This document shows, in pieces, positions 1 through 64,000 of a stretch of 64,000 bases of DNA (position 1 is the stretch's first letter; the number at the start of each line of letters is the position of its first letter). The notes beneath the pieces were generated by a model. That model made no database searches and was not told where the DNA came from. It was given only the letters and a program-made list of their open reading frames with translations. The stretch is from positions 124,001 to 188,000 of the IMG/VR virus record IMGVR_UViG_3300028829_003504. The stretch is one strand, 5' to 3'. The translations under genes were made by a program, and so were the position numbers.

Positions 1-686
1 ATAATGTTGGCGATAAACTGCTCCAACATTAAGTGCTTCATCCGCTTAGATAAGTTTTTTTGTTTCTCTAAAAGATAACTAACTAAGTCTGCCTGAGTAA
101 CAGCGTGTATATAAGACTCTAAGGAAGTATCAGGCTCGATGTCCGCACCGAAACAATCCCGCATAACGGCTTCCAAATGGGCATTAGCACTATCGCCAGC
201 AAAAGCAAGAGGAGCATGAGAGGCTAACATTAACTCAGTCATTTCCTCAGTAATGGTTTTAGTGTTTTCTACAATATTTTCTATATAGTCTTCATCTACG
301 TCGATGACATTACCGAAAGGTATAGAACTTTCGTCTATAGTAGGTACAGAAGATAGTATAGTAGGTACTAAGTGATTCCGATGCTCGACTTCAACGACTT
401 CATCAGGTCCTATTAGTATACCTTCGTCGTCAAATTCGCCGTCGTCGTAAGACGGGACTACGCTCTCACCATCAAGGTCGCTGTCCCAAATAGGTTCATC
501 ATAATCATCGACGTAGGCAGGTTCGATAACAACTCTATCAGTAACTGGGATAGCTTGGCTACCGTCTAATGTAGGTAATATGTAAACACCGCTAAGTCCA
601 TCAGTAATGAACCCGTGTATTTCAGAGGAGGGGTTCGCCTCCCCTGAGCAAGCCCCGTAAACGGGATGCTCTAGGTTCTTTGTCAT
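1..686 (-). CDS. Hypothetical acidic protein, runs off the left edge
   Basis: ATG at 686 overlaps the helicase stop (ATGA). Frame MTKNLEHPVYGACS... stays open to position 1. Not in the supplied ORF track. Confidence 0.8.
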   Translation of the reverse strand, partial: MTKNLEHPVYGACSGEANPSSEIHGFITDGLSGVYILPTLDGSQAIPVTDRVVIEPAYVDDYDEPIWDSDLDGESVVPSYDDGEFDDEGILIGPDEVVEVEHRNHLVPTILSSVPTIDESSIPFGNVIDVDEDYIENIVENTKTITEEMTELMLASHAPLAFAGDSANAHLEAVMRDCFGADIEPDTSLESYIHAVTQADLVSYLLEKQKNLSKRMKHLMLEQFIANI

Positions 687-2134
687 TCTAGTGCGAAATC
701 CTTCTTACGTTTCTTGCTTGATTTATCTTTAAGGGCTTTCTTACTACTTCCAATACGCTTACTACGTTTGAAGCCTTTACCTTTAACTTTTTTGGCATCA
801 TCATTAAGGAGGGATCCATCTGAGTCGTTGTCGTCGTCATCGGAAGGATCAAGTCGCTTAGTTGAAGAGCCATCCATGTTGCTGACTCGCATTCTGTCAA
901 ACTCCTCTTTCAAGTCAAACGGCATTAACTCACCGTCACGGTTCTTATCTACTTTAATGTGTAGGATTTTCTCAGCACGGACTTCCTCCTCAGAGTAGTT
1001 CCACTTCCACATAACGTCACAATGTTCTTTAATACCTTTAGAGTAACGTAGCTTACTTGAGGTATCATCCAATTGACAAAGTAGTATAACTAGAGTACCT
1101 GTCGCTACCGAAAAACGCTTACAGATTGCGGCAATCTCAGATAATTTACGCCATTGATTTTCGTCATCAACCCCGTCCAGTAGACTGATGTAATCCAAAC
1201 AGATTACCTTATAGTTAAACGGACGGACCATTGATAGTACCTCATCTATGGTCATAGACTTTGTAGGTGCAACTAAGCCAAACTGAGTACCAGCTTTCAA
1301 TTTAAGTGCATCCCACTCCAACATTTTACGCTCAAGCTCTTTCTTCTCGCGCTTAGATAATTTACCTTGCTTGATCTTCCAGAACGGAGCTCCTGTTACC
1401 ATAGCGATTAAGCGATTAGTCTCTTGCTCAATACTCATTTCCAATGTAATACGGACAGTACTTATCGAGTTTAAGTCATTTAGATTTGCCAGTAGATTGG
1501 TTGAAGTTACTGATTTACCTCCTGACGTTGTAGCTGCGATAATCATAACGCCTGACGTAGGGAGTCCGCCGCTGTGTTCATCAAAGTCCTTGTAGCCCGT
1601 CTTGTACATACGTTCGGCAGGAGAATAGAGAACCTTATTGAGGACTTTCTGCATGTTACCACGCAAACCAAAGTTATAGATAGTCTGATCTTCTGAGTAG
1701 TTGCGATTGGCGTGATTCATATCGTTCCCGATTTCCTCAAACACACTCTCAACGTCAACGGACTCTCCTTCTAAGGCCTCACTAATCTTTTTACCTATAT
1801 CGTATAGCGACCTAATCTTACGATACCCATCTAACTGCTCCACTAAGGCTTTCGTCGATCTCTTAGTCTTACAGGGTTTAACATCTGTTTCTTCAAACAG
1901 TTCTCGATACTCTTCACTCAGTCCAGGGTCTTGGAGAAGGTCTTCCCAATCCATAATCTGGGCTTTCTTCTGAGCTATCTTTTGAAAACGGCTAAGTGCT
2001 TTACGTGCCGGGTCCAAATGGAACATCGACTTGTCTAGCTTACCTAGTATTGCAAGGCGCATGTTTTCAGGTATAGTATCAGAACCGAGAGTGCGGAGCA
2101 TTTGTATTTCACCACGTTGGTTAAATAGCTTCAT
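683..2134 (-). CDS. dnaB: DnaB-like (SF4) replicative helicase
   Basis: Walker A AATTSGGKS, ITLEMS, Walker B LDYISLL, LCQL, KNRDG arginine finger; acidic then Lys-rich tail. Confidence 0.93.
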   Translation of the reverse strand: MKLFNQRGEIQMLRTLGSDTIPENMRLAILGKLDKSMFHLDPARKALSRFQKIAQKKAQIMDWEDLLQDPGLSEEYRELFEETDVKPCKTKRSTKALVEQLDGYRKIRSLYDIGKKISEALEGESVDVESVFEEIGNDMNHANRNYSEDQTIYNFGLRGNMQKVLNKVLYSPAERMYKTGYKDFDEHSGGLPTSGVMIIAATTSGGKSVTSTNLLANLNDLNSISTVRITLEMSIEQETNRLIAMVTGAPFWKIKQGKLSKREKKELERKMLEWDALKLKAGTQFGLVAPTKSMTIDEVLSMVRPFNYKVICLDYISLLDGVDDENQWRKLSEIAAICKRFSVATGTLVILLCQLDDTSSKLRYSKGIKEHCDVMWKWNYSEEEVRAEKILHIKVDKNRDGELMPFDLKEEFDRMRVSNMDGSSTKRLDPSDDDDNDSDGSLLNDDAKKVKGKGFKRSKRIGSSKKALKDKSSKKRKKDFALE

Positions 2135-2142
2135 CTATATGA

Positions 2143-2547
2143 TCACTTTCTAGGTTTAGCGACGCAAAACTGATTTAACTCTGGTCTACTTGTACTTATT
2201 TTATCTAACCAGTGCTGCATCGTTTCGTTGTTAGGATTAATCTTATAGTGTTTTACACCTTTCGTTTTTGTAGATGGCCAGAAATGTATGGCATTAAATA
2301 CTTCCCTGGACATCAATACGGCAACTACCTTATCTATCAGATCTTTATCGATTGCGTACTTCTTTAGAATCCATTTAATGGATTTCACGGTTATGTTTGG
2401 ATTCTCCGTAATAGTCCTATACGTCAAGTATATGACCATTCGCTTGTAGTCAATATCGGGTGTGCCTGATATCAAGGCCAGTGCTTTCTTCTCGGTATCG
2501 GCGATGCTTACTGCCGCCGATCCTATTTCATTTTTTAATTCTGGCAT
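2143..2547 (-). CDS. Hypothetical protein, possibly winged-helix
   Basis: 134 aa ORF tightly packed in the operon. Confidence 0.6.
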   Translation of the reverse strand: MPELKNEIGSAAVSIADTEKKALALISGTPDIDYKRMVIYLTYRTITENPNITVKSIKWILKKYAIDKDLIDKVVAVLMSREVFNAIHFWPSTKTKGVKHYKINPNNETMQHWLDKISTSRPELNQFCVAKPRK

Positions 2548-2550
2548 AAA

Positions 2551-3741
2551 TTATCCCAATTCAATTGCGAGTTCTTTAGCAGACTTTACCAAGAATCTTA
2601 CCATAGTATCTACAGGTACGTTTAAATACTCAGATAGTATAGGCATAAACTCGTCGCGTGTTTTTTCCTCAATAAAGTCCACTCCAGTTTTTATATCCGC
2701 TTTGATTAATTGTTTTTTCCTCAACCAACGATCGAACCCATCAACCTGTCGGCCAACAACGATCAATAGTAGTCTAGATTTGCGGAGCCTTGACTTACGT
2801 GAACTTACAGGGCAGGCTAGTATACTGTGAAGTAATTGGTCTATCGACATACTGAATTCACGGTGTGCTATGATATCGCGGCTGGGTTCGATACATCCCA
2901 TTTCATCATAAGTTCTAGTATCGTCCCCGTTCTCACCGCCAGTACTTAATCGCATCTGACTTTCGGAAGAAGTACGTTGAACAAACACCGCACCTTCTTG
3001 ATTATCAGTACCTACATTAACTAAGCGTTGCCTACTTTCCGAAGTATAATGCTTAATCATGTTTATCCTATGATTCGACATCGATGCACGTAAGCGATTA
3101 AGGTGGTGCTCGTAGCTAACTTCATTAGGACTATAGTAGTAATGCGTTTTCAGGGCATGAGCCACCAAGTCTGTAGTGAATTCGTCGCGGTCAAAGTTCT
3201 CTGACTTAACGACAAAAGATAGTTTACGTACAGCACGTTTAGCGTGAGTATTTAACTCGTCGATCATGGATGTAAAAGTATCGCACATTTCGAAATAGGC
3301 TTCAGGTGTTACCGACTCAGATTTAATTACCTTCACTTTAGCTGAGTTAGCTATACTAGCCCTAACACCACGCCTTCCTAATATCCAGTAGATGGCCTCC
3401 GCGTCTTCTTCGTATACTTTATATTTTCTAGCCATTGCATGAGTACTGTCCTCACATAATGCTTTGCTAGTCTTACATAGGTGTAATACGAAGAATTTTA
3501 GGCAAGACATAGTATAACCAGATTCACGTAACGCTAGACGGAATTTACTTGCGGTGATTCTTAGTTCTTTAAAGTTAACTACTGCTCCCAACTTCTTATT
3601 GAAGTTCGCATAGTCAACAGAGTTGACGCAGTATCGTAAGCACAACTCAAAAGAATCTTCAAATTCCTCCGACTGGTAATCTACGTTTAGTATCTCACAT
3701 AAAAGGAAGGACAAACTTGATCTGTTTTTTATTAGTTCCAT
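2551..3741 (-). CDS. Putative divergent sigma-factor-like transcription factor
   Basis: Start placed at MELIKNRSS (GGAGG RBS). Segment DRDEFTTDLVAHALKTHYYY...LRASMSNHRINMIKHYT loosely matches sigma region 2; possible C-terminal HTH. Confidence 0.45.
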   Translation of the reverse strand: MELIKNRSSLSFLLCEILNVDYQSEEFEDSFELCLRYCVNSVDYANFNKKLGAVVNFKELRITASKFRLALRESGYTMSCLKFFVLHLCKTSKALCEDSTHAMARKYKVYEEDAEAIYWILGRRGVRASIANSAKVKVIKSESVTPEAYFEMCDTFTSMIDELNTHAKRAVRKLSFVVKSENFDRDEFTTDLVAHALKTHYYYSPNEVSYEHHLNRLRASMSNHRINMIKHYTSESRQRLVNVGTDNQEGAVFVQRTSSESQMRLSTGGENGDDTRTYDEMGCIEPSRDIIAHREFSMSIDQLLHSILACPVSSRKSRLRKSRLLLIVVGRQVDGFDRWLRKKQLIKADIKTGVDFIEEKTRDEFMPILSEYLNVPVDTMVRFLVKSAKELAIELG

Positions 3742-3757
3742 TGACAACACGCCTCCC

Positions 3758-4627
3758 TTAAAGCATATCGTTAAGTTCAATAGTACCTTTATTGGAGGTT
3801 TTTGTTTCTTTCTTTCTATACGATTTGTTCTTGACCCAGTTACCTCCAGCCACATCGCTTGCGAAGTCTGTAAGATCGTATGTGCGTTTTGATTTTTTAG
3901 CAGGCTTGTGTCCGTTAACTTTCATGACATCTGACATACCGACTACCATACCATCAAGTGACTCACTAGGCATTGCGGACAAATCGAATTCGTCAAGAGG
4001 TATAATAGATTTAGAAGTATTACGCTCTATATCAGGGTCGGTATGACGCCCCTTACTAACCATTAAATCTTTAAGTGGTTTGAAGTTTTTGCTACTATAG
4101 AGACTAGGCCCATTAAGTCCTGTATTCTCGTAAGATAAAGTGTAACGGCGCTCACGGGGATCGGCTGCAAATAGTTTGACTTCGTGATCATTTGCATATA
4201 AAACATAAGCACTCATGAAGTTACTAACGTAGTTAGACTTCTGGGTACCTCTATACCGTACGTAAACACGTTGGCCGAATGAGTAGCCATGTTTTCGGGT
4301 TTCGCCTTCTTGTAGAAACAAAGAGGCTACTAGTTTGAATTTCTCAGGAGGTACGCGGCGCATAATCTGACGTATGAAGGTAAACACATCTTCAAATGCG
4401 TCTCCTTCCATATCAAGCAGGGAAAATGCGTCGGGTTTAAATTTGGGGCAGGCTTTCTTAACTTCGTCCATACCTTGTTCAGAACATGAAGTGTTACTTC
4501 CATCAATTAACGCTTCTCTGTTAAGACCGACACAATCACCACAGTTTAGTAGCCCTGTTGTGATTTTTCTTGTTGGGAAGTTTTTTGTTATGTCTTGTGG
4601 TCTTATGTTCTCTGCAACTTTTGTCAT
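3758..4627 (-). CDS. Hypothetical protein with N-terminal Cys cluster
   Basis: CGDC...CS...CPKF motif; 289 aa. Confidence 0.7.
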   Translation of the reverse strand: MTKVAENIRPQDITKNFPTRKITTGLLNCGDCVGLNREALIDGSNTSCSEQGMDEVKKACPKFKPDAFSLLDMEGDAFEDVFTFIRQIMRRVPPEKFKLVASLFLQEGETRKHGYSFGQRVYVRYRGTQKSNYVSNFMSAYVLYANDHEVKLFAADPRERRYTLSYENTGLNGPSLYSSKNFKPLKDLMVSKGRHTDPDIERNTSKSIIPLDEFDLSAMPSESLDGMVVGMSDVMKVNGHKPAKKSKRTYDLTDFASDVAGGNWVKNKSYRKKETKTSNKGTIELNDML

Positions 4628-5075
4628 GGGGTATACCTTTATTATTTAATGTGAATTCAACACAGTACTTAACTAGATTAGATAGGTTAGTAATACCTTC
4701 TGATTTCAGATCTAGTTTAAGTATATCAATTGCGATTCTGAGCTGGCGTGATGCCTTAAACCCAGGAACCAATATAAGCTTATCCTCCTGAGAGACGGGA
4801 GGATTTAGCATAGAAGACAGTAAGACATTAAACCATATATCGGCTCTTTGCTCACAATCTGCTTTAATCCAGTACCTTTGCTTCGGCTGCTTACCACTTC
4901 CTTTAAGTAACGCGTAATAAGCATCCGCCTTGTGGTGAAGTGTATCATGGCAATCTCCACACAAGGGTATCTGAATACTATCCTCTCCGCCAAGTGAACG
5001 GGGAATCGTATGGTGCCAGTTTATGGTAAATGTCTTGTCATTACAGATAAGACATTGTTCTGACTTAGCTCCCAC
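4536..5075 (-). CDS. HNH endonuclease-domain protein
   Basis: CLIC...WHHTIPRSLGG...LCGDCHDTLH is a Zn-finger HNH signature. Confidence 0.85.
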   Translation of the reverse strand: MGAKSEQCLICNDKTFTINWHHTIPRSLGGEDSIQIPLCGDCHDTLHHKADAYYALLKGSGKQPKQRYWIKADCEQRADIWFNVLLSSMLNPPVSQEDKLILVPGFKASRQLRIAIDILKLDLKSEGITNLSNLVKYCVEFTLNNKGIPHDKSCREHKTTRHNKKLPNKKNHNRATKLW

Positions 5076-5084
5076 GAATCAATA

Positions 5085-6404
5085 TCACTTAGTAGGTTTG
5101 GATAGTTTGGCTTTACTCTGCCAAGGGAGTCCCCAACGCAATATCTTCATATTACCGCCAGTTAAAGAGGTCATGCGTCTATATAGCATTGTCGGTATAA
5201 ACCAATACATGACTAAATCAGAGTTCTTCGGGTTAGTCATAGGACTGCCCGTTATCAACGTGTAGTCGTTAGAACTCCGTGAACTTAATTCTTCCACAGT
5301 GTGCTGTGCGGTTGTAAACAATACGCTGCTTGGATCTAGTACACGTTTCTCTCTGGCCTTTAGTCTGCGTGAAGCATCTTTCTTCTGGTTATCAAGTTCA
5401 GCATGTTTGTCCTGTACGATCTTCAATTCTTTCTGAAAAGCTTTTAGGCTATTCATTACCTCACGAAGTAGTTCAGGAGTTTTATATAAATTCTTAGCTA
5501 AAGTATCAAAGTTAATACCTTGCTCCGATTCCATACGCTCAATGAATTTGGCTTGCTGGTCTTTAGTTTTCTTATTGAAGAGTTGGGCGATTTGGCTTTG
5601 CTTGGCTTTAATCTGTCTATTAAGATTACGCCTCATAGTTCCGTTCTTTTTAGAATCCGATGTTTCTTTGTATTCATCAAATTCTTCTTGCGCTAGTTCC
5701 ATTGCAGCCTTCTTACTAAACATAAGTAAGTTTTGGTTTTCAAAAACAACCATAGCCGTAGCACCTGCATAGTCCTTGCCGGAACTAATTCGATTAAACG
5801 GAATGCCTAATTTCTGCAATGTATTTGAACGCATGAACGCAGCCTGTTCGAACTGGGACATGACGGGGAGTTCTATGACTTGAATACCACCAGGGTTTCT
5901 CAACTTAGAAGGTATTTTATTTAGATACTTAGAACGGTATCTTTGGAATAGATCTTTAGTATCGCCTGAGCGTTCTTGATCTCGCTCTTGTCGGTTCTTG
6001 TCGAGCAAGTCGGCAAGTTCCTCGGAGCCTTTACCTGAATTAGATTCAGCAATCAATTTCTGATGGTTTAGGTAATTGGTGTGTAAAGTTTGCGCATCAT
6101 CAATAAATTCAGTTAACTTCCCACTAACCATAATTTTCATTTGAGCAAACTTCAATTCTTTAGATTGAACTCCATCTTGAATACCTTTAACGACATTCAA
6201 GGTATTCTTTAACTTTTTACGTATACCTGAGATAGAAGGAGTTTTTCCAGTTGCAGATAGAAATGACTCGATACTTTCTACGGTTGACGCGGTTGCTTCC
6301 AACATAACTTGGCGACCCTTAAGAGGATTGCTTTTGTCTAATGCTTGAGACTGGAAGGCTGTAACTGCTGAGATTACCTCAGCGATGTTTTCGTTAATAC
6401 TCAT
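5085..6404 (-). CDS. Hypothetical coiled-coil protein
   Basis: 439 aa with long helical K/E/Q stretches; TAATTTA motif upstream. Confidence 0.75.
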   Translation of the reverse strand: MSINENIAEVISAVTAFQSQALDKSNPLKGRQVMLEATASTVESIESFLSATGKTPSISGIRKKLKNTLNVVKGIQDGVQSKELKFAQMKIMVSGKLTEFIDDAQTLHTNYLNHQKLIAESNSGKGSEELADLLDKNRQERDQERSGDTKDLFQRYRSKYLNKIPSKLRNPGGIQVIELPVMSQFEQAAFMRSNTLQKLGIPFNRISSGKDYAGATAMVVFENQNLLMFSKKAAMELAQEEFDEYKETSDSKKNGTMRRNLNRQIKAKQSQIAQLFNKKTKDQQAKFIERMESEQGINFDTLAKNLYKTPELLREVMNSLKAFQKELKIVQDKHAELDNQKKDASRRLKAREKRVLDPSSVLFTTAQHTVEELSSRSSNDYTLITGSPMTNPKNSDLVMYWFIPTMLYRRMTSLTGGNMKILRWGLPWQSKAKLSKPTK

Positions 6405-6540
6405 TTTTGATCCCTAATTATAAGTGCGATTAAACACTGACGCTTTGAGCGTAAGAGCGGCCTCTATGCGAGTCCTGCAATTAGAATTTTAAATTATTAT
6501 TTTTGTTCAAGGTATCTTAGGTGTGTCTTGAGATTAAGTA

Positions 6541-7047
6541 TCAATCTCTGTTTAATTGTCGTAACCAATTGGAAGTATCTTTACTAGATACAATACGCAG
6601 CGCTGTTTCTCGGTCAAAACCATCTGCTGCTAAACGTTCTACTATTTCACTGTTAATGCTGGCACCTCCTTCAAGGGCTTCTAATATACTAATGCCTCGG
6701 GCGACCATAACAGTACCCAAGGCAATTAGTATTTTACCGTCGGTAACATGGCAATCACGTACCTTATCGGAATCTTCGTATTCACTAGAATCAACCGAAA
6801 GACCTTCTTTAGATGTAGAGTCGGCACCTTTAAGGTACCACTTAAGGTATTCTTCACCATAATACTCTTCAGGTACTACAGTATCCATACCCGATTCGTC
6901 TAAGTAAGGATTTTGAATACATGAACCATGTGAAGTGAAACTATCTAAAACATCCGTCATCAGGTCATTGTTTGAAAATATACGGCGGCGTTCGATATTT
7001 TCTAATTCAGGTGTTCTAAAGTTTGAAGTATTGATTAGATTTGTCAT
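6541..7047 (-). CDS. Hypothetical protein
   Basis: 168 aa, AAGGA RBS, downstream of a TATAAT promoter. Confidence 0.7.
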   Translation of the reverse strand: MTNLINTSNFRTPELENIERRRIFSNNDLMTDVLDSFTSHGSCIQNPYLDESGMDTVVPEEYYGEEYLKWYLKGADSTSKEGLSVDSSEYEDSDKVRDCHVTDGKILIALGTVMVARGISILEALEGGASINSEIVERLAADGFDRETALRIVSSKDTSNWLRQLNRD

Positions 7048-7197
7048 ACTGAGTTTCCTTTTAGTTAATAGAAATTGCGTCTTCTTAGAGACACTGCATT
7101 ATATCAAATTGGAACCTTGATGTATACAGAGAAATGAGACGGCGCTAGGCAAGTTAGGTCCTGTACGTATTATGACCACCTACCTAGAGACGTGTTC

Positions 7198-8796
7198 TTA
7201 CTTCTTCATTTTCTGCGTTTTAGTTTTAGCATTGAAATCATACTTAGGTGAAAGTGCCTTGTACTTCTTAACACGTTCTACTAAGTCAGCTTCGATGCGG
7301 GCATTCGGAGATTTACGCTCTTTAGCCAGAGACTTAATTTCCGCTTTAAGTTCTTTAATCGTTTTGACTATAGCAGAACGCTCAAGAGAGGCAAGGCGTC
7401 TAATCTGCAGGTCAAGGATACGTTTAGCGTATTCGACGGGTTTCTTAATTGCTTTACTTAAGGCGGCATCAGGCTCTTTCGCTTTAAGTACTTTAGGTAG
7501 TACTTTAAGTATCAAGTCTCTATTATCCACGGCGAACAATAATAGTTCTTGGTAATCAAGTTTGCGGGTTGCTTCTTTAATCAAGTAATCTATGTAGTCA
7601 ATTTCTAACTTGATGCGGTACTTAATCCAAGTATTAATAAATTGAGGAACATTAGGACGTTCGAACGTTACCTTGTCTATGTGCTTATGCGTACAGCCTA
7701 GATCAAAGTGCTCTTTAGTGGTAAGAATCTTTTCAACTTTCTCAGCCAGTTCGAAGAACTTGTCTTCACTAATTCCGCGCTTAGGTTCAACGATGTATAA
7801 GCAGCCATAAGGACCAGAACGACCATACTTATCTTTCTTACCCGTTCTATCGTAAGCACGCTGTACTGAGTCTAAAGCGTTAATCTTTTCGAGCTGCTTA
7901 ACAACTGAGGCTCCGCGAAAACCAGGGCTGTAGGATTGAATACTAATCTTCTTGGCTGCATCTTTGTTTTTGTGCTCCCACGTAGCAGATATGACAGGTG
8001 TAAAGGCCATGCTACCTCGTCCAGTCTTAATCAGCTCTGCGAAGTCATCGGCAGAAGTGACATCAATTGAGCCGTAAGGGTAGTGTACTTCAAGATTCTT
8101 AATGCAGGCTTTTTCAGTAATAGCCTTACCTCGTAGACCTCCGCGTAACAACTTAACAATACCTTCAATCGCGAATGGAGGATTACCAGCACGTACACCA
8201 TAAGCAGGTGCAGTAGGATTACCCATCATCAACATGACTGGCAGTAGGGCAGGTAAGTGGACAGGCATCATTGCTGTGTTGTCGAAGTTCTGCTGCATAG
8301 GTACAACATTCAAGTAGCCGCTATCTAGTAGGAATAACTTGCTGAATACAGATAGACGAGCTTCGGTATATCGATAAGCAGCAGCACCATCGACTGGGCT
8401 ACCCCAATTACCTTCGCCACGCACTAGCTTAGGGCTAGCGTTAGCTAAAGTAACCATTGCATCGTAACAAGCACCGTCACCATGCGGGTGATAAGAACCA
8501 ATTGTGTCACCTACAACTTTAGCGGACTTACGTGTCTTAGCCGTATAAGTTAAATTCAATTGCTGCATTGCCCATAATAAAGCTCTATGGACAGGTTTCA
8601 ATCCGTCACGATGTTCTGGTATAGCGCGTTCTTCAACAACATATGAACCATATATCTTTAGGGCCATCGATGCAAAGTTATTAATCGAGATATCTTTAAA
8701 CGTATCTGGATTCATAATATGGACGGAGCCTTTAGCCATACTAGTTTTACTAGTCTTGGCTATCCGAGTGGCATTCTTTTTTGTTCTATTAGTCAT
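7198..8796 (-). CDS. gyrA: Type IIA topoisomerase A subunit (GyrA/ParC-like), no C-terminal pinwheel
   Basis: RAIPEHRDGLKPVHR, YHPHGD, GNWGS, catalytic AAYRYTEARL. Start placed at MTNRTKK. Confidence 0.93.
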   Translation of the reverse strand: MTNRTKKNATRIAKTSKTSMAKGSVHIMNPDTFKDISINNFASMALKIYGSYVVEERAIPEHRDGLKPVHRALLWAMQQLNLTYTAKTRKSAKVVGDTIGSYHPHGDGACYDAMVTLANASPKLVRGEGNWGSPVDGAAAYRYTEARLSVFSKLFLLDSGYLNVVPMQQNFDNTAMMPVHLPALLPVMLMMGNPTAPAYGVRAGNPPFAIEGIVKLLRGGLRGKAITEKACIKNLEVHYPYGSIDVTSADDFAELIKTGRGSMAFTPVISATWEHKNKDAAKKISIQSYSPGFRGASVVKQLEKINALDSVQRAYDRTGKKDKYGRSGPYGCLYIVEPKRGISEDKFFELAEKVEKILTTKEHFDLGCTHKHIDKVTFERPNVPQFINTWIKYRIKLEIDYIDYLIKEATRKLDYQELLLFAVDNRDLILKVLPKVLKAKEPDAALSKAIKKPVEYAKRILDLQIRRLASLERSAIVKTIKELKAEIKSLAKERKSPNARIEADLVERVKKYKALSPKYDFNAKTKTQKMKK

Positions 8797-8807
8797 TATA
8801 ATTCCAA

Positions 8808-9347
8808 TTATTCGTTGCAGTCGGTGCAATCACTATTTACACTTTTAAGTGTATTAGACCTATTATGTGTAGAGGTACTTAGTCTACCGGACGTAATACC
8901 TTGAAAACTAGATCCGTTCAAAGTGACAGGCTTACTTATGAAGAAAGGCTGCAAAGCATTATATAGCAGACTAGGCACTCCTTGATTAAGTTCCATGTAC
9001 GAAGTAAGCGACTCATACTGGTCAAGCACCTTGCTGGTAATAGATCTTTGCAGTAAAGCGTAACGCCATTCGTGCAGGTCCTCAGTATTATAATCCAAGG
9101 CACGGCCTTTAACATAGTTCTCTAAGCCCTCAGGGTCAGTACAATTAGTGAGTCCGTTAATTGAATTCTTAGTAATCTCAAATTTATCATTAAGAATTAT
9201 GCTGGACGCAAAAGACATAGAGGCTATAGGATAGGTTGTAATAATCTTATCACCTATGTCATGTACTATTACGGGCATTTTAAGTACAACGATTTCAGGA
9301 TCGTGTGCTCTGACCCTAGGCCATTGTAGTAATAAATAGTGAAACAT
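8808..9347 (-). CDS. Hypothetical protein between the topoisomerase subunit genes
   Basis: 179 aa ORF filling the gyrB-gyrA gap. Confidence 0.7.
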   Translation of the reverse strand: MFHYLLLQWPRVRAHDPEIVVLKMPVIVHDIGDKIITTYPIASMSFASSIILNDKFEITKNSINGLTNCTDPEGLENYVKGRALDYNTEDLHEWRYALLQRSITSKVLDQYESLTSYMELNQGVPSLLYNALQPFFISKPVTLNGSSFQGITSGRLSTSTHNRSNTLKSVNSDCTDCNE

Positions 9348-9369
9348 GCGGGGTTCCTATTATTCGAGA

Positions 9370-11391
9370 TTAATGTTTAAGGCCAATAAGCTTACGTCTA
9401 GCTTCGGGTGAATCACCAACAACAGCAGTAAACCATTTGTCCATTTCAGGACTACACGCTGGGTTGATTTTAAATAAGCGGCGAGTTTCTGGGTTCATAC
9501 CAAAGTATTCTAACTCGTCTTCCGACATTTCGCCGAGTCCTTTGATGCGCTTAACACCAGTCTTACTGGTCCCTTTAGGAAGTTGGTCAGTAACTTCTTC
9601 GAGAGTCATACCGCCGTAGAATTGTCCGTTATGATTAATACTGAACAAGGGGTTATCAACTACGTAGACTAAACCTTCTTTATATACGTCAGGTACGAAC
9701 TTATGTAAGAAGCCAAGCAATGAAGTACCGATATGGAATCCATCAGGGTCGGCATCAGGCATGATGATAATAGCACCACGAACACGAAGTTTATCAATAC
9801 TGAATTGAGGAACACCCGTGTTACGCTTATCTATCTTCAACTCAAGACCAAGAGCAATCAGCAAATCTTGTATTACTTTATTGTTCACAACTTTATCAAG
9901 AGAAGCACTAACAGCATTCAAGGGCTTACCTCTAAGCTTCAACACTTCTTGGTACTCAGGGTCACGCGCGTTCTTAGCAGTACCACCAGCAGAGTCACCT
10001 TCTACAATGTAGAGTTCACGATGTTCTGGTTTTGCATCAGGTGCAATGGTTAATACTTCTGGAATGATTGCACCTTTCGATTTTTTCTTAGTATCGGAAA
10101 GAGATTTCATTACTGACTTCAACCCTTCAACTTGCTTCTGGAATTCAGTAGCACGTTTGATTAGGTTCTTAGCGATGTTGGGATTCTTCTTGAAGTACTC
10201 AGTCAGGGGATCGACTAACATATCCTCAACGTCTTTATCAACTTTCGATTCCAACTTATCTTTTATCTGACCGCTGAATTGCGCGCCGTGCATTTTCCAT
10301 TCGAAGAAACCTACAAGACCCATCATCAAGTCTTCACGCTTAAAGCCAAGGCCTTTCTTCTTACCTTTAGTTTTAGCTGCTGACTCATGAGGTTTGATTG
10401 CTCTGGCGAGTGCTGCTTTAAAGCCATTGACATGAGTACCGTGCTCAATACTCGGAGAACTGTTTACGAAAGATTTAAACAGTTCTGCATCAGTATGATC
10501 AGACCATTGAACGGCAACAGTCATGTAGTCTGTCTGTAGCGTGAATGGTTTACGGCCAACAGAATTCAATTCGTTCTCGTCCATAAATATTTTAGGTATA
10601 GCATCAAGACCTTTCTTGTTGACCATTGTCTTAGACTTTAACTTACCTTTAACTACTTGCGATACTGTCAACGTTAATCCTGGATTAAGCAATGTCATAT
10701 TGCGTAACCAAGGGCCTACGGATTTAGCATTCTGCTTAGCAGGAATTGGTTTGAATGTTTTCTTTTTGCGCTCTGAACGACTAGCGTTTTCGGCAATGAT
10801 TGTAAAGTCAGGAGTAAAACGAACGATTGTACCGTAGCCGCTTTTCTTCTGCAATAGATCCATAACATCTTTTCCGGGCTTCTTGTTCTTTGGATTAGGA
10901 AAGTCCGTCTCACCTTTTGTGAATGATTGATAAGACCACTTACCTCCAAATGACGACCATACTTCAAGCTTAGCAGAGCAGGCGTTAACAGCAGCACTAC
11001 CGACACCATGCGTACCAGCAGATGTTTTATAGGCATCTTGATTGTTCTTACCGCCAGCATGTATGCGAGTGAATACGGCGGTAAGAGAGTTTATCTTATC
11101 ACCGCCTTTGAGTTTCTTCATACCGACTGGAATACCGCCCGCGAAATCGGCAACGATATAACTGTGTTTTGTTGGGTCAAGAACAATCTCACCTGCTTTA
11201 CATCGACCCGCTATGTATTCATCGTAGAAGTTATCCACTTGCTCTTTGATCATTCTGAAAAGCATCGGATTACCTAAGGCACCCATGTACATACTAGGGT
11301 TCATTCTTATGCCATCAAGGCCTTCAAGGATTTCAATACTTTCCGAGCTATAATCCTTACCTTTCGTGGCTTTCTTTTTCTTAGCTACCAT
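9370..11391 (-). CDS. gyrB: Type IIA topoisomerase B subunit (GyrB/ParE-like)
   Basis: LEGLDGIRMNPSMYMG, HAGGK, GTHGVGSAAVNA, TOPRIM VEGDSAGG, LRGKPLN, DADPDG, RIKGLGEM. Confidence 0.95.
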   Translation of the reverse strand: MVAKKKKATKGKDYSSESIEILEGLDGIRMNPSMYMGALGNPMLFRMIKEQVDNFYDEYIAGRCKAGEIVLDPTKHSYIVADFAGGIPVGMKKLKGGDKINSLTAVFTRIHAGGKNNQDAYKTSAGTHGVGSAAVNACSAKLEVWSSFGGKWSYQSFTKGETDFPNPKNKKPGKDVMDLLQKKSGYGTIVRFTPDFTIIAENASRSERKKKTFKPIPAKQNAKSVGPWLRNMTLLNPGLTLTVSQVVKGKLKSKTMVNKKGLDAIPKIFMDENELNSVGRKPFTLQTDYMTVAVQWSDHTDAELFKSFVNSSPSIEHGTHVNGFKAALARAIKPHESAAKTKGKKKGLGFKREDLMMGLVGFFEWKMHGAQFSGQIKDKLESKVDKDVEDMLVDPLTEYFKKNPNIAKNLIKRATEFQKQVEGLKSVMKSLSDTKKKSKGAIIPEVLTIAPDAKPEHRELYIVEGDSAGGTAKNARDPEYQEVLKLRGKPLNAVSASLDKVVNNKVIQDLLIALGLELKIDKRNTGVPQFSIDKLRVRGAIIIMPDADPDGFHIGTSLLGFLHKFVPDVYKEGLVYVVDNPLFSINHNGQFYGGMTLEEVTDQLPKGTSKTGVKRIKGLGEMSEDELEYFGMNPETRRLFKINPACSPEMDKWFTAVVGDSPEARRKLIGLKH

Positions 11392-11395
11392 TATA

Positions 11396-11836
11396 TCATC
11401 CTAATAGGTTTTCTGGAATACCGTAATCATCAGCCGTATTGTTACTTGGCTCCATGACTCTTAATTGGTTTACGTACTGTCTAAAAGCCGAGATGGCTTC
11501 TTCGTTTTTGTCAAAGGGAAACTCTAAGCCACCAGGCTCTTTATCGTCATCTAATTCACCACTCAACCAACGTCTAATTATAACGCTGTGCTGGATGTGA
11601 GTATAGGACGCTTCAAGAAGTTCCATACTACAAATCGATCTATCTAACTGGTCAATGTTGACTGGGTGGAACATACAATTAGTGAAGTCCAGTTTAATAG
11701 TGTTTGTGTTAACGTCAAAGAATACTATTGAGTAGTATTCACCTATAGGTATAACGCGAAATACTGAGTCTTTTGTTTGTTCTATTTTATCCTTGATTGC
11801 TTCTACCAGATGATTAAATTTATTTAGATCGTTCAA
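11396..11836 (-). CDS. Hypothetical protein
   Basis: 146 aa, operon-packed. Confidence 0.7.
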   Translation of the reverse strand: MNDLNKFNHLVEAIKDKIEQTKDSVFRVIPIGEYYSIVFFDVNTNTIKLDFTNCMFHPVNIDQLDRSICSMELLEASYTHIQHSVIIRRWLSGELDDDKEPGGLEFPFDKNEEAISAFRQYVNQLRVMEPSNNTADDYGIPENLLG

Positions 11837-12374
11837 TTATATGTACCTCTGTCTCGGCCGTCATCATCAATAAGCGCTCAATGCTATCTTGTGTGAGGTT
11901 GTTATTACGGGGTAGTACAGTAGTGCCATAAAAGGGAAGTTCCTTTAACGGTTGTGTTTTGATAGCATTAGCATGATTGTACATGATCATTTCATATATC
12001 TGAGTAATGCCTTCATTCTTAAATAAGGGGAGCACCTCGCATTGCGCCAAAACTGTCTCCATAATTAGCTTAGCTTTACTTAAATCCTCCAAGTGCTTAA
12101 CTAGAACTCCGTACTTAGCTTTAGCTTTCGTACTCTCAGCTTCGGCTTGATACAGGTCTTGGTGCTTAATATTATTATTTGCAACGGAGGAGTCGGCCAC
12201 AATATTCTTATGATAAGCAATTGCTGCTTGACCCATGGATATATCTCCAGCGACATCGCCCATAGAGGATTCTATATTTAATAATTCACGTACGGTGAAG
12301 TGATACACACTAGAGTCTAAGATGAAACTCTTAGCGGCTAGTAGATAGGATACGTGAGGTAGTTGATCAGGCAT
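11820..12374 (-). CDS. Hypothetical protein
   Basis: 184 aa, AAGGA RBS. Confidence 0.7.
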   Translation of the reverse strand: MPDQLPHVSYLLAAKSFILDSSVYHFTVRELLNIESSMGDVAGDISMGQAAIAYHKNIVADSSVANNNIKHQDLYQAEAESTKAKAKYGVLVKHLEDLSKAKLIMETVLAQCEVLPLFKNEGITQIYEMIMYNHANAIKTQPLKELPFYGTTVLPRNNNLTQDSIERLLMMTAETEVHIIERSK

Positions 12375-12397
12375 GTGAGTTTCCTTTTGACAAAAGC

Positions 12398-12425
12398 AAA
12401 AAAGGCAGCTACAGGAGCCGCCTTT
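12398..12425 (-). terminator. Intrinsic terminator
   Basis: AAAGGCGGCT-CCTGT-AGCTGCCTTT followed by a T run on the minus strand. Confidence 0.75.
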
Positions 12426-12449
12426 CTATTTTTACTGGACGAGATTCAA

Positions 12450-12872
12450 TTAATCATCGAAATCGAAATCTTCGTCATCAGACTTTTTTGCCGCTTTACC
12501 TTTCTTAGCTTTCACTTTTTTAGCTTTAGCTGGTTTTTCTTTTTTAGCTTTAGCTGGTTTTTCTTTTTTAGCTTTAGCTGGTTTTTCTTTTTTAGCTTTA
12601 GCTGGTTTTTCTTTTTTAGCTTTGCCTGACTTTTCTTTTTTAGCTTTGCCTGACTTTTCTTTTTTAGCTTTAGGAGCTTCACCAGAAGCATCAGAAGATG
12701 TAATAGTCTCTACTTCTGCATCTATAGCATCCGCTTCGGCGTTAAGGGCATCAACAACTTTCTGCTGTGCAGCTAGACCCTTCTCAATAAGTGTTGCTTG
12801 TTTGCGGATTGATTTAGCGTTTCTAGTTATAGCGCCGGTGCTTTTCTTTGTAGCTAGGAAACCTTTAGCCAT
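12450..12872 (-). CDS. Histone H1-like Lys/Ala-rich protein
   Basis: Start MAKGFLAT (GAGG RBS); repeated KAKKEKPA/KSG units; acidic end DEDFDFDD. Confidence 0.75.
   Translation of the reverse strand: MAKGFLATKKSTGAITRNAKSIRKQATLIEKGLAAQQKVVDALNAEADAIDAEVETITSSDASGEAPKAKKEKSGKAKKEKSGKAKKEKPAKAKKEKPAKAKKEKPAKAKKEKPAKAKKVKAKKGKAAKKSDDEDFDFDD
12517..12671. repeat. 24-nt tandem coding repeat, about 6 units (KAKKEKPA/KAKKEKSG)
   Basis: TTTTTTAGCTTTAGCTGGTTTTTC units read directly. Confidence 0.9.
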
Positions 12873-12973
12873 TGTAAATTCCTCTTTTAGAGATTTAAGT
12901 AGGTGCGGACGAAATGCCCGCACGCGTTCAATTAAAATTATAACGATTTGTGAATCAAAGTAAGACGGTCGGA

Positions 12974-13765
12974 TTAATCTTCGTCTTCGTCCCACTCTTC
13001 GTCTTCATCATCGTCTTCATCTTCATCGTCTTCTTCGTCTTCGTCTTCGTCTTCGTCCCACTCTTCGTCTTCTTCTTCACCATCTTCATCGTCATCGCCG
13101 TCTTCATCGCCGAAGGTTTCGTTGTAAAGTTCTTCAACGTCATCGTCGTCCATTTTCTTGGCTTTGCCTTTCTTGATGGTACCTTCTTCGACTAAAGCGG
13201 CACGCATGTCGTCGGCTGACATTTCTTCTTCTTCGTCATCGTCATCGCCGTCTTCATCGCCGAAGTTTTCGTTGTAAAGTTCTTCAACGTCATCGTCGTC
13301 CATTTTCTTGGCTTTGCCTTTCTTAACAATGCCTTCTTCAACTAAAGCGGCACGCATGTCGTCGGCTGACATTTCATCGCCGTCTTCATCTTCGTCTTCA
13401 TCATCGCCGTCTTCAAGATGTTCGGCAGCAAGTTCTTGAAGATCACTATCGTCCATTTTCTTCAACTTAGCTTTAGTTTTACCTTTAAGTTTTAATGCAA
13501 CAAGTTCACGGATAACTTCGTCACGATCGAACTCTTCATCTTCATCTTCATCTTCCCACTCTTCATCATCAGGTTCAGCTTTTTTAGCTTTGCCTTTGCC
13601 TTTAGATTTAGGTGAAGTATTAGGTGAAGTATCGGTATCGCCGGCTGCCACTTGCGCTTGTTCAATTACATCTTCAAGAGTAAGACCAGCTTCTTCTGCG
13701 CCAGTTAAAAGATTAAGTAATGCAGTTGCTACGTTGTATACTGGTGCTTTATTTTTCTTAGCCAT
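12974..13765 (-). CDS. Highly acidic protein with three small helical repeat modules
   Basis: Two near-identical MSADDMRAALVEEG.KKGKAKKMDDDDVEELYNE.FG units (120 nt duplication) plus one diverged unit. Confidence 0.85.
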   Translation of the reverse strand: MAKKNKAPVYNVATALLNLLTGAEEAGLTLEDVIEQAQVAAGDTDTSPNTSPKSKGKGKAKKAEPDDEEWEDEDEDEEFDRDEVIRELVALKLKGKTKAKLKKMDDSDLQELAAEHLEDGDDEDEDEDGDEMSADDMRAALVEEGIVKKGKAKKMDDDDVEELYNENFGDEDGDDDDEEEEMSADDMRAALVEEGTIKKGKAKKMDDDDVEELYNETFGDEDGDDDEDGEEEDEEWDEDEDEDEEDDEDEDDDEDEEWDEDED

Positions 13766-13866
13766 TTTGGTTTTCCTTTAAGGGTATTTCATTTAATAAG
13801 ATTTAATAAAAGACAAGACAGAGTGCCTTGTCTCAATTGTTTACAGTTTGCAGGGTAACTAATGTT

Positions 13867-14361
13867 TTACTTTAAAAAAGAGATTACGTTAACAGTGACG
13901 CCTGGGCGTTTTTGGATATGAATTTCAGCACCGTCTGGTTCTTTCAAAATGTATGCACCATCTTTAATTGAAACAGAAACATCTTTAAACAAAGCAACTT
14001 CGGTTTTTTCAGTTACTACGATTTTAGCTTTTCCACCTACAGTACCTTCAACGGCAATTACGTTATCACGATCAATAAGCATAACGCCTTCTTTAGAAGA
14101 ACCTGACTTAGGCTTGGTAAGGAAGCTAATCGAACTAGAATCCATACTTGAGATAATACCGAAACGAGTAACTACGCTATCCGCCAGTACCGATACGGTA
14201 GATAGTGCGCCTTTATAGGCTTTTACAGTACTCTTAACTTTAACTTTTGCTTCATTACGTTGGACACGTATGTTGCTTTTACTACTTGACTTAGTAGACT
14301 TCTTTGCTAGGCCTGATGATTTAGACTTAGCTACAGTTTTTTTACTTTTCTTGTCTGCCAT
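13867..14361 (-). CDS. Hypothetical protein, Lys/Ser-rich N-terminus
   Basis: 164 aa, AGGAG RBS, AAACTGTAAA motif upstream. Confidence 0.75.
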   Translation of the reverse strand: MADKKSKKTVAKSKSSGLAKKSTKSSSKSNIRVQRNEAKVKVKSTVKAYKGALSTVSVLADSVVTRFGIISSMDSSSISFLTKPKSGSSKEGVMLIDRDNVIAVEGTVGGKAKIVVTEKTEVALFKDVSVSIKDGAYILKEPDGAEIHIQKRPGVTVNVISFLK

Positions 14362-14427
14362 TGTGCATGTTCTCCTAGAACGTTTAATTGTGGTTACAAT
14401 ATTATTTTACAGTTTTAGTTAAAGTGG

Positions 14428-14453
14428 ATAGTGAGAGTACGTACTCTCACTAT
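14428..14453. repeat. Perfect 26-bp palindrome
   Basis: ATAGTGAGAGTAC|GTACTCTCACTAT, intergenic. Confidence 0.9.
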
Positions 14454-14462
14454 GGGAAAATA

Positions 14463-15794
14463 TTATTCTTCTGAAACCAATTCGCTTTCTGCCGCACTGT
14501 CTAAGCTACTTACTAACAGTAGATCACCACCATGTAGGAACAAGGCGTCTAATTCTTCGTCTGTTACCGGATTGATCTCAGCAGGAAGCAAGGATTCGCC
14601 TCCAAGGGAATCTTCTAGAGAGTCACGGCTAACAGCCATGAAGCCTGAGCTAACCAATGAATCAATAAGAATTCGCAAGTCTGGGTCTGTTACTGCAAGG
14701 TCAGAGTTGAATGCGAATGATACTACGGCAGGTAAGTCTCCGCGTAGTCTGCCAATAAGAGCCACTAGTTTACGTGCCATAACATCAGGACGTTGCGTTG
14801 CATACAAGGCAGGCACTTGCATAGAAATATTAACAACGCTATTTGTTATGACTTCCAGACTGCTTTGGTTTTGAGGCGAGCTATAACCTACTGCGTCGAT
14901 AAATTCTTCGAAGCCAATTAATGAACCTGCTTCTTCTTCATCATCATCACCGCCTGCATCGACGACAACGCCTTCAATTTCATTGAGTTCGATATCACAA
15001 TGCGTATTTAAAAGTTTCCATTGTACCAGTTCGCCTACATGAGAGGAAAGCATATCAGTAATCTGTCTGCCGTGTAAATCAGGAGCAACAACACGAATTT
15101 CTTCACTAGGTAGATTACTCAAGTATTCAATTACACTACGTAAAGGTTTTGCGAAGGCCGGGACTGCATCATTTTCAGATTTAACACGTTGGAATGGAGA
15201 CCAATAATTAACTGAAACTTCTTCGGTGACGTCAACATTAACTAACTGAGACTTCAATCCGGCAAATAAGTCAGGACCCGTCAAGTTGAATGTAGCGACA
15301 AGGACAGGACTTAATTTATGTGAAGCGTAGTTTGACATAAATGACGAGAAAGAGCCTTCTTCGAATAATTGATTACGATCAAGTGTAGGTTCTTCTTCGG
15401 CGTCCATATCTTCTTCGGCGTCCATATCTTCTTCGGCGTCCATATCTTCTTCGGCGTCCATATCTTCTTCGGCGTCCATATCTTCGGAATCTAAATGTGT
15501 ATCTGCGTGGAAATCTGACGGCACAAGAGCATCAATCTCACCGTTACTTACGTTCAAAGTTATAGCTTCCTCAGAAGCTTGTACGTTTTGACCACCCGTA
15601 TTCAAGTGGGCTTTGTTTTGATTTTCTTGGTTAGACATAATAGCTTTCCTTTTATTACTTTTATGATTGGCAGGGTTGAGCCCTGCCGCGATAGCACGTT
15701 GATTAGCTAAGTTTGCAGTAGGCGCTTCACCTAGGGCTTTCTGTATAACAGAACCTAAATTAACCGCCGTTGCTACTTTAACTTTATTTTGCAA
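14463..15794 (-). CDS. Hypothetical acidic protein (alternative start 15638)
   Basis: 443 aa; MDAEED x5; both candidate starts have an RBS. Confidence 0.75.
   Translation of the reverse strand: MQNKVKVATAVNLGSVIQKALGEAPTANLANQRAIAAGLNPANHKSNKRKAIMSNQENQNKAHLNTGGQNVQASEEAITLNVSNGEIDALVPSDFHADTHLDSEDMDAEEDMDAEEDMDAEEDMDAEEDMDAEEEPTLDRNQLFEEGSFSSFMSNYASHKLSPVLVATFNLTGPDLFAGLKSQLVNVDVTEEVSVNYWSPFQRVKSENDAVPAFAKPLRSVIEYLSNLPSEEIRVVAPDLHGRQITDMLSSHVGELVQWKLLNTHCDIELNEIEGVVVDAGGDDDEEEAGSLIGFEEFIDAVGYSSPQNQSSLEVITNSVVNISMQVPALYATQRPDVMARKLVALIGRLRGDLPAVVSFAFNSDLAVTDPDLRILIDSLVSSGFMAVSRDSLEDSLGGESLLPAEINPVTDEELDALFLHGGDLLLVSSLDSAAESELVSEE
15392..15487. repeat. 18-nt tandem coding repeat (DMDAEE x5)
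   Basis: TCTTCTTCGGCGTCCATA units. Confidence 0.9.
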
Positions 15795-15808
15795 AACAGA
15801 CCCCTTTA

Positions 15809-17215
15809 TTAAAGTTTATACCAGAGTTGCTCTGTGTTTTGATTTACAGTTTTGTTATCGCATGTTCGAACGATAACCCCAGTGTGAGGTACTCCTTTAA
15901 CTTTCTGTACAACTGCCATGGCACGCTGCTTTAAAGTCTTGGTGGACCCTACTTTTATCTCTACTATAGGTAGAGCTGATATACCCATTCGCTTGAACTG
16001 CTTTTGGATATTAATAAATCCAGCTCTAACAAAGCGTACGCCCTCAACATTGTCATCTATAAACATATCGAATGCGTAGAACTTAGCGCGTTGACCTATG
16101 TTAGCATCTTTTCGCCATGTAGATTCTTGCTTCTTTCTATCCTTTACAATTTCAGTAAAGGCATGTACGCTGGAAAGGAAGGATTTAGCCTTTTCGCATT
16201 TAATACGATTAGACTTTTTAACGCGCCGCCCATTTGTATCCAATAAGGTAACCCTATCAACAAGGTCCTGTGCTTGCCTAATAACAATCTTCTTTTCGGA
16301 TAAATATCTTGAAGCTTCTCGCTGCTCGGTATTTAAACCTACTACGCAATCTTTATGATCTGATAAGTCTTGGTCCAACCAGTCGCTAAACAAAGATTCC
16401 TTAGTAGCGCCGAGGCGACTCCCTGATAACTCCTTTACAGCTTTAGCATTTAATACGGTTTTACCTGTTACTACAACGTATGTTCCTACGTAAGGCATTA
16501 CCTCAGCACTAAGCTTAGAGGGTATAGATCCACAAGAACAGGCTTGCTTGAGAAAAGGTACGAACTTACTATTCTCTTTGAGAAAGGCTCCGTATAGTCT
16601 GTACCCTTCTCGGGCTGAGCTAGTTCTATATACTAGTAACGTATCACGGCCATCAAGGTTAGGTCCAACGAATACGCTCTTTGGATTGTATGTCTTAATT
16701 GCGTTTTCTATATTACTATCTTTTACAGAAAACATACTAGTATACTTAGCATAGTGCTTTTGTACATTAGACATATAGGCGGTTAAACCGTCAGGGCTAT
16801 TAGAAATGGCCTGCTGTATATGCTGTTTAAGTGCGAATAGTATATCCTCATAGGATACAATATTACCTCCGTATTCAGGTCTATCGCCATAAGCAAAGCA
16901 ACGCCAGAATGAGGACAACCTCGCATCTAAAGGTAGACCTAAGCCTGCCGCGTATAGTTCTGATATACGAACACATGACGTTAGAGAGAACTCCCTAGAT
17001 ACAGTTCTATACAGGACTTTAAGGGTTCTTAGATACAACCTTGGAACTAAGTGGCGAGAAGCTGGACCTCGCTGATCTTGAACAGGAGGTTTAATCTCAA
17101 AAGACATTGAAGTTTTAATCAAATCAGTGTCCGTTGTTTCCTCAAACACAGAGTTATGATATAGCTTTATTATGGCCGCTAAAGGTACGTCGGATAGGAC
17201 ATGGGTTAGAGACAT
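15809..17215 (-). CDS. Degenerate NAD-dependent-ligase-like adenylation-domain protein
   Basis: VGPNLDG (cf. EPKLDG), VVTGKTV (cf. VRGEV), FYAFD, TGVIVR (cf. DGVVIK), terminal LWYKL (cf. AYKF). Confidence 0.5.
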   Translation of the reverse strand: MSLTHVLSDVPLAAIIKLYHNSVFEETTDTDLIKTSMSFEIKPPVQDQRGPASRHLVPRLYLRTLKVLYRTVSREFSLTSCVRISELYAAGLGLPLDARLSSFWRCFAYGDRPEYGGNIVSYEDILFALKQHIQQAISNSPDGLTAYMSNVQKHYAKYTSMFSVKDSNIENAIKTYNPKSVFVGPNLDGRDTLLVYRTSSAREGYRLYGAFLKENSKFVPFLKQACSCGSIPSKLSAEVMPYVGTYVVVTGKTVLNAKAVKELSGSRLGATKESLFSDWLDQDLSDHKDCVVGLNTEQREASRYLSEKKIVIRQAQDLVDRVTLLDTNGRRVKKSNRIKCEKAKSFLSSVHAFTEIVKDRKKQESTWRKDANIGQRAKFYAFDMFIDDNVEGVRFVRAGFINIQKQFKRMGISALPIVEIKVGSTKTLKQRAMAVVQKVKGVPHTGVIVRTCDNKTVNQNTEQLWYKL

Positions 17216-17219
17216 TATA

Positions 17220-17576
17220 CTACTCCAAATTTAATAGGTCAGGCCTACAAGCTTCTTCTGCTATGAATAATAACGTACTTGGGTCGTGGTTTTGGCCGTG
17301 CGTCAATATAGCTACTTGTATGCCTGGCAATTGGTTTGATGTGAATTCAATCAGTTCAATTTTAGAATCGGCTGCTTTCAAATCCGCATTCATTGAGTCA
17401 ATGTCCAGGGTTACTACTCCGAAGTTGGCAAGTAGTAACTTTAACTGGGACAAATCTATAATAGATAAAATATCTACAAGATCCTTTAATACTAGGTTAA
17501 GCGACTCGCCTGCAGAGGCTGACCCTAAAGGGATATTAACCATTGCTGATAAAGTTTGATTAGTTCTTGATTCCAT
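17220..17576 (-). CDS. Hypothetical protein
   Basis: 118 aa, operon-packed. Confidence 0.6.
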   Translation of the reverse strand: MESRTNQTLSAMVNIPLGSASAGESLNLVLKDLVDILSIIDLSQLKLLLANFGVVTLDIDSMNADLKAADSKIELIEFTSNQLPGIQVAILTHGQNHDPSTLLFIAEEACRPDLLNLE

Positions 17577-17914
17577 AATTCAATCTTATCTCTATTCTTA
17601 TAAGTTTTTAATATGTCGGCTGCTTCTCTTTCGGAAACATTCCGCTGATGGACAACACACTTCTTTAAAAAAGCTTGCGTTGGCGTATGGTCTTGCTTAG
17701 TTATAACGGCCGTAATCATAGGTCGTCCATTAACTGCTTCGTACTTAGCAATAGCATCTAAGTATTTATATACTACGTCTGCCATACCCTCGGCTTCAAA
17801 CGGTAAACCGCATTTTGAGACTAAAGCCTCAAGGGTAATGGTTGATCGCATTCCAGCAGTCTCGACTAACGCAGAGTAGACTTTATATAAAAAGACTTTT
17901 TCTAGTTGGGACAT
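17525..17914 (-). CDS. Hypothetical winged-helix-like protein, probable paralog of 21099..21731
   Basis: STITLEAL...YLDAI...NGRPMITAVI resembles KTISYKKL...HLDRV...NRLPMLAALVV. Confidence 0.6.
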   Translation of the reverse strand: MSQLEKVFLYKVYSALVETAGMRSTITLEALVSKCGLPFEAEGMADVVYKYLDAIAKYEAVNGRPMITAVITKQDHTPTQAFLKKCVVHQRNVSEREAADILKTYKNRDKIELWNQELIKLYQQWLISL

Positions 17915-17967
17915 AAGACACCTCGAAGATTAGGGAAGTTAGAGACTTAACTTCCCAGATATATTAG

Positions 17968-19725
17968 TTAGTCTTCTTCGTCAAAATCGGTGTCGTCATC
18001 TAAATCATCAAGATCTTCATCACCATCTAGGTCGTCATCTAAATCATCAAGATCTTCATCACCATCTAGGTCGTCATCTAAATCATCGATGGCGTCAAGG
18101 TCTTCGGCAAGTTCTTCGTCAGCATCGATTGAAGAGATATGATCTTTATACATTTTAGTGATTTCGGCATCCGTTAATTTACGGACGTCACGAGGTTTGA
18201 TTAAACCTTCCTCCAGTAACGCGTCAATCATTAAGTCAACATGAGGAAGTTCCTCATCGTCAGTGCCGAAGTGCTGGTCATAAGCGGCTAGTATAGCTGC
18301 ATCGTCCATTTTACGTAACTGCTTAGCATCAACAAAATCACCGTCACTCAAGGCATCGGCCATTGCATCAAAATCTAACTCAGAATCAATTTCTTCGTCA
18401 AGGCCGGTTTCATCACCGTCTTCATCAATTAGGTCATCTTCTAGATCGCCGTCCAAATCATCGATATCGGAAAGGTCTTCGGCAAGTTCCATATCATCTT
18501 CGTCCACACCGTCACCTTCGGTAGCACCAATCAATTCAGCAAGGCGTAAGGCATCCCCTTTACTGATGATTTTGCTAATATCAGAGGTTTCTTCATAGTT
18601 TTCTTCGATGTAAGTAATCATAACGTCAGTGGAGTAGTTCTCAAGTAAGAACTCCGCAATCGCTTCCGAGTCACCGTTGAATTGTGAAAACACTTCTTCA
18701 TCTAATGTAGAGGCCATTTCTGAATTTTCTTCTTCGTCCAAGTCATCGCCGTCAACCATATCATCAAAGTCGAAGTCATCTTCATGGCTATCTTCTTCGT
18801 CAAAACCTTCATCAGGCTTAACCTGTTGTAGTAGTTCGGCTGCGCGGGTAATAGTAAGTTGCTTAACTACTACCTTATCACCAGTTGCGTCAAACACAAG
18901 ACGGGCACCTTCTTCGGTTTTACGGGCACCGACAAACATAAACTCTGTGCCCCTATCCGACTCAAGTAGAGTACCTAGTACAAGAGGCTCACCGAAAGCT
19001 TTAGCGGCACGGTCTTGCGCTTTAGTAGACTTCTCCCATAGACCAGTAGTAACAATCTTCTTAGCCTTAATTGACATAGTTAAAGGTACGTCGAGTTCGA
19101 CGTCTTGCTCAGGTAAATCTTGAACCACAGTACAGTTTATGGCAACAACAGGACTGTTTGGATCATCGACAATCTCAGGCGCGAATACTTCTGTATTAAT
19201 TCTAAGGTCACCGTCATAGTCATATAAACTATCAAAGTGGTCACGTACTACTTTTGAAACTTTAGATATCAAGGGCTCAAGTATAGGTTTGTCGGCAAAC
19301 GAATCGATAAACACTTTCGCTTTAGTCTTGCTAGACTTAGGCTTACTGGTTTTACTCTTGCTAGACTTAGGTTTACTGGTTTTACTCTTGCTAGACTTAG
19401 GTTTACTAGTTTTACTCTTGCTAGACTTAGGCTTACTAGTTTTACTCTTGCTAGACTTCATAGGCTTGCCGTGAACTTCCTCGAACAGTTCAGCATCTAT
19501 GATATTTGCAAAACCTTTACCGCTATCTTCAATCTGCGAAGCTCTAGGTTTTTCTATTTCAGTTAGGCTTGCGCCGACTTTAACCATACTGCCTGCCATT
19601 AGTTGCTTGCTTCGACCAGTTACTTTATAACCACGAGTAGTAACGCTTTCAATTTTGCCTGACGTACCGTCTAATAGTTGAACTTTACGTTTAATCAATG
19701 ATTCGTTGTTTTGTACTTTAGCCAT
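17968..19725 (-). CDS. Large protein with basic repeat region and acidic C-terminal half
   Basis: Start MAKVQNN (AAGGA RBS); KPKSSKSKTS repeats; DDLDGDEDL repeats. Confidence 0.85.
   Translation of the reverse strand: MAKVQNNESLIKRKVQLLDGTSGKIESVTTRGYKVTGRSKQLMAGSMVKVGASLTEIEKPRASQIEDSGKGFANIIDAELFEEVHGKPMKSSKSKTSKPKSSKSKTSKPKSSKSKTSKPKSSKSKTSKPKSSKTKAKVFIDSFADKPILEPLISKVSKVVRDHFDSLYDYDGDLRINTEVFAPEIVDDPNSPVVAINCTVVQDLPEQDVELDVPLTMSIKAKKIVTTGLWEKSTKAQDRAAKAFGEPLVLGTLLESDRGTEFMFVGARKTEEGARLVFDATGDKVVVKQLTITRAAELLQQVKPDEGFDEEDSHEDDFDFDDMVDGDDLDEEENSEMASTLDEEVFSQFNGDSEAIAEFLLENYSTDVMITYIEENYEETSDISKIISKGDALRLAELIGATEGDGVDEDDMELAEDLSDIDDLDGDLEDDLIDEDGDETGLDEEIDSELDFDAMADALSDGDFVDAKQLRKMDDAAILAAYDQHFGTDDEELPHVDLMIDALLEEGLIKPRDVRKLTDAEITKMYKDHISSIDADEELAEDLDAIDDLDDDLDGDEDLDDLDDDLDGDEDLDDLDDDTDFDEED
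17993..18087. repeat. 39-nt tandem coding repeat (DDLDDDLDGDEDL)
   Basis: About 2.5 direct units visible. Confidence 0.85.
19327..19458. repeat. 30-nt tandem coding repeat (KPKSSKSKTS, about 4.5 units)
   Basis: CTTGCTAGACTTAGG(C/T)TTACT(G/A)GTTTTACT units. Confidence 0.9.
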
Positions 19726-19811
19726 GATATGTTTTCCTTTAAATTTGTAATTAAGTTGGGCTTGGGTTTTTACTTTTGCTTTTAGCTTCTTTTTAACGTA
19801 TGTCTCACCAA

Positions 19812-20624
19812 TCAATTAGATAAGGGAAACACGTCGCTGACCTCCATAACAGCGGTCTTACCAGATTTAACATTCAATAGGCGAACTCTCTCCTTACTAG
19901 CACTTGCCGCAATAATTCTATAGACGCGGTCATCAATTTGAATTGGTTTCCAGAACAACTTAGGTGAAAGACCTTTAGTTGAAAGTTTCTTAGCTTGCAC
20001 TTTGAACTTCTTCTCTAGTTCAGCTTTTTTAGAATTGCTATATGGATTAACACCAGTCACTTTAGTTTTGACTAGTTTTGCACCAGATTCTGTTGATTGC
20101 TTCGTTCCATCCGAAGCCTGTTTCTTTTTTAAAGGTTTGCGCTCTTTGATTTTAGGAGAAGATGTATCACCAGACAAAGCAGCTAACACGGCTTTCTTTG
20201 TGCCGTTGACAATTCTACCATTCTCCTTACGGAGACGGAACTTGCCATTTTCAAAACCAACGATCATCACTTCTACCTCTCTAACAGAGATTACTTTGCC
20301 GAACATATTGTTCTTAATACCGTCTTCGTCGGTAATGCTTTCTTTGTACTGCACACGTAACGCTTTCTTCTCACCACGTACAAACTCTAGACCAGAAACT
20401 TCACTGGAAGGGGCTATCGCTTTTACTGTTGGTGTTTTCTTTTGTTCAGGTTGACCGTTGGGTTTGAATTTTATTGTGATAGTTCCGTTATCTTGGTCGA
20501 TAACCATACCACGAGTATTAAGTTTAAGGACATCTACTAATGATGCGCTGCCTTGGTTTGAACCAACAGAAACGATTTCATTTATAGCTTTACGGATTGC
20601 GCTTAATTTTAATTGAACAGTCAT
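19812..20624 (-). CDS. Hypothetical basic protein
   Basis: Start MTVQLK (AGGAG RBS); three promoter motifs upstream. Confidence 0.75.
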   Translation of the reverse strand: MTVQLKLSAIRKAINEIVSVGSNQGSASLVDVLKLNTRGMVIDQDNGTITIKFKPNGQPEQKKTPTVKAIAPSSEVSGLEFVRGEKKALRVQYKESITDEDGIKNNMFGKVISVREVEVMIVGFENGKFRLRKENGRIVNGTKKAVLAALSGDTSSPKIKERKPLKKKQASDGTKQSTESGAKLVKTKVTGVNPYSNSKKAELEKKFKVQAKKLSTKGLSPKLFWKPIQIDDRVYRIIAASASKERVRLLNVKSGKTAVMEVSDVFPLSN

Positions 20625-20941
20625 GACGACTTCTCCTATGTTTATACAACATTCGCTCAACGTGAGCTTTCGGTTTATATGAGGGGGTTTGAAGTTGAAA
20701 AGTGTTGCTTCAACTTGATTACATTATAGCAAAATATAAGGTGGTTGACTAAGGTATTATTGGCCACTATTAGGCAATGTATCTATGCGATACTCGAATA
20801 CTAATATTATCAATTGCAACTCACTATCTTTACAGTTTTATAAATACCAGTTAGTGCTTATATTGAGGCTGAAACGTTTTGCTTCAACTGGACGCATTAT
20901 AACAAATATCAGCCCCTGTGTCTTGTTTGTTTCAGACGGCA

Positions 20942-21106
20942 CTAGGCAAGCAAGCAGAATAGACATATCGCTACCATGCACGATATAAGCAAAGCTAGTA
21001 ACATACGGTCAGCACGTTTTGATTTACGTATGACTTCTTCTATAGCTTCTGTCCTACGGAGTTCGTGGACTTCATCACGCCACTTGTGTATAGATTGATT
21101 ACTCAT
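20942..21106 (-). CDS. Small membrane-anchored protein
   Basis: MSNQSIH... ending in hydrophobic LLALLISCMVAICLFCLLA. Confidence 0.6.
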   Translation of the reverse strand: MSNQSIHKWRDEVHELRRTEAIEEVIRKSKRADRMLLALLISCMVAICLFCLLA

Positions 21107-21731
21107 AGTCACCCTCAACCCAACGCTTGTTGCCACTAATGTACATTACAATATCACCAGTCTCTACTTCACGGGCTACGCCGCTAATTATACCCTTAGT
21201 GGATATTTCACCGATTGCTTCTAAACTATTAAGTCTACCTGTCATCAGAGAACCTTTGTGTGGAGTTAATGTGATACAATACTTCGCATCTTTATTTCCA
21301 TTAGGGAACACAGGTTTAGTCTCGTCTCCATAGTCTTCACCGAAAGTACCTTCGTGGTGTTCTTCTTTCCAGAAACGATAAACGCGATTTGTCATTTCGT
21401 AGTGAAGTCTTGTTTTGAGTTCACGTGGTATATCCATCATACACATACCGTGAAGTGCCTGCCAAGTCCAGAAGCCGTTGCCAGGTAATCCCTGCTCAGA
21501 TCCACTTGAACGAACAACTAACGCAGCTAGCATAGGCAGGCGATTGTTGTGGCAGAATAGATTCACACGATCTAAATGACTGCCCAATACTTTACCCAAC
21601 TGACTGCCTGTTTCAGGTACTTGCATCGGTCTGGTATTGTTTATCGCCTCTGCCAGTTTCTTGTATGAAATGGTCTTTTCCTCAATGGCACAATCAATCA
21701 GGACTTGAAGAATTTTAGAATATATGTTCAT
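21099..21731 (-). CDS. Hypothetical winged-helix-like protein
   Basis: TISYKKLA...LG..LD.VN......LPMLAALVV...GLPGNGFW pattern. Confidence 0.7.
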   Translation of the reverse strand: MNIYSKILQVLIDCAIEEKTISYKKLAEAINNTRPMQVPETGSQLGKVLGSHLDRVNLFCHNNRLPMLAALVVRSSGSEQGLPGNGFWTWQALHGMCMMDIPRELKTRLHYEMTNRVYRFWKEEHHEGTFGEDYGDETKPVFPNGNKDAKYCITLTPHKGSLMTGRLNSLEAIGEISTKGIISGVAREVETGDIVMYISGNKRWVEGDYE

Positions 21732-21833
21732 AGATAAGATCTCTCTATATAGAAACAGTTCGTGGAACTGTGAGCTACAACACGCGGCTCATTGCAGGGC
21801 ACTAGCTAGAATGCCCTGAATATGAAGCGCAGG

Positions 21834-22064
21834 TTAATTGCTTGCTTGCATACCATACCCGTCATCATCATGTGTAATAAGGATAGTACTGCCATCCTCA
21901 AATGTGTAAGTACAGTGCTCGTCATCCTCGCCGTGAACTTCTATAGGTGACACCATCAAGTCACAACACATGTCGGCGGTAGCTGCAACCGCCTCGCTGT
22001 AATTCTCACTGTGGCAGTCTTCAAGTATCTGTTGCGCTATGTTTTTCTTTTCAGGTTCTGTCAT
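21834..22064 (-). CDS. Small acidic hypothetical protein
   Basis: 76 aa, GGAG RBS. Confidence 0.7.
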   Translation of the reverse strand: MTEPEKKNIAQQILEDCHSENYSEAVAATADMCCDLMVSPIEVHGEDDEHCTYTFEDGSTILITHDDDGYGMQASN

Positions 22065-22066
22065 GG

Positions 22067-22441
22067 TTATTCTCCAGTTGGTTTTAGGCTTTCAATTGTT
22101 TGCTCAATATCATAATTCTTACCGAATGTAACGAAGCGGCGGTAAGCAGGGACTCTACTATATGCCGTTTGAATACCCACTCGCTTCTCGCTTAGGTTCT
22201 CCATCATAGTAGATAGTGCTTCCTCAACGGTAGCACCTGTCGCAGTAGCAGTAAGGGGCAATTCATGTTTAATGTTTTCAGGTATACCGACATAAATACA
22301 TTCAGGATGGTGAGGTTCGTCCGAAGCATTCAAAGTAACAGTTACTTGGGAGACTGTATCTGTACTAAATAACTCGGTACGGGTTTTGGTAAGCAAGTGA
22401 ATTGTCAGGTCATTCTCTGACAAGAATTTAAGTAAGTTCAT
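22067..22441 (-). CDS. Hypothetical protein
   Basis: Start MNLLKF (AAGGGA RBS). Confidence 0.7.
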   Translation of the reverse strand: MNLLKFLSENDLTIHLLTKTRTELFSTDTVSQVTVTLNASDEPHHPECIYVGIPENIKHELPLTATATGATVEEALSTMMENLSEKRVGIQTAYSRVPAYRRFVTFGKNYDIEQTIESLKPTGE

Positions 22442-22452
22442 AATATATTCCC

Positions 22453-22794
22453 TTAGGGATGCCCGTAGTTGGCTTCGTCTTGTTCTTTTAGGATCTGCAA
22501 CATTTCGGCGAAACATTCAGGGCGATGCGATTCGATTTCGTCATCAAGTTCTGATTCAGGTATCCCATTAAGTATATCTTCGGCCACAGCACGTAAGTAG
22601 CAAGATAAGGCTTCATCTAACTGCTTACCTAGTGGTACCTCACCTTGTATACCAGAACCGCGGTACCTAGATGTATCTAATGAGTAAGACTGACGAAACC
22701 GCTGATACTTAAATGAGCGGAGAGTGCAAAGTACCTCAGCACGTTCGTGTAAGTACTTGTGTATATGTTGTGTAAACTGAGTAGGCTCTAGCAT
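22453..22794 (-). CDS. Hypothetical protein
   Basis: Start MLEPTQ (AGGA RBS). Confidence 0.65.
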   Translation of the reverse strand: MLEPTQFTQHIHKYLHERAEVLCTLRSFKYQRFRQSYSLDTSRYRGSGIQGEVPLGKQLDEALSCYLRAVAEDILNGIPESELDDEIESHRPECFAEMLQILKEQDEANYGHP

Positions 22795-22875
22795 AGTAGA
22801 AGTTCCTGTAATTAAATACTGCGACGGGCGATACCTCAATCTCCGTATTAACGTATCCGTATTCGGAATAATTCC

Positions 22876-23190
22876 TTATTCTTCTGATTCGGTTTGTGCA
22901 AAGTCAGGTCGTATTGACGTGGATATGTCATAGACCGTATCATTCATTTGTGCGAATACCGCGACAATGCCGTAAACGACTACCGAGATGCCTGCTCCAA
23001 GGAACCCCATCCAACCTGGAATGTATTCATCTATAGTCAAACTTACAACTCCGTTAAGAGTCGCTACTGCCGCTAAGGTCGTAAGTACTAAAATATAAAT
23101 CTTACGTTTAGTAGCTTTGTCATACAGTCTTTCAAGTACTTCGAATTCTTTATCAGTCATAGCTTTTTTAATGTCATTGGTATTACGCAT
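22876..23190 (-). CDS. Two-TM membrane protein
   Basis: Hydrophobic IYILVLTTLAAVATLNGVV and WMGFLGAGISVVVYGIVAVFA. Confidence 0.75.
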   Translation of the reverse strand: MRNTNDIKKAMTDKEFEVLERLYDKATKRKIYILVLTTLAAVATLNGVVSLTIDEYIPGWMGFLGAGISVVVYGIVAVFAQMNDTVYDISTSIRPDFAQTESEE

Positions 23191-23247
23191 AACAACTCCG
23201 TTCTCGTATTAAGTATTTGCCGTTGGGTTAAATTAGATGTAAGGGAT

Positions 23248-23370
23248 TTAATATTGAGCTCCAGACAATAACCCTACAAGAATTAGCACAACTAAAGCTA
23301 CTATAGGTGTGCTCATAAATGCCTCAATAGCAAGTCTTATACGTGTAGATCTATTCAATTTAATTTTCAT
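23248..23370 (-). CDS. 40-aa membrane peptide
   Basis: MKIKLNRSTRIRLAIEAFMSTPIVALVVLILVGLLSGAQY; AAGGA RBS; below the ORF-track cutoff. Confidence 0.55.
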   Translation of the reverse strand: MKIKLNRSTRIRLAIEAFMSTPIVALVVLILVGLLSGAQY

Positions 23371-23432
23371 AGTAGTATTCCTTTAAGTGTAAGTAATAAG
23401 GTAGGGTGCGTAGCCCTTAACTTGTGTTTTAA

Positions 23433-25268
23433 TTAATCCATATTAATCAATTTACGAACTTCAAACAAAGAGAACTCAATGCCTTTAAGGCACATAAAGT
23501 TTTCAGTATCGGAGTTCGAAGTGACCAACATTAGAATCTGCTCTACGGTAAAATCTATATCCTTTATAGTTTTGAAAACCCCGCCCTTAGTAACTTTACG
23601 TTTATGTAAGGCGAATCTAATTTTCTTCACCCAAGCATCAAAGACCTCGTAGAGAAGGATTTCCAGTTTCTTATAAGTAGGATCAGTAATTAATGTGACG
23701 CCCAGTTCCTTTACCATAACCTTCATATTGTGATATTTTAACGCTGAGGGTGTTTCTTCACACACAGTCAAAGTATATAAAGCTACAATATATGAATCTG
23801 GGGCAAAAGCTAAAATTTCTTCTTCAAAGCCATTTATGTTACATTTGATAAGTGCGCTTATGATTTCCATGCGGTCCATAGGCTCAAGGTCACTTTCGAA
23901 TTCAAAATCGGAGCTACTGGCTGGGTTAATTTTACGTTTACCTGTAAGCATATGACCGATTTCATCTTCGTCGTGTCCGCCTTCGTCCCAGGCGTCCTCT
24001 TCATCCTCTTCATCCCACGCTGCGTCTTCCTCTTCTTCGTCCCAGTCGTCTTCTTCGTCGTTTGCGTAGTACTCACGTACATCAGAATAGGACATGGCGT
24101 CAAGCATATCACGAGTAATACCATTGTCTTCAGCTAAAATCATTTGGCGGAGCTGGCCGTTAGTCTTAACCTTATGAGGTTTCTTTTCAAGATCTACTAT
24201 GAGGTATTCCTCATACAACGTGTTAATCTTTTCATCAGACGCCTTACAGTAAAAGTCTTTACCTATATAAGCAACAGAATAAAGATATAGGGCTTTGCGC
24301 GAAGCTTCTTCCGAGCGAGCGGATGTATGACTAATACCAGTTAATTGGTATTCCCTTTCCTTAAGTCTAGTAATCGTTTCAGTAAGGGTAGATACTCTAT
24401 TGTTGTAAAGTTCACGGCAGTTGGCTTGACCCGCCATACCTTCTTTAGGTTTATCGCGTGAACTACAGAAGACTGCGTGGGTCATAGGCTTAAGGAATTT
24501 CGAAGCACACCAACAGCACTTACACGTAGCTCCTTTAGGAAAGTCTTTAACTGCTGAATTAGATGCCTTCAGATCACTAAGTTCTGTCTCTGCCGATAGT
24601 CTACGGGCAATTATGTGATCTAGTTGAGTAGGGTTCTTCTTTCCTAGTTCTGATAATTCGATAGTTTCCATGCCAGTGGCCTCGTCTAATGTTGGTACGT
24701 TTGCGGTTTTATCATCTGCCTTTATATCTTCGTGAATGGCTTCATAATCTAAACCAAGAAACTTTGCCTCATCTTTAGATAGAGATTTAACAGTCTTCTT
24801 AGAAAGGCGGTTGTGTTTACGTATAGCAGTATCCTCAACTTCCTGACGTCGATTCTTCTCAGCAAGAGCGGCCTGCTCAACATACATCGAGCAAGTTATT
24901 TTGCCGTTGGTAGGGTCACGGTATAAATCGATTTGAGAGAAGCGTCCGGAGCCTTGCTTGAAAGCCGTTATGCTATAGTCTTCCGTATCTTCTATATTGA
25001 TACGTTTCATGTTAAGGCGCCCGAATAAAAAGCTTGTTAGAGATACACCCACTCCCTCTTTACCAGATCGTCGGCAAGTGTAACCTCTACTGTCTTTGAT
25101 AATAAACAGGTGGCCGTGAGGAGCTCGTTTACATAAGGTATGCTCATTAAACAAATGCTGTTTGTCGCCATCTATAATGATTGATTCAGTTTCACCTGAA
25201 GGGTCGTAACTGTTAGAAGTTAAACGTACTTCAACTATGGTTTGTTCTTGTTCTTTCATAATATACAT
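23433..25268 (-). CDS. Multidomain hypothetical protein (Zn finger, acidic tract, helical repeat modules)
   Basis: CKCCWC...FCS...CR motif; DDWDEEEE tract; 611 aa. Confidence 0.8.
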   Translation of the reverse strand: MYIMKEQEQTIVEVRLTSNSYDPSGETESIIIDGDKQHLFNEHTLCKRAPHGHLFIIKDSRGYTCRRSGKEGVGVSLTSFLFGRLNMKRINIEDTEDYSITAFKQGSGRFSQIDLYRDPTNGKITCSMYVEQAALAEKNRRQEVEDTAIRKHNRLSKKTVKSLSKDEAKFLGLDYEAIHEDIKADDKTANVPTLDEATGMETIELSELGKKNPTQLDHIIARRLSAETELSDLKASNSAVKDFPKGATCKCCWCASKFLKPMTHAVFCSSRDKPKEGMAGQANCRELYNNRVSTLTETITRLKEREYQLTGISHTSARSEEASRKALYLYSVAYIGKDFYCKASDEKINTLYEEYLIVDLEKKPHKVKTNGQLRQMILAEDNGITRDMLDAMSYSDVREYYANDEEDDWDEEEEDAAWDEEDEEDAWDEGGHDEDEIGHMLTGKRKINPASSSDFEFESDLEPMDRMEIISALIKCNINGFEEEILAFAPDSYIVALYTLTVCEETPSALKYHNMKVMVKELGVTLITDPTYKKLEILLYEVFDAWVKKIRFALHKRKVTKGGVFKTIKDIDFTVEQILMLVTSNSDTENFMCLKGIEFSLFEVRKLINMD

Positions 25269-25284
25269 TCCATTTGATCCTAAT

Positions 25285-25320
25285 TAATAGTAAAAGTTTC
25301 TTTTGAAACTTTTACTATTA
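25285..25320. promoter_or_regulatory. 16-bp perfect inverted repeat over a -10 box and start site
   Basis: TAATAGTAAAAGTTTC-TTTT-GAAACTTTTACTATTA. Confidence 0.7.
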
Positions 25321-25398
25321 TAGTATATAAGAGGCCACTAAGTATATGCTATTTTGGGAAGGTCTTAGGCGCTGAAACGACAAGAGAGCCGAAGCTCC

Positions 25399-25854
25399 CT
25401 AATGTAGTGTTCTATCTAACTGATCTAGCTGGGCGACAATCATGCCGGATAGTGATGGAAGTACTTTGAACGTGGCATTTTGCAATAATATTTTTACGTC
25501 ATATTCATCAAAGTATTCAATCAAGAAGCAGAAGGGATTATTGTTTCCATTGACTGAGGCGTCATTAATAATATATCTGAACATTTCGTCTCGACCCCAA
25601 TCGCCAGTTCTGTCCAGTTCCATGTAACCGTTGCATAGTAGAATTAGGATTTCTCCGCGCAGGCCTTCTAATACATGCTCTCTACTTTCTTCTGGATTAC
25701 GTTCAATGTTGTTGCTGGCTAACAAGTCGGCATCACATGAAATAAGGTAGTTTTCCAGAGAAGCGTATGTCACTTCCTTTCGGGTAGATAAGTATGTACT
25801 TATTGCGTCACCTAATAAGTCACCTAGTACGCAGAATTTAAGAGTCTTACTCAC
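25399..25854 (-). CDS. Hypothetical protein
   Basis: 151 aa, GTGA overlap with the upstream gene. Confidence 0.7.
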   Translation of the reverse strand: MSKTLKFCVLGDLLGDAISTYLSTRKEVTYASLENYLISCDADLLASNNIERNPEESREHVLEGLRGEILILLCNGYMELDRTGDWGRDEMFRYIINDASVNGNNNPFCFLIEYFDEYDVKILLQNATFKVLPSLSGMIVAQLDQLDRTLH

Positions 25855-26327
25855 GGCTCCACGCCTCTATCTCGAAGTTGGGTAACAATCTTAACAAGCC
25901 TAGCATTGTTTGACTCTAGGTCACCGCATGACATACCCATATCACTATTGACATTATCAACAGCCGCGTATGTTACTTTAAGCAGTTCGTCTATTAAAGA
26001 GCCTTGACATTGCTTGGCTTTTTTACGGTCTACCTCTTTCTGGCAGATAGTTTTAAGGGCTACGCTCTCACGTTCTAACTTTTGCACCTTATCTTTGTAA
26101 CCTGTAAGAATGCCAATTAATGGATGCTTAACGAAACGAGCAAATGTTTCAATAGGGTAGATATTAAGATTTCGGTTGAGGGTAAAACCCGTACGCTTAT
26201 CGTCTACTATATACTGTACGATAACCCAATCAGCGGCGCTATCTGTTAAGATATCAGGTTTCTCTGTACGAGGTAAAGCTAAGTACCACTCACCAGACAC
26301 TAACTCAGGTAATTCTTGCGTTTCCAT
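25851..26327 (-). CDS. Hypothetical protein
   Basis: Start METQEL (AAGGA RBS). Confidence 0.7.
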   Translation of the reverse strand: METQELPELVSGEWYLALPRTEKPDILTDSAADWVIVQYIVDDKRTGFTLNRNLNIYPIETFARFVKHPLIGILTGYKDKVQKLERESVALKTICQKEVDRKKAKQCQGSLIDELLKVTYAAVDNVNSDMGMSCGDLESNNARLVKIVTQLRDRGVEP

Positions 26328-26337
26328 AATGACTTCC

Positions 26338-27192
26338 TTATTTGTTATCTCTATGGCAAGCTCGTCTCCACTTGCACCAGCGTTTAAATCTAGGTAACCA
26401 GTTTCGCCAACCACGGCCGGGTTCATACCAAGGGTTGAATACTTTACCTATTAGTTGTTCGTGGATAAGATACCACATTATGTCTCTACTTAACTCAGGA
26501 AGATTGGCGTCTTTGAGGTAGTCGCTTGACGCCCAGGTAAACCAGTTTCCGTCGTCATAATGTAGCTTCCTAATACTTCGTATGTAATCATCCATGTTAA
26601 AGCCAATGCGGCCTAATGTATGTACTAAATTACCCGACTGATGGAAGATAGGGAAATGCCTATAGCCACTGTCATCGATTGCAATTAGCTCTTTAGCATT
26701 ATCAAGGTCGTCACATGTGAAGTCTCGTAACCATTCAAAGAACTGCTGCTCTCGATTAATACCTCCGCCTCCACGTGTTTGCCCAACAACGAAAGGTAAA
26801 GGGTTTTCAATATTAAGCAATTCCATTAAGGCTTCAACTCCTCTACAGGTATCGGCGTTGCTTACCCAACTACTTACTATGATAAATCCAAACTTACCGT
26901 CTGAGGCCAAGGCACATAGATAAGACAAGGATTCAAACTGAACACCTCGAACATCATGCTTACCTATAGCGCCACTGTCAATATACTCCTTGTACTCGAC
27001 CAAGAACTTCTCTATTCTAGGATCTTGCATATTAGGATGATCATATCTTATATGGCTAAGCCAGGTATCGGCAAACACGCCATCAATATCAAGAGCAATA
27101 AATCCTTTATATTGCTTTAAGAATTCTTTGTCATACAGGCTCAGGTATTTAGTGTTACTCATAAAACTCCCATAGTTTAGTATGTCAGTCAT
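26338..27192 (-). CDS. HAD-superfamily phosphatase (RNA-repair 'Swiss army knife' type)
   Basis: FIALDIDGV (motif I), IIVSSW (motif II), IAIDD (motif IV). Confidence 0.75.
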   Translation of the reverse strand: MTDILNYGSFMSNTKYLSLYDKEFLKQYKGFIALDIDGVFADTWLSHIRYDHPNMQDPRIEKFLVEYKEYIDSGAIGKHDVRGVQFESLSYLCALASDGKFGFIIVSSWVSNADTCRGVEALMELLNIENPLPFVVGQTRGGGGINREQQFFEWLRDFTCDDLDNAKELIAIDDSGYRHFPIFHQSGNLVHTLGRIGFNMDDYIRSIRKLHYDDGNWFTWASSDYLKDANLPELSRDIMWYLIHEQLIGKVFNPWYEPGRGWRNWLPRFKRWCKWRRACHRDNK

Positions 27193-27214
27193 TTACAGTT
27201 CAATTAAAGATTGC

Positions 27215-28060
27215 CTATATACGAGATAAAGCACGTATGGCCTCGCGTTCTTGTTTAATGTAATCGTGTTGATTAGTAATAGACTCGGCGGTAAGTTCAC
27301 CTGTATTACGTGCATCGGCAAGCAAGTGCTTATTAAACAAAGGTCCGTACTTAGAATAGTCACTACGATTAGCTCTGTGTATACCCAAAGCGCAATGGTA
27401 ACAGTAATAGGCGTTAGTACCTGCGTTGAAGAACAATGCAGTGCCCGGTAATTGACAAGCGTTAACATTACAGCGACCGCCTAGCTCCCCTTTACCTTCG
27501 AAGTCATCTTGACTAAGACGATACCCAGAAGGAAAACGATTATCTTTTCGTGTCCCAACGGCAACGACATTACCCCGTAGCGATTTAATCGCGTGCATTA
27601 GGGTAGACACGTTGTACAGGCTGTGAACAGTCATACTATTAGACTCATGTATATGTTTCTCCAAGTCTCGTACTGCCAGCCAATCGTTTAACATGGTAGC
27701 ACCCATGTACGAAGATACTTTTGTTTTCCAGTACAGATCCAAAGATCCTACATTGTCCATCGTACGGGCTTGAGCTTTAATCGATGCGTAATTAACAATA
27801 GGTAAATTACCTTCCGAGAGCACTGAGACATTTAACGATAAGGCGCCTAAGTCCAAATCATCTTTCATGAATTCGACTTTACCTGAGTCATATACTTTAA
27901 ATACAACAGGTGATACTCCCATAAGAGTCTTAGGAAACAGTTGGCCAGGATCTTTAATATCAGTAGACTCAAGTAACAGTAAACCTGTAGAGTCGTGCGA
28001 TATAATTCCATCGAACAGTGGTGATAACAAAATGGTGTGAACTAAACAATAAGCTTTCAT
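27215..28060 (-). CDS. Hypothetical protein with C-terminal Zn finger
   Basis: KGELGGRCNVNACQ...YYCYHCA. Confidence 0.75.
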   Translation of the reverse strand: MKAYCLVHTILLSPLFDGIISHDSTGLLLLESTDIKDPGQLFPKTLMGVSPVVFKVYDSGKVEFMKDDLDLGALSLNVSVLSEGNLPIVNYASIKAQARTMDNVGSLDLYWKTKVSSYMGATMLNDWLAVRDLEKHIHESNSMTVHSLYNVSTLMHAIKSLRGNVVAVGTRKDNRFPSGYRLSQDDFEGKGELGGRCNVNACQLPGTALFFNAGTNAYYCYHCALGIHRANRSDYSKYGPLFNKHLLADARNTGELTAESITNQHDYIKQEREAIRALSRI

Positions 28061-28165
28061 TAGGTATTTCCTATAGATAAAAATTAGCGGTGCGATTAGG
28101 TGTAAGCCAGAACAAAGCGTCAGCTAAGATAAGTAAGAATATGTCAGCCTCTCTGGAGACTAAGG

Positions 28166-28966
28166 TTAAGCACTGTCGTTTAACTCGGCAGTGTAATATT
28201 GAATAGTAGGTAGTGTGCCTTTCTTCTTACGTAACCATTTACGTACACGCTCATGCAACTTACCTGTTGTGTTCTTACCTTGTCGATCGGTATCAACTCC
28301 CCAGAATTTCTCTTTGTCCCAGGGGGCTATCTCAACAATAGGCACATCCTCGGTTCCCATAAGCATCTCGCCCATAACTACATTCTGAGAGTACTTGGCT
28401 TTAAGAATCTCAAACATAATAGACTCTTTAACTTCATCCCAATCATCGCGTAATGGACAGCCTGCTTTAGCGCTGCCTTGATAACGGGCATCTTTAGGCT
28501 TTATGCAATTGCGAATCTTAGTGCGATGTTCGGCGCTTTCCGTTTTCATGTACTGGAAGGCCTGTTCAGCACTATAGAACATTATGTATGCGTCGTTCAC
28601 TAAACAATAGACTGGTGCAACGTGCATATTGCTAAAGATTTCATACCCAGGAGTAGTAACCTTACCGAATGTTATTTCATTGTGCTTGAAAGGTTTAGGT
28701 TTAGGTTTAGGTTTACGTAGACCGGGAGCCTTTTTAATCTTAACGTCAGTGTCGTCACGCGTAGAAGATTTCTTTTTCTTAGTAGAGGCTTTTTTGGTCT
28801 CAGGAGATTCGGATTTAGCATCAAGCTTCTCCACAGACGCACGTATGCGTTCTACTGTAAGCTTGCCTGGGATATCAAACTCTCGTAATTCTTTTAAAAG
28901 CTTTAAAGTTGATTTGCCTCGGTAGCCAATCTTACGTAAGGCTGGCATAAGTTTAATTTGAGCCAC
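28166..28966 (-). CDS. NADAR (YbiA-like) protein with Lys-rich N-terminal extension
   Basis: FSNMH, SAEQAFQYMK, WDEVKESIM..ILKAKYSQN, IVEIAPWD..FWG, GKNTTGK. Confidence 0.9.
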   Translation of the reverse strand: MAQIKLMPALRKIGYRGKSTLKLLKELREFDIPGKLTVERIRASVEKLDAKSESPETKKASTKKKKSSTRDDTDVKIKKAPGLRKPKPKPKPFKHNEITFGKVTTPGYEIFSNMHVAPVYCLVNDAYIMFYSAEQAFQYMKTESAEHRTKIRNCIKPKDARYQGSAKAGCPLRDDWDEVKESIMFEILKAKYSQNVVMGEMLMGTEDVPIVEIAPWDKEKFWGVDTDRQGKNTTGKLHERVRKWLRKKKGTLPTIQYYTAELNDSA

Positions 28967-29153
28967 AATTGCTCTCCTGTTCTAAGTTCTGTTGCATAAA
29001 TTGAAGTACTGAGCACCGTTTACACTTATGTGCAAGTGTCCAGCCTTCTCCAAAGTCCATTCCGTTAATTGGGTTGTCATCGCTGCAATTAATACGCTCG
29101 TGTTCAGGGAACATGGCATCTAACAGCATTTTATTATTTGTCATAGACATCAT
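28953..29153 (-). CDS. Small Cys/His protein
   Basis: PEHERINCSD...CKRC; overlaps both neighbours. Confidence 0.6.
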   Translation of the reverse strand: MMSMTNNKMLLDAMFPEHERINCSDDNPINGMDFGEGWTLAHKCKRCSVLQFMQQNLEQESNCGSN

Positions 29154-29907
29154 TCCACTTTTTACCTAATGATCGGACTTCAAGGCCCCGGCTAAACAAG
29201 TCCGTTAAGTAGATGTGTTGATCTTTTGCTTCTTCGATACGGGCCAGGGAGTTTTTCTTTATTTCCTTAATTATGTCAGGAAGTTGCTCCTTAGTTTCAC
29301 CTTTTAGGACTTTACGTCCGTCGGCTTTGTTGTGTAAATTTTTATACAGCGATATAGTTTTATCGGTACTACCTAATATGTAAGAAGCGAGTTCTTCAAG
29401 CTCCTCACCATTCAGTTCCCAACTCTGTATGTGATTAACAAACCAGCGCTCGCCTATTACACGGGAGTCGATAGGAGATAGCTTATTAGGAGTAAGGTGT
29501 CCAGATCTATGTTTAATTATGCACATTCTATTTTCACAGAGAGGGCTACCGCAGACAAGACCCATAGTAGAATCGCAGTTATGATTAGACTGTCCTCCAC
29601 ATAGAGAGCATTTCTCCTCTAGGTGACTGAGGCAAAAGTCCGTACCGTCAATACAAACTTTACCGCAAGTGCCTTGCCAAGCTTCGTCGTAGATGCACGT
29701 TGTATTACGCGTGTATTCAGCAGCACCTAAGTAATGATCTTGATTTACTTTCGGTACGGTAGTCGCAGCTTCGAAGTTGTATGTATGACCTGAGTAAGTT
29801 AAAGATTCAGGCCATTCAGTAAGAGCTTTCTTACTAAAGATAGTAACTACTTTGCCTTCAATACCTGCTGCGTAAAATACGGCAGGGTCTAAGTTAATTT
29901 GAGCCAT
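29134..29907 (-). CDS. Cys-rich Zn-binding hypothetical protein
   Basis: Start MAQINL; CIY..AW.GTCGK...FCLSH...CSLCG...CGSPLC. Confidence 0.75.
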   Translation of the reverse strand: MAQINLDPAVFYAAGIEGKVVTIFSKKALTEWPESLTYSGHTYNFEAATTVPKVNQDHYLGAAEYTRNTTCIYDEAWQGTCGKVCIDGTDFCLSHLEEKCSLCGGQSNHNCDSTMGLVCGSPLCENRMCIIKHRSGHLTPNKLSPIDSRVIGERWFVNHIQSWELNGEELEELASYILGSTDKTISLYKNLHNKADGRKVLKGETKEQLPDIIKEIKKNSLARIEEAKDQHIYLTDLFSRGLEVRSLGKKWNDVYDK

Positions 29908-30295
29908 TAGCCTTCTCCTCGAACTCAGGGAACATAACAATGATGCGACCTTTAACTAAGGAGATAAGATCCTTAATTTCTTCTCCATCCATTTTAAATG
30001 TTTCAGTAAGGTAGCGCTTAGCTCTATCCAGGTTTAGTTCAAAATTACCATATTCTACTATTTGCATTTGCACAGTAGCACTGACCATTGCTCTGTTTCC
30101 GTACTTGCCGTCAATATATGCGTATAGTGCTGCAACCCCTCCGTTATGTAGTATAGAATCATTAAGTCCTGGGTTCGAATCAGGAATATCATTAAGCAGA
30201 GTAGCCACCAGCTTATCTATCGTCATTTCAACGTCAGGTATTATAACCAACATAGACATTTGGTTAAGTGTATTGGTTTGGAATAAGGTACCCAT
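29894..30295 (-). CDS. Hypothetical protein
   Basis: 133 aa, AGGAG RBS. Confidence 0.7.
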   Translation of the reverse strand: MGTLFQTNTLNQMSMLVIIPDVEMTIDKLVATLLNDIPDSNPGLNDSILHNGGVAALYAYIDGKYGNRAMVSATVQMQIVEYGNFELNLDRAKRYLTETFKMDGEEIKDLISLVKGRIIVMFPEFEEKANGSN

Positions 30296-30304
30296 ATCAA
30301 TCTC

Positions 30305-31609
30305 CTATATATTTGATTTAGAGTAGAGGACAGCTTGATTGTCGTCTTCGGATTCTACTTTCTTGATGAATCCATACGCTTCGAACTTATCAAGTATGTA
30401 GGAACTATGCCAGTTGCTCATTATGTTTGATGCCTTTTCAAATTCATCACTAGTAAATGGGGATTCTAAATTATCTAAGGCTTTAGTCGCCGTTATAATA
30501 ATCTGAAACTCTCTCTTCTGATAGCCTTGAGGATCAATAAATTCTTCCCATACCTTTAAAGAAGTATAACCTCCACGTGGATCTTTTTCAGTAATGTAAT
30601 TAGCTATGTGAGACAGAACGGTGTACCCGTTAGCCATAAGCGTTTCGAGTTCATCGACAAGTAGTTCATCTTCGGTAAACTTACTTTCGTCAGTCTGCTT
30701 AGTACCGCGCCAACGATTATGCTGTTTGTAATCACCGTTATCTATTTCTTGGAAACGAAGACTCATGTAATGGAGAACCTCACTAAGTCCCGGCTTCGTG
30801 GGTTCAGGTATTGTCATAAACGTAATATGGTCAGCCCACTCTGTGCTTACTTTCCGGGCAGAAGGAGTGTAGGCTCTCAGAGTTGAGAGCAGATCAACTC
30901 CAGCACGTTCCCAGAGTTCGATGTCATCCTCGACGTCAATAACGTCTTCCATTAGGTAAACGGCTCTGGCTATATCCTGCTTGTTGTATGCCGCTGCGAC
31001 AAGTTCATCAAACAAATGCTGGAATGAATCATACGCTTTACTAAAGTCCGTAGTCTCGAACTCAACGCCAGCGACTTCTAATATACGGGTCCACTCTTTT
31101 ATCATAGCTATAATGGAATGAGGTACACTATCAGGATTAAGATTAAAGTCAGGTATAGGTGATTCATACACTACAGGCTGAGGTGTTTTAGTTAAGCGAG
31201 TAACAATGTTAACCGAATCTTTAACTACAAGTGGTTGGCATATAACAGATTCCTGAGGTGTGCTAAATAAAGAATCCTGTAACCTTGCTTGCATATCGTT
31301 ACAGAACTTAAGTCCTTTTGGAGATACATGGAATTCGTACTGATAAGGCCTATCTTTGAGAATACCATTGACCGTATAGTCGTTTAATTTAAGGTCAACC
31401 CGTTTAGCCTCCAGATTGTCAATGTGTATTTTACAGGAAGTAATGAGGCCTTCGCTATCAAGTCGTAGTAAAGATTCTAAAGCCTCTCGGTAAGGCGAGT
31501 CAAAGTCGGCTGCGTCTTTCTTATATACAAAGACTAGGTCTTCCAGTACAACGCCTCGAGGTGTTATTGCTAAAAATATTTGCGTATCTTTTAAAGTTAT
31601 ATTGTGCAT
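30305..31609 (-). CDS. Hypothetical protein
   Basis: 434 aa, AAGGA RBS. Confidence 0.75.
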   Translation of the reverse strand: MHNITLKDTQIFLAITPRGVVLEDLVFVYKKDAADFDSPYREALESLLRLDSEGLITSCKIHIDNLEAKRVDLKLNDYTVNGILKDRPYQYEFHVSPKGLKFCNDMQARLQDSLFSTPQESVICQPLVVKDSVNIVTRLTKTPQPVVYESPIPDFNLNPDSVPHSIIAMIKEWTRILEVAGVEFETTDFSKAYDSFQHLFDELVAAAYNKQDIARAVYLMEDVIDVEDDIELWERAGVDLLSTLRAYTPSARKVSTEWADHITFMTIPEPTKPGLSEVLHYMSLRFQEIDNGDYKQHNRWRGTKQTDESKFTEDELLVDELETLMANGYTVLSHIANYITEKDPRGGYTSLKVWEEFIDPQGYQKREFQIIITATKALDNLESPFTSDEFEKASNIMSNWHSSYILDKFEAYGFIKKVESEDDNQAVLYSKSNI

Positions 31610-31621
31610 ATCTGTTCCTTA

Positions 31622-32665
31622 TTAAGAATGGGTAATGATTTTTTGTTTTACGGCCTGTAGATAAAGTTGACCGCTAGCTAAGTTTTTGGCCTTGGCCTCA
31701 CACATGATATCGAATTCAGGTAAAAATGAAAGGGCCCAGCTATTCATTCTTTTATTACCGAACAACATACTGTGGGCACGTAGTTTAGTTTTTGGGAAAC
31801 CCATAGAGATAAGTTCGTCAAAGTTGAACATTCTATTTCTAGGTAATCCTAAAGTGTACTGCTCTTTACTATTTGAATAATGGATTGTAGGTCTTTTTCC
31901 ACGCCAACTGTCTTTTATGTACTTTAACCTCCCATCAGTAGATCTTATATATTCACCTTCACTGTTAATCCAATGGTGATGAATATCTAATACCAAGCCA
32001 ATTTTCTTATACAAAGGTAGCAGGTCATCTATACTGGCTCCAAACTCGTCGTTTTCTAAAGTAATAACTCTACGGGCTTCAGGTGACAGTCTGCTATAGG
32101 TCCGTTTAAACTCAGGTATTCCACCCCGACCAGATAGATGCACATTGACCTTCATGTCCAACTTCTTCTTTGCAAAACCTAAATATTTACAAATGTCTAC
32201 ATGATGCTCAAATTCCAATAGGGACGATGATACTACTTCAGGTTTATCGGAAGCTAGAACCGTAAACTGACCTGGATGGAAAGATAACTTAACGTTCAGT
32301 CTACGTGCAAGGTCCCCTACAGGTTTAAGATTATCGGATAGATACTTCTGTACATCGGGTTTATCATAGAACCAAGACCACGTCCTGTGTGTTGCGCCTG
32401 GACATATACTTGAACCTAGGCGCAACATACGTAGTTGTTCTGGGTACTCAGATAACTTGCGTACTAAGTTACGTATGGCTTTACAGTTGTTTTGCATAAT
32501 CTCATATAGACGGTCCTCTGCAATACTCTTGTTTTCATTTAACCATTTTATAGTAGTGCTCTGGAACCTGTAAGGTTTTACCCAACGCTCGGATTCTGCT
32601 TTAGATGAAGCTTGTGCTTCTACATCGGGAGGTAACTCGTACACGCACGCAAATCCAATCTTCAT
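31622..32665 (-). CDS. uvsE: UV damage endonuclease UvsE/UVDE
   Basis: KIGFAC, RMLRLGS, LSFHPGQFTVLAS, ITLENDE, LVLDIHHHW, HYS, LRAHS, DIMCEAKAKNLA. Confidence 0.95.
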   Translation of the reverse strand: MKIGFACVYELPPDVEAQASSKAESERWVKPYRFQSTTIKWLNENKSIAEDRLYEIMQNNCKAIRNLVRKLSEYPEQLRMLRLGSSICPGATHRTWSWFYDKPDVQKYLSDNLKPVGDLARRLNVKLSFHPGQFTVLASDKPEVVSSSLLEFEHHVDICKYLGFAKKKLDMKVNVHLSGRGGIPEFKRTYSRLSPEARRVITLENDEFGASIDDLLPLYKKIGLVLDIHHHWINSEGEYIRSTDGRLKYIKDSWRGKRPTIHYSNSKEQYTLGLPRNRMFNFDELISMGFPKTKLRAHSMLFGNKRMNSWALSFLPEFDIMCEAKAKNLASGQLYLQAVKQKIITHS

Positions 32666-32705
32666 AATAGATATCCTTGTATATAGATTTAATCGCTAGC
32701 TAGGT

Positions 32706-33281
32706 TTAGCTGTAGCGTGGCTTTTTCTTTTTTAGCTTCTTTCTCTTAGGACCCTTCCTTAAATCCTTAACCAACATCTTAGATACCATCTTAAATACGG
32801 CTAGGCTTTCTTCCTCGCCTAGACTCGCAATAGATTCTTGTAACAAGGAACTAACATCTAGTCTATGTTTATGGAGGTCGACCCATTCTCCGTTTTCATC
32901 GCTCCCATAAGAATGTATGCGATGCTTGTACGCAATGTAATGACCGCCGACAGTAGGGTCTATGTCTATAATTACGCGGTCTTCTTCTAGGCTTAAATGG
33001 AAAGCCATAGTTAGTCCTTCAACATCCGTTGTGAATTCCATAGAATCGTCGCCGCACACTGAATCGCTACTGGGGAACAATTCAATTACAGATCGAATAC
33101 TAACTATCAGGTTAGTCCATATAGGCTTAAAATCTCCGGCCACAATAAAAGTATTACGGGTTTTGTGTATCTTACCTAAACTCAACGTATTAATTTTTAC
33201 GGTATCCTTTAAGGAAGTTTCAGGGTTGCTTAATACGGCAAGGATGCTCGTTATTGAAGTTTCTAAGTTTGACGATTTCAT
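32706..33281 (-). CDS. Hypothetical protein with basic tail
   Basis: 191 aa. Confidence 0.7.
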   Translation of the reverse strand: MKSSNLETSITSILAVLSNPETSLKDTVKINTLSLGKIHKTRNTFIVAGDFKPIWTNLIVSIRSVIELFPSSDSVCGDDSMEFTTDVEGLTMAFHLSLEEDRVIIDIDPTVGGHYIAYKHRIHSYGSDENGEWVDLHKHRLDVSSLLQESIASLGEEESLAVFKMVSKMLVKDLRKGPKRKKLKKKKPRYS

Positions 33282-33293
33282 TTTGTTTTCCTT

Positions 33294-33761
33294 TTAAGAA
33301 TTGATTGACTCTTTAGTAATTATGTCAACAGGTGCAAGTTCGTACTTAACAACACAATCGGTACAGGCATGAATGTGGTTATTAACTTTGCCGTTTAACT
33401 TACCTGCGAAGTGATATAGATTTTCATAATCTTTCAGATTTTCAAAGTTGTAGCCACAGCAGTCACAAGCTAGAGGCTCAGTCGAATTACCATTAGGTAT
33501 AATTACTTCATCTATACAAACGGCAATCGTATTACCTTGAACGTATGCCGCACTAGTTCCTAAGTCCGCTCCAAACGCCTGAACGAAGATGTGCATAGGC
33601 ACGCGATAGAAACCATCGTCGTCAAATGCGAATTCGTCAGTACGGACAGGCGAATCATCTATAAGCTCGACGCCTCTTTTATTAGGTTTGAATCTAACGA
33701 AAGTATTCATGTTTAGCGCAACGTAGGTTCTACTACCTGATACATAAGAGTTGATTTGCAT
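33294..33761 (-). CDS. Hypothetical protein with C-terminal Zn ribbon
   Basis: CDCC...CTDC. Confidence 0.7.
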   Translation of the reverse strand: MQINSYVSGSRTYVALNMNTFVRFKPNKRGVELIDDSPVRTDEFAFDDDGFYRVPMHIFVQAFGADLGTSAAYVQGNTIAVCIDEVIIPNGNSTEPLACDCCGYNFENLKDYENLYHFAGKLNGKVNNHIHACTDCVVKYELAPVDIITKESINS

Positions 33762-33827
33762 TGTTATCTCCGATAATTAAAGGGCCGCACTTTGATACAT
33801 AGGGCTGCGGAATACCCAAGGTAAATA

Positions 33828-34070
33828 TTAGATAAAAGGCTGTGCTGGAATACCTGCGTACTTTGATATAGCGTCGATAATTTCCATGTCGTCGCAGTCA
33901 ACCACAAGAAGTTTAGGTGGTGCTCCTTGAGGACGAATCTCAATTACAATGACTTCAATAGAAAGTTGCCCTTTCTTGAAACCATATCTTGAAACCGATG
34001 CGTTAGCGCCACATGTCCGCAGTAGCATAGTTAAACTTGAAGCTGGGTTATCGCCTAAACATATTAACAT
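33828..34070 (-). CDS. Small hypothetical protein
   Basis: Start MLICLG (AGGAG RBS). Confidence 0.65.
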   Translation of the reverse strand: MLICLGDNPASSLTMLLRTCGANASVSRYGFKKGQLSIEVIVIEIRPQGAPPKLLVVDCDDMEIIDAISKYAGIPAQPFI

Positions 34071-34154
34071 TGTTTTCTCCTGGGTGAATAAAAAATGATG
34101 GGTGAATATAAGATGTTCCATTTCACCCATCGAACATCGCAGCAGTCTCAAGTG

Positions 34155-34892
34155 CTACGAAAGTTTAACTGACTCAATTACTTCTTTACCGATAGTGCCA
34201 CTGTTTGCATCAGCCGCTATATCTTTGTGTAGGCGTAGATCCTTTTCGCCGAATGCGAAGATAACTTGAAACTCTTTACGCATGTCCTTTTGTTTCCATT
34301 CGATGTCCAACTCGGAAGGAAAGACAATCTCGGTCTTAGATAAAGAAGGGTAAACCCTAAGCTGTTCGTTTTCGCTTCTAATGTTAGTCGGTTGATTGAA
34401 GTCTACCTTTCTAACAGCGATCAAGTAGACGTTTTGCTGTGCGGCTAACGGTGCGAGTTTCTTGTGGATGAACTCGCACGTAACAGCTCCAGCCATGTTG
34501 TATCTTCCGCAGATACCTACATCAAAGATTGACTTGTCATCATCTTTGATGAAAGTGTTTACGAAAGTCGCACGGCTTGCACCGTAGCCATAAACTTCCA
34601 TTTGTGTAACGTCACCTTTTCTATACACGCTCATAGTGTCTGTGCCTTTGGACCAGAACGGGCGATACTCGCGGTTCGATTCTAGGTCGGCCGAGTAGAT
34701 TCCGTAATGCGCGTAACCATTAGCAGACCCTACAAGCAATACTAAAGCGTTCGTCAGAGGAATAATGTGGCGCGCCACGTTGCGGCCACTATACTCGTCT
34801 TCATCTTTAACGTGAATTGTTATATCTGGGTAGTTACCGCAGTTCGCCCACCAATTGATTGACAACCTAGTAGGTTCGATTAATTTGCTCAT
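34155..34892 (-). CDS. Hypothetical protein
   Basis: Start MSKLIEP, ATGA coupling to the upstream gene. Confidence 0.75.
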   Translation of the reverse strand: MSKLIEPTRLSINWWANCGNYPDITIHVKDEDEYSGRNVARHIIPLTNALVLLVGSANGYAHYGIYSADLESNREYRPFWSKGTDTMSVYRKGDVTQMEVYGYGASRATFVNTFIKDDDKSIFDVGICGRYNMAGAVTCEFIHKKLAPLAAQQNVYLIAVRKVDFNQPTNIRSENEQLRVYPSLSKTEIVFPSELDIEWKQKDMRKEFQVIFAFGEKDLRLHKDIAADANSGTIGKEVIESVKLS

Positions 34893-35212
34893 TCTTTTTC
34901 TCTCCAAATAGTTAAGTTTGTGGAATCATCAGGTTGACTTTTAAAATTGTGATCTTGGATAGTCGTAGATAACATCTGCAACCCTAGAATACTTTTACCA
35001 GCATAAGGTATTATACCTGTCACGCGTCTGCCTAGTGGAAGACCCAGTACCTCATCCCAACTAGAATAACCTGCAGACTTCGCAAAGGTGTCTGCGGGGT
35101 GCTCGATTTTTACCTCATTAAATGCGTGTTGTTCAGATAGCTTCAATGCGTGGCGAAGTGCAGGAGTCTTATCTAAATCCAACGAGTAATCCAGATTCTG
35201 TGTAAACTTCAT
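34889..35212 (-). CDS. Hypothetical protein
   Basis: 107 aa; FAKSAGYSSWDEV motif. Confidence 0.65.
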   Translation of the reverse strand: MKFTQNLDYSLDLDKTPALRHALKLSEQHAFNEVKIEHPADTFAKSAGYSSWDEVLGLPLGRRVTGIIPYAGKSILGLQMLSTTIQDHNFKSQPDDSTNLTIWREKE

Positions 35213-35223
35213 TATTTAATTCC

Positions 35224-35577
35224 TTATTTGAATAAGCTTTCGGCCAAGTCAGGTTCGTCTGAGTTTTTAACTGCCCAGATAATTTGAGCTTTCAACGCTT
35301 CAAAGAATTCGTTTTTCTTAGTGTGCCATTCACGGCGATCACTATCGTAGTCTTTAGGTGAAAAGAACTCTCTTACAATTAAAGCTTCAAGCATCGAAAC
35401 TTGTGCGGTCTCCAGGGCTTGAGTAGTTTCCCATATATGTATATAAGCCTTGCTGTTGACATAATCATGTAAGCCTATTGACATACCGCCTACGTCAACA
35501 ATTAAACGTTGCATTTCCATAATGGCCGGAACAAGGTGAGGTTGTTGGTTAAGAAAGTTCTTAGGCAATTCTTTCAT
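35224..35577 (-). CDS. Hypothetical protein
   Basis: 117 aa, GGAG RBS. Confidence 0.7.
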   Translation of the reverse strand: MKELPKNFLNQQPHLVPAIMEMQRLIVDVGGMSIGLHDYVNSKAYIHIWETTQALETAQVSMLEALIVREFFSPKDYDSDRREWHTKKNEFFEALKAQIIWAVKNSDEPDLAESLFK

Positions 35578-35666
35578 TAGTTAATCTCCGTTGCTTTACC
35601 ACGTTGCGTCCGCAGATTGGTAAATTGATTGGGCTCTTTTAGCAGTAGTCATTTGGGTAATACCTT

Positions 35667-35876
35667 TTATAGTTGTTTTACTTTAACTAGGGAGTAACAG
35701 TCTTTAAATTTAGCTAGGCGTTCGGAAGACCACGCTTCTTGGTAGTCATCACGGAGTTCTCCATTCAAACAGACGTACTCACTACCATCGGTGAATCTAA
35801 ACATCTTCTTTGGGTATAGACCGCAATCAACGGCGACTTTATATACGCCGTAGTCCTCAAGTATAAGTTGCGACAT
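35667..35876 (-). CDS. Small hypothetical protein
   Basis: 69 aa, AAGGA RBS, first gene after a promoter. Confidence 0.7.
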   Translation of the reverse strand: MSQLILEDYGVYKVAVDCGLYPKKMFRFTDGSEYVCLNGELRDDYQEAWSSERLAKFKDCYSLVKVKQL

Positions 35877-36140
35877 ATTAACATTCCTTTAGTTTAAATC
35901 AATATAGTTGTCTTGCTCTTTATGTCTTAGTATAACACATCGTAGCTATCAGTAATATAGCATAATAAGACGGCATTAGGCAGTGAAATACAGAGCATAC
36001 AGCTAGCTAGAGAGCGCCTGAGGCTGGTGGTTTTTAGCTTCAATATGAAGTACTAGAAAGGACGAAATGTCTTTAAAAGGGGTAGTATGTAGTCATCCTT
36101 CTCTCGCATACCCCACCCATTGTAAGCTGATCAATACCTT

Positions 36141-37739
36141 CTAGTATAGGTCAGCTAGGTCTATAGTATTTAGGCGTTCGGCATCATGTATAGTTTTATA
36201 CCAAGTCGTAGCAATAAAATTTTCTCCGAGTAACAGGTTCTTGTATTGAGACTTAGAAATAATTTCCTGTACGTTTTCTCTAAAGTCGGTAATCAATCTA
36301 TATCGAGGTCCATCTTTATATAAGAAACCCCAAATAGTCAATCTATTCAAGATAGACGATATGTGATGAGGTTTACGTCCAATCCGTTTTCCTAAGTCTT
36401 CATAAGTAATAAGGTTAGAGTTTAAGTCGTCGATGTGAGGTAAGACCAAAGTAGCTAAACCAAAGTAGTTGTTATTTATAGGAGTAAGGCCTATTAGGTA
36501 TCCTAGGTATTTTAAATTCTGTGTGTTCATAGTATTTTCTTTATCTAAGTTGATTAATTTACATAATGCTTCTTTCATACTTCTTAAGCTCTGGGCGACA
36601 CCAAGACTATCGTTTTTCAAATTCGCTTCAATACCTTTATTAATTAAACTAAGTAAGACTTCAGGTGCTACGGCTTCTTCAACTTCTGTGCGTTGATCTT
36701 GAAGTTTTTGTCTGTCCAACTCAAGTGCCTTTAGTTCCAGGCGGGCTTCTACAGGACTGCGGCCTCCAAGGTCGTACCTTATACCGTCTGAGTAAGACAA
36801 GGTCGTCTTATATTGAGGACATAAGTTATACATTGTTATAAAATCTTTTAGTACTATACGAGGTCTTAGCACATAAAGGTAGTCTAAGGCAGAGTCTACA
36901 TTATCAGATTGTCTATTACCGAGACCGTAGAAAACCCTAGCAGCTATGTATAATTCTACGCAAGGTAATACTAGTGGGAACTTGGCACTTTGCTCTATGG
37001 CAATTAGACCCTGGACTATTTCAATATCTCGGTTTGCCTGTCTATTAAACTCAGCAGATATAGTACTTATTTTTCCGTCACACTTACTTTTAAATATTTC
37101 GTACAGAGTGACTGGGTCACATTCAGTTAGATTAACTAAGTCGATGTGGTCAGGTATAAGATTCTTCTCTTTTAAATAGTCAGTGATTTCACTTAGGCTA
37201 GGGTCACAATTATAAGCACATTCTTCTAGGGAACTTCCATAATCATAGGCAGCCATCAGCCAGTTGTACATGGCGTCATGGCCTTGAGACTCGATTTCTT
37301 TTTTCTGTTCGTCACTTTGGATTAAATTTAAGTTGTTCCCTTGTCGATCCTTAAGGTAAGACAACAACACGGATGTCACTATTTCACTTTCTTGGAAAGG
37401 TCCTACGACATAAGTATGGGTGTGATATTCCTCATACTTAGGAATTTCGCCGTCTATGCCTTGTGCGTTAAAATCAGGACAATGGTTATGGGTATATACA
37501 GTATGTGCAACTGCCGGTGCTGGAAAATCTTTTGAGGAGCTATACTTCTCAAGGGCCTGTAGGAACAGACTGTGTTTGACTTTAGACGTACAGCCACTGT
37601 CGTCGTCAATTGCCAGGTCGTTGAATGTTATTTCTAAAAATGGACCTGCAGGCTTTACTGATATGATATTATGTGCTTCTGACCATTGTGAAGAAAGCAC
37701 CTTTGAGTGAGATAGTATTTCTTTAATTGAGTTTAACAT
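36141..37739 (-). CDS. Hypothetical protein with probable C-terminal winged HTH
   Basis: ITYEDLGKRIGRKPHHISSILNRLTIWGFLYKDGPRYRL. Confidence 0.75.
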   Translation of the reverse strand: MLNSIKEILSHSKVLSSQWSEAHNIISVKPAGPFLEITFNDLAIDDDSGCTSKVKHSLFLQALEKYSSSKDFPAPAVAHTVYTHNHCPDFNAQGIDGEIPKYEEYHTHTYVVGPFQESEIVTSVLLSYLKDRQGNNLNLIQSDEQKKEIESQGHDAMYNWLMAAYDYGSSLEECAYNCDPSLSEITDYLKEKNLIPDHIDLVNLTECDPVTLYEIFKSKCDGKISTISAEFNRQANRDIEIVQGLIAIEQSAKFPLVLPCVELYIAARVFYGLGNRQSDNVDSALDYLYVLRPRIVLKDFITMYNLCPQYKTTLSYSDGIRYDLGGRSPVEARLELKALELDRQKLQDQRTEVEEAVAPEVLLSLINKGIEANLKNDSLGVAQSLRSMKEALCKLINLDKENTMNTQNLKYLGYLIGLTPINNNYFGLATLVLPHIDDLNSNLITYEDLGKRIGRKPHHISSILNRLTIWGFLYKDGPRYRLITDFRENVQEIISKSQYKNLLLGENFIATTWYKTIHDAERLNTIDLADLY

Positions 37740-37813
37740 AGTCGTTCTCTCTACTTAGTTTAAGTTTATGGGTGGTACGCCAACCTGAAGCCAGCATTCA
37801 AAGTATGTTTAGT

Positions 37814-38800
37814 TTATTTGGTTTTCTTTTTGGCTACTACTTTCTTTTTGGCTACTACTTTCTTTTTGGCTTTAGTAGTGGATTTTACTTTCTTAGATTC
37901 GGTAGGGCGTTCTGTTTTATCTCCGTCGCCCGGTACCGTTGTTGCTTTAGCTTTCTTGAAGTTCTCAAGCTTGCTTAGGCTAACGGCTATGATTAGACCT
38001 GATCCAGGAAGTTTAACTTGCATATTTTTACCCATCATACCCTGGCTGATAGCCGAATCTTTTGAGTCAATACCTGCGCTCTCTAGGAGTCCTAAAACTT
38101 CAAGGGCTGCTGTGTCAAAATCTAAGGCACGTTGCTCTGCTACAATCTCTTTAGCAGATTTCAAACGAGCTTTAATTTTATCAAGTGATTTGGTGTGTAC
38201 GCTAATAGCTTTAACTGCGGCTACCATGTGCTTTTCCATTTGTTCAGATAAGGTACCTTTAGGTAAAGCGTATAATATAACGTTAGACTTAGCAGTGGCT
38301 TTCTTCTGCTCTTTAACAGGCGCACATCGGCGCGTCAGGTAAGCATAAGAATCACCAGCTTTGTTTTTCTTAGCGTCGAATTCTTCGTACTTACCTTTAC
38401 CTATAGTGAACACGGCTGTAGGTGAAGTTGGGAATTTACTACCCAACAAAGCTGAGATAGATAATGAAGTATGTTCACCAAATAACATTTCTTTAGGTAA
38501 GACAAGTTTGAAGCTACCGTCTTTCATCTTAGTGGTCATTGAAGATTTTATCTCACGTGGCGCTTCAATTAAACCTGACTCAAGTAACGAATCGACTATC
38601 TGCTTACGGTTACGAGAATGAATTTTAGTAATAGTTACTGATTCTCTAGTGACACGACAAGGTGCCAACTTATTAGATAAGGCTGCAACAATCTTAGTTT
38701 GCAGTAATTCGACTTTACCACGGTTTAATAAGCCGTCTCTGTTCAAGTAAGGGTTAGTAAAGTTAGAAGTAAGGGTAATTAATGTGTTTGAGTTTTTCAT
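37814..38800 (-). CDS. Hypothetical basic protein with Lys-rich tail
   Basis: 328 aa; AKKKVV repeats. Confidence 0.75.
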   Translation of the reverse strand: MKNSNTLITLTSNFTNPYLNRDGLLNRGKVELLQTKIVAALSNKLAPCRVTRESVTITKIHSRNRKQIVDSLLESGLIEAPREIKSSMTTKMKDGSFKLVLPKEMLFGEHTSLSISALLGSKFPTSPTAVFTIGKGKYEEFDAKKNKAGDSYAYLTRRCAPVKEQKKATAKSNVILYALPKGTLSEQMEKHMVAAVKAISVHTKSLDKIKARLKSAKEIVAEQRALDFDTAALEVLGLLESAGIDSKDSAISQGMMGKNMQVKLPGSGLIIAVSLSKLENFKKAKATTVPGDGDKTERPTESKKVKSTTKAKKKVVAKKKVVAKKKTK

Positions 38801-38866
38801 AATAACATTCCTTTAAGTATTTAAGTTGTTTCGTTCGCTTTGGACTTATACATAATATAGTAAATT

Positions 38867-38889
38867 AAGAGGGTAGGTCGTACCCTCTT
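38867..38889 (-). terminator. Hairpin, possible terminator
   Basis: AAGAGGGTA-GGTCG-TACCCTCTT; weak U tract. Confidence 0.45.
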
Positions 38890-38911
38890 CGGGGACAATT
38901 GTAATATTGAA

Positions 38912-39295
38912 CTAATTACCCTTGAACGTTTGTTTGCAATTCAGGCACTCGTAGTATTCAAAATACGAATCGCATGAAGTCATCTTAGCGGGGCCTGAAC
39001 ATGACGAACAAGAGCCTGCCCAGTCATCACCTTCGTCATCGCTAATAATAGGTTCACCCGTCTGTTTGCGCCATATTTGAAACACGTAATCGAACACGGC
39101 ATCAATTTTTCTGAATTCGCGGAACTTAGTTGACTCAGAACCGTAGCTCGTCATCTCCAAACCGCATACACATAACGGATCGACACACGCTCCAGGCGTA
39201 TGGCTGCGAGGGTCATTAGGAACTAATTCCTCAAAAGGACCCAGCTTACTTGAGTCTTTACCGCATGAACATTTCCAATCAAAAATATCAGTCAT
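38912..39295 (-). CDS. Small Zn-ribbon protein
   Basis: CSCG, CVCG, CSSC, CLNC. Confidence 0.75.
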   Translation of the reverse strand: MTDIFDWKCSCGKDSSKLGPFEELVPNDPRSHTPGACVDPLCVCGLEMTSYGSESTKFREFRKIDAVFDYVFQIWRKQTGEPIISDDEGDDWAGSCSSCSGPAKMTSCDSYFEYYECLNCKQTFKGN

Positions 39296-39340
39296 AGTTT
39301 TTCCTTATTCATATAAGTTTGCTTGCTTCGTTATGGACTC

Positions 39341-39393
39341 ATTATAGCAGGTTAATACCTTTGATTATACTCTTAAATGAGCCGACATTAGGC
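39341..39393 (-). promoter_or_regulatory. TATAAT promoter with upstream GCCTA(A/G)TGCCG-like box (representative copy)
   Basis: Six copies with -10 at 7098, 20723, 20896, 25317, 35929, 39341 and plus-strand TAGGC 47-49 nt further on. Confidence 0.7.
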
Positions 39394-39418
39394 GACGAAA
39401 GATATATACCGCAGACAT

Positions 39419-39450
39419 AAAAAAACCACTGTACTCGAAAGCAAGTGGTT
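39419..39450 (-). terminator. Intrinsic terminator closing the ncRNA cassette
   Basis: AACCACT-TGCTTTCGAGTAC-AGTGGTT followed by TTTTT on the minus strand. Confidence 0.75.
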
Positions 39451-39456
39451 AGTGTT

Positions 39457-39569
39457 AGAATACATTGGGATAAAAAAGAACTGAGTATATTTCAACTCAG
39501 TCCAAAATATCAAAAACTGTTTAACTGATTGGGTTGATAGTTGTCTCACTTCCTATCCCAATGTATTCT
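39457..39569 (-). ncRNA. Structured RNA A (16-bp perfect closing stem, two inner hairpins)
   Basis: AGAATACATTGGGATA / TATCCCAATGTATTCT; inner ACTGAGT/ACTCAGT and TATCAA/TTGATA. Confidence 0.6.
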
Positions 39570-39576
39570 TAATAGG

Positions 39577-39647
39577 TTGAATACCGCATGAGGCAAAAAC
39601 GCGGCTAAACGATTGCTGGTAAATAAGGAGCCTCATGCTGTATTCAA
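39577..39647 (-). ncRNA. Structured RNA B (8+9 bp stem, 35-nt loop)
   Basis: TTGAATAC-x-GCATGAGGC / GCCTCATGC-x-GTATTCAA. Confidence 0.6.
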
Positions 39648-39653
39648 ATGGTC

Positions 39654-39706
39654 GCAACTCTAACTCCTTAAGAGGAACCCCATTCAACCGGAGGAGTTAG
39701 AGTTGC
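39654..39706 (-). ncRNA. Structured RNA C (15-bp perfect stem, 23-nt loop)
   Basis: GCAACTCTAACTCCT / AGGAGTTAGAGTTGC. Confidence 0.6.
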
Positions 39707-39741
39707 TTTTCTACTGTTCGAGTTACGAAGTCAAACAGCAA

Positions 39742-39822
39742 GAAAGTTTCAGGGTTATCTTACGGAAGGGAGAGCCTTGCTCACCTAACAGCCTTATCCT
39801 AACAAAGTTAAATGAAACTTTC
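39742..39822 (-). ncRNA. Structured RNA D (10-bp closing stem)
   Basis: GAAAGTTTCA / TGAAACTTTC; interior has TGTTAGG twice and AAGGC twice on the minus strand. Confidence 0.5.
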
Positions 39823-39863
39823 AGAGGCATGTCTAAATAGAACATGTAAGGAGATTCGTTTAA

Positions 39864-40156
39864 TATACTGTGGGTATTTCCCTAGTAGAAGAACTCAAGC
39901 TGTACCTTAGATACCACACGTTGGCCTTAGTGTTTGTGCTGGGTCTTTGAGTTTACATGCAAAGTGACCTGCCACACAGGTAAATAGTACAGCTCGGTAA
40001 TACGTTTGCGTTTAGTACGTATCGACATTCCTTTCCGATATTCTTACGTTGTGACATAGATACCGTGCGATAGGTAAATAGCCTTTCGTGCAATCGGAGT
40101 TCGCTTCTTCTAGACCCTTAGCGTCGAGTCCTGTTTAAGAAAATACACAAAGTATA
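39864..40156 (-). ncRNA. Structured RNA E (~290 nt, multibranched)
   Basis: Nested stems TATACT..GTATTT/AAATAC..AGTATA, CTAG.AGAAG.AACTC/GAGTT..CTTCT.CTAG, AGCTGTAC/GTACAGCT, ATACGT/ACGTAT. Confidence 0.6.
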
Positions 40157-40162
40157 CTAGTA

Positions 40163-40302
40163 TACTTTACTTAGTGCTACCCACTCAATGAGCTAAGATT
40201 AGGGCCTTGCGTGTGAACGGCGCGAACCTCTGTAGCTCTCTAAACAATGCCTCAACGCAACTTGGCATGGACAGATTAGAGTGAGTACCACTAAAGAAAG
40301 TA
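40163..40302 (-). ncRNA. Structured RNA F (~140 nt, long interrupted closing stem)
   Basis: Minus strand TACTTT-CT-TTAGTG-G-TACTCACTC pairs with GAGTGGGTA-G-CACTAA-GT-AAAGTA (a G-U pair favours minus); inner GAGCTA/TAGCTC and TGCC/GGCA. Confidence 0.6.
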
Positions 40303-40323
40303 GGATAGAGTCCTAGCGAGAAA

Positions 40324-40399
40324 TGGTGGGTCGTGCAAGATTCGAACTTGCGGCAAATTGGTTAAAAGCCAACTGCTCTACCAACTGAGCTAACGACCC
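40324..40399 (-). tRNA. tRNA-Lys(UUU)
   Basis: GGGTCGTTAGCTCAGTTGGTAGAGCAGTTGGCTTTTAACCAATTTGCCGCAAGTTCGAATCTTGCACGACCCACCA; 76 nt cloverleaf with encoded CCA. Confidence 0.97.
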
Positions 40400-40515
40400 A
40401 TAGTACAAACTATATATTAGTGTTTACAGTTTGTATTTTACATAAATACTGGAGGTATACGTACACCAGAATTAAACGTATTATATAGGCGTTGAACGTG
40501 TACGCGTTCTAGCCA

Positions 40516-40618
40516 TGTCCCTGACAGGAATTCGGGTTCTACCTGTAACTTACTATTTGAATTGAGGGTATCGCACCTCGCAGAAACAGCAATGCTCTAA
40601 GCTTTGAGCTATAGGAAC
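40516..40618 (-). ncRNA. tRNA-like RNA G (extended anticodon arm, enlarged T-loop, no CCA)
   Basis: Acceptor GTTCCT/AGGGAC, TA, D-arm GCTC-AAAGCTTA-GAGC, arm TTGCTGTTT/AAATAGTAA capped by GAGG/CCTC, T-stem ACAGG/CCTGT with 13-nt loop. Confidence 0.6.
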
Positions 40619-40644
40619 TTTTCGTTTAATCGCGTATAACAAAA

Positions 40645-40735
40645 TGAACAAGGCTGGAATCGATACCAGCAATGCCAGAATAGGGCTTACCGTAACACGA
40701 GCCTAACTGTTGGTTTATCTTAACTCTACTTGCTC
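40645..40735 (-). ncRNA. tRNA-like RNA H (acceptor and T arm intact, rest remodelled)
   Basis: Acceptor GAGCAAG/CTTGTTC then A; T-arm GCTGG-TATCGATT-CCAGC; starts about 11 nt after an AAACTGTAAA motif. Confidence 0.6.
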
Positions 40736-40746
40736 ACGTATTAATG

Positions 40747-40756
40747 TTTACAGTTT
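40747..40756 (-). promoter_or_regulatory. AAACTGTAAA promoter motif (representative copy)
   Basis: (A)AACTGTAAA core also at about 13840, 14406, 15843, 20829, 40423, 43485, 45353, 52079, 59585, 59608 (minus) and CTGTAAA near 56565, 62574, 62962, 63994 (plus), always oriented with the downstream gene. Confidence 0.7.
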
Positions 40757-40775
40757 TGTATTAAGTAGGATTTAC

Positions 40776-42296
40776 TTAATCTTCTTCGTCCGCAACTAGG
40801 TCACCTTTACCTGCACAGATAAGAGCGAAATTCTTGAGAGCTTTACCATTCGCCAATTGCTTCTTACACCAGAAGCGTATATCAACAGGCTTAACACCAA
40901 GTAAGTCGCAAGTTTCTTTTACCTGTCGCTTGTTACCTAACACCAGTGCTTTGAATGATAACCAAGAACACTTCTTAGCTCCGTGTAAGGGACAATCTTC
41001 GTGGAATTTCATATTACCACGAGTACCGCCTACTACGCCTAACATCTTCAAGAAGTTCCAAGTATCAAACACTGGATCTAGGCCTCTAGCCACACCATCA
41101 GCATCACGAATCCAGATACGTGCAAATGTATCTTGATACTGTAGCCCGCCAAGTTTGTTCTTGATAACTTTCAAGTTGATGAAACGATATTCGTCGTTTC
41201 CTTCGTGCTCAACAGACTTCTCATCCATAGTAGGACCTTTACCCCAACCTGAAGGTAGAGCACGGCTGGTAGATTTTATTCTACAGTCAGAGAAGAATTT
41301 CAACGCTTCACCTCCCGGCTCATACTCAGGATTACCAAACATAGTCGCAGGCTTCTGTCGTAATTGATTAACCCCAAATACTGTCATGCGTTTCTTCTTC
41401 ATAGAACCTTTAATGCGTTTAAGTTCTTTGGAGAACATCCGCGCTTGCAGGGCCATTGCATTGCTACCTTCGTCCGTATCTTCTTGCCTAGGTAACATAG
41501 CAGGATAGGAATCTAGTAGCGCGATTGCTTGCATCATACCATCTGCGGCAGGCACTTTAATTTTGTTATGCTTAGATAAGTACTTAGGGTCATATACAGA
41601 TTTGAATCGCTTGAGTAATTTCTTATCATGAGGGAACAAATAGTAATACTCTTTGCCTAATTTAACTTTATCAGGTAGTATTCTTTTTAGTCGATTATAG
41701 AATTCGAAAAATTCCTCGCCTCCATCAGTGGAGATATAATCAACGATCGGAGGTGTAATTTCCTCACCTGTATCGGGGTCTCTCTCTCCGAAGATTTGGC
41801 TCAACGTTTGCTTAACGCCTTGTGATTTTAGAATACTCTCAATGTAGTCAGGGCTACCTGAACCTTCGTAATCCCAGTAGCTGGCTTTACCCTCAAAGCC
41901 TTGTTTAATTATAGCTGACATTATTGTCATAGCTATTGTTGTCTTAGCGGATTGTTCACCACCAAAGATAGTGTACCAGCCACCTGATACGATACCACCG
42001 CCTATTAATAGATCAAGTGATACTAAACCTGTATGTAAACGAGGTTCGTCTGGGTCAAAAGCTGTACCTGCAAGACCCATCTTCTTCTTAACGTCTGTAA
42101 TGGATTCATCTAACATGTTTTCCAATAGAGATTTCGTTAAGGCGACTGCCTCTGAATGAGCGTTATCTGCAACTAAGGTAGCTTTATCGGAATTCTTGGC
42201 TTTCTTAGTTTTAGGAACATCAGCAACCTCAAGAGCCTTTTTGGCTCCTTTAGTTACTTTGGCTGATTTAGATCTAGTCGCTGTTTTAGTTGCCAT
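40776..42296 (-). CDS. recA: RecA/UvsX-like recombinase
   Basis: TGLVSLDLLIGGGI, Walker A GGEQSAKTT, DYE, LLDSY, ALQARMFS, VNQLR, MFGNPEYEPGGEALKFFSD, KNKLG. Confidence 0.93.
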   Translation of the reverse strand: MATKTATRSKSAKVTKGAKKALEVADVPKTKKAKNSDKATLVADNAHSEAVALTKSLLENMLDESITDVKKKMGLAGTAFDPDEPRLHTGLVSLDLLIGGGIVSGGWYTIFGGEQSAKTTIAMTIMSAIIKQGFEGKASYWDYEGSGSPDYIESILKSQGVKQTLSQIFGERDPDTGEEITPPIVDYISTDGGEEFFEFYNRLKRILPDKVKLGKEYYYLFPHDKKLLKRFKSVYDPKYLSKHNKIKVPAADGMMQAIALLDSYPAMLPRQEDTDEGSNAMALQARMFSKELKRIKGSMKKKRMTVFGVNQLRQKPATMFGNPEYEPGGEALKFFSDCRIKSTSRALPSGWGKGPTMDEKSVEHEGNDEYRFINLKVIKNKLGGLQYQDTFARIWIRDADGVARGLDPVFDTWNFLKMLGVVGGTRGNMKFHEDCPLHGAKKCSWLSFKALVLGNKRQVKETCDLLGVKPVDIRFWCKKQLANGKALKNFALICAGKGDLVADEED

Positions 42297-42300
42297 CTAA

Positions 42301-43449
<1,149 letters not shown>

Positions 43450-43491
43450 TTAGATTTTCTCCTGTTTATAATTCGAAAAATACATTTACAG

Positions 43492-44541
43492 TTATGTATT
43501 TTGTAGACCTTGTTCGCGCATAGATACGCGCATCTTCTCTTTTTCAGATTTAGAAAACACCTCACCTATATCAAGGGTTAGTCTAGCACAACCATTAATG
43601 TCGGCGTGTTTTGCCAAGTACATAATATTATTAGACTCTCTCATGTTAGCAACCTCACTACTTAAGTCATAGTCGTTTGTAACTTTGTTATGTAGACCTT
43701 CCGCTGAATCCCCATCATCGTCTTCAACTATTTGGTCTAAGCTTGTGCTGAAATTAATCATAGTATTGGCCGAGCCTGACATAGCTAATTTTTTCTTCTG
43801 ACCTTGAGGCACAGTAAAGGCTATGCCGTACTCATGCTCAGAACTACTACAGGTCTGAGCATTAAACATCCACCACTTTATGTAGGAAGTTAAGGCACCT
43901 TTGTTTGCATCGTACTTGTTTAGAGCAATTATAACATTCTGTAGGAGACCTTGCCTTACGTCTAGGAAGTCGTATTGGTTATGAGGATTGGCCATAACGT
44001 GCTGCTTAGCCTGTGTGCTGCAAAGCCTTACGTATTCTTTCGCTACGTCTTGTTGATAGGCGTAAAACATCTTTAGGTAGTCAGTACTTTGATTGAAGCA
44101 TAAATATAAGTCGGACCGCTTTGTTGCGCCTAGGTCACGTTGGATTAGATCCAAATGCCTTGACCAACGGGCCCTGCGATTATCGAAGTTTGTAAGAAAT
44201 TTATCGTACAAACAATTAAACTCATCCTTATACCTATCCAACAAACGTTTAATGAAACAGTGGATAAAACTCCTCTCTATTCCAATCTTACGTATTAAGT
44301 TAAACTTCTTCTGCCTGTCAGACTCAAGATGTATCTGGCATAATATGTTAATGGCGTCTTCCCGTTCAAGAGCAACGAGTTTACGCTTTTTGTTTCTCGT
44401 TATCACCGATAGTATGTGAACCATTTGGGTATCAAATATATCAGTATGCAGGACAACGGGCTCAAGTGCATTATAGAGTAAGGTATCCATAATCTCACTT
44501 ATCTGGTCGCCCGTTAAGTTCTTGGTTTGGTCATCGGACAT
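43492..44541 (-). CDS. Sigma70-family sigma factor
   Basis: FLDVRQGLLQNVIIALNKYDANKGALTSYIKWWM matches region 2 (DLIQEG...AVDKFD..RG.KFSTYATWWI); TSLDQ matches region 3. Confidence 0.8.
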   Translation of the reverse strand: MSDDQTKNLTGDQISEIMDTLLYNALEPVVLHTDIFDTQMVHILSVITRNKKRKLVALEREDAINILCQIHLESDRQKKFNLIRKIGIERSFIHCFIKRLLDRYKDEFNCLYDKFLTNFDNRRARWSRHLDLIQRDLGATKRSDLYLCFNQSTDYLKMFYAYQQDVAKEYVRLCSTQAKQHVMANPHNQYDFLDVRQGLLQNVIIALNKYDANKGALTSYIKWWMFNAQTCSSSEHEYGIAFTVPQGQKKKLAMSGSANTMINFSTSLDQIVEDDDGDSAEGLHNKVTNDYDLSSEVANMRESNNIMYLAKHADINGCARLTLDIGEVFSKSEKEKMRVSMREQGLQNT

Positions 44542-44559
44542 TAAACAGACTACCTTAGA

Positions 44560-45219
44560 CTATGATTTCTTTTTGTTTCTTGGAGGGTGTTTTGACTTTA
44601 GGGTAGATGGAGTTCCCAACTCCGTACCGATAAATTCCACACTATCTTCATTATCGACCGTGCTAGCGAGTCCGTGAGATAGTTCGACTACTTCTTCGTC
44701 TACCTCTACCTCTTCGTATACATCACCAACTACCTCTACCTCTTCGTTGGATTCTAATGACTTAGTAGTAGGCATGCTTACGGCTGATGTAACACGAATA
44801 ACATCCGCAATATTTGTAGAAACTTTCTCACCCGTAAGCACGGATTGATGTACTTTAACAATGTCGTTAAGTACTTGGATATCTATAGTGTTCATACCAT
44901 TACTGTCTGGAGATTGCTTTAAAAGCTGCTCACAGTACCAAGTCAAAGCACCGACTTTAAGTGAGGCATCTTTAGATACTCCTACCCACTTAAGGGTTTG
45001 CTCTTGTGACGCCGCAAGTTGCTGAGTAATAAGTCCGAGCTTCTCTTGGACTTCGATACGATTCTCAACCTCAAGGGCATGAAGGACTTGAATCTCAGTC
45101 AATTGATCCAGTATGCCATCTCGTTGATTCTTCATAGAGTTAGCGCGATGTGTTGCTGTTTTCAGTTGCGTAATGAAGGCTCCTGATACGGTAGGAGCAT
45201 TTTCTTTGTTATCGGACAT
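44560..45219 (-). CDS. Hypothetical coiled-coil protein
   Basis: 219 aa. Confidence 0.7.
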   Translation of the reverse strand: MSDNKENAPTVSGAFITQLKTATHRANSMKNQRDGILDQLTEIQVLHALEVENRIEVQEKLGLITQQLAASQEQTLKWVGVSKDASLKVGALTWYCEQLLKQSPDSNGMNTIDIQVLNDIVKVHQSVLTGEKVSTNIADVIRVTSAVSMPTTKSLESNEEVEVVGDVYEEVEVDEEVVELSHGLASTVDNEDSVEFIGTELGTPSTLKSKHPPRNKKKS

Positions 45220-45453
45220 TTATTTTCCTTTGGGACAGTTTTCAATGGTTGCAGATTCTGGAAACTTAGAGGGATTGCCGTCAATGCCGCATGTATCACA
45301 GGTCATGACGTAACCTTTAGGTGTCAGTTTAGTTCTCTTAGCACATACTGTATTTACAGTTACATCAGGACTAAGGGTCTGCTTACGTGTAATTAGTCTA
45401 TGGAAAGAACGTTTTATTAAACTGGAACGTCTTGTACATCTACCGCATGCCAT
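45220..45453 (-). CDS. Small Cys-rich protein
   Basis: MACGRC...C...CDTC...CP; abuts neighbours; AGGAG RBS. Confidence 0.65.
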   Translation of the reverse strand: MACGRCTRRSSLIKRSFHRLITRKQTLSPDVTVNTVCAKRTKLTPKGYVMTCDTCGIDGNPSKFPESATIENCPKGK

Positions 45454-45454
45454 A

Positions 45455-46132
45455 TTAGGCTCCTTTACTTATAACAGCGTCAGCAGTGGCGATAAGATGT
45501 TTACAAAGACCAGGCGTCTCACCTGGGTTAGTAAAGTTAGGCTTATCACCGTTGCCATATATAATACGCGCCGCGCCGTACTTGGCGTTTGCATATTCCC
45601 ACATGTATGTATTATTCTCACAGTCACATGATACTAGGACTTTCTGATTCCTATCTGAAATCTTCAAGTCGTGAAGTCTACCTATGATAGTAACTTTATG
45701 ATCTCGCGGCGTAGCGTCAGGTCGCCATGTATCAAAATGCCTACATGTGGCTGTAACCGCAGGTAACCCTGACGCCGTCTTAGTACGCTTGAACTTTCTA
45801 ACTGTAGTCTCAGAGCCATTCTCCTTCATCAATCTAGGAGTATTACGGTACAGTTGCTTCAAAGTCAAACCTTTCTTAGAAAGAGATGTCTCGGGAAGCT
45901 GCTGCACCAGGTTCTGACCTTGCAAAGGCATTATACGAACCTGTCTTACTTTTTGCGCCCTAGTAGTTCTAGTGGCTGCTTTCTTCGGCTTTGCTTTTGC
46001 TGCCGTAGACTCAAGACCTTTATACTTAGTTTTACGTGTCGAGGTACGGGCTTTACTGGCGCGTTCAGCGTTACGCTTAGCTGGAGACTTGGTTTTCTTA
46101 ACAGAGGATTTAATTCCAGTGTATTTGGGCAT
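45455..46132 (-). CDS. SWIM-like Zn-finger protein with basic N-terminus
   Basis: VSCDCE...NP...GLCKHLIA. Confidence 0.7.
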   Translation of the reverse strand: MPKYTGIKSSVKKTKSPAKRNAERASKARTSTRKTKYKGLESTAAKAKPKKAATRTTRAQKVRQVRIMPLQGQNLVQQLPETSLSKKGLTLKQLYRNTPRLMKENGSETTVRKFKRTKTASGLPAVTATCRHFDTWRPDATPRDHKVTIIGRLHDLKISDRNQKVLVSCDCENNTYMWEYANAKYGAARIIYGNGDKPNFTNPGETPGLCKHLIATADAVISKGA

Positions 46133-46167
46133 GACTATTCACCTTTTCAATATAGATTAAAAGTAAA

Positions 46168-46608
46168 TTACTTATCGTGAGTCATCCATTTCAACCCTTC
46201 TAGAGTATCGTGCAATTTAAACAATCGAGTCTTAGTGCCTTCTTTTGTTTCACCTACGATATAAAGATTAGCGCTGTAATTACTAGGTACCTTATCTTTA
46301 ATCTGTTTAAGGGAGGCATAAGATTTCTTACCTTTCTTCTTACCCTTATACAATGAGTAGGAAGAATACTTTTCGCCCAACCAGCTCTTAACAATCTCAA
46401 GCATTTCATCAGGATATTTGTACTGCATCTCCTCGTCATTCAAACGATAGAACATCGTGTTTGCACCGCCCTTACCGACTAGGTAAGTAACGCCAGCAAC
46501 AGTTGCTAAGAACTGCCACTGGAAAATCTTTCTTTCTTCGGGAGTCAATGAAGCTTCTTTAAGTAAAGCTCCTTTCACTTGGTCATGTAGTACTTTAAAT
46601 GGATTCAC
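46168..46608 (-). CDS. Hypothetical protein at the end of the modification operon
   Basis: 146 aa, GTG start. Confidence 0.65.
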   Translation of the reverse strand: MNPFKVLHDQVKGALLKEASLTPEERKIFQWQFLATVAGVTYLVGKGGANTMFYRLNDEEMQYKYPDEMLEIVKSWLGEKYSSYSLYKGKKKGKKSYASLKQIKDKVPSNYSANLYIVGETKEGTKTRLFKLHDTLEGLKWMTHDK

Positions 46609-46622
46609 GTTACCGCCTGTAG

Positions 46623-47510
46623 TTACAATAGTTCTTTTGGTATTTTACCTAACCGAACATCGTTATATATCGCAACTACTGATTTAGAGTTTCGTATATT
46701 CCAGTCAGAGCTAAGTAGTTTATCGCTAAAGTTGTCTGCGATGTTAGTATCACCTAATTGAAAGTTCTGGTGAGGCTTAACTATACATTTTTTCAAGTCA
46801 TCGGCAAAGGCTTCACGTAACTGGCGTTTCTGAGGCTTGTGCATCTCCTCGTAAGTCCCGACCGATAACATTTCTGCCCACACACGGCAAGTAGTGAAAG
46901 GTATGTGGAAGATTTTATCTTTCTTGTAAGCCAAGTTCTGGAAGAAAGTATTTTGAATCTTTACGTCACCGCGAAAGTTAGATTGCCAGTACTTCTTAAC
47001 AATATCTTTGGCGTGCATACTAGGTTTCTTAGCAGTGGCGAAGTAGATATCTGAATCAAAGCCAACTACAATATGCTTTGCTGGGCAGTTACGTACTGCT
47101 TGCATCATAGGCCAGATACATTCAATTGAACTTTTCTTAATAAGACCTAACTTACCGACAGCATGTTTAACCCAACTCTTTAGGTGTTTCTCGGAAGAGT
47201 TTAAAATAACTGGATTAAACTCCAAGCCGTAAACTTCTGAGGCATGTTTAGCTGCTTTGAAGTCGGTACTTTCATGTGTGTCTAAAGTAAACGAAGTGAT
47301 TAATGGGCGGTGTCCTAGAGCTAGCATGGCCCATAGTACCGCGTGGCTATCCATACCGCTAGACATAAATACGGAAGTACTTTGTGTAGTAGGTATAGGC
47401 CGCAGGGCACTCATTAATGCCATCTTCATGTCAGCAGGGCGAGAGCAGTTGTCCTCAAGCTCTTGTCTAAACTTCTCTCGCATCTTTTTTGTGCTTTCTG
47501 ATATAGCCAC
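46623..47510 (-). CDS. Asparagine-synthetase-like ATP-dependent amide ligase (synthetase domain only)
   Basis: PP-loop VFMSSGMDS, STDFKAA, VGFDSDIYF (cf. GEGADELF), IPF, K..LREAF, FQLG; no Ntn glutaminase domain. Confidence 0.8.
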   Translation of the reverse strand: MAISESTKKMREKFRQELEDNCSRPADMKMALMSALRPIPTTQSTSVFMSSGMDSHAVLWAMLALGHRPLITSFTLDTHESTDFKAAKHASEVYGLEFNPVILNSSEKHLKSWVKHAVGKLGLIKKSSIECIWPMMQAVRNCPAKHIVVGFDSDIYFATAKKPSMHAKDIVKKYWQSNFRGDVKIQNTFFQNLAYKKDKIFHIPFTTCRVWAEMLSVGTYEEMHKPQKRQLREAFADDLKKCIVKPHQNFQLGDTNIADNFSDKLLSSDWNIRNSKSVVAIYNDVRLGKIPKELL

Positions 47511-47520
47511 GCACAGTCTC

Positions 47521-48534
47521 CTATTTTACGTTAAAGAACTCGTCTGCTTTGACAAACGCCGTAAGCAACTCAGGTTCGCGTGTAGGATCGAATACAGGTA
47601 CGCTGTATTGCGCTTTCAGCTTATCACGTAAGGCAGCGTATACTTCGAAGCTTACTTCACGGCTAAATAAAGAGATTGCACCTAGACGTACATTAGGATT
47701 AGAAAAACGAGCAACCTGTAAGTTGAATCGAATTGTCTCATCTAAATCAATAGGCGTAGTAGTATCATTAATAATAGTACGGCTAGGATCGTGGCAGGCG
47801 ATCATCATATCAGGCTGTGAGCCTTGAATGATCGCATAAGTAGAACCGCCGAAACTAGGATGCAATATAGAGCCTTGACCTTCAACAACGTCAATGTGAT
47901 TATGGGGTGCAGAAGGTGTCTCTTGCTCAAGTGCCCCTACAATGAAATCAGCAGGTATCGTGTCGTTGGTAATGCCTGCACCGCTGATCAAGTAGCCTGT
48001 CTGGCCAGTTGCAACGAAACGACTGGAGTAACTTTGATTTAGCAATTCTTTCCATACTGATAAGGCTGTGAACTTCTTGCCTGATGCACAATCTGTACCG
48101 AAGGTAAGAATACGATAACCTGAACGTTCCTCGCCCGTACCTTTAATCCAATCGATAGGTTTATGTCGGAAATCGTATACTTCTATTCCGTTTAAGTCAC
48201 CAAACTCAGCAAGCAACACAGGCTCAAGTTTAGCATGAGAGCCTGATGCTATATTTAAGCCCAGGTCAATTGCTTCTTTACATACGCTAAGTACTCTAGA
48301 ATTGAAGTTACTTACTTCTCGAGGACTGAATCCGAGTAATAATGTTTTAGCGCCTGCTTCTTTAGCTTGCGCTAAACTCATATCAGGAAGACCTAGGTCG
48401 TAGGCTTCTTCGCTATCACGGTGTTGAGCCAGACATCGCTCAGGGGCCCAATCGACAATACCACATGCTGTCTTTACTTTACGGAATATAGTTTCGGAGC
48501 CTACATATATAATAAATGGATGTTGAATATTCAT
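47521..48534 (-). CDS. DUF1611 / DgcN-like P-loop protein (N-acetyltransferase family)
   Basis: Start MNIQHPF; KTACGIVDW.PE, DLGLPDMS, GAKTLLLG, GTDCASGKKFTAL, FVATGQTG, DFIVGA, VVEGQGSILHPSF, GSQPD...CH. Confidence 0.88.
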   Translation of the reverse strand: MNIQHPFIIYVGSETIFRKVKTACGIVDWAPERCLAQHRDSEEAYDLGLPDMSLAQAKEAGAKTLLLGFSPREVSNFNSRVLSVCKEAIDLGLNIASGSHAKLEPVLLAEFGDLNGIEVYDFRHKPIDWIKGTGEERSGYRILTFGTDCASGKKFTALSVWKELLNQSYSSRFVATGQTGYLISGAGITNDTIPADFIVGALEQETPSAPHNHIDVVEGQGSILHPSFGGSTYAIIQGSQPDMMIACHDPSRTIINDTTTPIDLDETIRFNLQVARFSNPNVRLGAISLFSREVSFEVYAALRDKLKAQYSVPVFDPTREPELLTAFVKADEFFNVK

Positions 48535-48548
48535 TTGTTTACCTTGTG

Positions 48549-49325
48549 TTATTTGATGCAGACCCAGCCTGCGAAGTTTAAATGACGATAGAAGCAATCG
48601 ATGTTCTTAAAGCCCGCAAGCGTTAACATTTCCTCATTGGCTCTAGCGGTTTGCGGAACAAGAACGCCTTCGAGTGAGGCTTTCTTGCGATCAATATCTT
48701 CGTAAGAATAACCATTACTGTGTTTCATTTTATGATACTCACCGACAAATAATTTGTTCAATCTACTACCACTACCTAGAATCTTCTCCACAAAGATAAA
48801 GGCTCCGCCGACAGGTAAGGCATCATAGATATTCTGAATGATTTCAAGTCGGTACTCTATAGGAGTAAACTGGATAGTTAGTATAGAAAGAATCAAACCA
48901 TGCTTCTCAGGCCAACCTATAGTTTGAGGACACTGAAAAATATGAGGCTGCCTCAAATCATCTCGATACACTTCAACGTTTCGGTTCTCAATGAAACGAT
49001 CGTCAAGCTCGGTCAGCATAGGCTCAGATATCTCAATAGCATAGCAGCCTATAGTAGGGTCTTTAGTGAACGGGGCGAGTGCTTCACCTCGACTAGCTCC
49101 TAGATCAAGGACAGTACGTAGACCGAAGTTTGAGCGGTTTTGCTCTGCTCTAGGTAAAGCATTCAATACGTCCATACCTAACTGGTAAGTCAGACTACGC
49201 ATCATGTCGTAGCTAGGTATACTACGTGATAGCATGTTATCAAAAGATTGTGCAACATCCTGGTTAAACTCCCACTTGTCGCCTGGGACGTGCGTATCTT
49301 CTCGGACTTTGGGTTCGTCTTTCAC
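48549..49325 (-). CDS. cmoA: CmoA-like carboxy-S-adenosylmethionine synthase
   Basis: WEFNQDVAQSFDNMLSRSIPSY (cf. FPDMIQRSVPGY), DLGASRG, TIQF, FVEK, K.SNGYS..DI.RKK.SLEGV, LNFAG. Confidence 0.88.
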   Translation of the reverse strand: MKDEPKVREDTHVPGDKWEFNQDVAQSFDNMLSRSIPSYDMMRSLTYQLGMDVLNALPRAEQNRSNFGLRTVLDLGASRGEALAPFTKDPTIGCYAIEISEPMLTELDDRFIENRNVEVYRDDLRQPHIFQCPQTIGWPEKHGLILSILTIQFTPIEYRLEIIQNIYDALPVGGAFIFVEKILGSGSRLNKLFVGEYHKMKHSNGYSYEDIDRKKASLEGVLVPQTARANEEMLTLAGFKNIDCFYRHLNFAGWVCIK

Positions 49326-49438
49326 CGATAGTCTCCTTATGTTTCTGTTGTAGGGTTTCGACGGTTTGAATAAAGTACATATATCTTACCGTATATAGAC
49401 GGTGATATTTAAGTCTTTACAGTAATCTATTGACCTAA

Positions 49439-49804
49439 TTACCAGCTATCTTTATAGGGGTTTTCCGTTTCAGTCAGGTCATACTTAGATAGAGGGACTT
49501 CATCGGATAGGTAGGTAATAGGGTCTCTTAAAATACATAATACACTTCGAGTAACGTAATCTGACACAGGTGTGGCTGCTTGAAGTATGTACCCTCCTGA
49601 GTCAATCTGTGCGCCTGTATAGGTCGAGTAGTTAATACTGTTTTTAAGTCGCTCAACATCTAGTGCGAACTCAGGATCAGTAACGGTATCCCGTTTGTGG
49701 TCAAAAGCCATGTGCGTACCAAGCTCAATCAAACGTAAACCTAATATCTTAGATCGCTCTCTGCTATAGAAAGGTAGAATTAGATTCTTGAATAGTTTAA
49801 GCAA
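49439..49804 (-). CDS. Hypothetical protein
   Basis: 121 aa, TTG start uncertain. Confidence 0.55.
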   Translation of the reverse strand: MLKLFKNLILPFYSRERSKILGLRLIELGTHMAFDHKRDTVTDPEFALDVERLKNSINYSTYTGAQIDSGGYILQAATPVSDYVTRSVLCILRDPITYLSDEVPLSKYDLTETENPYKDSW

Positions 49805-49937
49805 GGCAGAACAGTCCGATACAAAAGCCTGTAAGAAAAGCCACTGATAATCCAGCTGTCATGTAGATGTTGAATCTATCAATGATTTTCTTACGAGGCC
49901 ATGTGCTTTTGAATAAGTAGATCTTATTAAAGAGCAT
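49797..49937 (-). CDS. 46-aa membrane peptide
   Basis: ATG directly after the transferase stop; MLFNKIYLFKSTWPRKKIIDRFNIYMTAGLSVAFLTGFCIGLFCLA. Confidence 0.5.
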   Translation of the reverse strand: MLFNKIYLFKSTWPRKKIIDRFNIYMTAGLSVAFLTGFCIGLFCLA

Positions 49938-51002
49938 CTATATACCCTTACCGCTTACGGGGCCTTTAGTATAGTCTAAACCACAGCCATCGGCAATAAC
50001 CTTAAGCAGATTGTTGACAATCTCTTTAGTTATACAGTACATCATTTGCGGAGGTACGGAACGACCAAGACGCTCCCATTGCTGCTCATACGTACCTATT
50101 AACTTGAAGTCTTCCGGGAAACCGCACACTACCTTCAATTCTTCGATCGTGTACTTACGCTGTACGCCCTCAAACGTCTCGATAAACCCACCAGAACTAA
50201 ACTGAGCCGTAGGTGAAGTAGCACCGTCACTAGCCGTAATGGTAGGATGAGGAACTTGCGCAGTAGCCCAGTTAAGGGTTCCTCCGGCTTCTTTAGATCT
50301 AAGCATAGCGATGTGCGGCAGTTTCTCCTGCACAGTAACCTGTCTGTGTGCAGGTTTAGGGAACACAGGCTTCAAGTCGTACTTCTTAGCAAGGTCTTTT
50401 CTGATGCCGACGTAGATTATACGTTCACGCCCTTGAGGAACACCTAACCAAGAACCGTTTATCTTTGCAGCACGTACAACGTAACCGCATTCAGCAAGCT
50501 TACCAGTTATTTCTTTGAAGTAACCTTTAGCATCACCTTTAATAAGGCCAGTAACGTTTTCTGCTACGAACACCCAAGGCTTTAAACCTTTTAACTCACG
50601 GCAGAATTCAAAGAACAAATCGTCTACACGTTGCTTAACGCCTTCTGAGTAATCCTTTGCTTCGCCCCATCCATCTTCACGAGTACCTGCTGTAGAGAAC
50701 GCACTGCATGGTGGGCTTCCGTCAAGAAAAGGTAAGTGTCCTTTCTTTATTCCTAAAAGCTTCAATACGTCGGAAGGTTTAACCTTTCGGATGTCTGAAC
50801 CATCGCAGAAGCTTTTAACGTGGTTGGCTTCATACGTTTCACGCGCAACGGGAATAAATTCGTTAGCGTATTTTATATCAATACCCGCCATTTTGTGCCC
50901 TGTACAAGAACCACCACAACCTGAGAAGAAACTTGCTCCTAAGAACAATTTCTTCTTCTTGTTTATCTGCTTCATTGTAGGAATCGTAGGAGGAAGTTTC
51001 AT
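49938..51002 (-). CDS. DNA cytosine-C5 transferase, predicted carboxymethyltransferase
   Basis: Motif I FFSGCGG, IV GSPPCSAFS, VI AENV, VIII VPQGRERI, X QQWERLGRSVPP (Asn replaced by Arg). Start placed at MKLPP. Confidence 0.9.
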   Translation of the reverse strand: MKLPPTIPTMKQINKKKKLFLGASFFSGCGGSCTGHKMAGIDIKYANEFIPVARETYEANHVKSFCDGSDIRKVKPSDVLKLLGIKKGHLPFLDGSPPCSAFSTAGTREDGWGEAKDYSEGVKQRVDDLFFEFCRELKGLKPWVFVAENVTGLIKGDAKGYFKEITGKLAECGYVVRAAKINGSWLGVPQGRERIIYVGIRKDLAKKYDLKPVFPKPAHRQVTVQEKLPHIAMLRSKEAGGTLNWATAQVPHPTITASDGATSPTAQFSSGGFIETFEGVQRKYTIEELKVVCGFPEDFKLIGTYEQQWERLGRSVPPQMMYCITKEIVNNLLKVIADGCGLDYTKGPVSGKGI

Positions 51003-51115
51003 ATAACCCAACCTAGTTTCGTTTGAATTTGAATAAGAGTATAGTTAAATATAATAGATGCCTGTTCCATAAGAGTAAGCATCAATATAATCTCTTGTAT
51101 ACATATATGCGGCAT
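50999..51115 (-). CDS. 38-aa peptide coupled to the transferase start
   Basis: AGGA RBS; TGA overlaps the next ATG (ATGA). Confidence 0.35.
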   Translation of the reverse strand: MPHICIQEIILMLTLMEQASIIFNYTLIQIQTKLGWVI

Positions 51116-51132
51116 AATATGTCCTATTAGAA

Positions 51133-52023
51133 TTATTTACCTGCGAAGCGGTACTTACATCGAGGACAACACTGATCAAGTTCATCATCAAATGTATCCT
51201 CACCGTATTCCTCAAATGAGGCAGGACCTTTACCTTTTGACTTAGAATCAGTAGACTCGTCACTGGAACCTAGTGAAGGTAACTCGGGAAGTGTTTTAAT
51301 TTTAAGGGCGTCAAGCCCCATAGTATCGATATCAAACCCTCCGTCGCGTATTTCAAGTTCTTCCACCATGAAAGCAAGTTTACTATTGTCGAACTCACCA
51401 CCATGTGCGTTAGCTGCAATGTTTGCGGCGAATTCTACTTTCTTATCGGACCAGTCTACTACGCGGAATGGAATACGGTAGTTTCGATTATCTCCTAGAA
51501 TAACAGTCATGAATCCTTCTTCGATAGTACCGTGCTGGCAATCTTTAATAGGATTAGTTATGATTTTAGTCTCATAACCTTTCTTCCTGATACTAGAAGT
51601 ACGTTGATGTCCAGATACTAAGTGGCCTGAACGTCGGTTAAAAACGATACCTGACAGGTCACCGAATTCTTCGTATGACTTACCTAAGTTATCTAATCTA
51701 CGTGCAGTAATGAAACGTGGGTTATAGCTCGCACCTCTTAAGTCAGTTAGGCCCCAATCTCCTTTACGTTTAGAAGTCTTCTTATTCTCCCGAACCTTCT
51801 TAACTTTAAATTTCTTTGTGGCTACTTTTGATATACCTGATATCTCAAGTGAACCAGAAGCAGAAGTGGACCCAGACTTAGGTTTAACTATTTTATCCAG
51901 TTTCCCTGATTTCTTGGCCTTTTTAGTCTTTTTAGCTACTTTAGACTCAGAGGTAGCCTTAGATTTCTTTGTTAATTTCGCAGCTTTCCCTCTAACAGCT
52001 ACTTTCGTTTCTTTCTTTGCCAT
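51133..52023 (-). CDS. ParB/Srx N-terminal-domain protein with Lys-rich N-terminus and C-terminal Zn ribbon
   Basis: YNPRFI...LGKS.EEFG...IVFN....LVSGHQR...NIAAN..GGEFD; CPRCKYRF. Confidence 0.85.
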   Translation of the reverse strand: MAKKETKVAVRGKAAKLTKKSKATSESKVAKKTKKAKKSGKLDKIVKPKSGSTSASGSLEISGISKVATKKFKVKKVRENKKTSKRKGDWGLTDLRGASYNPRFITARRLDNLGKSYEEFGDLSGIVFNRRSGHLVSGHQRTSSIRKKGYETKIITNPIKDCQHGTIEEGFMTVILGDNRNYRIPFRVVDWSDKKVEFAANIAANAHGGEFDNSKLAFMVEELEIRDGGFDIDTMGLDALKIKTLPELPSLGSSDESTDSKSKGKGPASFEEYGEDTFDDELDQCCPRCKYRFAGK

Positions 52024-52119
52024 TTTTTCGCACCTTAAACAAGAATACCCAATAATCTTAATTGACTATTGGGTATTCTTTACAGTTTTGTGTTTAGTAG
52101 TAGTAGTATATCCACTACA

Positions 52120-52533
52120 CTAAAGTTCGTCGTCCGTATCATCAAAATCTTCGTCGTCATCTTCACCAGAATCTTCGTCGTCATCTTCACCAGAATCTTC
52201 GTCGTCATCACCGAAGTCCGCAGAACCATCACTATCTTCACCGGTCTTAGTATCATCGTCTACTAAGGAGTCAGGATCAGATCCACCTGCTTTCTTATCT
52301 TTCTTTTTCTTATCATCTTCTTCACCTAGCTCTTTTATTAACTCTTCGTTACGTTCAGCCATGCGCTTCTTGGCCATTTTCTTTTCATGCTCAATAAGAT
52401 CCTTATCGTCTAAGGTAGACGGATTGTTAATCCCAGGAACATTAGGTCTATAAGGCTGCTTACTAAAGGCTTTTAGCATAAACTTATCAGTAACTAAGCA
52501 GTCGGATTTTAGAAACAAAAGCACAGGGCGCAT
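52120..52533 (-). CDS. Hypothetical protein with acidic repeat tail
   Basis: 27-nt EDSGEDDD repeats at about 52146-52213. Confidence 0.7.
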   Translation of the reverse strand: MRPVLLFLKSDCLVTDKFMLKAFSKQPYRPNVPGINNPSTLDDKDLIEHEKKMAKKRMAERNEELIKELGEEDDKKKKDKKAGGSDPDSLVDDDTKTGEDSDGSADFGDDDEDSGEDDDEDSGEDDDEDFDDTDDEL

Positions 52534-54194
52534 TAGATATCTCCTAACTCAGGAAGTTCATTGACTAAGTCTTGCATTACTGATTTACTTAACTTAGCGA
52601 GGGCTTTACGAATGTTAGCAGGCGTCATACCCATCGACATACCTTCCTTGATGTTATTAAGGAACTTAGTATCTGAGGCTATTTGTTTTTTAGCGTCGTC
52701 TGGTCGTCCGCCTACCTTCAATGATCTAGTAACGGCATTGAACTTATTAGATGCGGCAGGTGTAGAAAAGAACTTGCTTCCGTCAGTAAATACAGAACTG
52801 ATAATTACTTTCTTAGCTGTATGTATTTGCATCTTAGCCATAAGACCATTAATGGAAATCACAGCCTGTTTGCCGTCTACGTAAGTTGTAATGTTAGCCT
52901 GGTTTGGATTCAGTATAGGTTCTATGTTCAAAATAGACGAGCTGGTATCAGTATTATTTTTAAGTTGCTTCAATAACTTAATAGCAACATCGAATGCAGT
53001 ACCTTTAGATTCGAACTGTACTGCGTCACGGCCATCAACAGCAGACTCAATATTCTTCATACCTGCTTTCTTCATTGCATCAGCCATGAACTCACCGAGC
53101 TCCGAGCCAATACCCTGAGCGATAGTATAGCCTTGAGCTAGCTCTTGGTTGATACGGCGTTGCTTGTCACTCAAGCCGGAGGTTAAAGCTTTGTTTTTCT
53201 TAACCTTCTTAGGTTGCTTCACACTAAGTATGTTGGCGTACGGTACTTTGAAAGGACCAGGCATGATAACTTCATCGTCATAAACCAAAGCATATTTTTT
53301 CAATGTTTTGTGTATTGCATCAGCCGTTCTAGTCTTTCCGTCTTCGTCAGTATATTCGAAAGATAAGACTCCATCAATGTCATCTTGGGTAAACTTAGGT
53401 GTAGGTTTACGGGCTTTAAGAACTTTATTAGCAGCTTTCTGGGCAGCTTTGTTTGAAGTATCAGAAACTTTATTAGCAACGCCCGTACCAGCAGCATTAC
53501 CTAATAAGGTATTGAACTTCATTACTTCTTTAAGATCTTTGTTGTACGCTGTCTGGGCGTCAAGTAACTTAGGAAGTTTAGAGGCTACAGCTTTCAATCT
53601 AGTACCTAACGTGTCAAAGCCTTTACGTTTCTTCAAACGGTCTATAGTACGTTGGTCGAAGGAGGCTTTAAGGAATGCACCTAAGTTATCAACTAATGCA
53701 GATTCGGCTTGACCTAATTTCTTTTTAAGCTTCAACAAGATATCGTACTGAGCAACAACTACTTTACCTTTAGCGCCCCATACTACCTTTGCAGTTTCTT
53801 GTTGATTCTTGGTAGATGACGTTGAAGACATCTTACCTGCTTCTTTACCCAACAAAGTACTAAAGGCGTTAAGACCTTTCATACCCTTGTCGTGTGCTTC
53901 ACGTAGGACAGCTAGCTTGGAGGCTTGTACCGCTACACGCTTTAATCTAACAGGTAAAGTATCGAAGCCTTTACGTTTCTTCAATTTAGCAATAGACTTA
54001 TCATCTAGTTCCGTTTTAAGAAATTCTGTAAGGGTAGATAGTAAACTATTTTCGTCTTCGCCTAACTTCTTTTTAAGTTTGATCAATGTGTCGAAGTTAG
54101 CAAGGAGGGTTTTTCCCTTAGCACCCCAAATAAGTTTAGCTGTTGCCTGCTGCTTCTTGTTGGCTGACTCTGAAATCAGTACATATCTAGCCAT
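52533..54194 (-). CDS. Basic protein with duplicated ~115-aa N-terminal domain, possibly virion-internal
   Basis: TAK..WGAKGK...LKKKLG...LKKRKGFDTL..RLK.VA occurs twice. Confidence 0.8.
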   Translation of the reverse strand: MARYVLISESANKKQQATAKLIWGAKGKTLLANFDTLIKLKKKLGEDENSLLSTLTEFLKTELDDKSIAKLKKRKGFDTLPVRLKRVAVQASKLAVLREAHDKGMKGLNAFSTLLGKEAGKMSSTSSTKNQQETAKVVWGAKGKVVVAQYDILLKLKKKLGQAESALVDNLGAFLKASFDQRTIDRLKKRKGFDTLGTRLKAVASKLPKLLDAQTAYNKDLKEVMKFNTLLGNAAGTGVANKVSDTSNKAAQKAANKVLKARKPTPKFTQDDIDGVLSFEYTDEDGKTRTADAIHKTLKKYALVYDDEVIMPGPFKVPYANILSVKQPKKVKKNKALTSGLSDKQRRINQELAQGYTIAQGIGSELGEFMADAMKKAGMKNIESAVDGRDAVQFESKGTAFDVAIKLLKQLKNNTDTSSSILNIEPILNPNQANITTYVDGKQAVISINGLMAKMQIHTAKKVIISSVFTDGSKFFSTPAASNKFNAVTRSLKVGGRPDDAKKQIASDTKFLNNIKEGMSMGMTPANIRKALAKLSKSVMQDLVNELPELGDI

Positions 54195-54642
54195 TATGTT
54201 CTCCCAATAGGTCTAAGGTTGATTTAATTTTTTTGTAGTTTACTGATATCGCTTGATATCGACAGGTACAGTACCGTTGTTGCTTAATTCTACTGATCTG
54301 TATATCTTCCAGCAACTCAGGTGAGCACATACCTAGTTGCTTATGCAAACGTTTTAATCCATGTACGGCATCTACGTAATCAGTTACAGATCTAACGTAT
54401 ACGAAGAAGTTGGAATAAAATGAGTTTGCATAGTTGTCCTTAAGTACAGCATTAACCAAATCAGGTGTGGCTGAATTCCTTTCAAAGAACTCGACCAAGA
54501 ATAAATATACACCTAATTCTCGGCTTAACTTCTCAGGGGCTCGCCCAAGAGACTCAAGGTTTTGTACGAATCGTCTATGATTGATAGGTCGCGGACGAAT
54601 AAATATACCAAAAGCATTATCTGTAATCAGATCGTGCTTCAT
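54187..54642 (-). CDS. Hypothetical protein
   Basis: 151 aa, AGGA RBS. Confidence 0.7.
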   Translation of the reverse strand: MKHDLITDNAFGIFIRPRPINHRRFVQNLESLGRAPEKLSRELGVYLFLVEFFERNSATPDLVNAVLKDNYANSFYSNFFVYVRSVTDYVDAVHGLKRLHKQLGMCSPELLEDIQISRIKQQRYCTCRYQAISVNYKKIKSTLDLLGEHNG

Positions 54643-54670
54643 AATGTTTCCTGTTTACTTGAATATATGT

Positions 54671-55798
54671 CTAAAGAGTTTCGTGGGTTATTTTATGTTC
54701 GGACTTCCGAACACCAAGTTTCTGGTATTCTTCATTCTTAATTATCTCAATGGTCTGCTCGAAAGTCGTTTCTTGCAGTTGGCCTTTATCGTGTACTTTC
54801 TTCCAAAGTTTAAGCCGCTTACGTAACTTATTAGGACTAAAGCATACGTCAAGCATTGGACAATCATCATACCCGTGCATATTCTTACGGTAATCACGCT
54901 CACAGCTACAAGGCTTCTGGTAGATAGATTCCTCGAAGGTATCTTCTTCCAAATCCTGTAACACAGCTTTATACCGTTTAACATTTTGCTTAATTACTTT
55001 GACGCTATGTTTATCCCATTTATCAGACCATGGGGCATTGTACTCATAAAACATAAAAGGATTATCGCGAGGCATATAGATTAAAGAGAAGCCTCTAATA
55101 TTCATCTTATGTTTCTTTTTCAAAATGTAAGCATATACAGGTAGTTGAGCCAGATGTTTTTTCTCAGGGAAATTCTTATCACCGTCTACTACTTTCTTCA
55201 AGCCCGTTGTCTTATAATCTACAACCCAATAACCACCACCCATACTCTTGGGTAACTTCCAAACCCCGTCTATATGGCCGGTAAGTCCTTTGTAGGATAC
55301 CTCAAGTTCTATATAGAACATAGGTATCTTACACTTAGGGCATATATTATCACAACTAAACTTTCGCGTAAGCTTACCTTCTTTAACCATTTGACCGTCT
55401 GCGGTCTTTATGTCACAAGCTGCTTTACCGTGCTTACATTTAGGATTCAAGCATTTCCAATGTCCAAATTGGACTTTGGTCAGACCCATGAAAAGCTGAC
55501 TAATCTCATGTACCGCGGTACCGACACCAGTAAAGTAATCCATACTAAATTTACGTTCAGCTATGTGGTGCCCTAGTGTAGCACCTCTATATTTCTGCAT
55601 CCATACTTTTACAGAACATTGAGGAAAGCTAGAAGGTCTTAATTCAGGTCCTCGACCCATCGGATGTAAAAACGATGACTCAAGACAATCCATGAATGTT
55701 TTACTAACCCAGGAGTCACTATTAGGGTTATACTTGGTTCTTGCTGTATTGCTTTTGTTTTTAGTGGCTATAGCACCACCACCAATTCGCCTAGACAT
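54671..55798 (-). CDS. Cas4-like PD-(D/E)xK exonuclease
   Basis: LRPSSFPQC, GTAVH, GHIDG, VVDYKTT, QLPVY, C-terminal C...CP...C; internal Zn-finger insert. Confidence 0.85.
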   Translation of the reverse strand: MSRRIGGGAIATKNKSNTARTKYNPNSDSWVSKTFMDCLESSFLHPMGRGPELRPSSFPQCSVKVWMQKYRGATLGHHIAERKFSMDYFTGVGTAVHEISQLFMGLTKVQFGHWKCLNPKCKHGKAACDIKTADGQMVKEGKLTRKFSCDNICPKCKIPMFYIELEVSYKGLTGHIDGVWKLPKSMGGGYWVVDYKTTGLKKVVDGDKNFPEKKHLAQLPVYAYILKKKHKMNIRGFSLIYMPRDNPFMFYEYNAPWSDKWDKHSVKVIKQNVKRYKAVLQDLEEDTFEESIYQKPCSCERDYRKNMHGYDDCPMLDVCFSPNKLRKRLKLWKKVHDKGQLQETTFEQTIEIIKNEEYQKLGVRKSEHKITHETL

Positions 55799-56113
55799 TT
55801 ATTTTACCCGCGCTTTTAGGGCCGTCGAGTCACTGAAAGCCGTTATATCTATAATAGTTTTACTATCGAGATGGAAAGCTTGTATAAAGATACCAGCCAA
55901 TGAGCAGGAGGCTAACAGAGAGGCTTTTGATTCTACTACCGCTGCTAGTTCCCTAGATGATTTTACAGTATTAGGTATGTCATACCCTATTACTCTATTA
56001 TCATTAGCCTTTATCTCATATTCATTAATATTAGGTATATGTGGAACTAGTATAGCGCGTAGTTTCTGTGTAGGTATCCCTACAATGCGAGTTTCAGTTT
56101 TTATTAACTGCAT
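55799..56113 (-). CDS. Hypothetical protein
   Basis: 104 aa, abuts the next gene. Confidence 0.65.
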   Translation of the reverse strand: MQLIKTETRIVGIPTQKLRAILVPHIPNINEYEIKANDNRVIGYDIPNTVKSSRELAAVVESKASLLASCSLAGIFIQAFHLDSKTIIDITAFSDSTALKARVK

Positions 56114-56116
56114 AAG

Positions 56117-56548
56117 CTAAACCTGACGGGTGTATGCACCCGTATATAGTTGACTAGGGCAGTACCTAACAGCATCTTCACTAGTTAGTTGCTCGCCAAA
56201 CCAATTAGCCAGCAATGGGTGTGCGTTAATGAAATGCGTGGCTTGCTTTACTAGAGCGGGCTTTGCTTCTGGCGGAAAGATGAAATGACAATCCCCAGTT
56301 ACGAATATTTTTCGAGCCATAATGTCATCGGCCAGTAGGGCATCCACAGACAACTTACTGCGGATGTTTGTACCTAAGGCATCTACGATATGTTGAGCCT
56401 GTCCTCTGTCTACGCCTTTCCCTTTGAGGAATACGAATAGGCGTAAGCATACATGTTGTGCGTGGTGGCCTCTAGTTTTATATAGATAGCTTTTCGGCAG
56501 CATATCCGCTGTGGCTGGTCCTGGCATATTAATAGCAACTGGTAACAT
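56117..56548 (-). CDS. Hypothetical protein
   Basis: 143 aa, GGAG RBS, GTAATTTA upstream. Confidence 0.7.
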   Translation of the reverse strand: MLPVAINMPGPATADMLPKSYLYKTRGHHAQHVCLRLFVFLKGKGVDRGQAQHIVDALGTNIRSKLSVDALLADDIMARKIFVTGDCHFIFPPEAKPALVKQATHFINAHPLLANWFGEQLTSEDAVRYCPSQLYTGAYTRQV

Positions 56549-56612
56549 AGTAGATCTCCATGATCTGTAAATACATAAGAGTATATATAAATTACGAAAT
56601 TAAGGCTCACCT

Positions 56613-57701
56613 ATGTCCAAAGAAGAAATAGATGCACATAGTACAATTATGTCAGAACTCAGCAGTGTCCGGGGTTGGAAGAAAGTAGCCGGGGATACCT
56701 TAATGTGCCAGTGTCCTTTCCACGAGGACAAAAGTCCAAGCTGCGGAGTATACACAGCAGTAGGTATGGAAATACCTTTAGGGTTCTTTAACTGCTTTGG
56801 GTGCGGAGAAAAAGGTCCTTGGAATAAGTTTGCAGAAAAGCTAGGGCTGAAGACTATAGCTGGATGGCAGATGATTGAAGGTGAAGGGGCTAACCTAACA
56901 TCTAGATATAGGAAAAACTCGGATAAGCTACTTACATTAGATACGAAGACGTTCAAGTCATTGATGCGGAGTATAGGAGATGTACCGAATTTCCCATGGT
57001 CCCATAAGACTGAATGGCGAGGATATCCAGGTAAGCTGATTAAAGATTGTGAAGGGCAGTATCTAGTAGAGTCCTGGAAAGAGGATACAGATAACCTTAT
57101 GTGCTTCTTCCCAGTAGCGATAGGTAAAAAGTACTACGGTGGTATACGTGCCTACATGATCAAGCCTGCGGGAGGTATGTCGTATGTTAATACAAAAGGT
57201 GATTGGGTTAAAAATCACGGACTGTTCCCGTACAACTTAACCGCTAAGATGATTAGACAATACGGATTGAACTACGTAGTGTTGACAGAGGGGCCACGTG
57301 ATGCTCTTAGATTAATTGCGGCCGGAATACCCGCAATGGCTATACTTGGAGGGCATAACTTCACAGCAACCAAACTAAGTCTAGTTTTAAAACTAGGTCT
57401 CGATTCAGTTTTTGTAATGTCCGATAACGACAAAGCAGGAAAGCAAATGAGGAAGTTAATTAAGAAAACATGCTATGATGCAGATGTAGCGTTCAAGGCG
57501 TTAAGACTTCCTGAAGATTATAATGAAAAAGATAAGTTGATTAAGATGGACCCCGATGATGCTCCGAACAGTGTCATCAGGGAAGTACGTAAGTATCTTA
57601 GAAGTGAAGCAGGCGGCCTATTACCTAGGAATGACGCGTATAAGCGTATACCTAAGCGTAAAGGATGCAAAGGCAGGAAAGCGTTGGAGATCAAGAAGTA
57701 A
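56613..57701 (+). CDS. dnaG: DnaG-type DNA primase
   Basis: CHC2 finger CPFHEDKSPS...FNCFGCG; TOPRIM LTEGPRDAL, A.LG, SDNDKAG, KMDP. Confidence 0.92.
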   Translation: MSKEEIDAHSTIMSELSSVRGWKKVAGDTLMCQCPFHEDKSPSCGVYTAVGMEIPLGFFNCFGCGEKGPWNKFAEKLGLKTIAGWQMIEGEGANLTSRYRKNSDKLLTLDTKTFKSLMRSIGDVPNFPWSHKTEWRGYPGKLIKDCEGQYLVESWKEDTDNLMCFFPVAIGKKYYGGIRAYMIKPAGGMSYVNTKGDWVKNHGLFPYNLTAKMIRQYGLNYVVLTEGPRDALRLIAAGIPAMAILGGHNFTATKLSLVLKLGLDSVFVMSDNDKAGKQMRKLIKKTCYDADVAFKALRLPEDYNEKDKLIKMDPDDAPNSVIREVRKYLRSEAGGLLPRNDAYKRIPKRKGCKGRKALEIKK

Positions 57702-57706
57702 ACAAT

Positions 57707-57740
57707 AAGCCCAGCATCTTTTAGGTGTCTGGGCTTTTTT
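57707..57740 (+). terminator. Intrinsic terminator between convergent genes
   Basis: AAGCCCAG-CATCTTTTAGGTGT-CTGGGCTT then TTTT. Confidence 0.75.
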
Positions 57741-58176
57741 GTACTTGTAAAGGGACAAACATAGTCCAATAGTATAGCTCCTCAGATTTAACTACATCGA
57801 CCCCTAAATGAGCTTTGCTAGGGTTCGGGTCGTGTACCACTATGCCCTCACTGTTAATCAATACTGCGTGGAATCCTCGCGCAAAAGACCTACTTTTAAC
57901 ACTTGCGTAGATACATCCTTGAATCAAAAACTCCTCACGTAAATCCGCATAAGTTTCTTCTTTATTAGGCGCTAGCTCTCTAGTTCCTTCAACCTCATAT
58001 CCTTTTGCCTCCATGAAGTCCATAAACTTAAGTAACCACTTAGATGTATCTTCTTCACATACGTAGTCTATGAAGTTAGGTACTTCGTCTAGTCTAAGTT
58101 CTAGCAGGCTGGCTACTGCTGCCTGCATACAATTACCTATATCTTTATCTACTACTGTTTGATATACGGGTTTCAT
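57721..58176 (-). CDS. Papain/C39-like fold protein
   Basis: Q...GNCMQAAVASLL, FHAVL, HDPNP (Cys-His-Asp arrangement). Confidence 0.6.
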   Translation of the reverse strand: MKPVYQTVVDKDIGNCMQAAVASLLELRLDEVPNFIDYVCEEDTSKWLLKFMDFMEAKGYEVEGTRELAPNKEETYADLREEFLIQGCIYASVKSRSFARGFHAVLINSEGIVVHDPNPSKAHLGVDVVKSEELYYWTMFVPLQVQKSPDT

Positions 58177-58194
58177 TTTGGTTCCTCAGATAAT

Positions 58195-58221
58195 AAAAAA
58201 CCCAGATACAATACTGGGTTT
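58195..58221 (-). terminator. Intrinsic terminator
   Basis: AAACCCAG-TATTGTAT-CTGGGTTT then TTT on the minus strand. Confidence 0.7.
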
Positions 58222-58245
58222 GGTGTACTTAACAAGGGAGGTAGA

Positions 58246-58938
58246 TTAACCTAAGTTAATGCCGTCAACGTCTGTATTATCGTCTTCTAAAGCTTCTAAA
58301 GCTAACTTAGTTAGACTAGATCCAGTTACGTTATCAGCTATGTATTTTAAATCAGATTCAGAGAACTCACCCATGCGTGTACGGAAAGCATTCACAAGAG
58401 TTTCTTCAGGCTCACCGCCTTCTTCACGGGCAACGATAGATAGAGCCATATCGGAAGCCTGACGTTCGTGGTCCATAGAAGACTCACTAGATTTACGTGC
58501 GCCGTCTAAGTCAAGACCTTCTTCTTCGGACAAGCTGGCGGTTGCTACTGAGCCTGTGGCTGCAAGTACAGAATCGTACTCAGCACGGCATTCAGGACGC
58601 TTAAGTGCATCTTCGGCTCCAATAAAACCAAGTTTAGCTTTTTCGTCAGAGACGTTAGCCATAACAATAGTTATAACACCTTTACGAAGTAACGCTTTGA
58701 ATTCCGTAGAATTAATTAGCTTCTCACGCTGCGCCTGCTCAGTAAGGTCTACTGGAATCCATGTCGCTGGAACCTTAACTGTTTGAGGACTGCCTAACTC
58801 ACCCATACAAGAGAAAAGTATTTGACCTTTGTTACGCTTCATCGTATTAACGATAAATAAGGCCGAACCTGTTTCATCTTTAGTCTCTTTAATGTAAGTA
58901 GATAACTCTACGTTACGAAGTTTAATTTTTTTACTCAT
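58246..58938 (-). CDS. Hypothetical protein
   Basis: 230 aa, AGGAG RBS; VPATWIPVDLT motif. Confidence 0.75.
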   Translation of the reverse strand: MSKKIKLRNVELSTYIKETKDETGSALFIVNTMKRNKGQILFSCMGELGSPQTVKVPATWIPVDLTEQAQREKLINSTEFKALLRKGVITIVMANVSDEKAKLGFIGAEDALKRPECRAEYDSVLAATGSVATASLSEEEGLDLDGARKSSESSMDHERQASDMALSIVAREEGGEPEETLVNAFRTRMGEFSESDLKYIADNVTGSSLTKLALEALEDDNTDVDGINLG

Positions 58939-58976
58939 TCTAACACTCCTAGCTGTTTAGCTTTTGCTGTTTTTGA

Positions 58977-59573
58977 TTAACACATACGTTGGACATCAAG
59001 TTGGACTTTGGCTAATTTCTTAGGCACTAAGTCTAACATGTTTTTTAAATTAACATCGGAATTCTTATTTTGCACGTTTGACTCCATATACTCTTCTAAG
59101 ATGTTCTCGTCCAGGATGAATCTTAGCATCCAGGGTTTAAACTTCAATCGCTTAATACGTAGAGGGTACGATGATATAAGGTCGTCAACTCTTTGCGATA
59201 CACCGGCTTCGTACTCAAGACCTTCATCTTCAGGAAACTTTTCATCTATATAGAATATAAAGTACTGTAGTATGATTATATTACGCACCCGAGCTACGGC
59301 CAGTTTACGTTTAGTGTTGACATTTCTTTGGGTGACAGGCCCTCCTTTGAACTTATAGTGGTAGAGTTCAATATCAGTAATTGCCTTGCTGCTACTCTCT
59401 TTTCTATCAAGAGACAAACAGCCCCTAGAGGTTTCCGTTGTGTAGTATTGGCAACTCCGAATAGAACACTTACCTATGTACGCGAAAAAGTCCTGCTCAG
59501 GGCAACTATTTACCTCAGTCGTATTAACTACAGGTATCTCTTGATCTTCGAGTCTAAACTTCTTACGAGCCAC
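58977..59573 (-). CDS. Hypothetical Cys-containing protein
   Basis: CP...CSIRSCQY...GC; GTG start with AGGAG RBS. Confidence 0.7.
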   Translation of the reverse strand: MARKKFRLEDQEIPVVNTTEVNSCPEQDFFAYIGKCSIRSCQYYTTETSRGCLSLDRKESSSKAITDIELYHYKFKGGPVTQRNVNTKRKLAVARVRNIIILQYFIFYIDEKFPEDEGLEYEAGVSQRVDDLISSYPLRIKRLKFKPWMLRFILDENILEEYMESNVQNKNSDVNLKNMLDLVPKKLAKVQLDVQRMC

Positions 59574-59609
59574 GGGTCGTCTCCTTTACAGTTGTTCCAA
59601 AGTATATGT

Positions 59610-60269
59610 TTACAGTTTAGGGCAATCCTTGAACATAGACATAAAGGTATCGAAGTAACTTTCAGTATCAAAGATTTCAAAGTCGTCTATACCGAAATGC
59701 TGATGCAATCCATAGACACCTATCAAGGTAGAATCCAGTTGATGTTCAGTAGGTCCTTCATAAGTCTTAGCTTTAGAAGTTAGGCCTTGGTTTTTATACT
59801 CATGCTTCAAGTCAAACTTCTTGTTGGCTCTATTCTTCCAAGTAGCAGCAGTAATAAACCGAGGGTACTTAGGACCAAGGTGATTAAACATGCTAGTTAT
59901 TCTCCCTAAGCCCATATTTATAGCTTCGATTGTACTGCCTCCATTGCCTCTGGATTGAAAACGCTCCATGTAAACAATCCCTATATCAAAAGGATGTAGA
60001 AGTTTAGTTAAATTTTCCTCGAAAGCCATAAGCTCCGCTTGGGCTTCAACTACGTTATATAGTAGTTTATCGTGAGCCAACATGCCTGTACCTAATATCT
60101 CAATCTCAAGTCTCTTACTGACTAGTTTGCGTTTGTGCTTCTTTCCATCGACCACTATATCCTTATAGGTAATTTCGCTTATACATCTGCCTTTTAAAAC
60201 AGTGATGGCAAAATTCTTCGTACCGGGATCAGCACTGAACATTGTTATCTCTTCGACTTTAGTTGTCAT
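59610..60269 (-). CDS. RuvC-like Holliday junction resolvase
   Basis: SADPGTKNFAI, YMERFQ, AATWKN, HQLDS. Confidence 0.8.
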   Translation of the reverse strand: MTTKVEEITMFSADPGTKNFAITVLKGRCISEITYKDIVVDGKKHKRKLVSKRLEIEILGTGMLAHDKLLYNVVEAQAELMAFEENLTKLLHPFDIGIVYMERFQSRGNGGSTIEAINMGLGRITSMFNHLGPKYPRFITAATWKNRANKKFDLKHEYKNQGLTSKAKTYEGPTEHQLDSTLIGVYGLHQHFGIDDFEIFDTESYFDTFMSMFKDCPKL

Positions 60270-60284
60270 GTTAAATCCTATGCT

Positions 60285-60944
60285 CTAAGGTTTTTCAAGT
60301 TTGCGACTAATTAGGTCTAGGGCTTTAAGCACTTCATCCATCTTATTGAAAGACTCAGCAACCTGTTGAGCATTACGTATGTTAATCTGCTGCTGTTTAC
60401 TGTTGAATTCTTTAACTTGCCTAGCTAAGTCTTCTAGTTGTAGTGCTTGTAGCTTCTGTTCGGTTATTGAGGAGTCAAAACGAGATATTACCTCGTCAGC
60501 CTTATCCTGTAGTTCTTCCTGTTGATCTTTAATCAACGCGGTTTCTTCGGCACTTTTCTGTATAAACCTCTCGGTAGAATCTTGCGCCTGCTTTAATTTC
60601 TCGTCAAACACCTGAGACTGTCCATTAATCTGGGCTGCTACTATTTCCCGATTAGCATCCTTCATTGTAGTGACTAACGTATTAAGCATATCTGGATTGA
60701 TGCCTGTCTGGGCTAAAACTGTATGAATACCTGTAACCTGATTTCCTATATCTCTAAGAATCTCAGTGTCTCTTTTCTGTAGCTGTTCTATGCTACCTTT
60801 AAGACTTACGTGTGTATCTTTGGTGTTAGCCCAGACTGCACTAACTCCCCATACACTTAAAGCACTAGTTATTCCTAAGATAGAAATCAATAGAGGTACG
60901 CCTTTTTTCATCTTACCTTTATTATCCATAATACCAAAAATCAT
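60285..60944 (-). CDS. N-terminally anchored coiled-coil membrane protein
   Basis: TM segment VPLLISILGITSALSVWGVSAVWA then long coiled coil. Confidence 0.7.
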   Translation of the reverse strand: MIFGIMDNKGKMKKGVPLLISILGITSALSVWGVSAVWANTKDTHVSLKGSIEQLQKRDTEILRDIGNQVTGIHTVLAQTGINPDMLNTLVTTMKDANREIVAAQINGQSQVFDEKLKQAQDSTERFIQKSAEETALIKDQQEELQDKADEVISRFDSSITEQKLQALQLEDLARQVKEFNSKQQQINIRNAQQVAESFNKMDEVLKALDLISRKLEKP

Positions 60945-60975
60945 ATTTAGGTTCTCGCATTTATTAGGTATAGTA

Positions 60976-61002
60976 TAAATTACGTCCTTATCTTCTAATT
61001 TA
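60976..61002. promoter_or_regulatory. Divergent TAATTTA motifs (putative late promoters)
   Basis: GTAATTTA on minus (60976-60983) and CTAATTTA on plus (60995-61002); other minus copies at 6490, 46164, 56588. Confidence 0.5.
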
Positions 61003-61034
61003 TATTCATAATCACAAAGAGTAAGGGTTTATTT

Positions 61035-62255
61035 ATGACGTGGATAAAACGAGGAGCTGCCAGAAGGCCTAGGAAGAATGCTAGAAACTTCACACAAGTT
61101 TCCGCACAGAAAAGAATGGACGAGACAGTAGACGCATTCCACCAGAAGATTGAGAATGCTTTATTTGTTAACTCCAGAGCGGCTATAATATTTAAGCAAA
61201 CTAAAATAGGAATGGGCCGACCGTGCACATGTAACAAAGTAGAGTCACTAGGAGAATACGATGAAGTCATGGACGTTGATTCGGATGATCTTCAAGAAAG
61301 AACTAGAGACGCTTCACCTACCGCCCCTATACTTGCGCCGCAGTCAAGTCCCATGGATGGCGTTGAGATTAGGGTAAATAATGACAATTTCTTCGGAGAT
61401 ATAGGCATAGCTGAGAAACATGACCACATAGGAGATGCTGACCAGAACGGTGCCATAGAACTAGGGGACTTAAATAGAGATAGTAAATTGTATAACTTAG
61501 ATCACATGGACAGAAGCTCTATTGAGGACCTAGACCCAGCACTGCAAGCTATATATGAGGAGAATATATTCTCAGGTGCTACACTTAACTGTGGTATTTG
61601 CTTTAGGACAGGGTTTCAGCCCGGCTTCGAAGTACCAGGATATCACTATGAAGTTAAAACAAACTACGATATAGTGGATTCACGAGGCTATCACGTAGAC
61701 GTGTCGGCACACCCTGCTCAGTTCCAGAAGCAAGCAGAGGATGGTTTCATCGACTTCGAAGTGCTGGTGCCTTTGTTTTACACGGAATGTACGTTCAGTG
61801 TTAGAGATAACGAAGATGTCCTGGGGCGTGTTCTTATATATGAGGCAGGGGATGACTCAACTAGCAAGAAGCCTATAAGTAAAGAGTACTTTAATGAGTT
61901 CAGAGGTAAACATGTACGTATTAGGGTATATGAAAGTAACTTCACCCATGTATCTATCTGTTTCGATTTAGGCATGGAACCTATTTATGTTAACCTTAGT
62001 GAAGAGGCTCAGACTCTAGACTTTGAACGTGATATAACCTCAGGCAACCCCACTGTTATCTTACCTGCCCGTATAGGCGTATTAAATGTAGGAGATGTCA
62101 TTATTATACCCGATAGAAACTACTCGTTGAAAATTACGGATGCTCCGCGTAAGCAATTAGCTGACCGAGTAATAATTGAATGGGCTGTTAATACTAGGAC
62201 ATTGCAAACCAATGAGGCGTTACGGAATATCCATAAGGGATATAAGCTAAAGTAA
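61035..62255 (+). CDS. Hypothetical protein with split Zn finger, possibly virion neck/head-completion
   Basis: RPCTC ... CGICFRTGF; beta-rich C-terminus; TAATTTA upstream. Function is a weak inference. Confidence 0.65.
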   Translation: MTWIKRGAARRPRKNARNFTQVSAQKRMDETVDAFHQKIENALFVNSRAAIIFKQTKIGMGRPCTCNKVESLGEYDEVMDVDSDDLQERTRDASPTAPILAPQSSPMDGVEIRVNNDNFFGDIGIAEKHDHIGDADQNGAIELGDLNRDSKLYNLDHMDRSSIEDLDPALQAIYEENIFSGATLNCGICFRTGFQPGFEVPGYHYEVKTNYDIVDSRGYHVDVSAHPAQFQKQAEDGFIDFEVLVPLFYTECTFSVRDNEDVLGRVLIYEAGDDSTSKKPISKEYFNEFRGKHVRIRVYESNFTHVSICFDLGMEPIYVNLSEEAQTLDFERDITSGNPTVILPARIGVLNVGDVIIIPDRNYSLKITDAPRKQLADRVIIEWAVNTRTLQTNEALRNIHKGYKLK

Positions 62256-63008
62256 ATCTAGATAATAAGAAATGATCTACAATAAACTGGTCATTTTTTG
62301 GACGGTCAGGTTAAATAATTTTAGTTTGAAAAACCCCCACGCTTAGATTGAGCATATACGTACGCCTGTGTAGCATATAGGGCAGTATAGGTCGACTAAA
62401 ACTAAATGGTTAATGTAATCAACCACTTACGATTTATTTTACACTAAAATTCAGGAAAAAGCCAACCCGGAATTGGCAGATATAGCATTCTACGTGGTTT
62501 AGGGTATAGCAGAGTACTTCTACCGTACGCCGGGGTCTAGATCGAGGTTTCTAAAAAGTTGGTTTAGGGCATTCTGTAAAGTGAGTGCAACGAGTATGAT
62601 GTTCTAAGCCATCAGAAACAAAAGACCACAAGGGTCCAAAGAGAGAAAAAAGAAAGCACGATCAGAACGTCGAGCGGGGAACCCGCTTGACGACAAACGC
62701 GATTAACAAAGAAACAATGCAAAACCCCGCAGACGATTACAACGATGCAAAGACCCTTGAGAAAACGGCGAGAAGGACCATTGCGCCCTTAAAAGGACCT
62801 TCGGTTTTACCTATTAAAAGGAGATCTAAGTACCTTGGTTCTCAATAGACTAATGGATCGTTTTCGGTAATAGGTTTATTGTTTATTGGGAGGTTTAGTT
62901 AAGAAAGAGATCGACCAAAGGTCTCCTCTTCCAACGGAGGTACCCTCCGACTATTATCTTTCTGTAAAGTATAATCATTAATATGATAATGATAATAGAG
63001 ATCTCCTT
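62256..63008. other. 750-nt non-coding structured region (origin or ncRNA candidate)
   Basis: No ORF; hairpins CGTCGAGCGGG/CCCGCTTGACG and CGGAGG/CCTCCG; long-range CAAGGGTC/GACCCTTG and ACCTATTA/TAATAGGT; A-rich plus strand. Confidence 0.5.
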
Positions 63009-64000
63009 ATGGCTATTTCCCGCGAGCCCCGCGCTGCCTTCCCAAAACTCACACTGCAAGCAACACGCTCCCAGATTAAAGTACTACGCAGTATGATAAA
63101 GCGTGCCTCTGAAATATACGTATGGACTATTGAGAAACACCAGTCTAACTACTTCACTGATGATAGCCAGCTACCTATTTACATCGACAGACTCTACGCT
63201 AATGATCCACTTGAATGGTTTCCCAGAGAACTTTTCTTAAACATCTTACGTCGAGGTAGAATGCACTACTTATCCTCGCCTGATGCAAAAGCCCAAGTCC
63301 CCAGAGGCTGGAGCTTACCTTTCCAATTCAAAGACTTCAAAGTACGGTCATTAGGTATAGACTTTACCTTACTGGAAGAAGTTCCCCACCTTGAGAAAAC
63401 CTTTATACCCTCAACTAATACAAACAAACAATTAAAGTTAAGCGAAGCCATGACCACTGGTTGGTGTCTTTTAAAGTACACTAAATTTAATGACCAGCTC
63501 CGTATTACACACGAACGATTCCGTAATATGGGCATGCGCTCCGACGTAGTTGCAGAAGATACTATGTGTTACGGATCTATCTCAATAAGCACCAAGGAGC
63601 TAAAGCTACTGGAGGACACAGCTAAGATAATAGGACCTGTCCGTAAGATTATTATTAATAGTATGTTCGACCACCACGAAGCAACTGGTAAATACCCAAC
63701 ATGGAATACTATTAAGAAAGAGTTACCCTTGATTAAGCACCAACTAGACTCGTCCCAGTTAGAGTTGTACTCTGCGGCCATCAGTGCCTCTTTCTATCAT
63801 ACGGCTATGCAGGCCTTACATAAATTTCATACTGAGGGCGATGCTAAGTTCTGGTACAGCGCCTTGGATAGAGTTAGCTTGTTAGTCGAGACCCCTGCCA
63901 AATACCTAGAGCGCGGTTCTATACACATACCTAAATTTGCACGTAGACCCTACATGACCTATAAGCGCCAGCTCTACTTAAACATAGAGGAAACTGTAAA
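63009..64000 (+). CDS. Partial ORF (>330 aa) resembling tandem TnpB N-terminal (WED/REC) domains
   Basis: ATG at 63009, open to the window end (MAISREPRAAFPKLTLQATRSQIKVL...); not in the ORF track. The ORF is clear; the TnpB resemblance is by eye. Confidence 0.6.
   Translation, partial: MAISREPRAAFPKLTLQATRSQIKVLRSMIKRASEIYVWTIEKHQSNYFTDDSQLPIYIDRLYANDPLEWFPRELFLNILRRGRMHYLSSPDAKAQVPRGWSLPFQFKDFKVRSLGIDFTLLEEVPHLEKTFIPSTNTNKQLKLSEAMTTGWCLLKYTKFNDQLRITHERFRNMGMRSDVVAEDTMCYGSISISTKELKLLEDTAKIIGPVRKIIINSMFDHHEATGKYPTWNTIKKELPLIKHQLDSSQLELYSAAISASFYHTAMQALHKFHTEGDAKFWYSALDRVSLLVETPAKYLERGSIHIPKFARRPYMTYKRQLYLNIEETV

What the first reader, a model, noticed from the sequence alone, without database searches (positions are those of the whole stretch)
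40516..40618. tRNA-like RNA G with a long replaced anticodon arm
Seen: acceptor stem, U8-A9, canonical GCTC/GAGC D-stem and a 5-bp T-stem are kept. The anticodon arm is extended to 9 bp plus an internal loop and a GAGG/CCTC hairpin, the T-loop is 13 nt and there is no CCA. Retained pairing argues against simple decay. It could be a tRNA mimic (nuclease, synthetase or RNase P decoy) or carry an intron-like insert.
Basis: partly seen in the sequence, partly recalled or inferred. Interest (0 to 1): 0.65.

Follow-up and report, generated by a model that had tools for sequence, protein, structure and literature searches.

The report
Conserved tRNA-derived RNA in jumbo phage
A marine jumbo phage carries, next to its only tRNA gene, a tRNA-shaped RNA with no anticodon loop; selection has kept its shape in the one related phage found, much like the still-unexplained small RNAs C and D of phage T4.

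Summary
On the minus strand, 40618-40517 folds as its minimum-energy structure into the described cloverleaf: a 6-bp acceptor stem, U8-A9, a GCUC/GAGC D-stem, a long arm in place of the anticodon arm, a 5-bp T-stem with a 13-nt loop, and no CCA. Shape alone is weak evidence (z = -1.9; about 0.3 such shapes per shuffled genome). ARAGORN and the Rfam tRNA model do not call it.

The only close relative found (a 311-kb ENA contig, UvsX about 90% identical) has an ortholog that folds the same way. The acceptor, D and T stems each carry a compensatory double change. The D-loop and T-loop are invariant. The long arm has a wholly different sequence but still pairs. Four-fold sites in the neighbouring gene are only 51% identical, so the element is under selection and is not decaying.

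Its first 26 nt align with genuine phage tRNAs, so it derives from a tRNA. An intron reading fails.

It is the second of two tandem cloverleaves (F and G) behind a phage promoter motif. A covarying helix encloses G, and the pair sits in a conserved non-coding RNA island around tRNA-Lys. Function is unknown. My best guess is a stable tRNA-scaffold RNA. Only two sequences exist and there are no expression data.

The parts
40739..40756 (-). Promoter-like motif AAACTGTAAACATTAATA. It ends about 3 nt before the first cloverleaf (F).
   Evidence: Two exact copies in the window, at 40756-40739 and 40432-40415, against 0.38 expected. The core ACTGTAAAYA occurs 17 times in the genome, 15 on the gene-coding strand, mostly 25-45 nt before start codons. 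The motif is conserved in the relative and recurs in more distant relatives.
40646..40735 (-). Cloverleaf F, a 90-nt upstream tRNA-like twin. It has a 7-bp acceptor stem GAGCAAG/CUUGUUC, a weak D-arm, a long arm, and the T-arm GCUGG-UAUCGAUU-CCAGC stacked on the acceptor stem.
   Evidence: It is the unconstrained MFE fold in both phages. The acceptor G.U pair becomes G-C in the relative, and the T-arm is invariant.
40623..40631 (-). 5' strand (GAUUAAACG) of a helix that encloses cloverleaf G.
   Evidence: It pairs with 40478-40470 in the full-length MFE of both phages. Two pairs show double compensatory changes, A-U to G-C and U-A to C-G.
40517..40618 (-). Cloverleaf G, the finding itself. Acceptor 5' strand 40618-40613; U8-A9 40611-40610; D-arm 40609-40594; A26 40593; long arm 40592-40550; variable GUU 40549-40547; T-arm 40546-40524 with its loop at 40541-40529; C96 40523; acceptor 3' strand 40522-40517.
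   Evidence: MFE cloverleaf. The ortholog L010:6717-6825 folds identically. There are double compensatory changes in the acceptor, D and T stems, and both loops are invariant. Model R1 scores it at 124.5 bits, with only one other, very weak match in the genome (11 bits, E 4.8).
40550..40592 (-). The long arm that replaces the anticodon arm: a 9-bp stem, an internal loop, and the GAGG/CCUC hairpin with an 8-nt loop.
   Evidence: In the relative the sequence is unrelated (about 26% identical columns), yet it forms a CAUCAG/CUGAUG stem with a distal hairpin. No antisense target of 13 nt or more exists in the phage genome.
40470..40478 (-). 3' strand (CGUUUAAUU) of the helix that encloses G.
40415..40432 (-). 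Second copy of the promoter-like motif, 15 nt before tRNA-Lys.
40324..40399 (-). tRNA-Lys(UUU) with an encoded CCA. It is the only canonical tRNA in the 261,788-bp genome.
   Evidence: ARAGORN. Rfam tRNA model, 75.4 bits.

Best explanation
G is a functional, tRNA-derived cloverleaf domain of a phage non-coding transcript. A phage promoter motif (ACTGTAAACA...) starts transcription a few bases before a first tRNA-like cloverleaf, F, and G follows 27 nt later. The spacer before G pairs with the trailer after G, so G sits inside an enclosing helix.

G keeps the parts of a tRNA that the host's tRNA-processing and stabilising enzymes measure: the 12-layer acceptor/T-stem stack, U8, A14, A21 and the D-stem. 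It has lost everything needed for decoding: the anticodon loop, G18G19 and the canonical T-loop. It therefore cannot act as an adaptor.

I infer that the precursor is cut, possibly first in the enclosing helix and then at the cloverleaf ends by RNase P and a 3' tRNA-processing nuclease. G would then accumulate as a stable small RNA, a natural 'tRNA scaffold' comparable to T4 RNAs C and D. The invariant but non-canonical D-loop and T-loop would be the surface that binds its partner. The fast-changing arm would be a lineage-specific module.

Shown: the fold, its conservation and covariation, the tRNA ancestry, the promoter motif and the genomic context. Inferred: transcription, processing, stability and the existence of a partner.
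For: The fold is the MFE in the window, in the ortholog and within the full-length transcripts of both phages.

All 36 shared pairs are standard in both sequences. Five pairs changed on both sides, and slid controls give 0-1 such pairs. Seven random transitions among the 30 stem nucleotides would keep every pair and yield three or more double changes with P of about 0.002.

The D-loop (8 nt), the T-loop (13 nt), U8-A9 and A26 are identical, whereas four-fold sites in the adjacent UvsX gene are 51% identical.

The 5' half matches real tRNAs: 21 of 26 nt (counted by eye on alignment A6) against a phage tRNA-Arg.

The promoter motif is over-represented and strand-biased. No conserved small ORF is present. 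In the relative the F-G block stays together although its downstream neighbour differs, so it behaves as a unit. T4 has an analogous tandem pair of small RNAs beside a tRNA gene.
Against: There are only two independent sequences, so the covariation statistics are weak; the shuffle control reaches the observed value in 16 of 500 trials.

There is no expression evidence. The only sequencing runs holding this DNA are the source DNA metagenome.

The T-loop/D-loop elbow that RNase P normally reads is altered, and the leader and trailer are paired. Both would be expected to hinder RNase P. No CCA is encoded and the phage has no CCA-adding enzyme. No partner has been identified.
Confidence: 0.42

Rival explanations
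1. G is a cis-acting processing or punctuation signal. G, together with F, exists only to recruit tRNA-processing nucleases that cut the primary transcript and define the ends of the downstream RNA, as tRNA-like 't-elements' do in plant mitochondria. The excised cloverleaf itself has no function.
For: It lies between a promoter motif and a downstream gene in both phages: tRNA-Lys in the window and a sigma-70-like mRNA in the relative. The acceptor/T-stem stack is kept. t-elements are a documented precedent (PMC1920247, listed).
Against: A pure processing signal needs only the minihelix or a canonical elbow. Here 21 non-canonical loop nucleotides are invariant. tRNA-Lys has its own promoter copy. 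The leader and trailer are paired, which is unfavourable for RNase P.
Confidence: 0.2
2. G is a decoy or sponge for host factors that bind the tRNA body. These could be tRNA-targeting defence nucleases, or modification and processing enzymes. G would work alongside the phage's own tRNA-Lys(UUU), which may replace a host tRNA that has been cleaved.
For: The only tRNA in a 262-kb genome is tRNA-Lys(UUU), and the relative carries three copies. From general knowledge, this tRNA is a classic target of anticodon nucleases. The tRNA body is conserved and the locus sits next to that tRNA. The rapid turnover of the arm is compatible with an arms race.
Against: The anticodon loop, which anticodon nucleases read, is absent and the arm is not conserved. 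The elbow is non-canonical. The phage encodes no tRNA-repair genes such as RtcB, and the only RNA-ligase-domain match is weak and sub-threshold. There are no data on the host's defences.
Confidence: 0.15
3. G is a decaying tRNA pseudogene left over from an older tRNA cluster and has no function.
For: It has a tRNA-like 5' half. It fails every tRNA detector. It lies beside a real tRNA gene.
Against: Every stem substitution preserves pairing, including three double changes. The loops are invariant while neutral sites are 51% identical. The arm is rebuilt as a hairpin rather than eroded.
Confidence: 0.05
4. G is a tRNA gene interrupted by a short intron in the anticodon arm, or the fold is a chance one.
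For: A cloverleaf with an oversized anticodon arm. Shape alone occurs about 0.3 times per shuffled genome.
Against: No anticodon loop can be reconstructed in either phage. The arm sequences are unrelated. The insert, at about 26 nt, is far shorter than the self-splicing introns known in bacterial and phage tRNA genes. ARAGORN with introns allowed is silent. Chance is excluded by the independently folding, covarying ortholog.
Confidence: 0.03

Closest known systems
Phage T4 RNA C (species 1, 139 nt) and RNA D (species 2, 119 nt)
   Same: Two tandem small non-coding RNAs encoded directly beside a phage tRNA gene on the same strand. RNA C carries a tRNA T-arm next to a closing stem together with long extra arms. 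The T4 RNAs are classed as late RNAs (PMC9697503), and F-G follows a motif that resembles a T4 late promoter (my comparison, from memory). The function of the T4 RNAs remains unknown (PMC3014915, PMC9697503).
   Different: No sequence similarity was detected: the blastn search of the whole intergenic region against phage records returned only tRNA-Lys-type matches. T4 RNA C has a canonical UUCGAAU T-loop, whereas G has a 13-nt loop. G has a full cloverleaf with a D-arm. In T4 the pair follows the tRNA; here it precedes it.
Canonical tRNA (Rfam RF00005)
   Same: A four-arm cloverleaf with U8, A9, A14, A21, a G10-C25 D-stem, a G53-C61 closing pair, and a 12-layer acceptor/T-stem stack. The 5' 26 nt align with real phage tRNAs.
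   Different: It has no anticodon stem-loop, no G18G19, no 7-nt T-loop and no CCA. It scores below E=10 against RF00005 and ARAGORN does not call it.
Engineered 'tRNA scaffold' RNAs and herpesvirus MHV68 tRNA-like/miRNA units (from general knowledge)
   Same: A tRNA body is kept to obtain processing and stability, while the anticodon arm is replaced by, or the body is followed by, a cargo hairpin. The viral units come in tandem and are not used for decoding.
   Different: Those use canonical D-loops and T-loops. The scaffold is man-made, and the MHV68 units are eukaryotic Pol III units. Nothing here shows that the arm is a cargo.
Plant mitochondrial t-elements (PMC1920247)
   Same: Degenerate tRNA-like structures inside transcripts, next to genes, that are used by RNase P and RNase Z to create transcript ends.
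   Different: They belong to a different domain of life. They are not known to keep invariant non-canonical loops. No end-mapping data exist here.
Bacterial/phage Y RNA YrlA and the tmRNA tRNA-like domain
   Same: Non-decoding RNAs that mimic part of a tRNA.
   Different: In YrlA the free ends sit where the anticodon stem would be and the RNA works with Ro/Rsr; this phage has no TROVE protein and there is no Rfam match. tmRNA lacks a D-stem, carries a tag reading frame and a G3.U70 pair, and ARAGORN finds none.

Membership tests
Canonical tRNA (RF00005) | Scores at or above the family threshold with a tRNA covariance model or tRNA finder | tested here: not met
   No RF00005 match at E<=10, even in a 251-nt search. 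ARAGORN at default and relaxed settings gives no call on this strand.
Canonical tRNA (RF00005) | 5-bp anticodon stem with a 7-nt loop (U33, anticodon, purine 37) | tested here: not met
   The arm is 9 bp plus an internal loop and a hairpin, 43 nt in all. The ortholog has an unrelated arm.
Canonical tRNA (RF00005) | Elbow nucleotides: G18G19 in the D-loop and a 7-nt T-loop with U54-U55-C56 | tested here: not met
   The D-loop is AAAGCUUA and the T-loop is UAGAACCCGAAUU, both read directly from the sequence.
Canonical tRNA (RF00005) | Acceptor, D and T stems with the tRNA spacing (U8-N9, N26) | tested here: met
   Covariation is seen in all three stems.
Intron-containing tRNA | Removing an insert restores a standard anticodon stem-loop that is conserved among relatives | tested here: not met
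   No such loop can be derived in either phage and the arm sequences are unrelated. ARAGORN -i finds nothing.
tmRNA | tRNA-Ala-like acceptor stem (G3.U70) together with a tag reading frame | tested here: not met
   ARAGORN finds no tmRNA at default settings. Position 3:70 is U.G in the window and C-G in the relative.
Y RNA / YrlA | Match to the Rfam family, and a Ro/Rsr (TROVE) partner | tested here: not met
   No Rfam match. PF05731 is absent from the phage genome. A host Rsr could not be tested.
T4 RNA C / RNA D type (phage small stable RNAs in tRNA clusters) | Tandem, non-coding, tRNA-like units adjacent to a phage tRNA gene on the same strand | tested here: met
   F and G lie upstream of tRNA-Lys. 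The T4 layout is shown.
T4 RNA C / RNA D type (phage small stable RNAs in tRNA clusters) | Accumulates as a discrete stable RNA during infection | not testable with these tools
   No RNA run holds this sequence.
T4 RNA C / RNA D type (phage small stable RNAs in tRNA clusters) | Sequence homology to T4 rnaC or rnaD | tested here: not met
   blastn of window 39300-40800 against 50,697 phage records returned only tRNA-Lys-type matches.
t-element-like processing signal | Transcript ends map to the borders of the tRNA-like structure | not testable with these tools
   This needs 5'/3' end mapping, and no reads are available.

The most novel reading that the evidence does not exclude
F and G, together with the conserved and heavily covarying structured RNA of roughly 700 nt downstream of tRNA-Lys, form a phage 'RNA island'. 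It would encode a previously undescribed class of tRNA-scaffolded RNAs. The invariant non-canonical loops would dock a specific host or phage protein, and the hypervariable arm would set specificity, for example as a counter-measure to tRNA-directed host immunity. This would give the first functional handle on the class to which T4 RNAs C and D belong.
Probability: 0.15. Interest if true: 0.8.

Novelty: new variant of a known kind. Interest (0 to 1): 0.55.

Why it matters
Phages have been known for fifty years to encode tRNA-like small RNAs beside their tRNA genes (T4 RNAs C and D), and nobody knows what they do. Here an unrelated marine jumbo phage lineage has such an RNA. Its tRNA body is held by selection, its decoding parts are gone, its two loops are frozen in a non-tRNA sequence, and its arm is rewritten between close relatives. 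That pattern says which nucleotides matter. It makes the question testable through loop mutants, arm swaps, pull-downs and RNase P assays on a 300-nt synthetic transcript. It also shows that standard tRNA finders and Rfam miss a conserved class of phage RNA genes.

Tried and rejected
- Rfam at gathering and at E<=10 thresholds, on the window and on sub-regions, gave only tRNA-Lys.
- ARAGORN with introns allowed and thresholds relaxed produced noise everywhere and nothing at G.
- blastn of the intergenic region against phage records returned only tRNA-Lys-type hits.
- Exact-pattern scans of viral contigs with the G D-arm, the G T-arm and both loops found nothing real. One hit, L012, was a chance match in a coding region. 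Another, L120, carries the D-arm word but showed no T-arm or closing stem by eye and no ARAGORN call; I did not score it with model R1.
- The metagenome scan with the 17-mer T-arm returned 89 loci. One is the same phage (L060, 100% identical). The rest are coding-region coincidences.
- The genome-contig scan with the two-loop pattern returned 7 loci, which is the chance expectation, and none scores with model R1.
- blastn, nhmmer and the covariance model found no G or F homolog in more distant relatives (UvsX 27-66% identical, and the 83% intein-bearing one). This covered whole records for five of them and UvsX flanks for the others. The model's best hits there are genuine tRNAs.
- Homologs of the relative's sigma-like gene and of the 127-aa neighbouring gene gave no further loci carrying the RNA.
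- The RNAalifold closing helix between the extreme 5' end and the 3' tail is rejected. I prefer the F acceptor stem plus the spacer/tail helix, which both single-sequence folds give and which carries two double compensatory changes.
- The arm has no complementarity of 13 nt or more elsewhere in the phage genome, so an antisense role is not supported.
- The phage genome lacks Ro/TROVE, a CCA-adding enzyme and RtcB, and has only a sub-threshold RNA-ligase-domain hit.

Full report
**Where it is**

The window is bases 124001-188000 of a 261,788-bp virus record with direct terminal repeats. Almost all genes lie on the minus strand. The genes around the finding encode a phage sigma factor, a single-strand DNA-binding protein and a UvsX/RecA-like recombinase. 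Their nearest annotated relatives are jumbo phages of Erwinia and Dickeya and the environmental 'Phage NCTB', at 45-57% protein identity.

The finding lies in a 1.5-kb stretch with no ORF longer than 53 codons, between the recombinase gene (40776-42296) and a 127-codon gene (38912-39295). This stretch also holds the only canonical tRNA of the whole genome, tRNA-Lys(UUU) at 40399-40324 on the minus strand.

**Checking the observation**

All of the following are present:
- a 6-bp acceptor stem followed by an A/C mismatch;
- U8-A9;
- a GCUC/GAGC D-stem with an 8-nt loop;
- a 9-bp stem, internal loop and GAGG/CCUC hairpin where the anticodon arm should be;
- a 3-nt variable region;
- a 5-bp T-stem with a 13-nt loop;
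- no CCA.

Taken alone, the fold is not convincing. The energy z-score is -1.89. A descriptor written for this shape finds only this site in the real genome but also 0.32 sites per shuffled genome. No detector recognises it: not ARAGORN at default settings or with introns and low thresholds, and not the Rfam tRNA model at E<=10 in a 251-nt search.

**The ortholog**

The recombinase has one close relative in the protein collection. It was reported at 87% identity, or 90% over my own alignment, and sits on a 311-kb ENA contig (loci L010 and L133). That contig has a block about 80% identical to window 40758-40450. The relative's copy of G (L010:6717-6825) folds on its own into the same cloverleaf at -33.9 kcal/mol.

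The two copies differ at seven stem positions, and every change keeps pairing:
- U2-A becomes C-G, and U3.G becomes C-G, in the acceptor stem;
- C-G becomes U-A in the D-stem;
- A-U becomes G-C in the T-stem.

Seven transitions placed at random in the 30 stem nucleotides would keep all pairs and give three or more double changes with P of about 0.002.

The D-loop AAAGCUUA, the T-loop UAGAACCCGAAUU, U8-A9, A26 and the A7/C96 mismatch are all identical. By contrast, four-fold degenerate sites in the adjacent recombinase gene are only 51% identical. The long arm behaves in the opposite way: only about a quarter of its aligned columns are identical, yet the relative still forms a 6-bp CAUCAG/CUGAUG stem with a distal hairpin.

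A covarying body, frozen loops and a rewritten arm together are the signature of a selected RNA, not of decay or chance. There are only two sequences, so the formal shuffle control is weak (16 of 500). Slid controls give 0-1 double changes against 5 observed.

**tRNA ancestry**

A covariance model built from the two copies (acceptor, D and T stems only) finds G and only one other, very weak match in its own genome (124.5 bits against 11 bits). In more distant jumbo-phage relatives its best hits are genuine tRNA-Arg genes. The first 26 nt of G align colinearly with those tRNAs and with the neighbouring tRNA-Lys. The relative's copy matches a tRNA-Arg(CCU) at 21 of 26 positions. G is therefore tRNA-derived.

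It is not a tRNA with an intron. No 7-nt anticodon loop can be restored in either phage, the arm is the least conserved part, and an insert of about 26 nt is far shorter than the self-splicing introns known in bacterial and phage tRNA genes.

1. Twenty-seven nucleotides upstream lies a second cloverleaf, F (40735-40646). It has a 7-bp acceptor stem GAGCAAG/CUUGUUC, where the G.U pair is G-C in the relative. It has a long arm and a T-arm, GCUGG-UAUCGAUU-CCAGC, stacked on the acceptor stem. This is the unconstrained MFE in both phages.

2. F starts about 3 nt after the motif AAACTGTAAACATTAATA. A second copy of the motif sits 15 nt before tRNA-Lys. Its core, ACTGTAAAYA, occurs 17 times in the genome, 15 of them on the coding strand and mostly 25-45 nt before start codons. 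It recurs in relatives. It resembles the T4 late promoter (my comparison, from memory).

3. In the full-length folds of both phages, the spacer before G pairs with the trailer after it (40631-40623 with 40478-40470). Two pairs of this helix changed on both sides. I prefer this helix to the alternative closing helix that RNAalifold proposed.

4. No small ORF is conserved in the block.

5. In the relative, F-G is followed by an inserted sigma-70-like gene and other genes before three tRNA-Lys copies. F-G is therefore a unit in its own right, not just a tRNA leader.

**What it most likely does**

Still present are the parts of a tRNA that processing and stabilising enzymes measure: the acceptor/T-stem stack, the D-stem, U8, A14 and A21. 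Gone are the parts used in decoding and in the canonical elbow.

The 21 invariant loop nucleotides are non-canonical. That points to a specific partner rather than to the general tRNA machinery. The arm changes faster than synonymous sites, which suggests either a swappable module or a region under diversifying pressure.

I therefore favour, at about 0.4, a stable tRNA-scaffold small RNA excised from the F-G precursor. This would be comparable to T4 RNAs C and D, two tandem small RNAs beside T4 tRNA-Arg whose roles remain unknown (PMC3014915; PMC9697503).

The rivals are:
- a pure processing signal like plant mitochondrial t-elements (PMC1920247);
- a decoy for proteins that bind the tRNA body;
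- a pseudogene;
- an intron-bearing tRNA;
- chance.

The last three are contradicted by the comparison with the ortholog. The first two are not excluded. Nothing in the phage genome points to a dedicated partner: it has no TROVE/Ro, no CCA-adding enzyme and no RtcB.

**Limits**

No further homolog was found despite four pattern scans of viral contigs for G, one metagenome scan, one scan of genome contigs, model and nhmmer searches of relatives, and look-ups through neighbouring proteins. The only public runs that hold the sequence are the DNA runs of the source marine metagenome. Transcription, processing and stability are therefore inferred, not shown.

**Verdict**

G is a real, selected, tRNA-derived non-coding RNA element, a new variant of the long-known but unexplained phage tRNA-like small RNAs. 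It is embedded in a larger conserved RNA island. Interest is moderate to high for RNA and phage biologists, limited by having only two sequences and no expression data.

Noticed in passing
window 40646-40735 (minus strand): A second tRNA-like cloverleaf (F, 90 nt) lies immediately upstream of G and starts about 3 nt after the promoter motif. It has a 7-bp acceptor stem, a T-arm with an 8-nt loop containing UCGA, and a long arm. It is conserved and folds the same way in the relative (L010:6598-6689).
   Followed up: partly
window 39400-40200 (minus strand); L133:16550-17260: The roughly 1 kb of non-coding DNA downstream of tRNA-Lys is 71-73% identical to the relative, against 51% at neutral sites. 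RNAalifold predicts 183 pairs there, 23 of them with both sides changed and the pair kept. These include a multi-branched domain of about 300 nt closed by a long helix, a 15-bp perfect hairpin (about 39700-39650), and terminator-like hairpins at 39503-39478 and about 39452-39420. There is no Rfam match. This is a candidate large structured phage RNA beside tRNA genes.
   Followed up: partly
whole genome, e.g. window 40739-40756, 40415-40432, 59616, 45360, 13847: The motif ACTGTAAAYA occurs 17 times, 15 on the gene strand and mostly 25-45 nt before start codons. It also recurs in related jumbo phages. It is probably the promoter of a phage-encoded sigma factor and resembles the T4 late promoter TATAAATA.
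   Followed up: partly
window 40324-40399; L133:15217-15538: tRNA-Lys(UUU) is the only tRNA in this 262-kb genome, and the close relative carries three tandem copies. More distant relatives carry a single tRNA-Met at the matching place instead. A lone tRNA-Lys(UUU) is what one would expect of a replacement for a host tRNA cleaved by anticodon nucleases.
   Followed up: no
L121:5113-5407 (minus strand), IMG/VR contig of 43 kb: An unrelated, smaller phage contig has two tandem tRNA-like units of 131 and 151 nt, lying after an SSB gene. Each has a closing stem of 7 or 10 bp, a tRNA-Leu-type D-arm that lacks the GG, a long middle part, and the same T-arm as F (GCUGGAAUCGAAUCCAGC). ARAGORN and Rfam call neither unit. 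Non-decoding tRNA derivatives may be widespread in phages.
   Followed up: partly
L133:12896-13774 (= L010:6896-7774): In the relative, a sigma-70-like gene (regions 2 and 4) is inserted directly after F-G. Its nearest relatives are cellular RpoD/RpoS-type proteins at only about 34% identity. The window's phage has no gene at this position.
   Followed up: partly
window 40776-42296 and its homologs: Many homologs of the UvsX/RecA-like recombinase in related phages are 700-890 residues long and carry intein and homing-endonuclease domains (PF14890, PF03161). The window's copy has no intein.
   Followed up: no
window 42517-42591 (minus strand): A run of GAT repeats near the 3' end of the SSB gene encodes a poly-aspartate acidic tail. 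It produced spurious weak snoRNA matches in the relaxed Rfam search.
   Followed up: no

What the first reader, a model, noticed from the sequence alone, without database searches (positions are those of the whole stretch)
40645..40735. tRNA-like RNA H keeps only the acceptor/T-arm half
Seen: 7-bp acceptor stacked on a GCTGG/CCAGC T-arm (8-nt loop TATCGATT), discriminator A, no clear D-stem and an elongated bulged arm. This top-half architecture recalls the tRNA-like domains of tmRNA and bacterial Y RNAs, but at 91 nt it is neither full molecule. It begins right at a promoter.
Basis: partly seen in the sequence, partly recalled or inferred. Interest (0 to 1): 0.6.

Follow-up and report, generated by a model that had tools for sequence, protein, structure and literature searches.

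The report
Orphan tRNA-like half-molecule in jumbo phage
A 91-base stretch just after the recA-like gene of a 262-kb phage carries a real tRNA-type acceptor stem and T-arm but no other tRNA parts; it is most likely a tRNA-derived small RNA or its remnant, not a tmRNA or Y RNA, and no relative shares it, so its function stays open.

Summary
The bare architecture is not rare: it appears in 52% of shuffles of this intergenic region. The T-arm core is rare. Only two sites in 524 kb lie within one edit of GGTTCGAWTCC, and only this one has the full stem plus a stacked acceptor. It lies in an ORF-poor 1.5-kb "RNA island" with the genome's only tRNA (Lys-UUU) and a second cloverleaf-like element. It starts 9 nt after a conserved phage motif (AAACTGTAAACA) that also precedes the tRNA. 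Related phages hold two conserved non-canonical tRNA-like RNAs at the same place. However, RNA H matches no model (tRNA, tmRNA, YrlA or the relatives' RNAs). Its fold is not unusually stable (z -0.77), it has no homologue anywhere searched, encodes no CCA, and the genome lacks Ro60, RtcB and a CCA-adding enzyme. Verdict: a tRNA-derived top-half module. A functional tRNA-like small RNA is about 0.4 likely, an inert relic about 0.3, chance or a terminator hairpin about 0.15-0.2. The tmRNA and Y RNA readings are rejected.

The parts
40745..40756 (-). Promoter-like phage motif AAACTGTAAACA (P1). It lies 20 nt after the recA stop and ends 9 nt before RNA H.
   Evidence: Exact 12-mer. AAACTGTAAA[C/G]A occurs 9 times in the genome, all intergenic and gene-sense. 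The same motif follows recA in L003/L016. It shares 22 of 24 nt with the copy before tRNA-Lys. It is not a sigma-70 consensus site. The promoter role is inferred.
40729..40735 (-). Acceptor stem, 5' strand GAGCAAG
   Evidence: Pairs 7/7 with 40652-40646, with a G-U at pair 3.
40714..40728 (-). 15-nt unpaired linker where a D-arm would be
   Evidence: Unpaired in the minimum-energy fold and the centroid. No D-stem can be drawn.
40675..40713 (-). Elongated, bulged arm (3+3+4+3 bp with internal loops)
   Evidence: Present in the minimum-energy fold only and mostly absent from the centroid. It is weakly supported and has no 7-nt anticodon-type loop.
40653..40670 (-). T-arm-like hairpin GCTGG-TATCGATT-CCAGC. 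The loop is the canonical TTCGATT with one extra A.
   Evidence: It is one of only 2 sites in the genome within one edit of GGTTCGAWTCC, and the only one with a 5-bp stem. The terminator scan also flags it as terminator-like.
40646..40652 (-). Acceptor stem, 3' strand CTTGTTC, stacked directly on the T-stem
40645..40645 (-). Discriminator A. No CCA follows.
   Evidence: Direct reading. The next bases are TTTTGTT.
40630..40644 (-). U-rich trailer (TTTTGTTATACGCGA)
   Evidence: Direct reading. It is part of the terminator-like call.
40517..40618 (-). Context: second cloverleaf-like element. It has a 6-bp acceptor, a canonical D-arm TAGCTCA...TAGAGCA, a long middle arm, and a hairpin with a 13-nt loop in the T position.
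   Evidence: Fold. The fold is retained in the minimum-energy fold and centroid of the 308-nt stretch. Neither ARAGORN nor Rfam calls it.
40421..40432 (-). Context: second copy of the motif (P2), 21 nt before tRNA-Lys
40324..40399 (-). Context: tRNA-Lys (UUU), the only canonical tRNA of the genome, with encoded CCA
   Evidence: ARAGORN. Rfam 75.4 bits.
40776..42296 (-). Context: RecA/UvsX-like recombinase gene directly upstream
   Evidence: PHROG 97 at E 8e-52 and Pfam RecA.

Best explanation
RNA H is a tRNA-derived 'top half': an acceptor stem coaxial with a T-arm. It heads a small RNA-gene island downstream of the phage's recA-like gene.

Proposed working:
- Inferred: host RNA polymerase, directed by the phage's own sigma factor (gene at 43492-44541), starts a few bases downstream of the T4-late-like motif TGTAAACA, about 2-4 nt before G1.
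- Established knowledge for such minihelices, not tested here: an acceptor/T-arm minihelix is enough to be recognised by RNase P, which would remove the short leader, by 3' trimming enzymes, and by the CCA-adding enzyme.
- Inferred product: a ~91-nt non-decoding tRNA-like small RNA.

It would be analogous to the two conserved non-canonical tRNA-like RNAs that related phages keep at the same locus, and to RNA species I and II of the T4 tRNA region.

Inferred function (weakest step): either a mimic or decoy for proteins that bind the tRNA top half, or a processing handle that lets tRNA enzymes cut the island transcript into pieces.

It cannot decode: it has no anticodon arm. It is not a tmRNA or a Y RNA.
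For: - The T-arm core is a near-canonical tRNA T-arm and is almost unique in 524 kb. It alone has a full stem plus a stacked 7-bp acceptor.
- All 12 helix pairs are intact although the body is unrecognisable.
- Location: an ORF-poor 1.48-kb region that also holds the only tRNA and a second element with a perfect D-arm.
- A dedicated copy of the conserved motif lies 9 nt upstream. It is 22/24 identical to the copy before tRNA-Lys.
- Relatives (RecA 48-50% identical) carry conserved tRNA-like RNAs with compensatory changes downstream of recA: a 118-135-nt five-arm RNA and a 72-nt three-arm RNA ending in CCA.
- NCTB has no canonical tRNA at all yet keeps both tRNA-like RNAs, so such RNAs are kept for something other than decoding.
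- The layout 'motif, two tRNA-like RNAs, one tRNA' is parallel in the window and in L003.
- Of 308 acceptor-plus-hairpin configurations in the genome, RNA H is by far the closest to the helices of the NCTB five-arm RNA: 18/24 stem positions against 13 for the next best when scored on NCTB (15 on the L003 helices). The differing pairs are compensatory.
- Group-2 jumbo phages, which include NCTB, use host RNA polymerase with phage sigma factors (PMC7824862). A sigma-factor gene lies 2.7 kb upstream.
Against: - No covariance or profile model detects it: Rfam tRNA, tmRNA and YrlA give nothing. The relatives' models give 9.9 and 7.3 bits with filters off, and the first uses a different 5' strand. 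nhmmer gives nothing at E <= 100.
- The fold is not more stable than shuffles, and the acceptor helix is lost in a longer context.
- The T-loop has 8 nt, with an insertion between the positions of U54 and U55. That may break the T-loop fold.
- No CCA is encoded, whereas the phage's real tRNA and the relatives' small RNA encode it.
- The closest relative (RecA 65%) has protein genes at this position instead.
- No homologue in IMG/VR, GenBank phages or GTDB genomes.
- Expression is untested.
Confidence: 0.4

Rival explanations
1. Inert relic. RNA H is what is left of a tRNA or tRNA-like gene, perhaps one copy of a duplicated promoter-tRNA unit. Its middle was replaced or scrambled by insertions and deletions. 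It may still be transcribed but does nothing.
For: - One-base insertion in the T-loop, no D or anticodon arm, no CCA.
- The body has no stable fold.
- The P1 and P2 motif regions are 22/24 identical, as expected for a tandem duplication.
- The region is variable: the closest relative lacks it.
- No homologue anywhere.
- A neighbouring element keeps only a D-arm and a loose cloverleaf.
- tRNA gene fragments are common in prokaryotic genomes (PMC9897764).
Against: - By inference, point-mutation decay strong enough to erase the D and anticodon arms should also have broken some of the 12 helix pairs. All are intact.
- The clade is not tRNA-rich. It has 0-1 tRNAs per genome, so there is no sign of a large decaying array.
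- Relatives keep non-decoding tRNA-like RNAs under selection.
Confidence: 0.3
2. No tRNA relation. The hairpin at 40670-40653 with its U-rich tail is a weak intrinsic terminator or attenuator, or just a hairpin in the 5' part of the P1 transcript. On this reading the 5'/3' pairing is fortuitous.
For: - The terminator scan lists this hairpin.
- The acceptor-plus-hairpin architecture arises in 52% of shuffles and about 150 times per strand.
- Fold z-score -0.77.
- No model hit.
- At a 70% threshold ARAGORN calls it, but it also calls eight other places in the same 1.5 kb.
Against: - The loop and stem match the tRNA T-arm core with one insertion. That is a pattern seen only twice in 524 kb.
- The phage's evident terminators have 6-9-bp stems and clean T-runs. 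This one has 5 bp and an interrupted tail.
- It lies 245 nt from the only tRNA and 27 nt from another tRNA-like element.
Confidence: 0.17
3. A tRNA-like domain of a tmRNA-type or Y-RNA-type ribonucleoprotein RNA, or a two-piece version of one.
For: - Top-half-only anatomy.
- G3-U70 and A73, the alanine identity set shared with the tRNA-like domains of tmRNAs. This is read directly from the sequence; the identity rule is established knowledge.
Against: - No tmRNA by ARAGORN or Rfam.
- No YrlA match.
- No TROVE/Ro60 or RtcB in the complete genome.
- No tag reading frame or pseudoknot domain. The short ORFs nearby are unconvincing.
- No CCA.
Confidence: 0.03

Closest known systems
Canonical tRNA (Rfam RF00005)
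   Same: A 7-bp acceptor stacked on a 5-bp T-stem. The T-loop core is TCGAUU. U8-A9 follow the acceptor, there is a single discriminator base, and it sits beside a real tRNA gene.
   Different: No D-arm, no anticodon arm, an 8-nt T-loop, no CCA, and a length of 91 nt. ARAGORN and Infernal do not detect it.
Non-canonical tRNA-like RNAs of related jumbo phages
   Same: The same locus downstream of recA, and the same promoter-like motif in L003. All have an acceptor plus T-arm with non-tRNA bodies. R2 has the same three-helix plan of acceptor, one long bulged arm and T-arm. RNA H's helices are 18/24 identical to the NCTB R1 helices, and the differing pairs are compensatory.
   Different: There is no significant model or profile match. 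The internal arms are not alignable. Those RNAs have canonical 7-nt T-loops and end in CC or CCA. They are conserved across phages, whereas RNA H is unique.
RNA species I and II of the phage T4 tRNA gene region
   Same: Small RNAs encoded among phage tRNA genes (figure legend in PMC2330249). From my own knowledge, they are stable, matured with the tRNAs, and of unknown function.
   Different: They are not in the libraries searched.
tRNA-like domain of tmRNA
   Same: The acceptor/T-arm half alone, with G3-U70 and A73.
   Different: No mRNA-like domain, no pseudoknots, no CCA, and no match to RF00023 or the ARAGORN tmRNA search.
Bacterial Y RNAs (YrlA; PMC4201824)
   Same: tRNA mimicry by a T-arm-containing module. 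YrlA is a substrate of RNase P and the CCA-adding enzyme, and some are phage-encoded.
   Different: YrlA genes lie near Ro60, and the tRNA-like part is internal to a Ro-binding stem. Here there is no Ro60 in the genome and no RF02553 match.
tRNA gene fragments and pseudogenes (PMC9897764)
   Same: A partial tRNA-type sequence next to a tRNA gene.
   Different: Typical fragments are 3' or 5' pieces left by integrating elements. RNA H keeps both acceptor strands, perfectly paired, around a foreign body.

Membership tests
tRNA (RF00005) | Cloverleaf with D-arm and anticodon arm, detectable by the covariance model or ARAGORN | tested here: not met
   ARAGORN at default settings finds only tRNA-Lys. 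RF00005 finds only tRNA-Lys at E <= 10 in the whole genome. Nothing appears in the 221-nt Rfam search.
tRNA (RF00005) | 7-bp acceptor stacked on a 5-bp T-stem | tested here: met
   12/12 pairs.
tRNA (RF00005) | 7-nt T-loop (T54-Psi55-C56-R57-A58-N-N) | tested here: not met
   The loop is TATCGATT, 8 nt, with one base inserted after the first T.
tmRNA (RF00023) | tRNA-like domain joined to an mRNA-like tag frame and pseudoknots; 3' CCA | tested here: not met
   No tmRNA by ARAGORN, even at a lowered threshold. No Rfam match. The element is 91 nt, has no CCA, and no credible ORF lies nearby.
YrlA / bacterial Y RNA (RF02553) | Encoded with a Ro60 (TROVE) gene | tested here: not met
   No PF05731 match in the complete 261,788-bp genome, while the control genomes were detected.
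YrlA / bacterial Y RNA (RF02553) | Match to the family model (Ro-binding stem plus internal tRNA-like domain) | tested here: not met
   No match at gathering score or at E <= 10.
Five-arm tRNA-like RNA of the NCTB/L003 phages (model R1) | Match to the covariance model over its length, including three internal arms | tested here: not met
   No hit with default filters. With filters off it scores 9.9 bits, E 0.014 in 1.6 kb, on the T-arm and 3' strand only and with another 5' partner. nhmmer finds nothing.
Five-arm tRNA-like RNA of the NCTB/L003 phages (model R1) | Homologous acceptor and T helices at the syntenic position | tested here: inconclusive
   18/24 stem positions are identical to NCTB, the best of 308 configurations (next best 13 against NCTB, 15 against L003), with compensatory differences. 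This is my own statistic, and it is partly explained by features common to all tRNAs.
Three-arm 72-nt tRNA-like RNA of the NCTB/L003 phages (model R2) | Match to the covariance model; encoded CCA; apical loop AUUUCAAC | tested here: not met
   7.3 bits, E 0.3 with filters off. There is no CCA and no such loop. Only the overall three-helix plan is shared.
Intrinsic terminator | G+C-rich hairpin immediately followed by a U-run | tested here: inconclusive
   The consensus scan lists it: 5-bp stem, 4 G-C pairs, tail CTTGTTCATT. It is weaker than the phage's clear terminators.
T4 RNA species I/II | Sequence or structure similarity; co-maturation with tRNAs | not tested
   No reference sequence was at hand. 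Only their existence in the T4 tRNA region is cited (PMC2330249).

The most novel reading that the evidence does not exclude
RNA H is a working minihelix RNA. It would be cut out by RNase P, given CCA by the host, and, because it carries G3-U70 with A73, either charged by alanyl-tRNA synthetase or used as a decoy for host defence or toxin enzymes that attack the tRNA acceptor end or T-arm. It would be one member of an undescribed repertoire of non-decoding tRNA-like RNAs that group-2 jumbo phages keep downstream of recA. That repertoire includes the conserved five-arm and D-arm-less CCA-ending RNAs of the NCTB-type phages, which persist even in a phage with no canonical tRNA.
Probability: 0.12. 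Interest if true: 0.7.

Novelty: new variant of a known kind. Interest (0 to 1): 0.4.

Why it matters
Phage tRNA genes are usually discussed as codon suppliers or as replacements for tRNAs cut by host defences. Non-decoding tRNA look-alikes in phages, such as T4 species I/II, have remained unexplained for decades. This clade of aquatic jumbo phages carries 0-1 real tRNAs but two tRNA-like RNAs at a fixed locus behind a phage-specific promoter-like motif. If RNA H and its counterparts are made and matured, they would offer a compact system for asking what tRNA top-half mimics do during infection. If RNA H is only a relic, it still marks this locus as a place where tRNA-type genes turn over quickly.

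Tried and rejected
- Rfam at gathering score on the whole window, and at E <= 10 on 6.5 kb and on 221 nt: only tRNA-Lys matches, plus noise.
- RF00005 on the whole genome: only tRNA-Lys.
- ARAGORN with introns, a mitochondrial model, a tmRNA model and lowered thresholds. RNA H appears only at the 70% threshold, together with eight evidently spurious calls in 1.5 kb.
- Megablast and blastn of the region against 50,697 phage records: only the tRNA-Lys part matches.
- Synteny through the RecA-like protein in IMG/VR and JGI metagenomes. This recovered one identical copy (L011, no variation) and a 65% relative (L012) that has protein genes at this position instead. More distant relatives have other RNAs there.
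- Pattern scans:
  - The T-arm with its insertion in IMG/VR: 8 loci, all unrelated.
  - The motif ATTGCTGGT..TCGAKTCC, shared with the relatives' small RNA: 62 loci, and only L003's own contig is relevant.
  - The T-arm plus 3' strand in 185,579 GTDB genomes: 2 chance hits in coding-like sequence.
  - Two scans for more members of the relatives' RNA families: only L003's contig.
- Covariance models of the relatives' RNAs against the window, filters on and off, and against three relatives' records, the L002 and L005 phages and Dickeya phage JA29. Two further loci, L017 and L018, are not held and were not searched.
- nhmmer profiles of the relatives' RNAs against the genome.
- Sliding-window folding: nothing stands out at RNA H.
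- Paralogues of RNA H in the genome: none.
- Small ORFs across the element: none credible.
- Ro60, RtcB and CCA-adding enzyme: absent.
- A 'tRNA methyltransferase' PHROG hit at 48549-49325 turned out to be a sub-threshold CmoA-like methyltransferase sitting among DNA-modification genes. It is not evidence for tRNA biology.

Full report
**Setting**

The window is bases 124001-188000 of a complete 261,788-bp IMG/VR phage record with direct terminal repeats. Almost all genes lie on the minus strand. The finding lies on the minus strand, 41 nt downstream of the stop of a RecA/UvsX-like gene (40776-42296). It sits in a 1.48-kb stretch (39296-40775) without credible ORFs.

Genes for an ssDNA-binding protein and a phage sigma factor lie just upstream. 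The RecA protein places the phage near phage NCTB, the Dickeya Salmondvirus phages and the Erwinia Yoloswag-like phages, at 45-50% identity. These are 'group 2' jumbo phages, which have no RNA polymerase of their own but carry sigma factors and a gp33 homologue (PMC7824862). The genome has one canonical tRNA, tRNA-Lys(UUU) at 40399-40324, with encoded CCA.

**The observation**

- GAGCAAG paired 7/7 with CTTGTTC (G-U at pair 3)
- the hairpin GCTGG-TATCGATT-CCAGC, abutting the 3' strand
- discriminator A
- a 15-nt unpaired stretch where a D-arm should be
- one irregular arm

The loop is the canonical TTCGATT with one extra A. No CCA follows; the trailer is U-rich.

**Is it more than chance?**

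Not by thermodynamics:
- z is -0.77 for the 91-mer.
- Sliding-window z-scores are about 0 over this stretch, against -3 over tRNA-Lys.
- In the 308-nt stretch between the two promoter motifs the acceptor helix drops out of the minimum-energy fold.

Not by the architecture alone. A 7-bp helix stacked on any 5-bp hairpin occurs about 150 times per strand and in 52% of shuffles of the region.

Yes by the T-arm sequence:
- Only two sites in 524 kb lie within one edit of GGTTCGAWTCC.
- Only this one has the 5-bp stem and a stacked 7-bp acceptor.
- It lies 245 nt from the only tRNA.
- It lies 27 nt from a second element (40618-40517) that folds as a loose cloverleaf with a textbook D-arm, TAGCTCA...TAGAGCA.

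I conclude that the 3' half of RNA H is of genuine tRNA type. I put pure coincidence at roughly 10-15%.

**The promoter claim**

There is no sigma-70-type site here. However, AAACTGTAAACA ends 9 nt before G1.
- AAACTGTAAA[C/G]A occurs nine times in the genome, against about 0.06 expected by my calculation. All copies are between genes and in their sense.
- One copy lies 21 nt before tRNA-Lys.
- The two copies in this region share 22 of 24 nt.
- The motif also follows recA directly in relative L003/L016, and a variant (AAAAGTGTAAATAG) does so in L014.
- Its core, TGTAAACA, resembles the T4 late promoter TATAAATA (my knowledge). With T4 geometry the start would fall about 2-4 nt before G1, with U at -1.

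That it is a promoter is an inference. In several other copies a hairpin begins so close to the motif that another role cannot be excluded.

**Comparison with known families**

- No Rfam family matches RNA H at any threshold tried. This includes tRNA, tmRNA and YrlA.
- ARAGORN calls it only at a threshold where eight other places in the same 1.5 kb are also called.
- The genome has no Ro60/TROVE, RtcB or CCA-adding enzyme.

The tmRNA and Y RNA resemblance therefore stays a resemblance of shape only.

**Relatives**

Nothing similar to RNA H exists in GenBank phages, IMG/VR or GTDB genomes.
- The only other copy is an identical one from a metagenome (L011).
- The closest relative (L012, RecA 65%) has protein genes at this position instead.
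- Covariation therefore cannot be tested.

The more distant NCTB/L003 group is informative. RecA is 48-50% identical to the window and 78% identical within the group. Downstream of recA these phages carry two conserved RNAs that ARAGORN and Rfam do not call:
- A 118-135-nt five-arm RNA. It has an acceptor, three internal arms and a canonical T-arm, and 8 pairs show double compensatory changes.
- A 72-nt RNA. It has an acceptor, one long bulged arm with the 8-nt loop AUUUCAAC, a T-arm and encoded ACCA. It scores 99.8 bits in NCTB, and every helix substitution is compensated or wobble-compatible.

NCTB has no canonical tRNA yet keeps both RNAs. L003 and L002 have one tRNA-Met each, and JA29 has none. 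This clade therefore maintains non-decoding tRNA-like RNAs.

The order 'motif, two tRNA-like RNAs, one tRNA' in L003 mirrors 'motif, RNA H, second element, motif, tRNA-Lys' in the window.

**Is RNA H their homologue?**

Standard tools say no:
- 9.9 and 7.3 bits with filters off, the first with a different 5' strand.
- nhmmer finds nothing.

A statistic of my own says perhaps. Among all 308 acceptor-plus-hairpin configurations in the genome, RNA H is the clear best match to the helices of the NCTB five-arm RNA. It scores 18 of 24 stem positions, against 13 for the next best when scored on NCTB (15 on the L003 helices). The G3-U70 pair is kept and the three differing pairs are changed on both sides. 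Part of this is explained by features common to all tRNAs. I treat it as suggestive only.

**Interpretation**

- *Best reading (about 0.4).* RNA H is a tRNA-derived top-half RNA, transcribed from the motif and matured by the host's tRNA enzymes. From established work on minihelices, those enzymes need only the acceptor/T-arm half. It would be a non-decoding tRNA mimic like its neighbours in related phages and like T4 RNA species I/II (PMC2330249). Its role would be as a decoy or mimic, or as a processing handle; that step is inferred.
- *Second (about 0.3).* The same origin, but now an inert relic. The T-loop insertion, the lack of CCA, the formless body, the promoter duplication and the absence from the nearest relative fit this. 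The twelve intact pairs and the low tRNA count of the whole clade argue against simple decay.
- *Third (about 0.17).* A weak terminator or leader hairpin with a fortuitous 5'/3' pairing.
- *A tmRNA- or Y-RNA-type molecule:* about 0.03.

**Limits**

- Expression could not be examined.

Noticed in passing
L003:7502-7573, L013:6486-6557, L014:6476-6547, L021:7893-7964, L009 (phage NCTB):8211-8285: A conserved 72-nt tRNA-like RNA. It has a 7-bp acceptor, no D-arm, one long arm with the 8-nt loop AUUUCAAC, a T-arm with a conserved U-C mismatch, and encoded ACCA. It is 96% conserved, and all helix changes are compensated or wobble-compatible. ARAGORN does not call it, and Rfam gives only a 13.9-bit tmRNA hit. 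It appears to be an undescribed family.
   Followed up: partly
L003:6813-6945, L013:5794-5924, L014:5793-5923, L021:7201-7331, L009:8935-9052: A conserved 118-135-nt five-arm tRNA-like RNA (acceptor, three internal arms, canonical T-arm, 3' U-CC). Eight pairs show double compensatory changes between NCTB and the L003 group. It is absent from JA29 and from the L002 phage.
   Followed up: partly
L003:6576-6804 (also L014:5558-5786): An 18-19-bp long-range helix (CAACATAGCGATACTTTC with its complement about 190 nt later) lies between the promoter-like motif and the five-arm RNA, preceded by a 15-bp hairpin at the transcript start. This may be a larger structured RNA.
   Followed up: no
window 40517-40618 (-): A second tRNA-like element with a canonical D-arm (TAGCTCA-AAGCT-TAGAGCA), a 6-bp acceptor, a long middle arm capped by a small hairpin, and a 13-nt loop where the T-loop should be. 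Its fold persists in a longer context, but no tRNA tool calls it.
   Followed up: partly
window 13838-13849, 20827-20838, 40421-40432, 40745-40756, 52077-52088, 59607-59618 (all -) and further copies in G000: The conserved intergenic sense-strand motif AAACTGTAAA[C/G]A, with 9 copies in the genome. It is often followed at once by a strong hairpin and is shared with the L003 phage. It is probably the phage's own promoter class, similar to the T4 late TATAAATA, but the adjacent hairpins are unexplained.
   Followed up: partly
window 40324-40399 (-): The only tRNA of a 262-kb phage is tRNA-Lys(UUU), about 80% identical to the tRNA-Lys of T5-like phages. From my knowledge, tRNA-Lys is the target of anticodon nucleases such as PrrC and of the PARIS system. 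A single Lys tRNA therefore looks more like a counter-defence replacement than a codon supply.
   Followed up: no
window 39550-39750 (-): Two very stable hairpins (z -7.4 for 39750-39651), including a 15-bp perfect stem that buries an AAGGAG. After it a 44-codon TTG frame (39687-39553) begins. The 1 kb downstream of tRNA-Lys is otherwise ORF-poor and ends in a clear terminator at 39503-39478.
   Followed up: no
window 40149-40168: A perfect 20-nt palindrome (AAGTATACTAGTATACTT core) lies inside the RNA island.
   Followed up: no
window 47521-51011 (-): A gene cluster of a DUF1611 protein, a CmoA-like SAM-dependent enzyme (labelled 'tRNA methyltransferase' in PHROGs but below the curated cut-offs) and a C5 cytosine DNA methylase. 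It is more likely DNA modification than tRNA modification.
   Followed up: partly
Erwinia phage records H8-H29: The RecA/UvsX gene of the Erwinia Yoloswag-like phages matches in two pieces spanning about 2.3 kb. This suggests an insertion (intein or intron) that is absent from the window's gene.
   Followed up: no

What the first reader, a model, noticed from the sequence alone, without database searches (positions are those of the whole stretch)
46623..52023. Candidate DNA cytosine hypermodification pathway: CmoA + GRSV C5 transferase + amide ligase + DUF1611/DgcN + ParB
Seen: five co-oriented enzyme genes behind one AAACTGTAAA promoter (52079): ParB-like, C5 transferase, CmoA, DUF1611, asparagine-synthetase-like. 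Established: CmoA makes carboxy-SAM from SAM and prephenate; asparagine-synthetase domains adenylate a carboxylate and form an amide. Inference: Cx-SAM gives 5-carboxymethylcytosine in DNA, the ligase amidates it, and DUF1611 adds or supplies a further group. As I recall, a CmoA/transferase/amide-ligase core has been reported in a cyanophage, so the core may not be new. The embedded DUF1611 protein points to an additional, undescribed modified base, plausibly for evading restriction or CRISPR.
Basis: partly seen in the sequence, partly recalled or inferred. Interest (0 to 1): 0.92.

Follow-up and report, generated by a model that had tools for sequence, protein, structure and literature searches.

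The report
Phage DNA cytosine hypermodification gene cluster
A giant-phage gene cluster that should attach a carboxymethyl group and then an amide-linked side chain to cytosines in the phage's own DNA, as shown for a cyanophage in 2025, but with an extra acyltransferase-like enzyme that recurs in related phages and probably makes a base nobody has described yet.

Summary
On the minus strand, 52023 to 46623 encodes a ParB-like protein, a C5 cytosine transferase, CmoA, a DUF1611/DgcN-like protein and an asparagine-synthetase-like ligase.

The core is already published: CmoA/CmoX/CmoY make 5-carboxymethylcytosine and its glycine amide in Synechococcus phage S-B43 (PMC12783734). The window's transferase is closest to that CmoX structure (8YF3) and keeps the SPPC motif and the Cx-SAM-binding arginine.

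The DUF1611 gene is not mentioned in that paper. It belongs to a clade separate from bacterial DgcN (D-glutamate N-acetyltransferase). Every member whose context I examined lies in the same module beside the ligase: 10 of 10 context look-ups plus isolate and IMG/VR loci, about 14 lineages. These include cultured Dickeya and Erwinia jumbo phages. None of 80 bacterial DgcN loci has these neighbours.

Some Erwinia phages insert an alanine-racemase-like gene between DUF1611 and the ligase, which points to D-amino-acid chemistry.

Best reading, by inference only: 5cxmC is amidated with an amino-acid-type amine that the DgcN-like enzyme N-acylates. The product is unknown.

This is a new variant of a known kind. 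It can be tested directly in cultured phages.

The parts
52079..52088 (-). AAACTGTAAA motif, a candidate phage promoter element
   Evidence: 9 copies in the window against 0.36 expected; 8 are on the minus strand and lie upstream of genes and of tRNA-Lys. Its function was not tested.
52041..52080 (-). 17-bp stem-loop followed by UUGUUU, between the motif and the first start codon
   Evidence: RNA fold dG -25.7 kcal/mol, z -8.25. It could be the terminator of the upstream gene or a 5'-UTR structure.
51133..52023 (-). ParB-like DNA-binding protein with a lysine-rich N-terminal tail and a C-terminal CPxC motif
   Evidence: PHROG 620, E 6.4e-25. Orthologous to PaBG_00176 'ParB-like nuclease domain' at 48% identity. 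Conserved YNPR and SGHQR motifs. pI 9.7.
49938..51011 (-). CmoX-type DNA cytosine C5-carboxymethyltransferase
   Evidence: Best solved relative is 8YF3 (SpCmoX), E 2.1e-60. SPPC is present, and Arg in ERLGRSVPP aligns with SpCmoX R350.
49439..49804 (-). Conserved 121-aa protein of unknown function
   Evidence: 43% identical to the 120-aa ORF at the same position in L015. No family hit.
49326..49438 (-). Decayed remnant of a chorismate mutase (CM_2) gene
   Evidence: Aligns with the 3' third of the intact CM gene of L015, including a 21/21-nt identical run. About 170 nt are missing and the frame is broken.
48549..49325 (-). CmoA-type carboxy-SAM synthase
   Evidence: TIGR00740, E 4.8e-29. Best PDB hits are CmoA 1IM8 and 4GEK. 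44% identical to PaBG CmoA and 26% to the characterised SpCmoA.
47521..48534 (-). DUF1611/DgcN-like enzyme of the phage clade (probable start is the ATG at 48534)
   Evidence: PF07755 plus PF17396. 7XRJ DgcN at E 1.4e-54 by sequence and TM 0.89 by model. It sits in a clade separate from bacterial DgcN.
46623..47510 (-). CmoY-type AMP-forming amide ligase (AsnB synthetase domain only, no glutaminase domain)
   Evidence: 25% identical to SpCmoY and 52% to the Sen-NF 'asparagine synthase'. Invariant PP-loop SxGxDS. The family profile hits 1JGT and 1CT9.
46168..46608 (-). p146, a conserved basic protein of the module with unknown fold and function
   Evidence: PHROG 23597, E 2e-37. Present in every jumbo-type module examined, including PaBG_00179. 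The AF2 model has pLDDT 89.7 and no PDB match.

Best explanation
This is a PaBG-type jumbo-phage version of the CmoA/CmoX/CmoY pathway for DNA cytosine hypermodification, extended by one enzyme.

Steps supported by homology to characterised enzymes:
- CmoA converts SAM and prephenate into carboxy-SAM.
- The CmoX-type C5 transferase puts the carboxymethyl group on cytosine C5 in DNA, giving 5cxmC.
- The CmoY-type ligase adenylates that carboxylate and forms an amide with an amine.

Inferred step: the DgcN-like protein is an acyl-CoA-dependent N-acyltransferase, probably using acetyl-CoA. It would N-acylate the alpha-amine of an amino-acid-type amine donor, plausibly a D-configured or diamino acid. 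This could happen before the ligase attaches the donor through its other amine, or afterwards on the tethered group. The expected end product is an undescribed N-acyl-aminoacyl amide of 5cxmC.

My confidence is about 0.85 for the core and about 0.4 for this specific role of the DgcN-like enzyme; the overall figure given is a compromise between the two.

The ParB-like protein and p146 are conserved, basic, presumably DNA-binding accessories of unknown role.
For: Core pathway:
- CmoX is closest to 8YF3 and carries SPPC and the R350-equivalent Arg.
- In 80 IMG/VR CmoX-like loci, 69 of 74 Arg-type enzymes have CmoA nearby, against 0 of 6 Asn/Leu-type (Fisher p 1.5e-6).
- The ligase shares the invariant core with SpCmoY and the AsnB/beta-lactam-synthetase fold family.
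- The biochemistry is published in PMC12783734.

DUF1611:
- It is 33% identical to DgcN crystal structure 7XRJ over the Foldseek structural alignment, full length, TM 0.89.
- 70 of 98 columns that are at least 90% conserved in bacterial DgcN are kept, including the P-loop, TGQTG, EGQG, His, Cys and Arg. A defined subset of otherwise invariant positions is replaced across the clade, as expected for a changed acceptor.
- The phage clade is split from 82 bacterial DgcN at 99% support.
- 10 of 10 context look-ups in that clade, plus the isolate and IMG/VR loci, place it in the module. It lies directly upstream of the ligase, often with overlapping stop and start codons, whatever the position of CmoA.
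- 0 of 80 bacterial DgcN loci have such neighbours.

D-amino-acid clues:
- An alanine-racemase-like gene with the PLP-lysine motif sits between DUF1611 and the ligase in Erwinia phages pEa_SNUABM_17, _1 and _3.
- One lineage carries a PLP enzyme of the D-cysteine-desulfhydrase family.

Tailoring-slot logic: the same ligase type pairs with a 2OG-Fe(II) oxygenase in 5 of 5 relatives that lack DUF1611.
Against: - There are no chemical data for this phage or any relative.
- The amine used by the ligase is unknown.
- If the ligase attaches a simple alpha-amino acid through its alpha-amine, as SpCmoY does with glycine, no amine is left to acylate.
- DUF1611 travels with two very different ligase clades, one of them sister to the glycine ligase SpCmoY. 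A strict substrate hand-off between the two is therefore not obvious.
- The fold is a SIMIBI P-loop like dethiobiotin synthetase and CobB, not a GNAT, so ATP-dependent chemistry is not excluded.
- The window protein scores below NCBIfam's DgcN cut-off (295.7 against 480).
- The DgcN paper itself could not be read, so the active-site residues could not be checked by name.
Confidence: 0.5

Rival explanations
1. The DgcN-like enzyme is a second amide-forming step. It keeps the family's acceptor type, a free (D-)amino acid, but the acyl group it transfers is the DNA-tethered carboxymethyl, or the carboxylate of the first appended amino acid. That acyl group would be activated by the ligase as acyl-AMP or a thioester, or by the enzyme's own P-loop with ATP. 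The product would be an N-[(cytosin-5-yl)acetyl]-D-amino acid or a dipeptide-like chain.
For: - DgcN's own product is an N-acetyl-D-amino acid. An amino-acid amide of 5cxmC is formally a substituted N-acetyl-amino acid.
- The coupling to the adenylating ligase is tight and almost invariant.
- A racemase-like gene lies next to it.
- Its fold neighbours are ATP-dependent amide and ureido synthetases: dethiobiotin synthetase, CobB and CTP synthase.
Against: - SpCmoY alone completes amide formation (PMC12783734).
- Closely related ligases work without DUF1611 in PaBG, Sen-NF and Y3.
- A second enzyme reaching a DNA-tethered acyl-adenylate is sterically demanding.
- The phage DUF1611 clade is acidic (median pI 5.7), unlike CmoX, ParB-like and most ligases, although SpCmoY is acidic too.
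Confidence: 0.2
2. The DUF1611 gene is an auxiliary metabolic gene unrelated to DNA modification, for example D-glutamate or peptidoglycan-precursor metabolism during infection. On this view it merely sits in the same early-gene region.
For: The closest characterised homologue acts on free D-glutamate (7XRJ/DgcN). The protein is acidic like small-molecule enzymes.
Against: - Its position next to the ligase is kept across lineages only 33-52% identical to the window protein and with rearranged gene order.
- It is absent from 80 CmoX loci of other types, so it is not a general phage gene.
- No DgcA racemase partner was seen in any locus.
- The clade is distinct from bacterial DgcN.
Confidence: 0.07
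3. The C5 enzyme is an ordinary SAM-dependent 5-methylcytosine methyltransferase, and CmoA serves tRNA modification or SAM depletion. In that case there would be no 5cxmC at all.
For: PF00145 and TIGR00675 match as for any Dcm-type enzyme. CmoA scores below the NCBIfam equivalog cut-off.
Against: - The best solved relative by 37 orders of magnitude is the carboxymethyltransferase 8YF3.
- Arg replaces the Asn of motif X, and SpCmoX wild type accepts only Cx-SAM.
- Arg-type enzymes co-occur with CmoA and Asn-type enzymes do not.
- There is no CmoB in the cluster.
Confidence: 0.04

Closest known systems
CmoA/CmoX/CmoY system of Synechococcus phage S-B43 (5cxmC and 5-glycylcarboxymethylcytosine; PMC12783734, PDB 8YF3)
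   Same: - CmoA homologue.
- C5 transferase with SPPC and the Cx-SAM-binding Arg.
- AsnB-like ligase without a glutaminase domain.
- ParB-domain protein in the neighbourhood, as that paper reports for many contigs.
   Different: - Identities are low: CmoX 36%, CmoA 26%, ligase 25%.
- Gene order differs.
- S-B43 has no DUF1611, no p146 and no adjacent ParB-like gene.
- The window's amine and final base are unknown.
Pseudomonas jumbo phage PaBG cluster PaBG_00176-00181
   Same: Same order of ParB-like, CmoX, CmoA, ligase and p146, at 44-55% identity for the first three. Both are jumbo phages of about 260 kb.
   Different: PaBG has no DUF1611; the p146 homologue sits between CmoA and the ligase instead. 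Its ligase is only 29% identical. As far as I could find, PaBG's DNA modification has not been characterised.
Dickeya phage AD1 and Erwinia phages (Alexandra, pEa_SNUABM series): CmoA-DUF1611-ligase triad
   Same: Same CmoA, then DUF1611, then ligase order. p146 is nearby, and a CmoX with the Arg is present.
   Different: - DUF1611 is only 33-37% identical.
- The ligase belongs to the other clade, sister to SpCmoY.
- CmoX lies about 18 kb away and carries an intein at the catalytic Cys.
- Some carry an extra 420-aa gene and a racemase-like gene.
DgcN, acetyl-CoA:D-glutamate N-acetyltransferase of marine bacteria (NF041892; PDB 7XRJ; Yu et al. 2023 ISME J 17:537, cited in PMC12363236)
   Same: Two-domain DUF1611 architecture, full-length alignment, TM 0.89, and most invariant core residues.
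   Different: - Separate clade.
- Below the family cut-off.
- No DgcA partner, and a phage DNA-modification context instead of D-Glu catabolism.
- Clade-wide replacements at about 28 otherwise conserved positions.

Membership tests
CmoA/CmoX/CmoY 5cxmC hypermodification system (PMC12783734) | C5 cytosine transferase with the catalytic SPPC motif | tested here: met
   GSPPCSAFS is aligned with SpCmoX and is invariant in 7 orthologues.
CmoA/CmoX/CmoY 5cxmC hypermodification system (PMC12783734) | Arg at the SpCmoX R350 position (Asn in HhaI), which binds the Cx-SAM carboxylate | tested here: met
   ERLGRSVPP aligns with ERVGRMVPP of 8YF3. The Arg is invariant in alignment A3.
CmoA/CmoX/CmoY 5cxmC hypermodification system (PMC12783734) | Phage-encoded CmoA (Cx-SAM synthase) in the neighbourhood | tested here: met
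   TIGR00740, E 4.8e-29, though 101.7 bits is below the equivalog cut-off of 193.3. Best PDB hits are CmoA. The gene lies about 600 nt from CmoX.
CmoA/CmoX/CmoY 5cxmC hypermodification system (PMC12783734) | AMP-forming AsnB-like amide ligase (CmoY) | tested here: met
   Aligns with SpCmoY with an invariant PP-loop and 20 other invariant columns. The profile hits 1JGT at 6.8e-10 and 1CT9 at 6.5e-9.
CmoA/CmoX/CmoY 5cxmC hypermodification system (PMC12783734) | Formation of 5cxmC and of an amide derivative in DNA | not testable with these tools
   This needs LC-MS of DNA nucleosides.
SpCmoY-type glycine ligase cluster | Falls in the SpCmoY cluster with its glycine-carboxylate-binding pocket | tested here: inconclusive
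   The window ligase is in a different clade from SpCmoY. The pocket residues are shown only in figures that are not held as text.
DgcN (N-acetyltransferase DgcN, NF041892) | DUF1611_N plus DUF1611_C two-domain architecture and fold | tested here: met
   PF17396 plus PF07755. TM 0.89 to 7XRJ.
DgcN (N-acetyltransferase DgcN, NF041892) | Score above the curated equivalog cut-off | tested here: not met
   295.7 bits against a cut-off of 480.
DgcN (N-acetyltransferase DgcN, NF041892) | Groups with named bacterial DgcN in a tree | tested here: not met
   A split at 99% SH-aLRT separates 42 rows from 82 rows. The 42 include all 11 sequences known at that stage to be in phage context; the 82 include all named DgcN.
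DgcN (N-acetyltransferase DgcN, NF041892) | D-glutamate catabolic context (DgcA racemase partner) | tested here: not met
   No such partner in the window or in any phage locus. The neighbours are CmoX, CmoA and the ligase.
DgcN (N-acetyltransferase DgcN, NF041892) | Acetyl-CoA:D-Glu N-acetyltransferase activity | not testable with these tools
   An enzyme assay is needed.
ParB/Srx N-terminal domain (PF02195) | Significant match to the Pfam model | tested here: inconclusive
   The window protein gives no hit at E<=1, and 4 of 10 orthologues give weak hits (best 0.0016). PHROG 620 matches at 6.4e-25, and NPR and GHQR motifs are present.

The most novel reading that the evidence does not exclude
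A dedicated phage clade of DgcN-like (DUF1611) enzymes works with the CmoY-type ligase to build a cytosine adduct not yet described. The likely product is an N-acylated, possibly D-configured, amino-acid amide of 5-carboxymethylcytosine. It would occur in a group of jumbo phages that includes cultured Dickeya and Erwinia phages. This would be the first DUF1611 enzyme, and possibly the first D-amino-acid chemistry, assigned to DNA base modification.
Probability: 0.5. Interest if true: 0.75.

Novelty: new variant of a known kind. Interest (0 to 1): 0.6.

Why it matters
The 2025 paper that established 5cxmC as a natural 'handle' explicitly left open which other amide modifications exist. This locus and its relatives define a concrete, recurrent sub-type with one extra enzyme. 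In some relatives there is also a racemase, an oxygenase or a chorismate mutase, so several new bases are likely.

The same triad is present in phages that are already in culture, so the prediction can be tested with one LC-MS experiment.

It would also give DUF1611 a second biological role. It would add enzymes, namely a carboxymethyltransferase, amide ligases and an N-acyltransferase, to the toolbox for enzymatic DNA functionalisation. It may also explain resistance of these jumbo phages to restriction or CRISPR nucleases.

Tried and rejected
- Megablast of the region against 50,697 phage records found nothing. Relatives are visible only at the protein level.
- The DgcN paper (PMC10030869) is not held, so named active-site residues could not be checked. 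I used clade-wise conservation instead.
- Single-sequence PDB searches of the ligase and the ParB-like protein gave nothing. Only the ligase profile worked.
- The p146 model is confident but has no structural match apart from its PaBG orthologue.
- The 420-aa gene of the pEa_SNUABM_7 type has no Pfam, PHROG, NCBIfam or PDB hit.
- I used isoelectric point as a proxy for 'acts on DNA'. DUF1611 is acidic, but so are SpCmoY and the oxygenase, so this does not discriminate.
- E. coli CmoA R199 as a marker: the position is Lys in the window and Glu in the active SpCmoA, so it is not diagnostic.
- The scan of bacterial genomes returned only ordinary DgcN (36-42% identity). It gave no prophage copy and no host clue.
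- Viral-contig scans with the DUF1611 alignment found few loci. Most of the recurrence evidence came from the protein search plus context look-ups.
- Two literature searches (DgcN alone, DgcA) returned only noise.

Full report
**What is there**

The window comes from a 261,788-bp IMG/VR contig, so this is a jumbo phage. Almost all genes are on the minus strand. From 52023 down to 46168 the genes are:

| Coordinates | Product | Main evidence |
|---|---|---|
| 51133-52023 | ParB-like protein | PHROG 620, E 6.4e-25 |
| 49938-51011 | C5 cytosine transferase | PF00145, E 6.5e-45 |
| 49439-49804 | Conserved 121-aa ORF | Orthologue in L015 |
| 49326-49438 | 113-nt spacer (see below) | Chorismate-mutase remnant |
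| 48549-49325 | CmoA | TIGR00740, E 4.8e-29 |
| 47521-48534 | DUF1611/DgcN-like protein | PF07755 E 6.7e-49; NF041892 E 3.4e-88 |
| 46623-47510 | Asparagine-synthetase-like ligase | See 'The core is known' |
| 46168-46608 | Conserved 146-aa protein, 'p146' | PHROG 23597 |

Gaps between CmoA, DUF1611, the ligase and p146 are 10-14 nt.

**Promoter claim**

AAACTGTAAA occurs 9 times against 0.36 expected. Eight copies are on the gene strand, in intergenic positions, one of them just upstream of tRNA-Lys. It is a real motif and a reasonable promoter candidate.

At 52079 it runs straight into a 17-bp hairpin followed by a U-tract, before the first start codon (dG -25.7, z -8.25). The next copy downstream is at 40747. 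Function is not shown. If it is a promoter, the unit extends through a sigma-factor-like gene, an SSB-like gene and a RecA-like gene.

**The core is known**

PMC12783734 (Nat Commun, December 2025) shows the following for Synechococcus phage S-B43:
- CmoA makes Cx-SAM.
- CmoX, a C5-methyltransferase homologue with SPPC and Arg350 in place of HhaI Asn304, makes 5-carboxymethylcytosine.
- CmoY, an AsnB-like ligase, adds glycine.
- ParBc proteins are often found nearby.

The window's transferase has 8YF3 (SpCmoX) as its best solved relative, at E 2.1e-60 against 6e-23 for HaeIII methylase. It carries GSPPC, and ERLGRSVPP is aligned to ERVGRMVPP. The Arg is invariant in the orthologues.

As an internal control I surveyed 80 CmoX-like loci from IMG/VR. 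Of 74 Arg-type enzymes, 69 have CmoA within the locus. None of the 6 Asn- or Leu-type enzymes does (p 1.5e-6).

The ligase aligns with SpCmoY over its whole length, with an invariant PP-loop (SSGMDS in the window). The family profile matches beta-lactam synthetase, AsnB, human ASNS and CarA.

**What is not in the literature**

The paper does not mention DUF1611, DgcN, acetyltransferases or chorismate mutase. 'DUF1611' occurs in only two papers of the library, one of which simply lists it as a gene unique to Dickeya phage AD1. No later paper on CmoX is held.

**Recurrence of the DUF1611 linkage**

In the phage database, DUF1611 homologues are confined to 34 Erwinia and Dickeya jumbo-phage records. 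There they sit in a CmoA-DUF1611-ligase triad: AD1_016 to AD1_018, and pEa_SNUABM_7 gp017 to gp020 with one extra 420-aa gene.

In the large protein collection, the window protein's nearest relatives are metagenomic. I looked up the genomic context of ten of them. All ten lie in the same module of ParB-like, CmoX, DUF1611, ligase, CmoA and p146, with CmoA either before DUF1611 or after the ligase. One more module is on a 216-kb IMG/VR contig.

DUF1611 is directly upstream of the ligase, usually with overlapping stop and start codons. The exception is one Erwinia-phage subgroup, where a single gene intervenes (see below).

A tree of 124 sequences splits them into two groups at 99% support:
- 42 rows, including every sequence then known to be in phage context.
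- 82 rows, including every named bacterial DgcN.

Conversely, 80 bacterial DgcN loci (36-42% identical) have none of the module's genes within 6 kb. None of the 80 CmoX loci of other types has DUF1611. The linkage is therefore specific, old and recurrent, but restricted to a PaBG/Erwinia-like jumbo-phage type of module. In IMG/VR, 11 of 24 loci carrying the marker gene p146 have DUF1611.

**What the DUF1611 protein is**

It aligns end to end with 7XRJ, 'N-acetyltransferase DgcN' (E 1.4e-54). An AlphaFold model (pLDDT 84) superposes on 7XRJ at TM 0.89.

DgcN acetylates D-glutamate with acetyl-CoA in a D-Glu catabolic pathway. The source is Yu et al. 2023, cited in PMC12363236, plus my own recollection of the abstract.

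Of 98 alignment columns that are at least 90% conserved in bacterial DgcN, 70 are kept in the phage clade. These include the GTDCAxGKK loop, TGQTG, EGQG, and conserved His, Cys and Arg residues. About 28 are replaced across the clade, for example Trp to Tyr/Val at window position 81, AV to TI at 192-193, the 229-234 segment, His to Tyr/Gln at 237 and Asn to Phe at 290. This is the pattern expected for a retained catalytic scaffold with a changed substrate.

Beyond DUF1611 structures, the fold neighbours are SIMIBI P-loop proteins: cyclic 2,3-diphosphoglycerate synthetase, ParA/MinD, dethiobiotin synthetase, CTP synthase and CobB. ATP-dependent chemistry therefore cannot be excluded.

**Comparative clues to the chemistry**

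Modules carrying p146 come in three cassette types:
- Ligase alone: PaBG and relatives.
- Ligase plus a 2OG-Fe(II) oxygenase: Sen-NF, Y3 and three metagenomic contigs. This covers 5 of 5 loci that have the window's ligase type but lack DUF1611.
- DUF1611 plus ligase.

The window, and its 84%-identical relative L015, combine DUF1611 with the ligase type that elsewhere pairs with the oxygenase. No oxygenase is present in the 64 kb. The position next to the ligase thus behaves as a slot for alternative tailoring or supply enzymes.

DUF1611 accompanies two ligase clades. One is almost exclusively DUF1611-associated; the other (TARA contig, Erwinia and Dickeya phages) is sister to SpCmoY.

Three observations point to D-amino acids:
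- DgcN's own substrate is D-glutamate.
- An alanine-racemase-like gene lies exactly between DUF1611 and the ligase in Erwinia phages pEa_SNUABM_17, _1 and _3 and in one metagenomic contig (PF01168 E 1.9e-8; PLP-lysine motif VVKGNFYGHG).
- A PLP enzyme of the D-cysteine-desulfhydrase/ACC-deaminase family follows the module in L113.

**Mechanism**

Shown by homology to characterised enzymes: Cx-SAM synthesis, C5 carboxymethylation of DNA cytosine, and ATP-dependent amidation.

Inferred: the DgcN-like enzyme N-acylates the alpha-amine of an amino-acid-type amine donor, most simply with acetyl-CoA. The donor is perhaps D-configured and diamino. Acylation could happen before the ligase attaches the donor through its other amine, or afterwards. 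This version keeps both the donor cofactor and the acceptor class of DgcN and needs no unusual ligase chemistry. I give it about 0.4.

The main rival, at about 0.2, is that the enzyme itself joins a (D-)amino acid to the activated carboxymethyl group or to a first appended residue.

An unrelated metabolic role (0.07) and an ordinary 5mC methylase (0.04) are unlikely.

**Other observations**

- The close relative L015 and the distant L115 carry a chorismate mutase gene between CmoX and CmoA. It would supply prephenate, the co-substrate whose availability the 2025 paper flags as an open question. In the window the corresponding 113-nt spacer is a decayed remnant of that gene.
- CmoX of AD1 (709 aa) carries an intein inserted at the catalytic cysteine and keeps the Arg. 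L019 also has an intein-bearing CmoX.
- p146 is conserved and basic, and its confident model matches no known fold.

**Verdict**

This is a new variant of a known system. It recurs in cultured phages, so a single nucleoside LC-MS comparison could settle it.

Noticed in passing
window 49326-49438 (minus strand); L015:1516-1803; L115:4622-5089: Two relatives carry a chorismate mutase (CM_2) gene between CmoX and CmoA, which would supply prephenate for CmoA. The window holds only a decayed remnant of it, with about 170 nt missing and the frame broken. A phage-encoded chorismate mutase in this pathway is not mentioned in the 2025 paper.
   Followed up: yes
window 13840, 14406, 15843, 20829, 40423, 40747, 52079, 59609 (minus strand), 63991 (plus strand): AAACTGTAAA is strongly over-represented (9 sites against 0.36 expected) in intergenic positions, including one upstream of tRNA-Lys (40324-40399). 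It is a candidate promoter of this phage. At two sites a hairpin with a T-run follows directly.
   Followed up: partly
window 46168-46608: p146 (PHROG 23597; motif VGKGGANTxFY) is present in every jumbo-type CmoX module, including PaBG_00179. It is basic, and its confident AF2 model has no match in the PDB. It is likely a further component of the system, with unknown function.
   Followed up: partly
L026:7008-7952 (also in L006-L008, L010, L025, L027, L028, L125, L129, L132, L133): An alanine-racemase-like gene with the PLP-lysine motif sits between DUF1611 and the ligase in Erwinia phages pEa_SNUABM_17, _1 and _3 and in one metagenomic jumbo contig. This hints that a D-amino acid is used.
   Followed up: partly
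L220:487-2616 (Dickeya phage AD1_048); L019:1795-4065: CmoX genes interrupted by an intein. In AD1 it is inserted exactly at the catalytic Cys of SPPC, and the Cx-SAM-binding Arg is retained. L117:1857-4154 has a similarly oversized CmoX ORF (about 765 aa) that I did not check for intein domains.
   Followed up: partly
L003:9877-10524 (Sen-NF); L117, L120, L130 (Y3), L134: A 2OG-Fe(II) oxygenase directly follows the window-type ligase in all five relatives that lack DUF1611. This is probably another, hydroxylated, variant of the modification.
   Followed up: partly
L113:9058-10035: A PLP enzyme of the D-cysteine desulfhydrase/ACC deaminase family (TIGR01275, E 1.1e-25) follows p147 in one DUF1611-type module.
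   Followed up: no
window 45455-46132: A 225-aa very basic protein (PHROG 18980) with a lysine-rich tail and a SWIM-like CxC...CKH zinc motif. It follows p146 in several lineages.
   Followed up: partly
L033-L112 (80 IMG/VR loci): In C5 transferases of this family, Arg in motif X goes with a neighbouring CmoA (69 of 74). Asn or Leu at that position never does (0 of 6). This is a simple sequence rule for telling carboxymethyl- from methyl-transferases.
   Followed up: yes
window 40776-44541: Downstream in the same orientation lie a sigma-factor-like gene (PHROG 17569), an SSB-like gene and a RecA-like gene. The modification module therefore sits in the replication/early region, as it does in the TARA contig L014 and in Sen-NF.
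   Followed up: no
L002:6328-7590: A 420-aa basic protein lies between CmoA and DUF1611 in the pEa_SNUABM_7 type. It has no hit in any library and may be a further pathway enzyme.
   Followed up: partly
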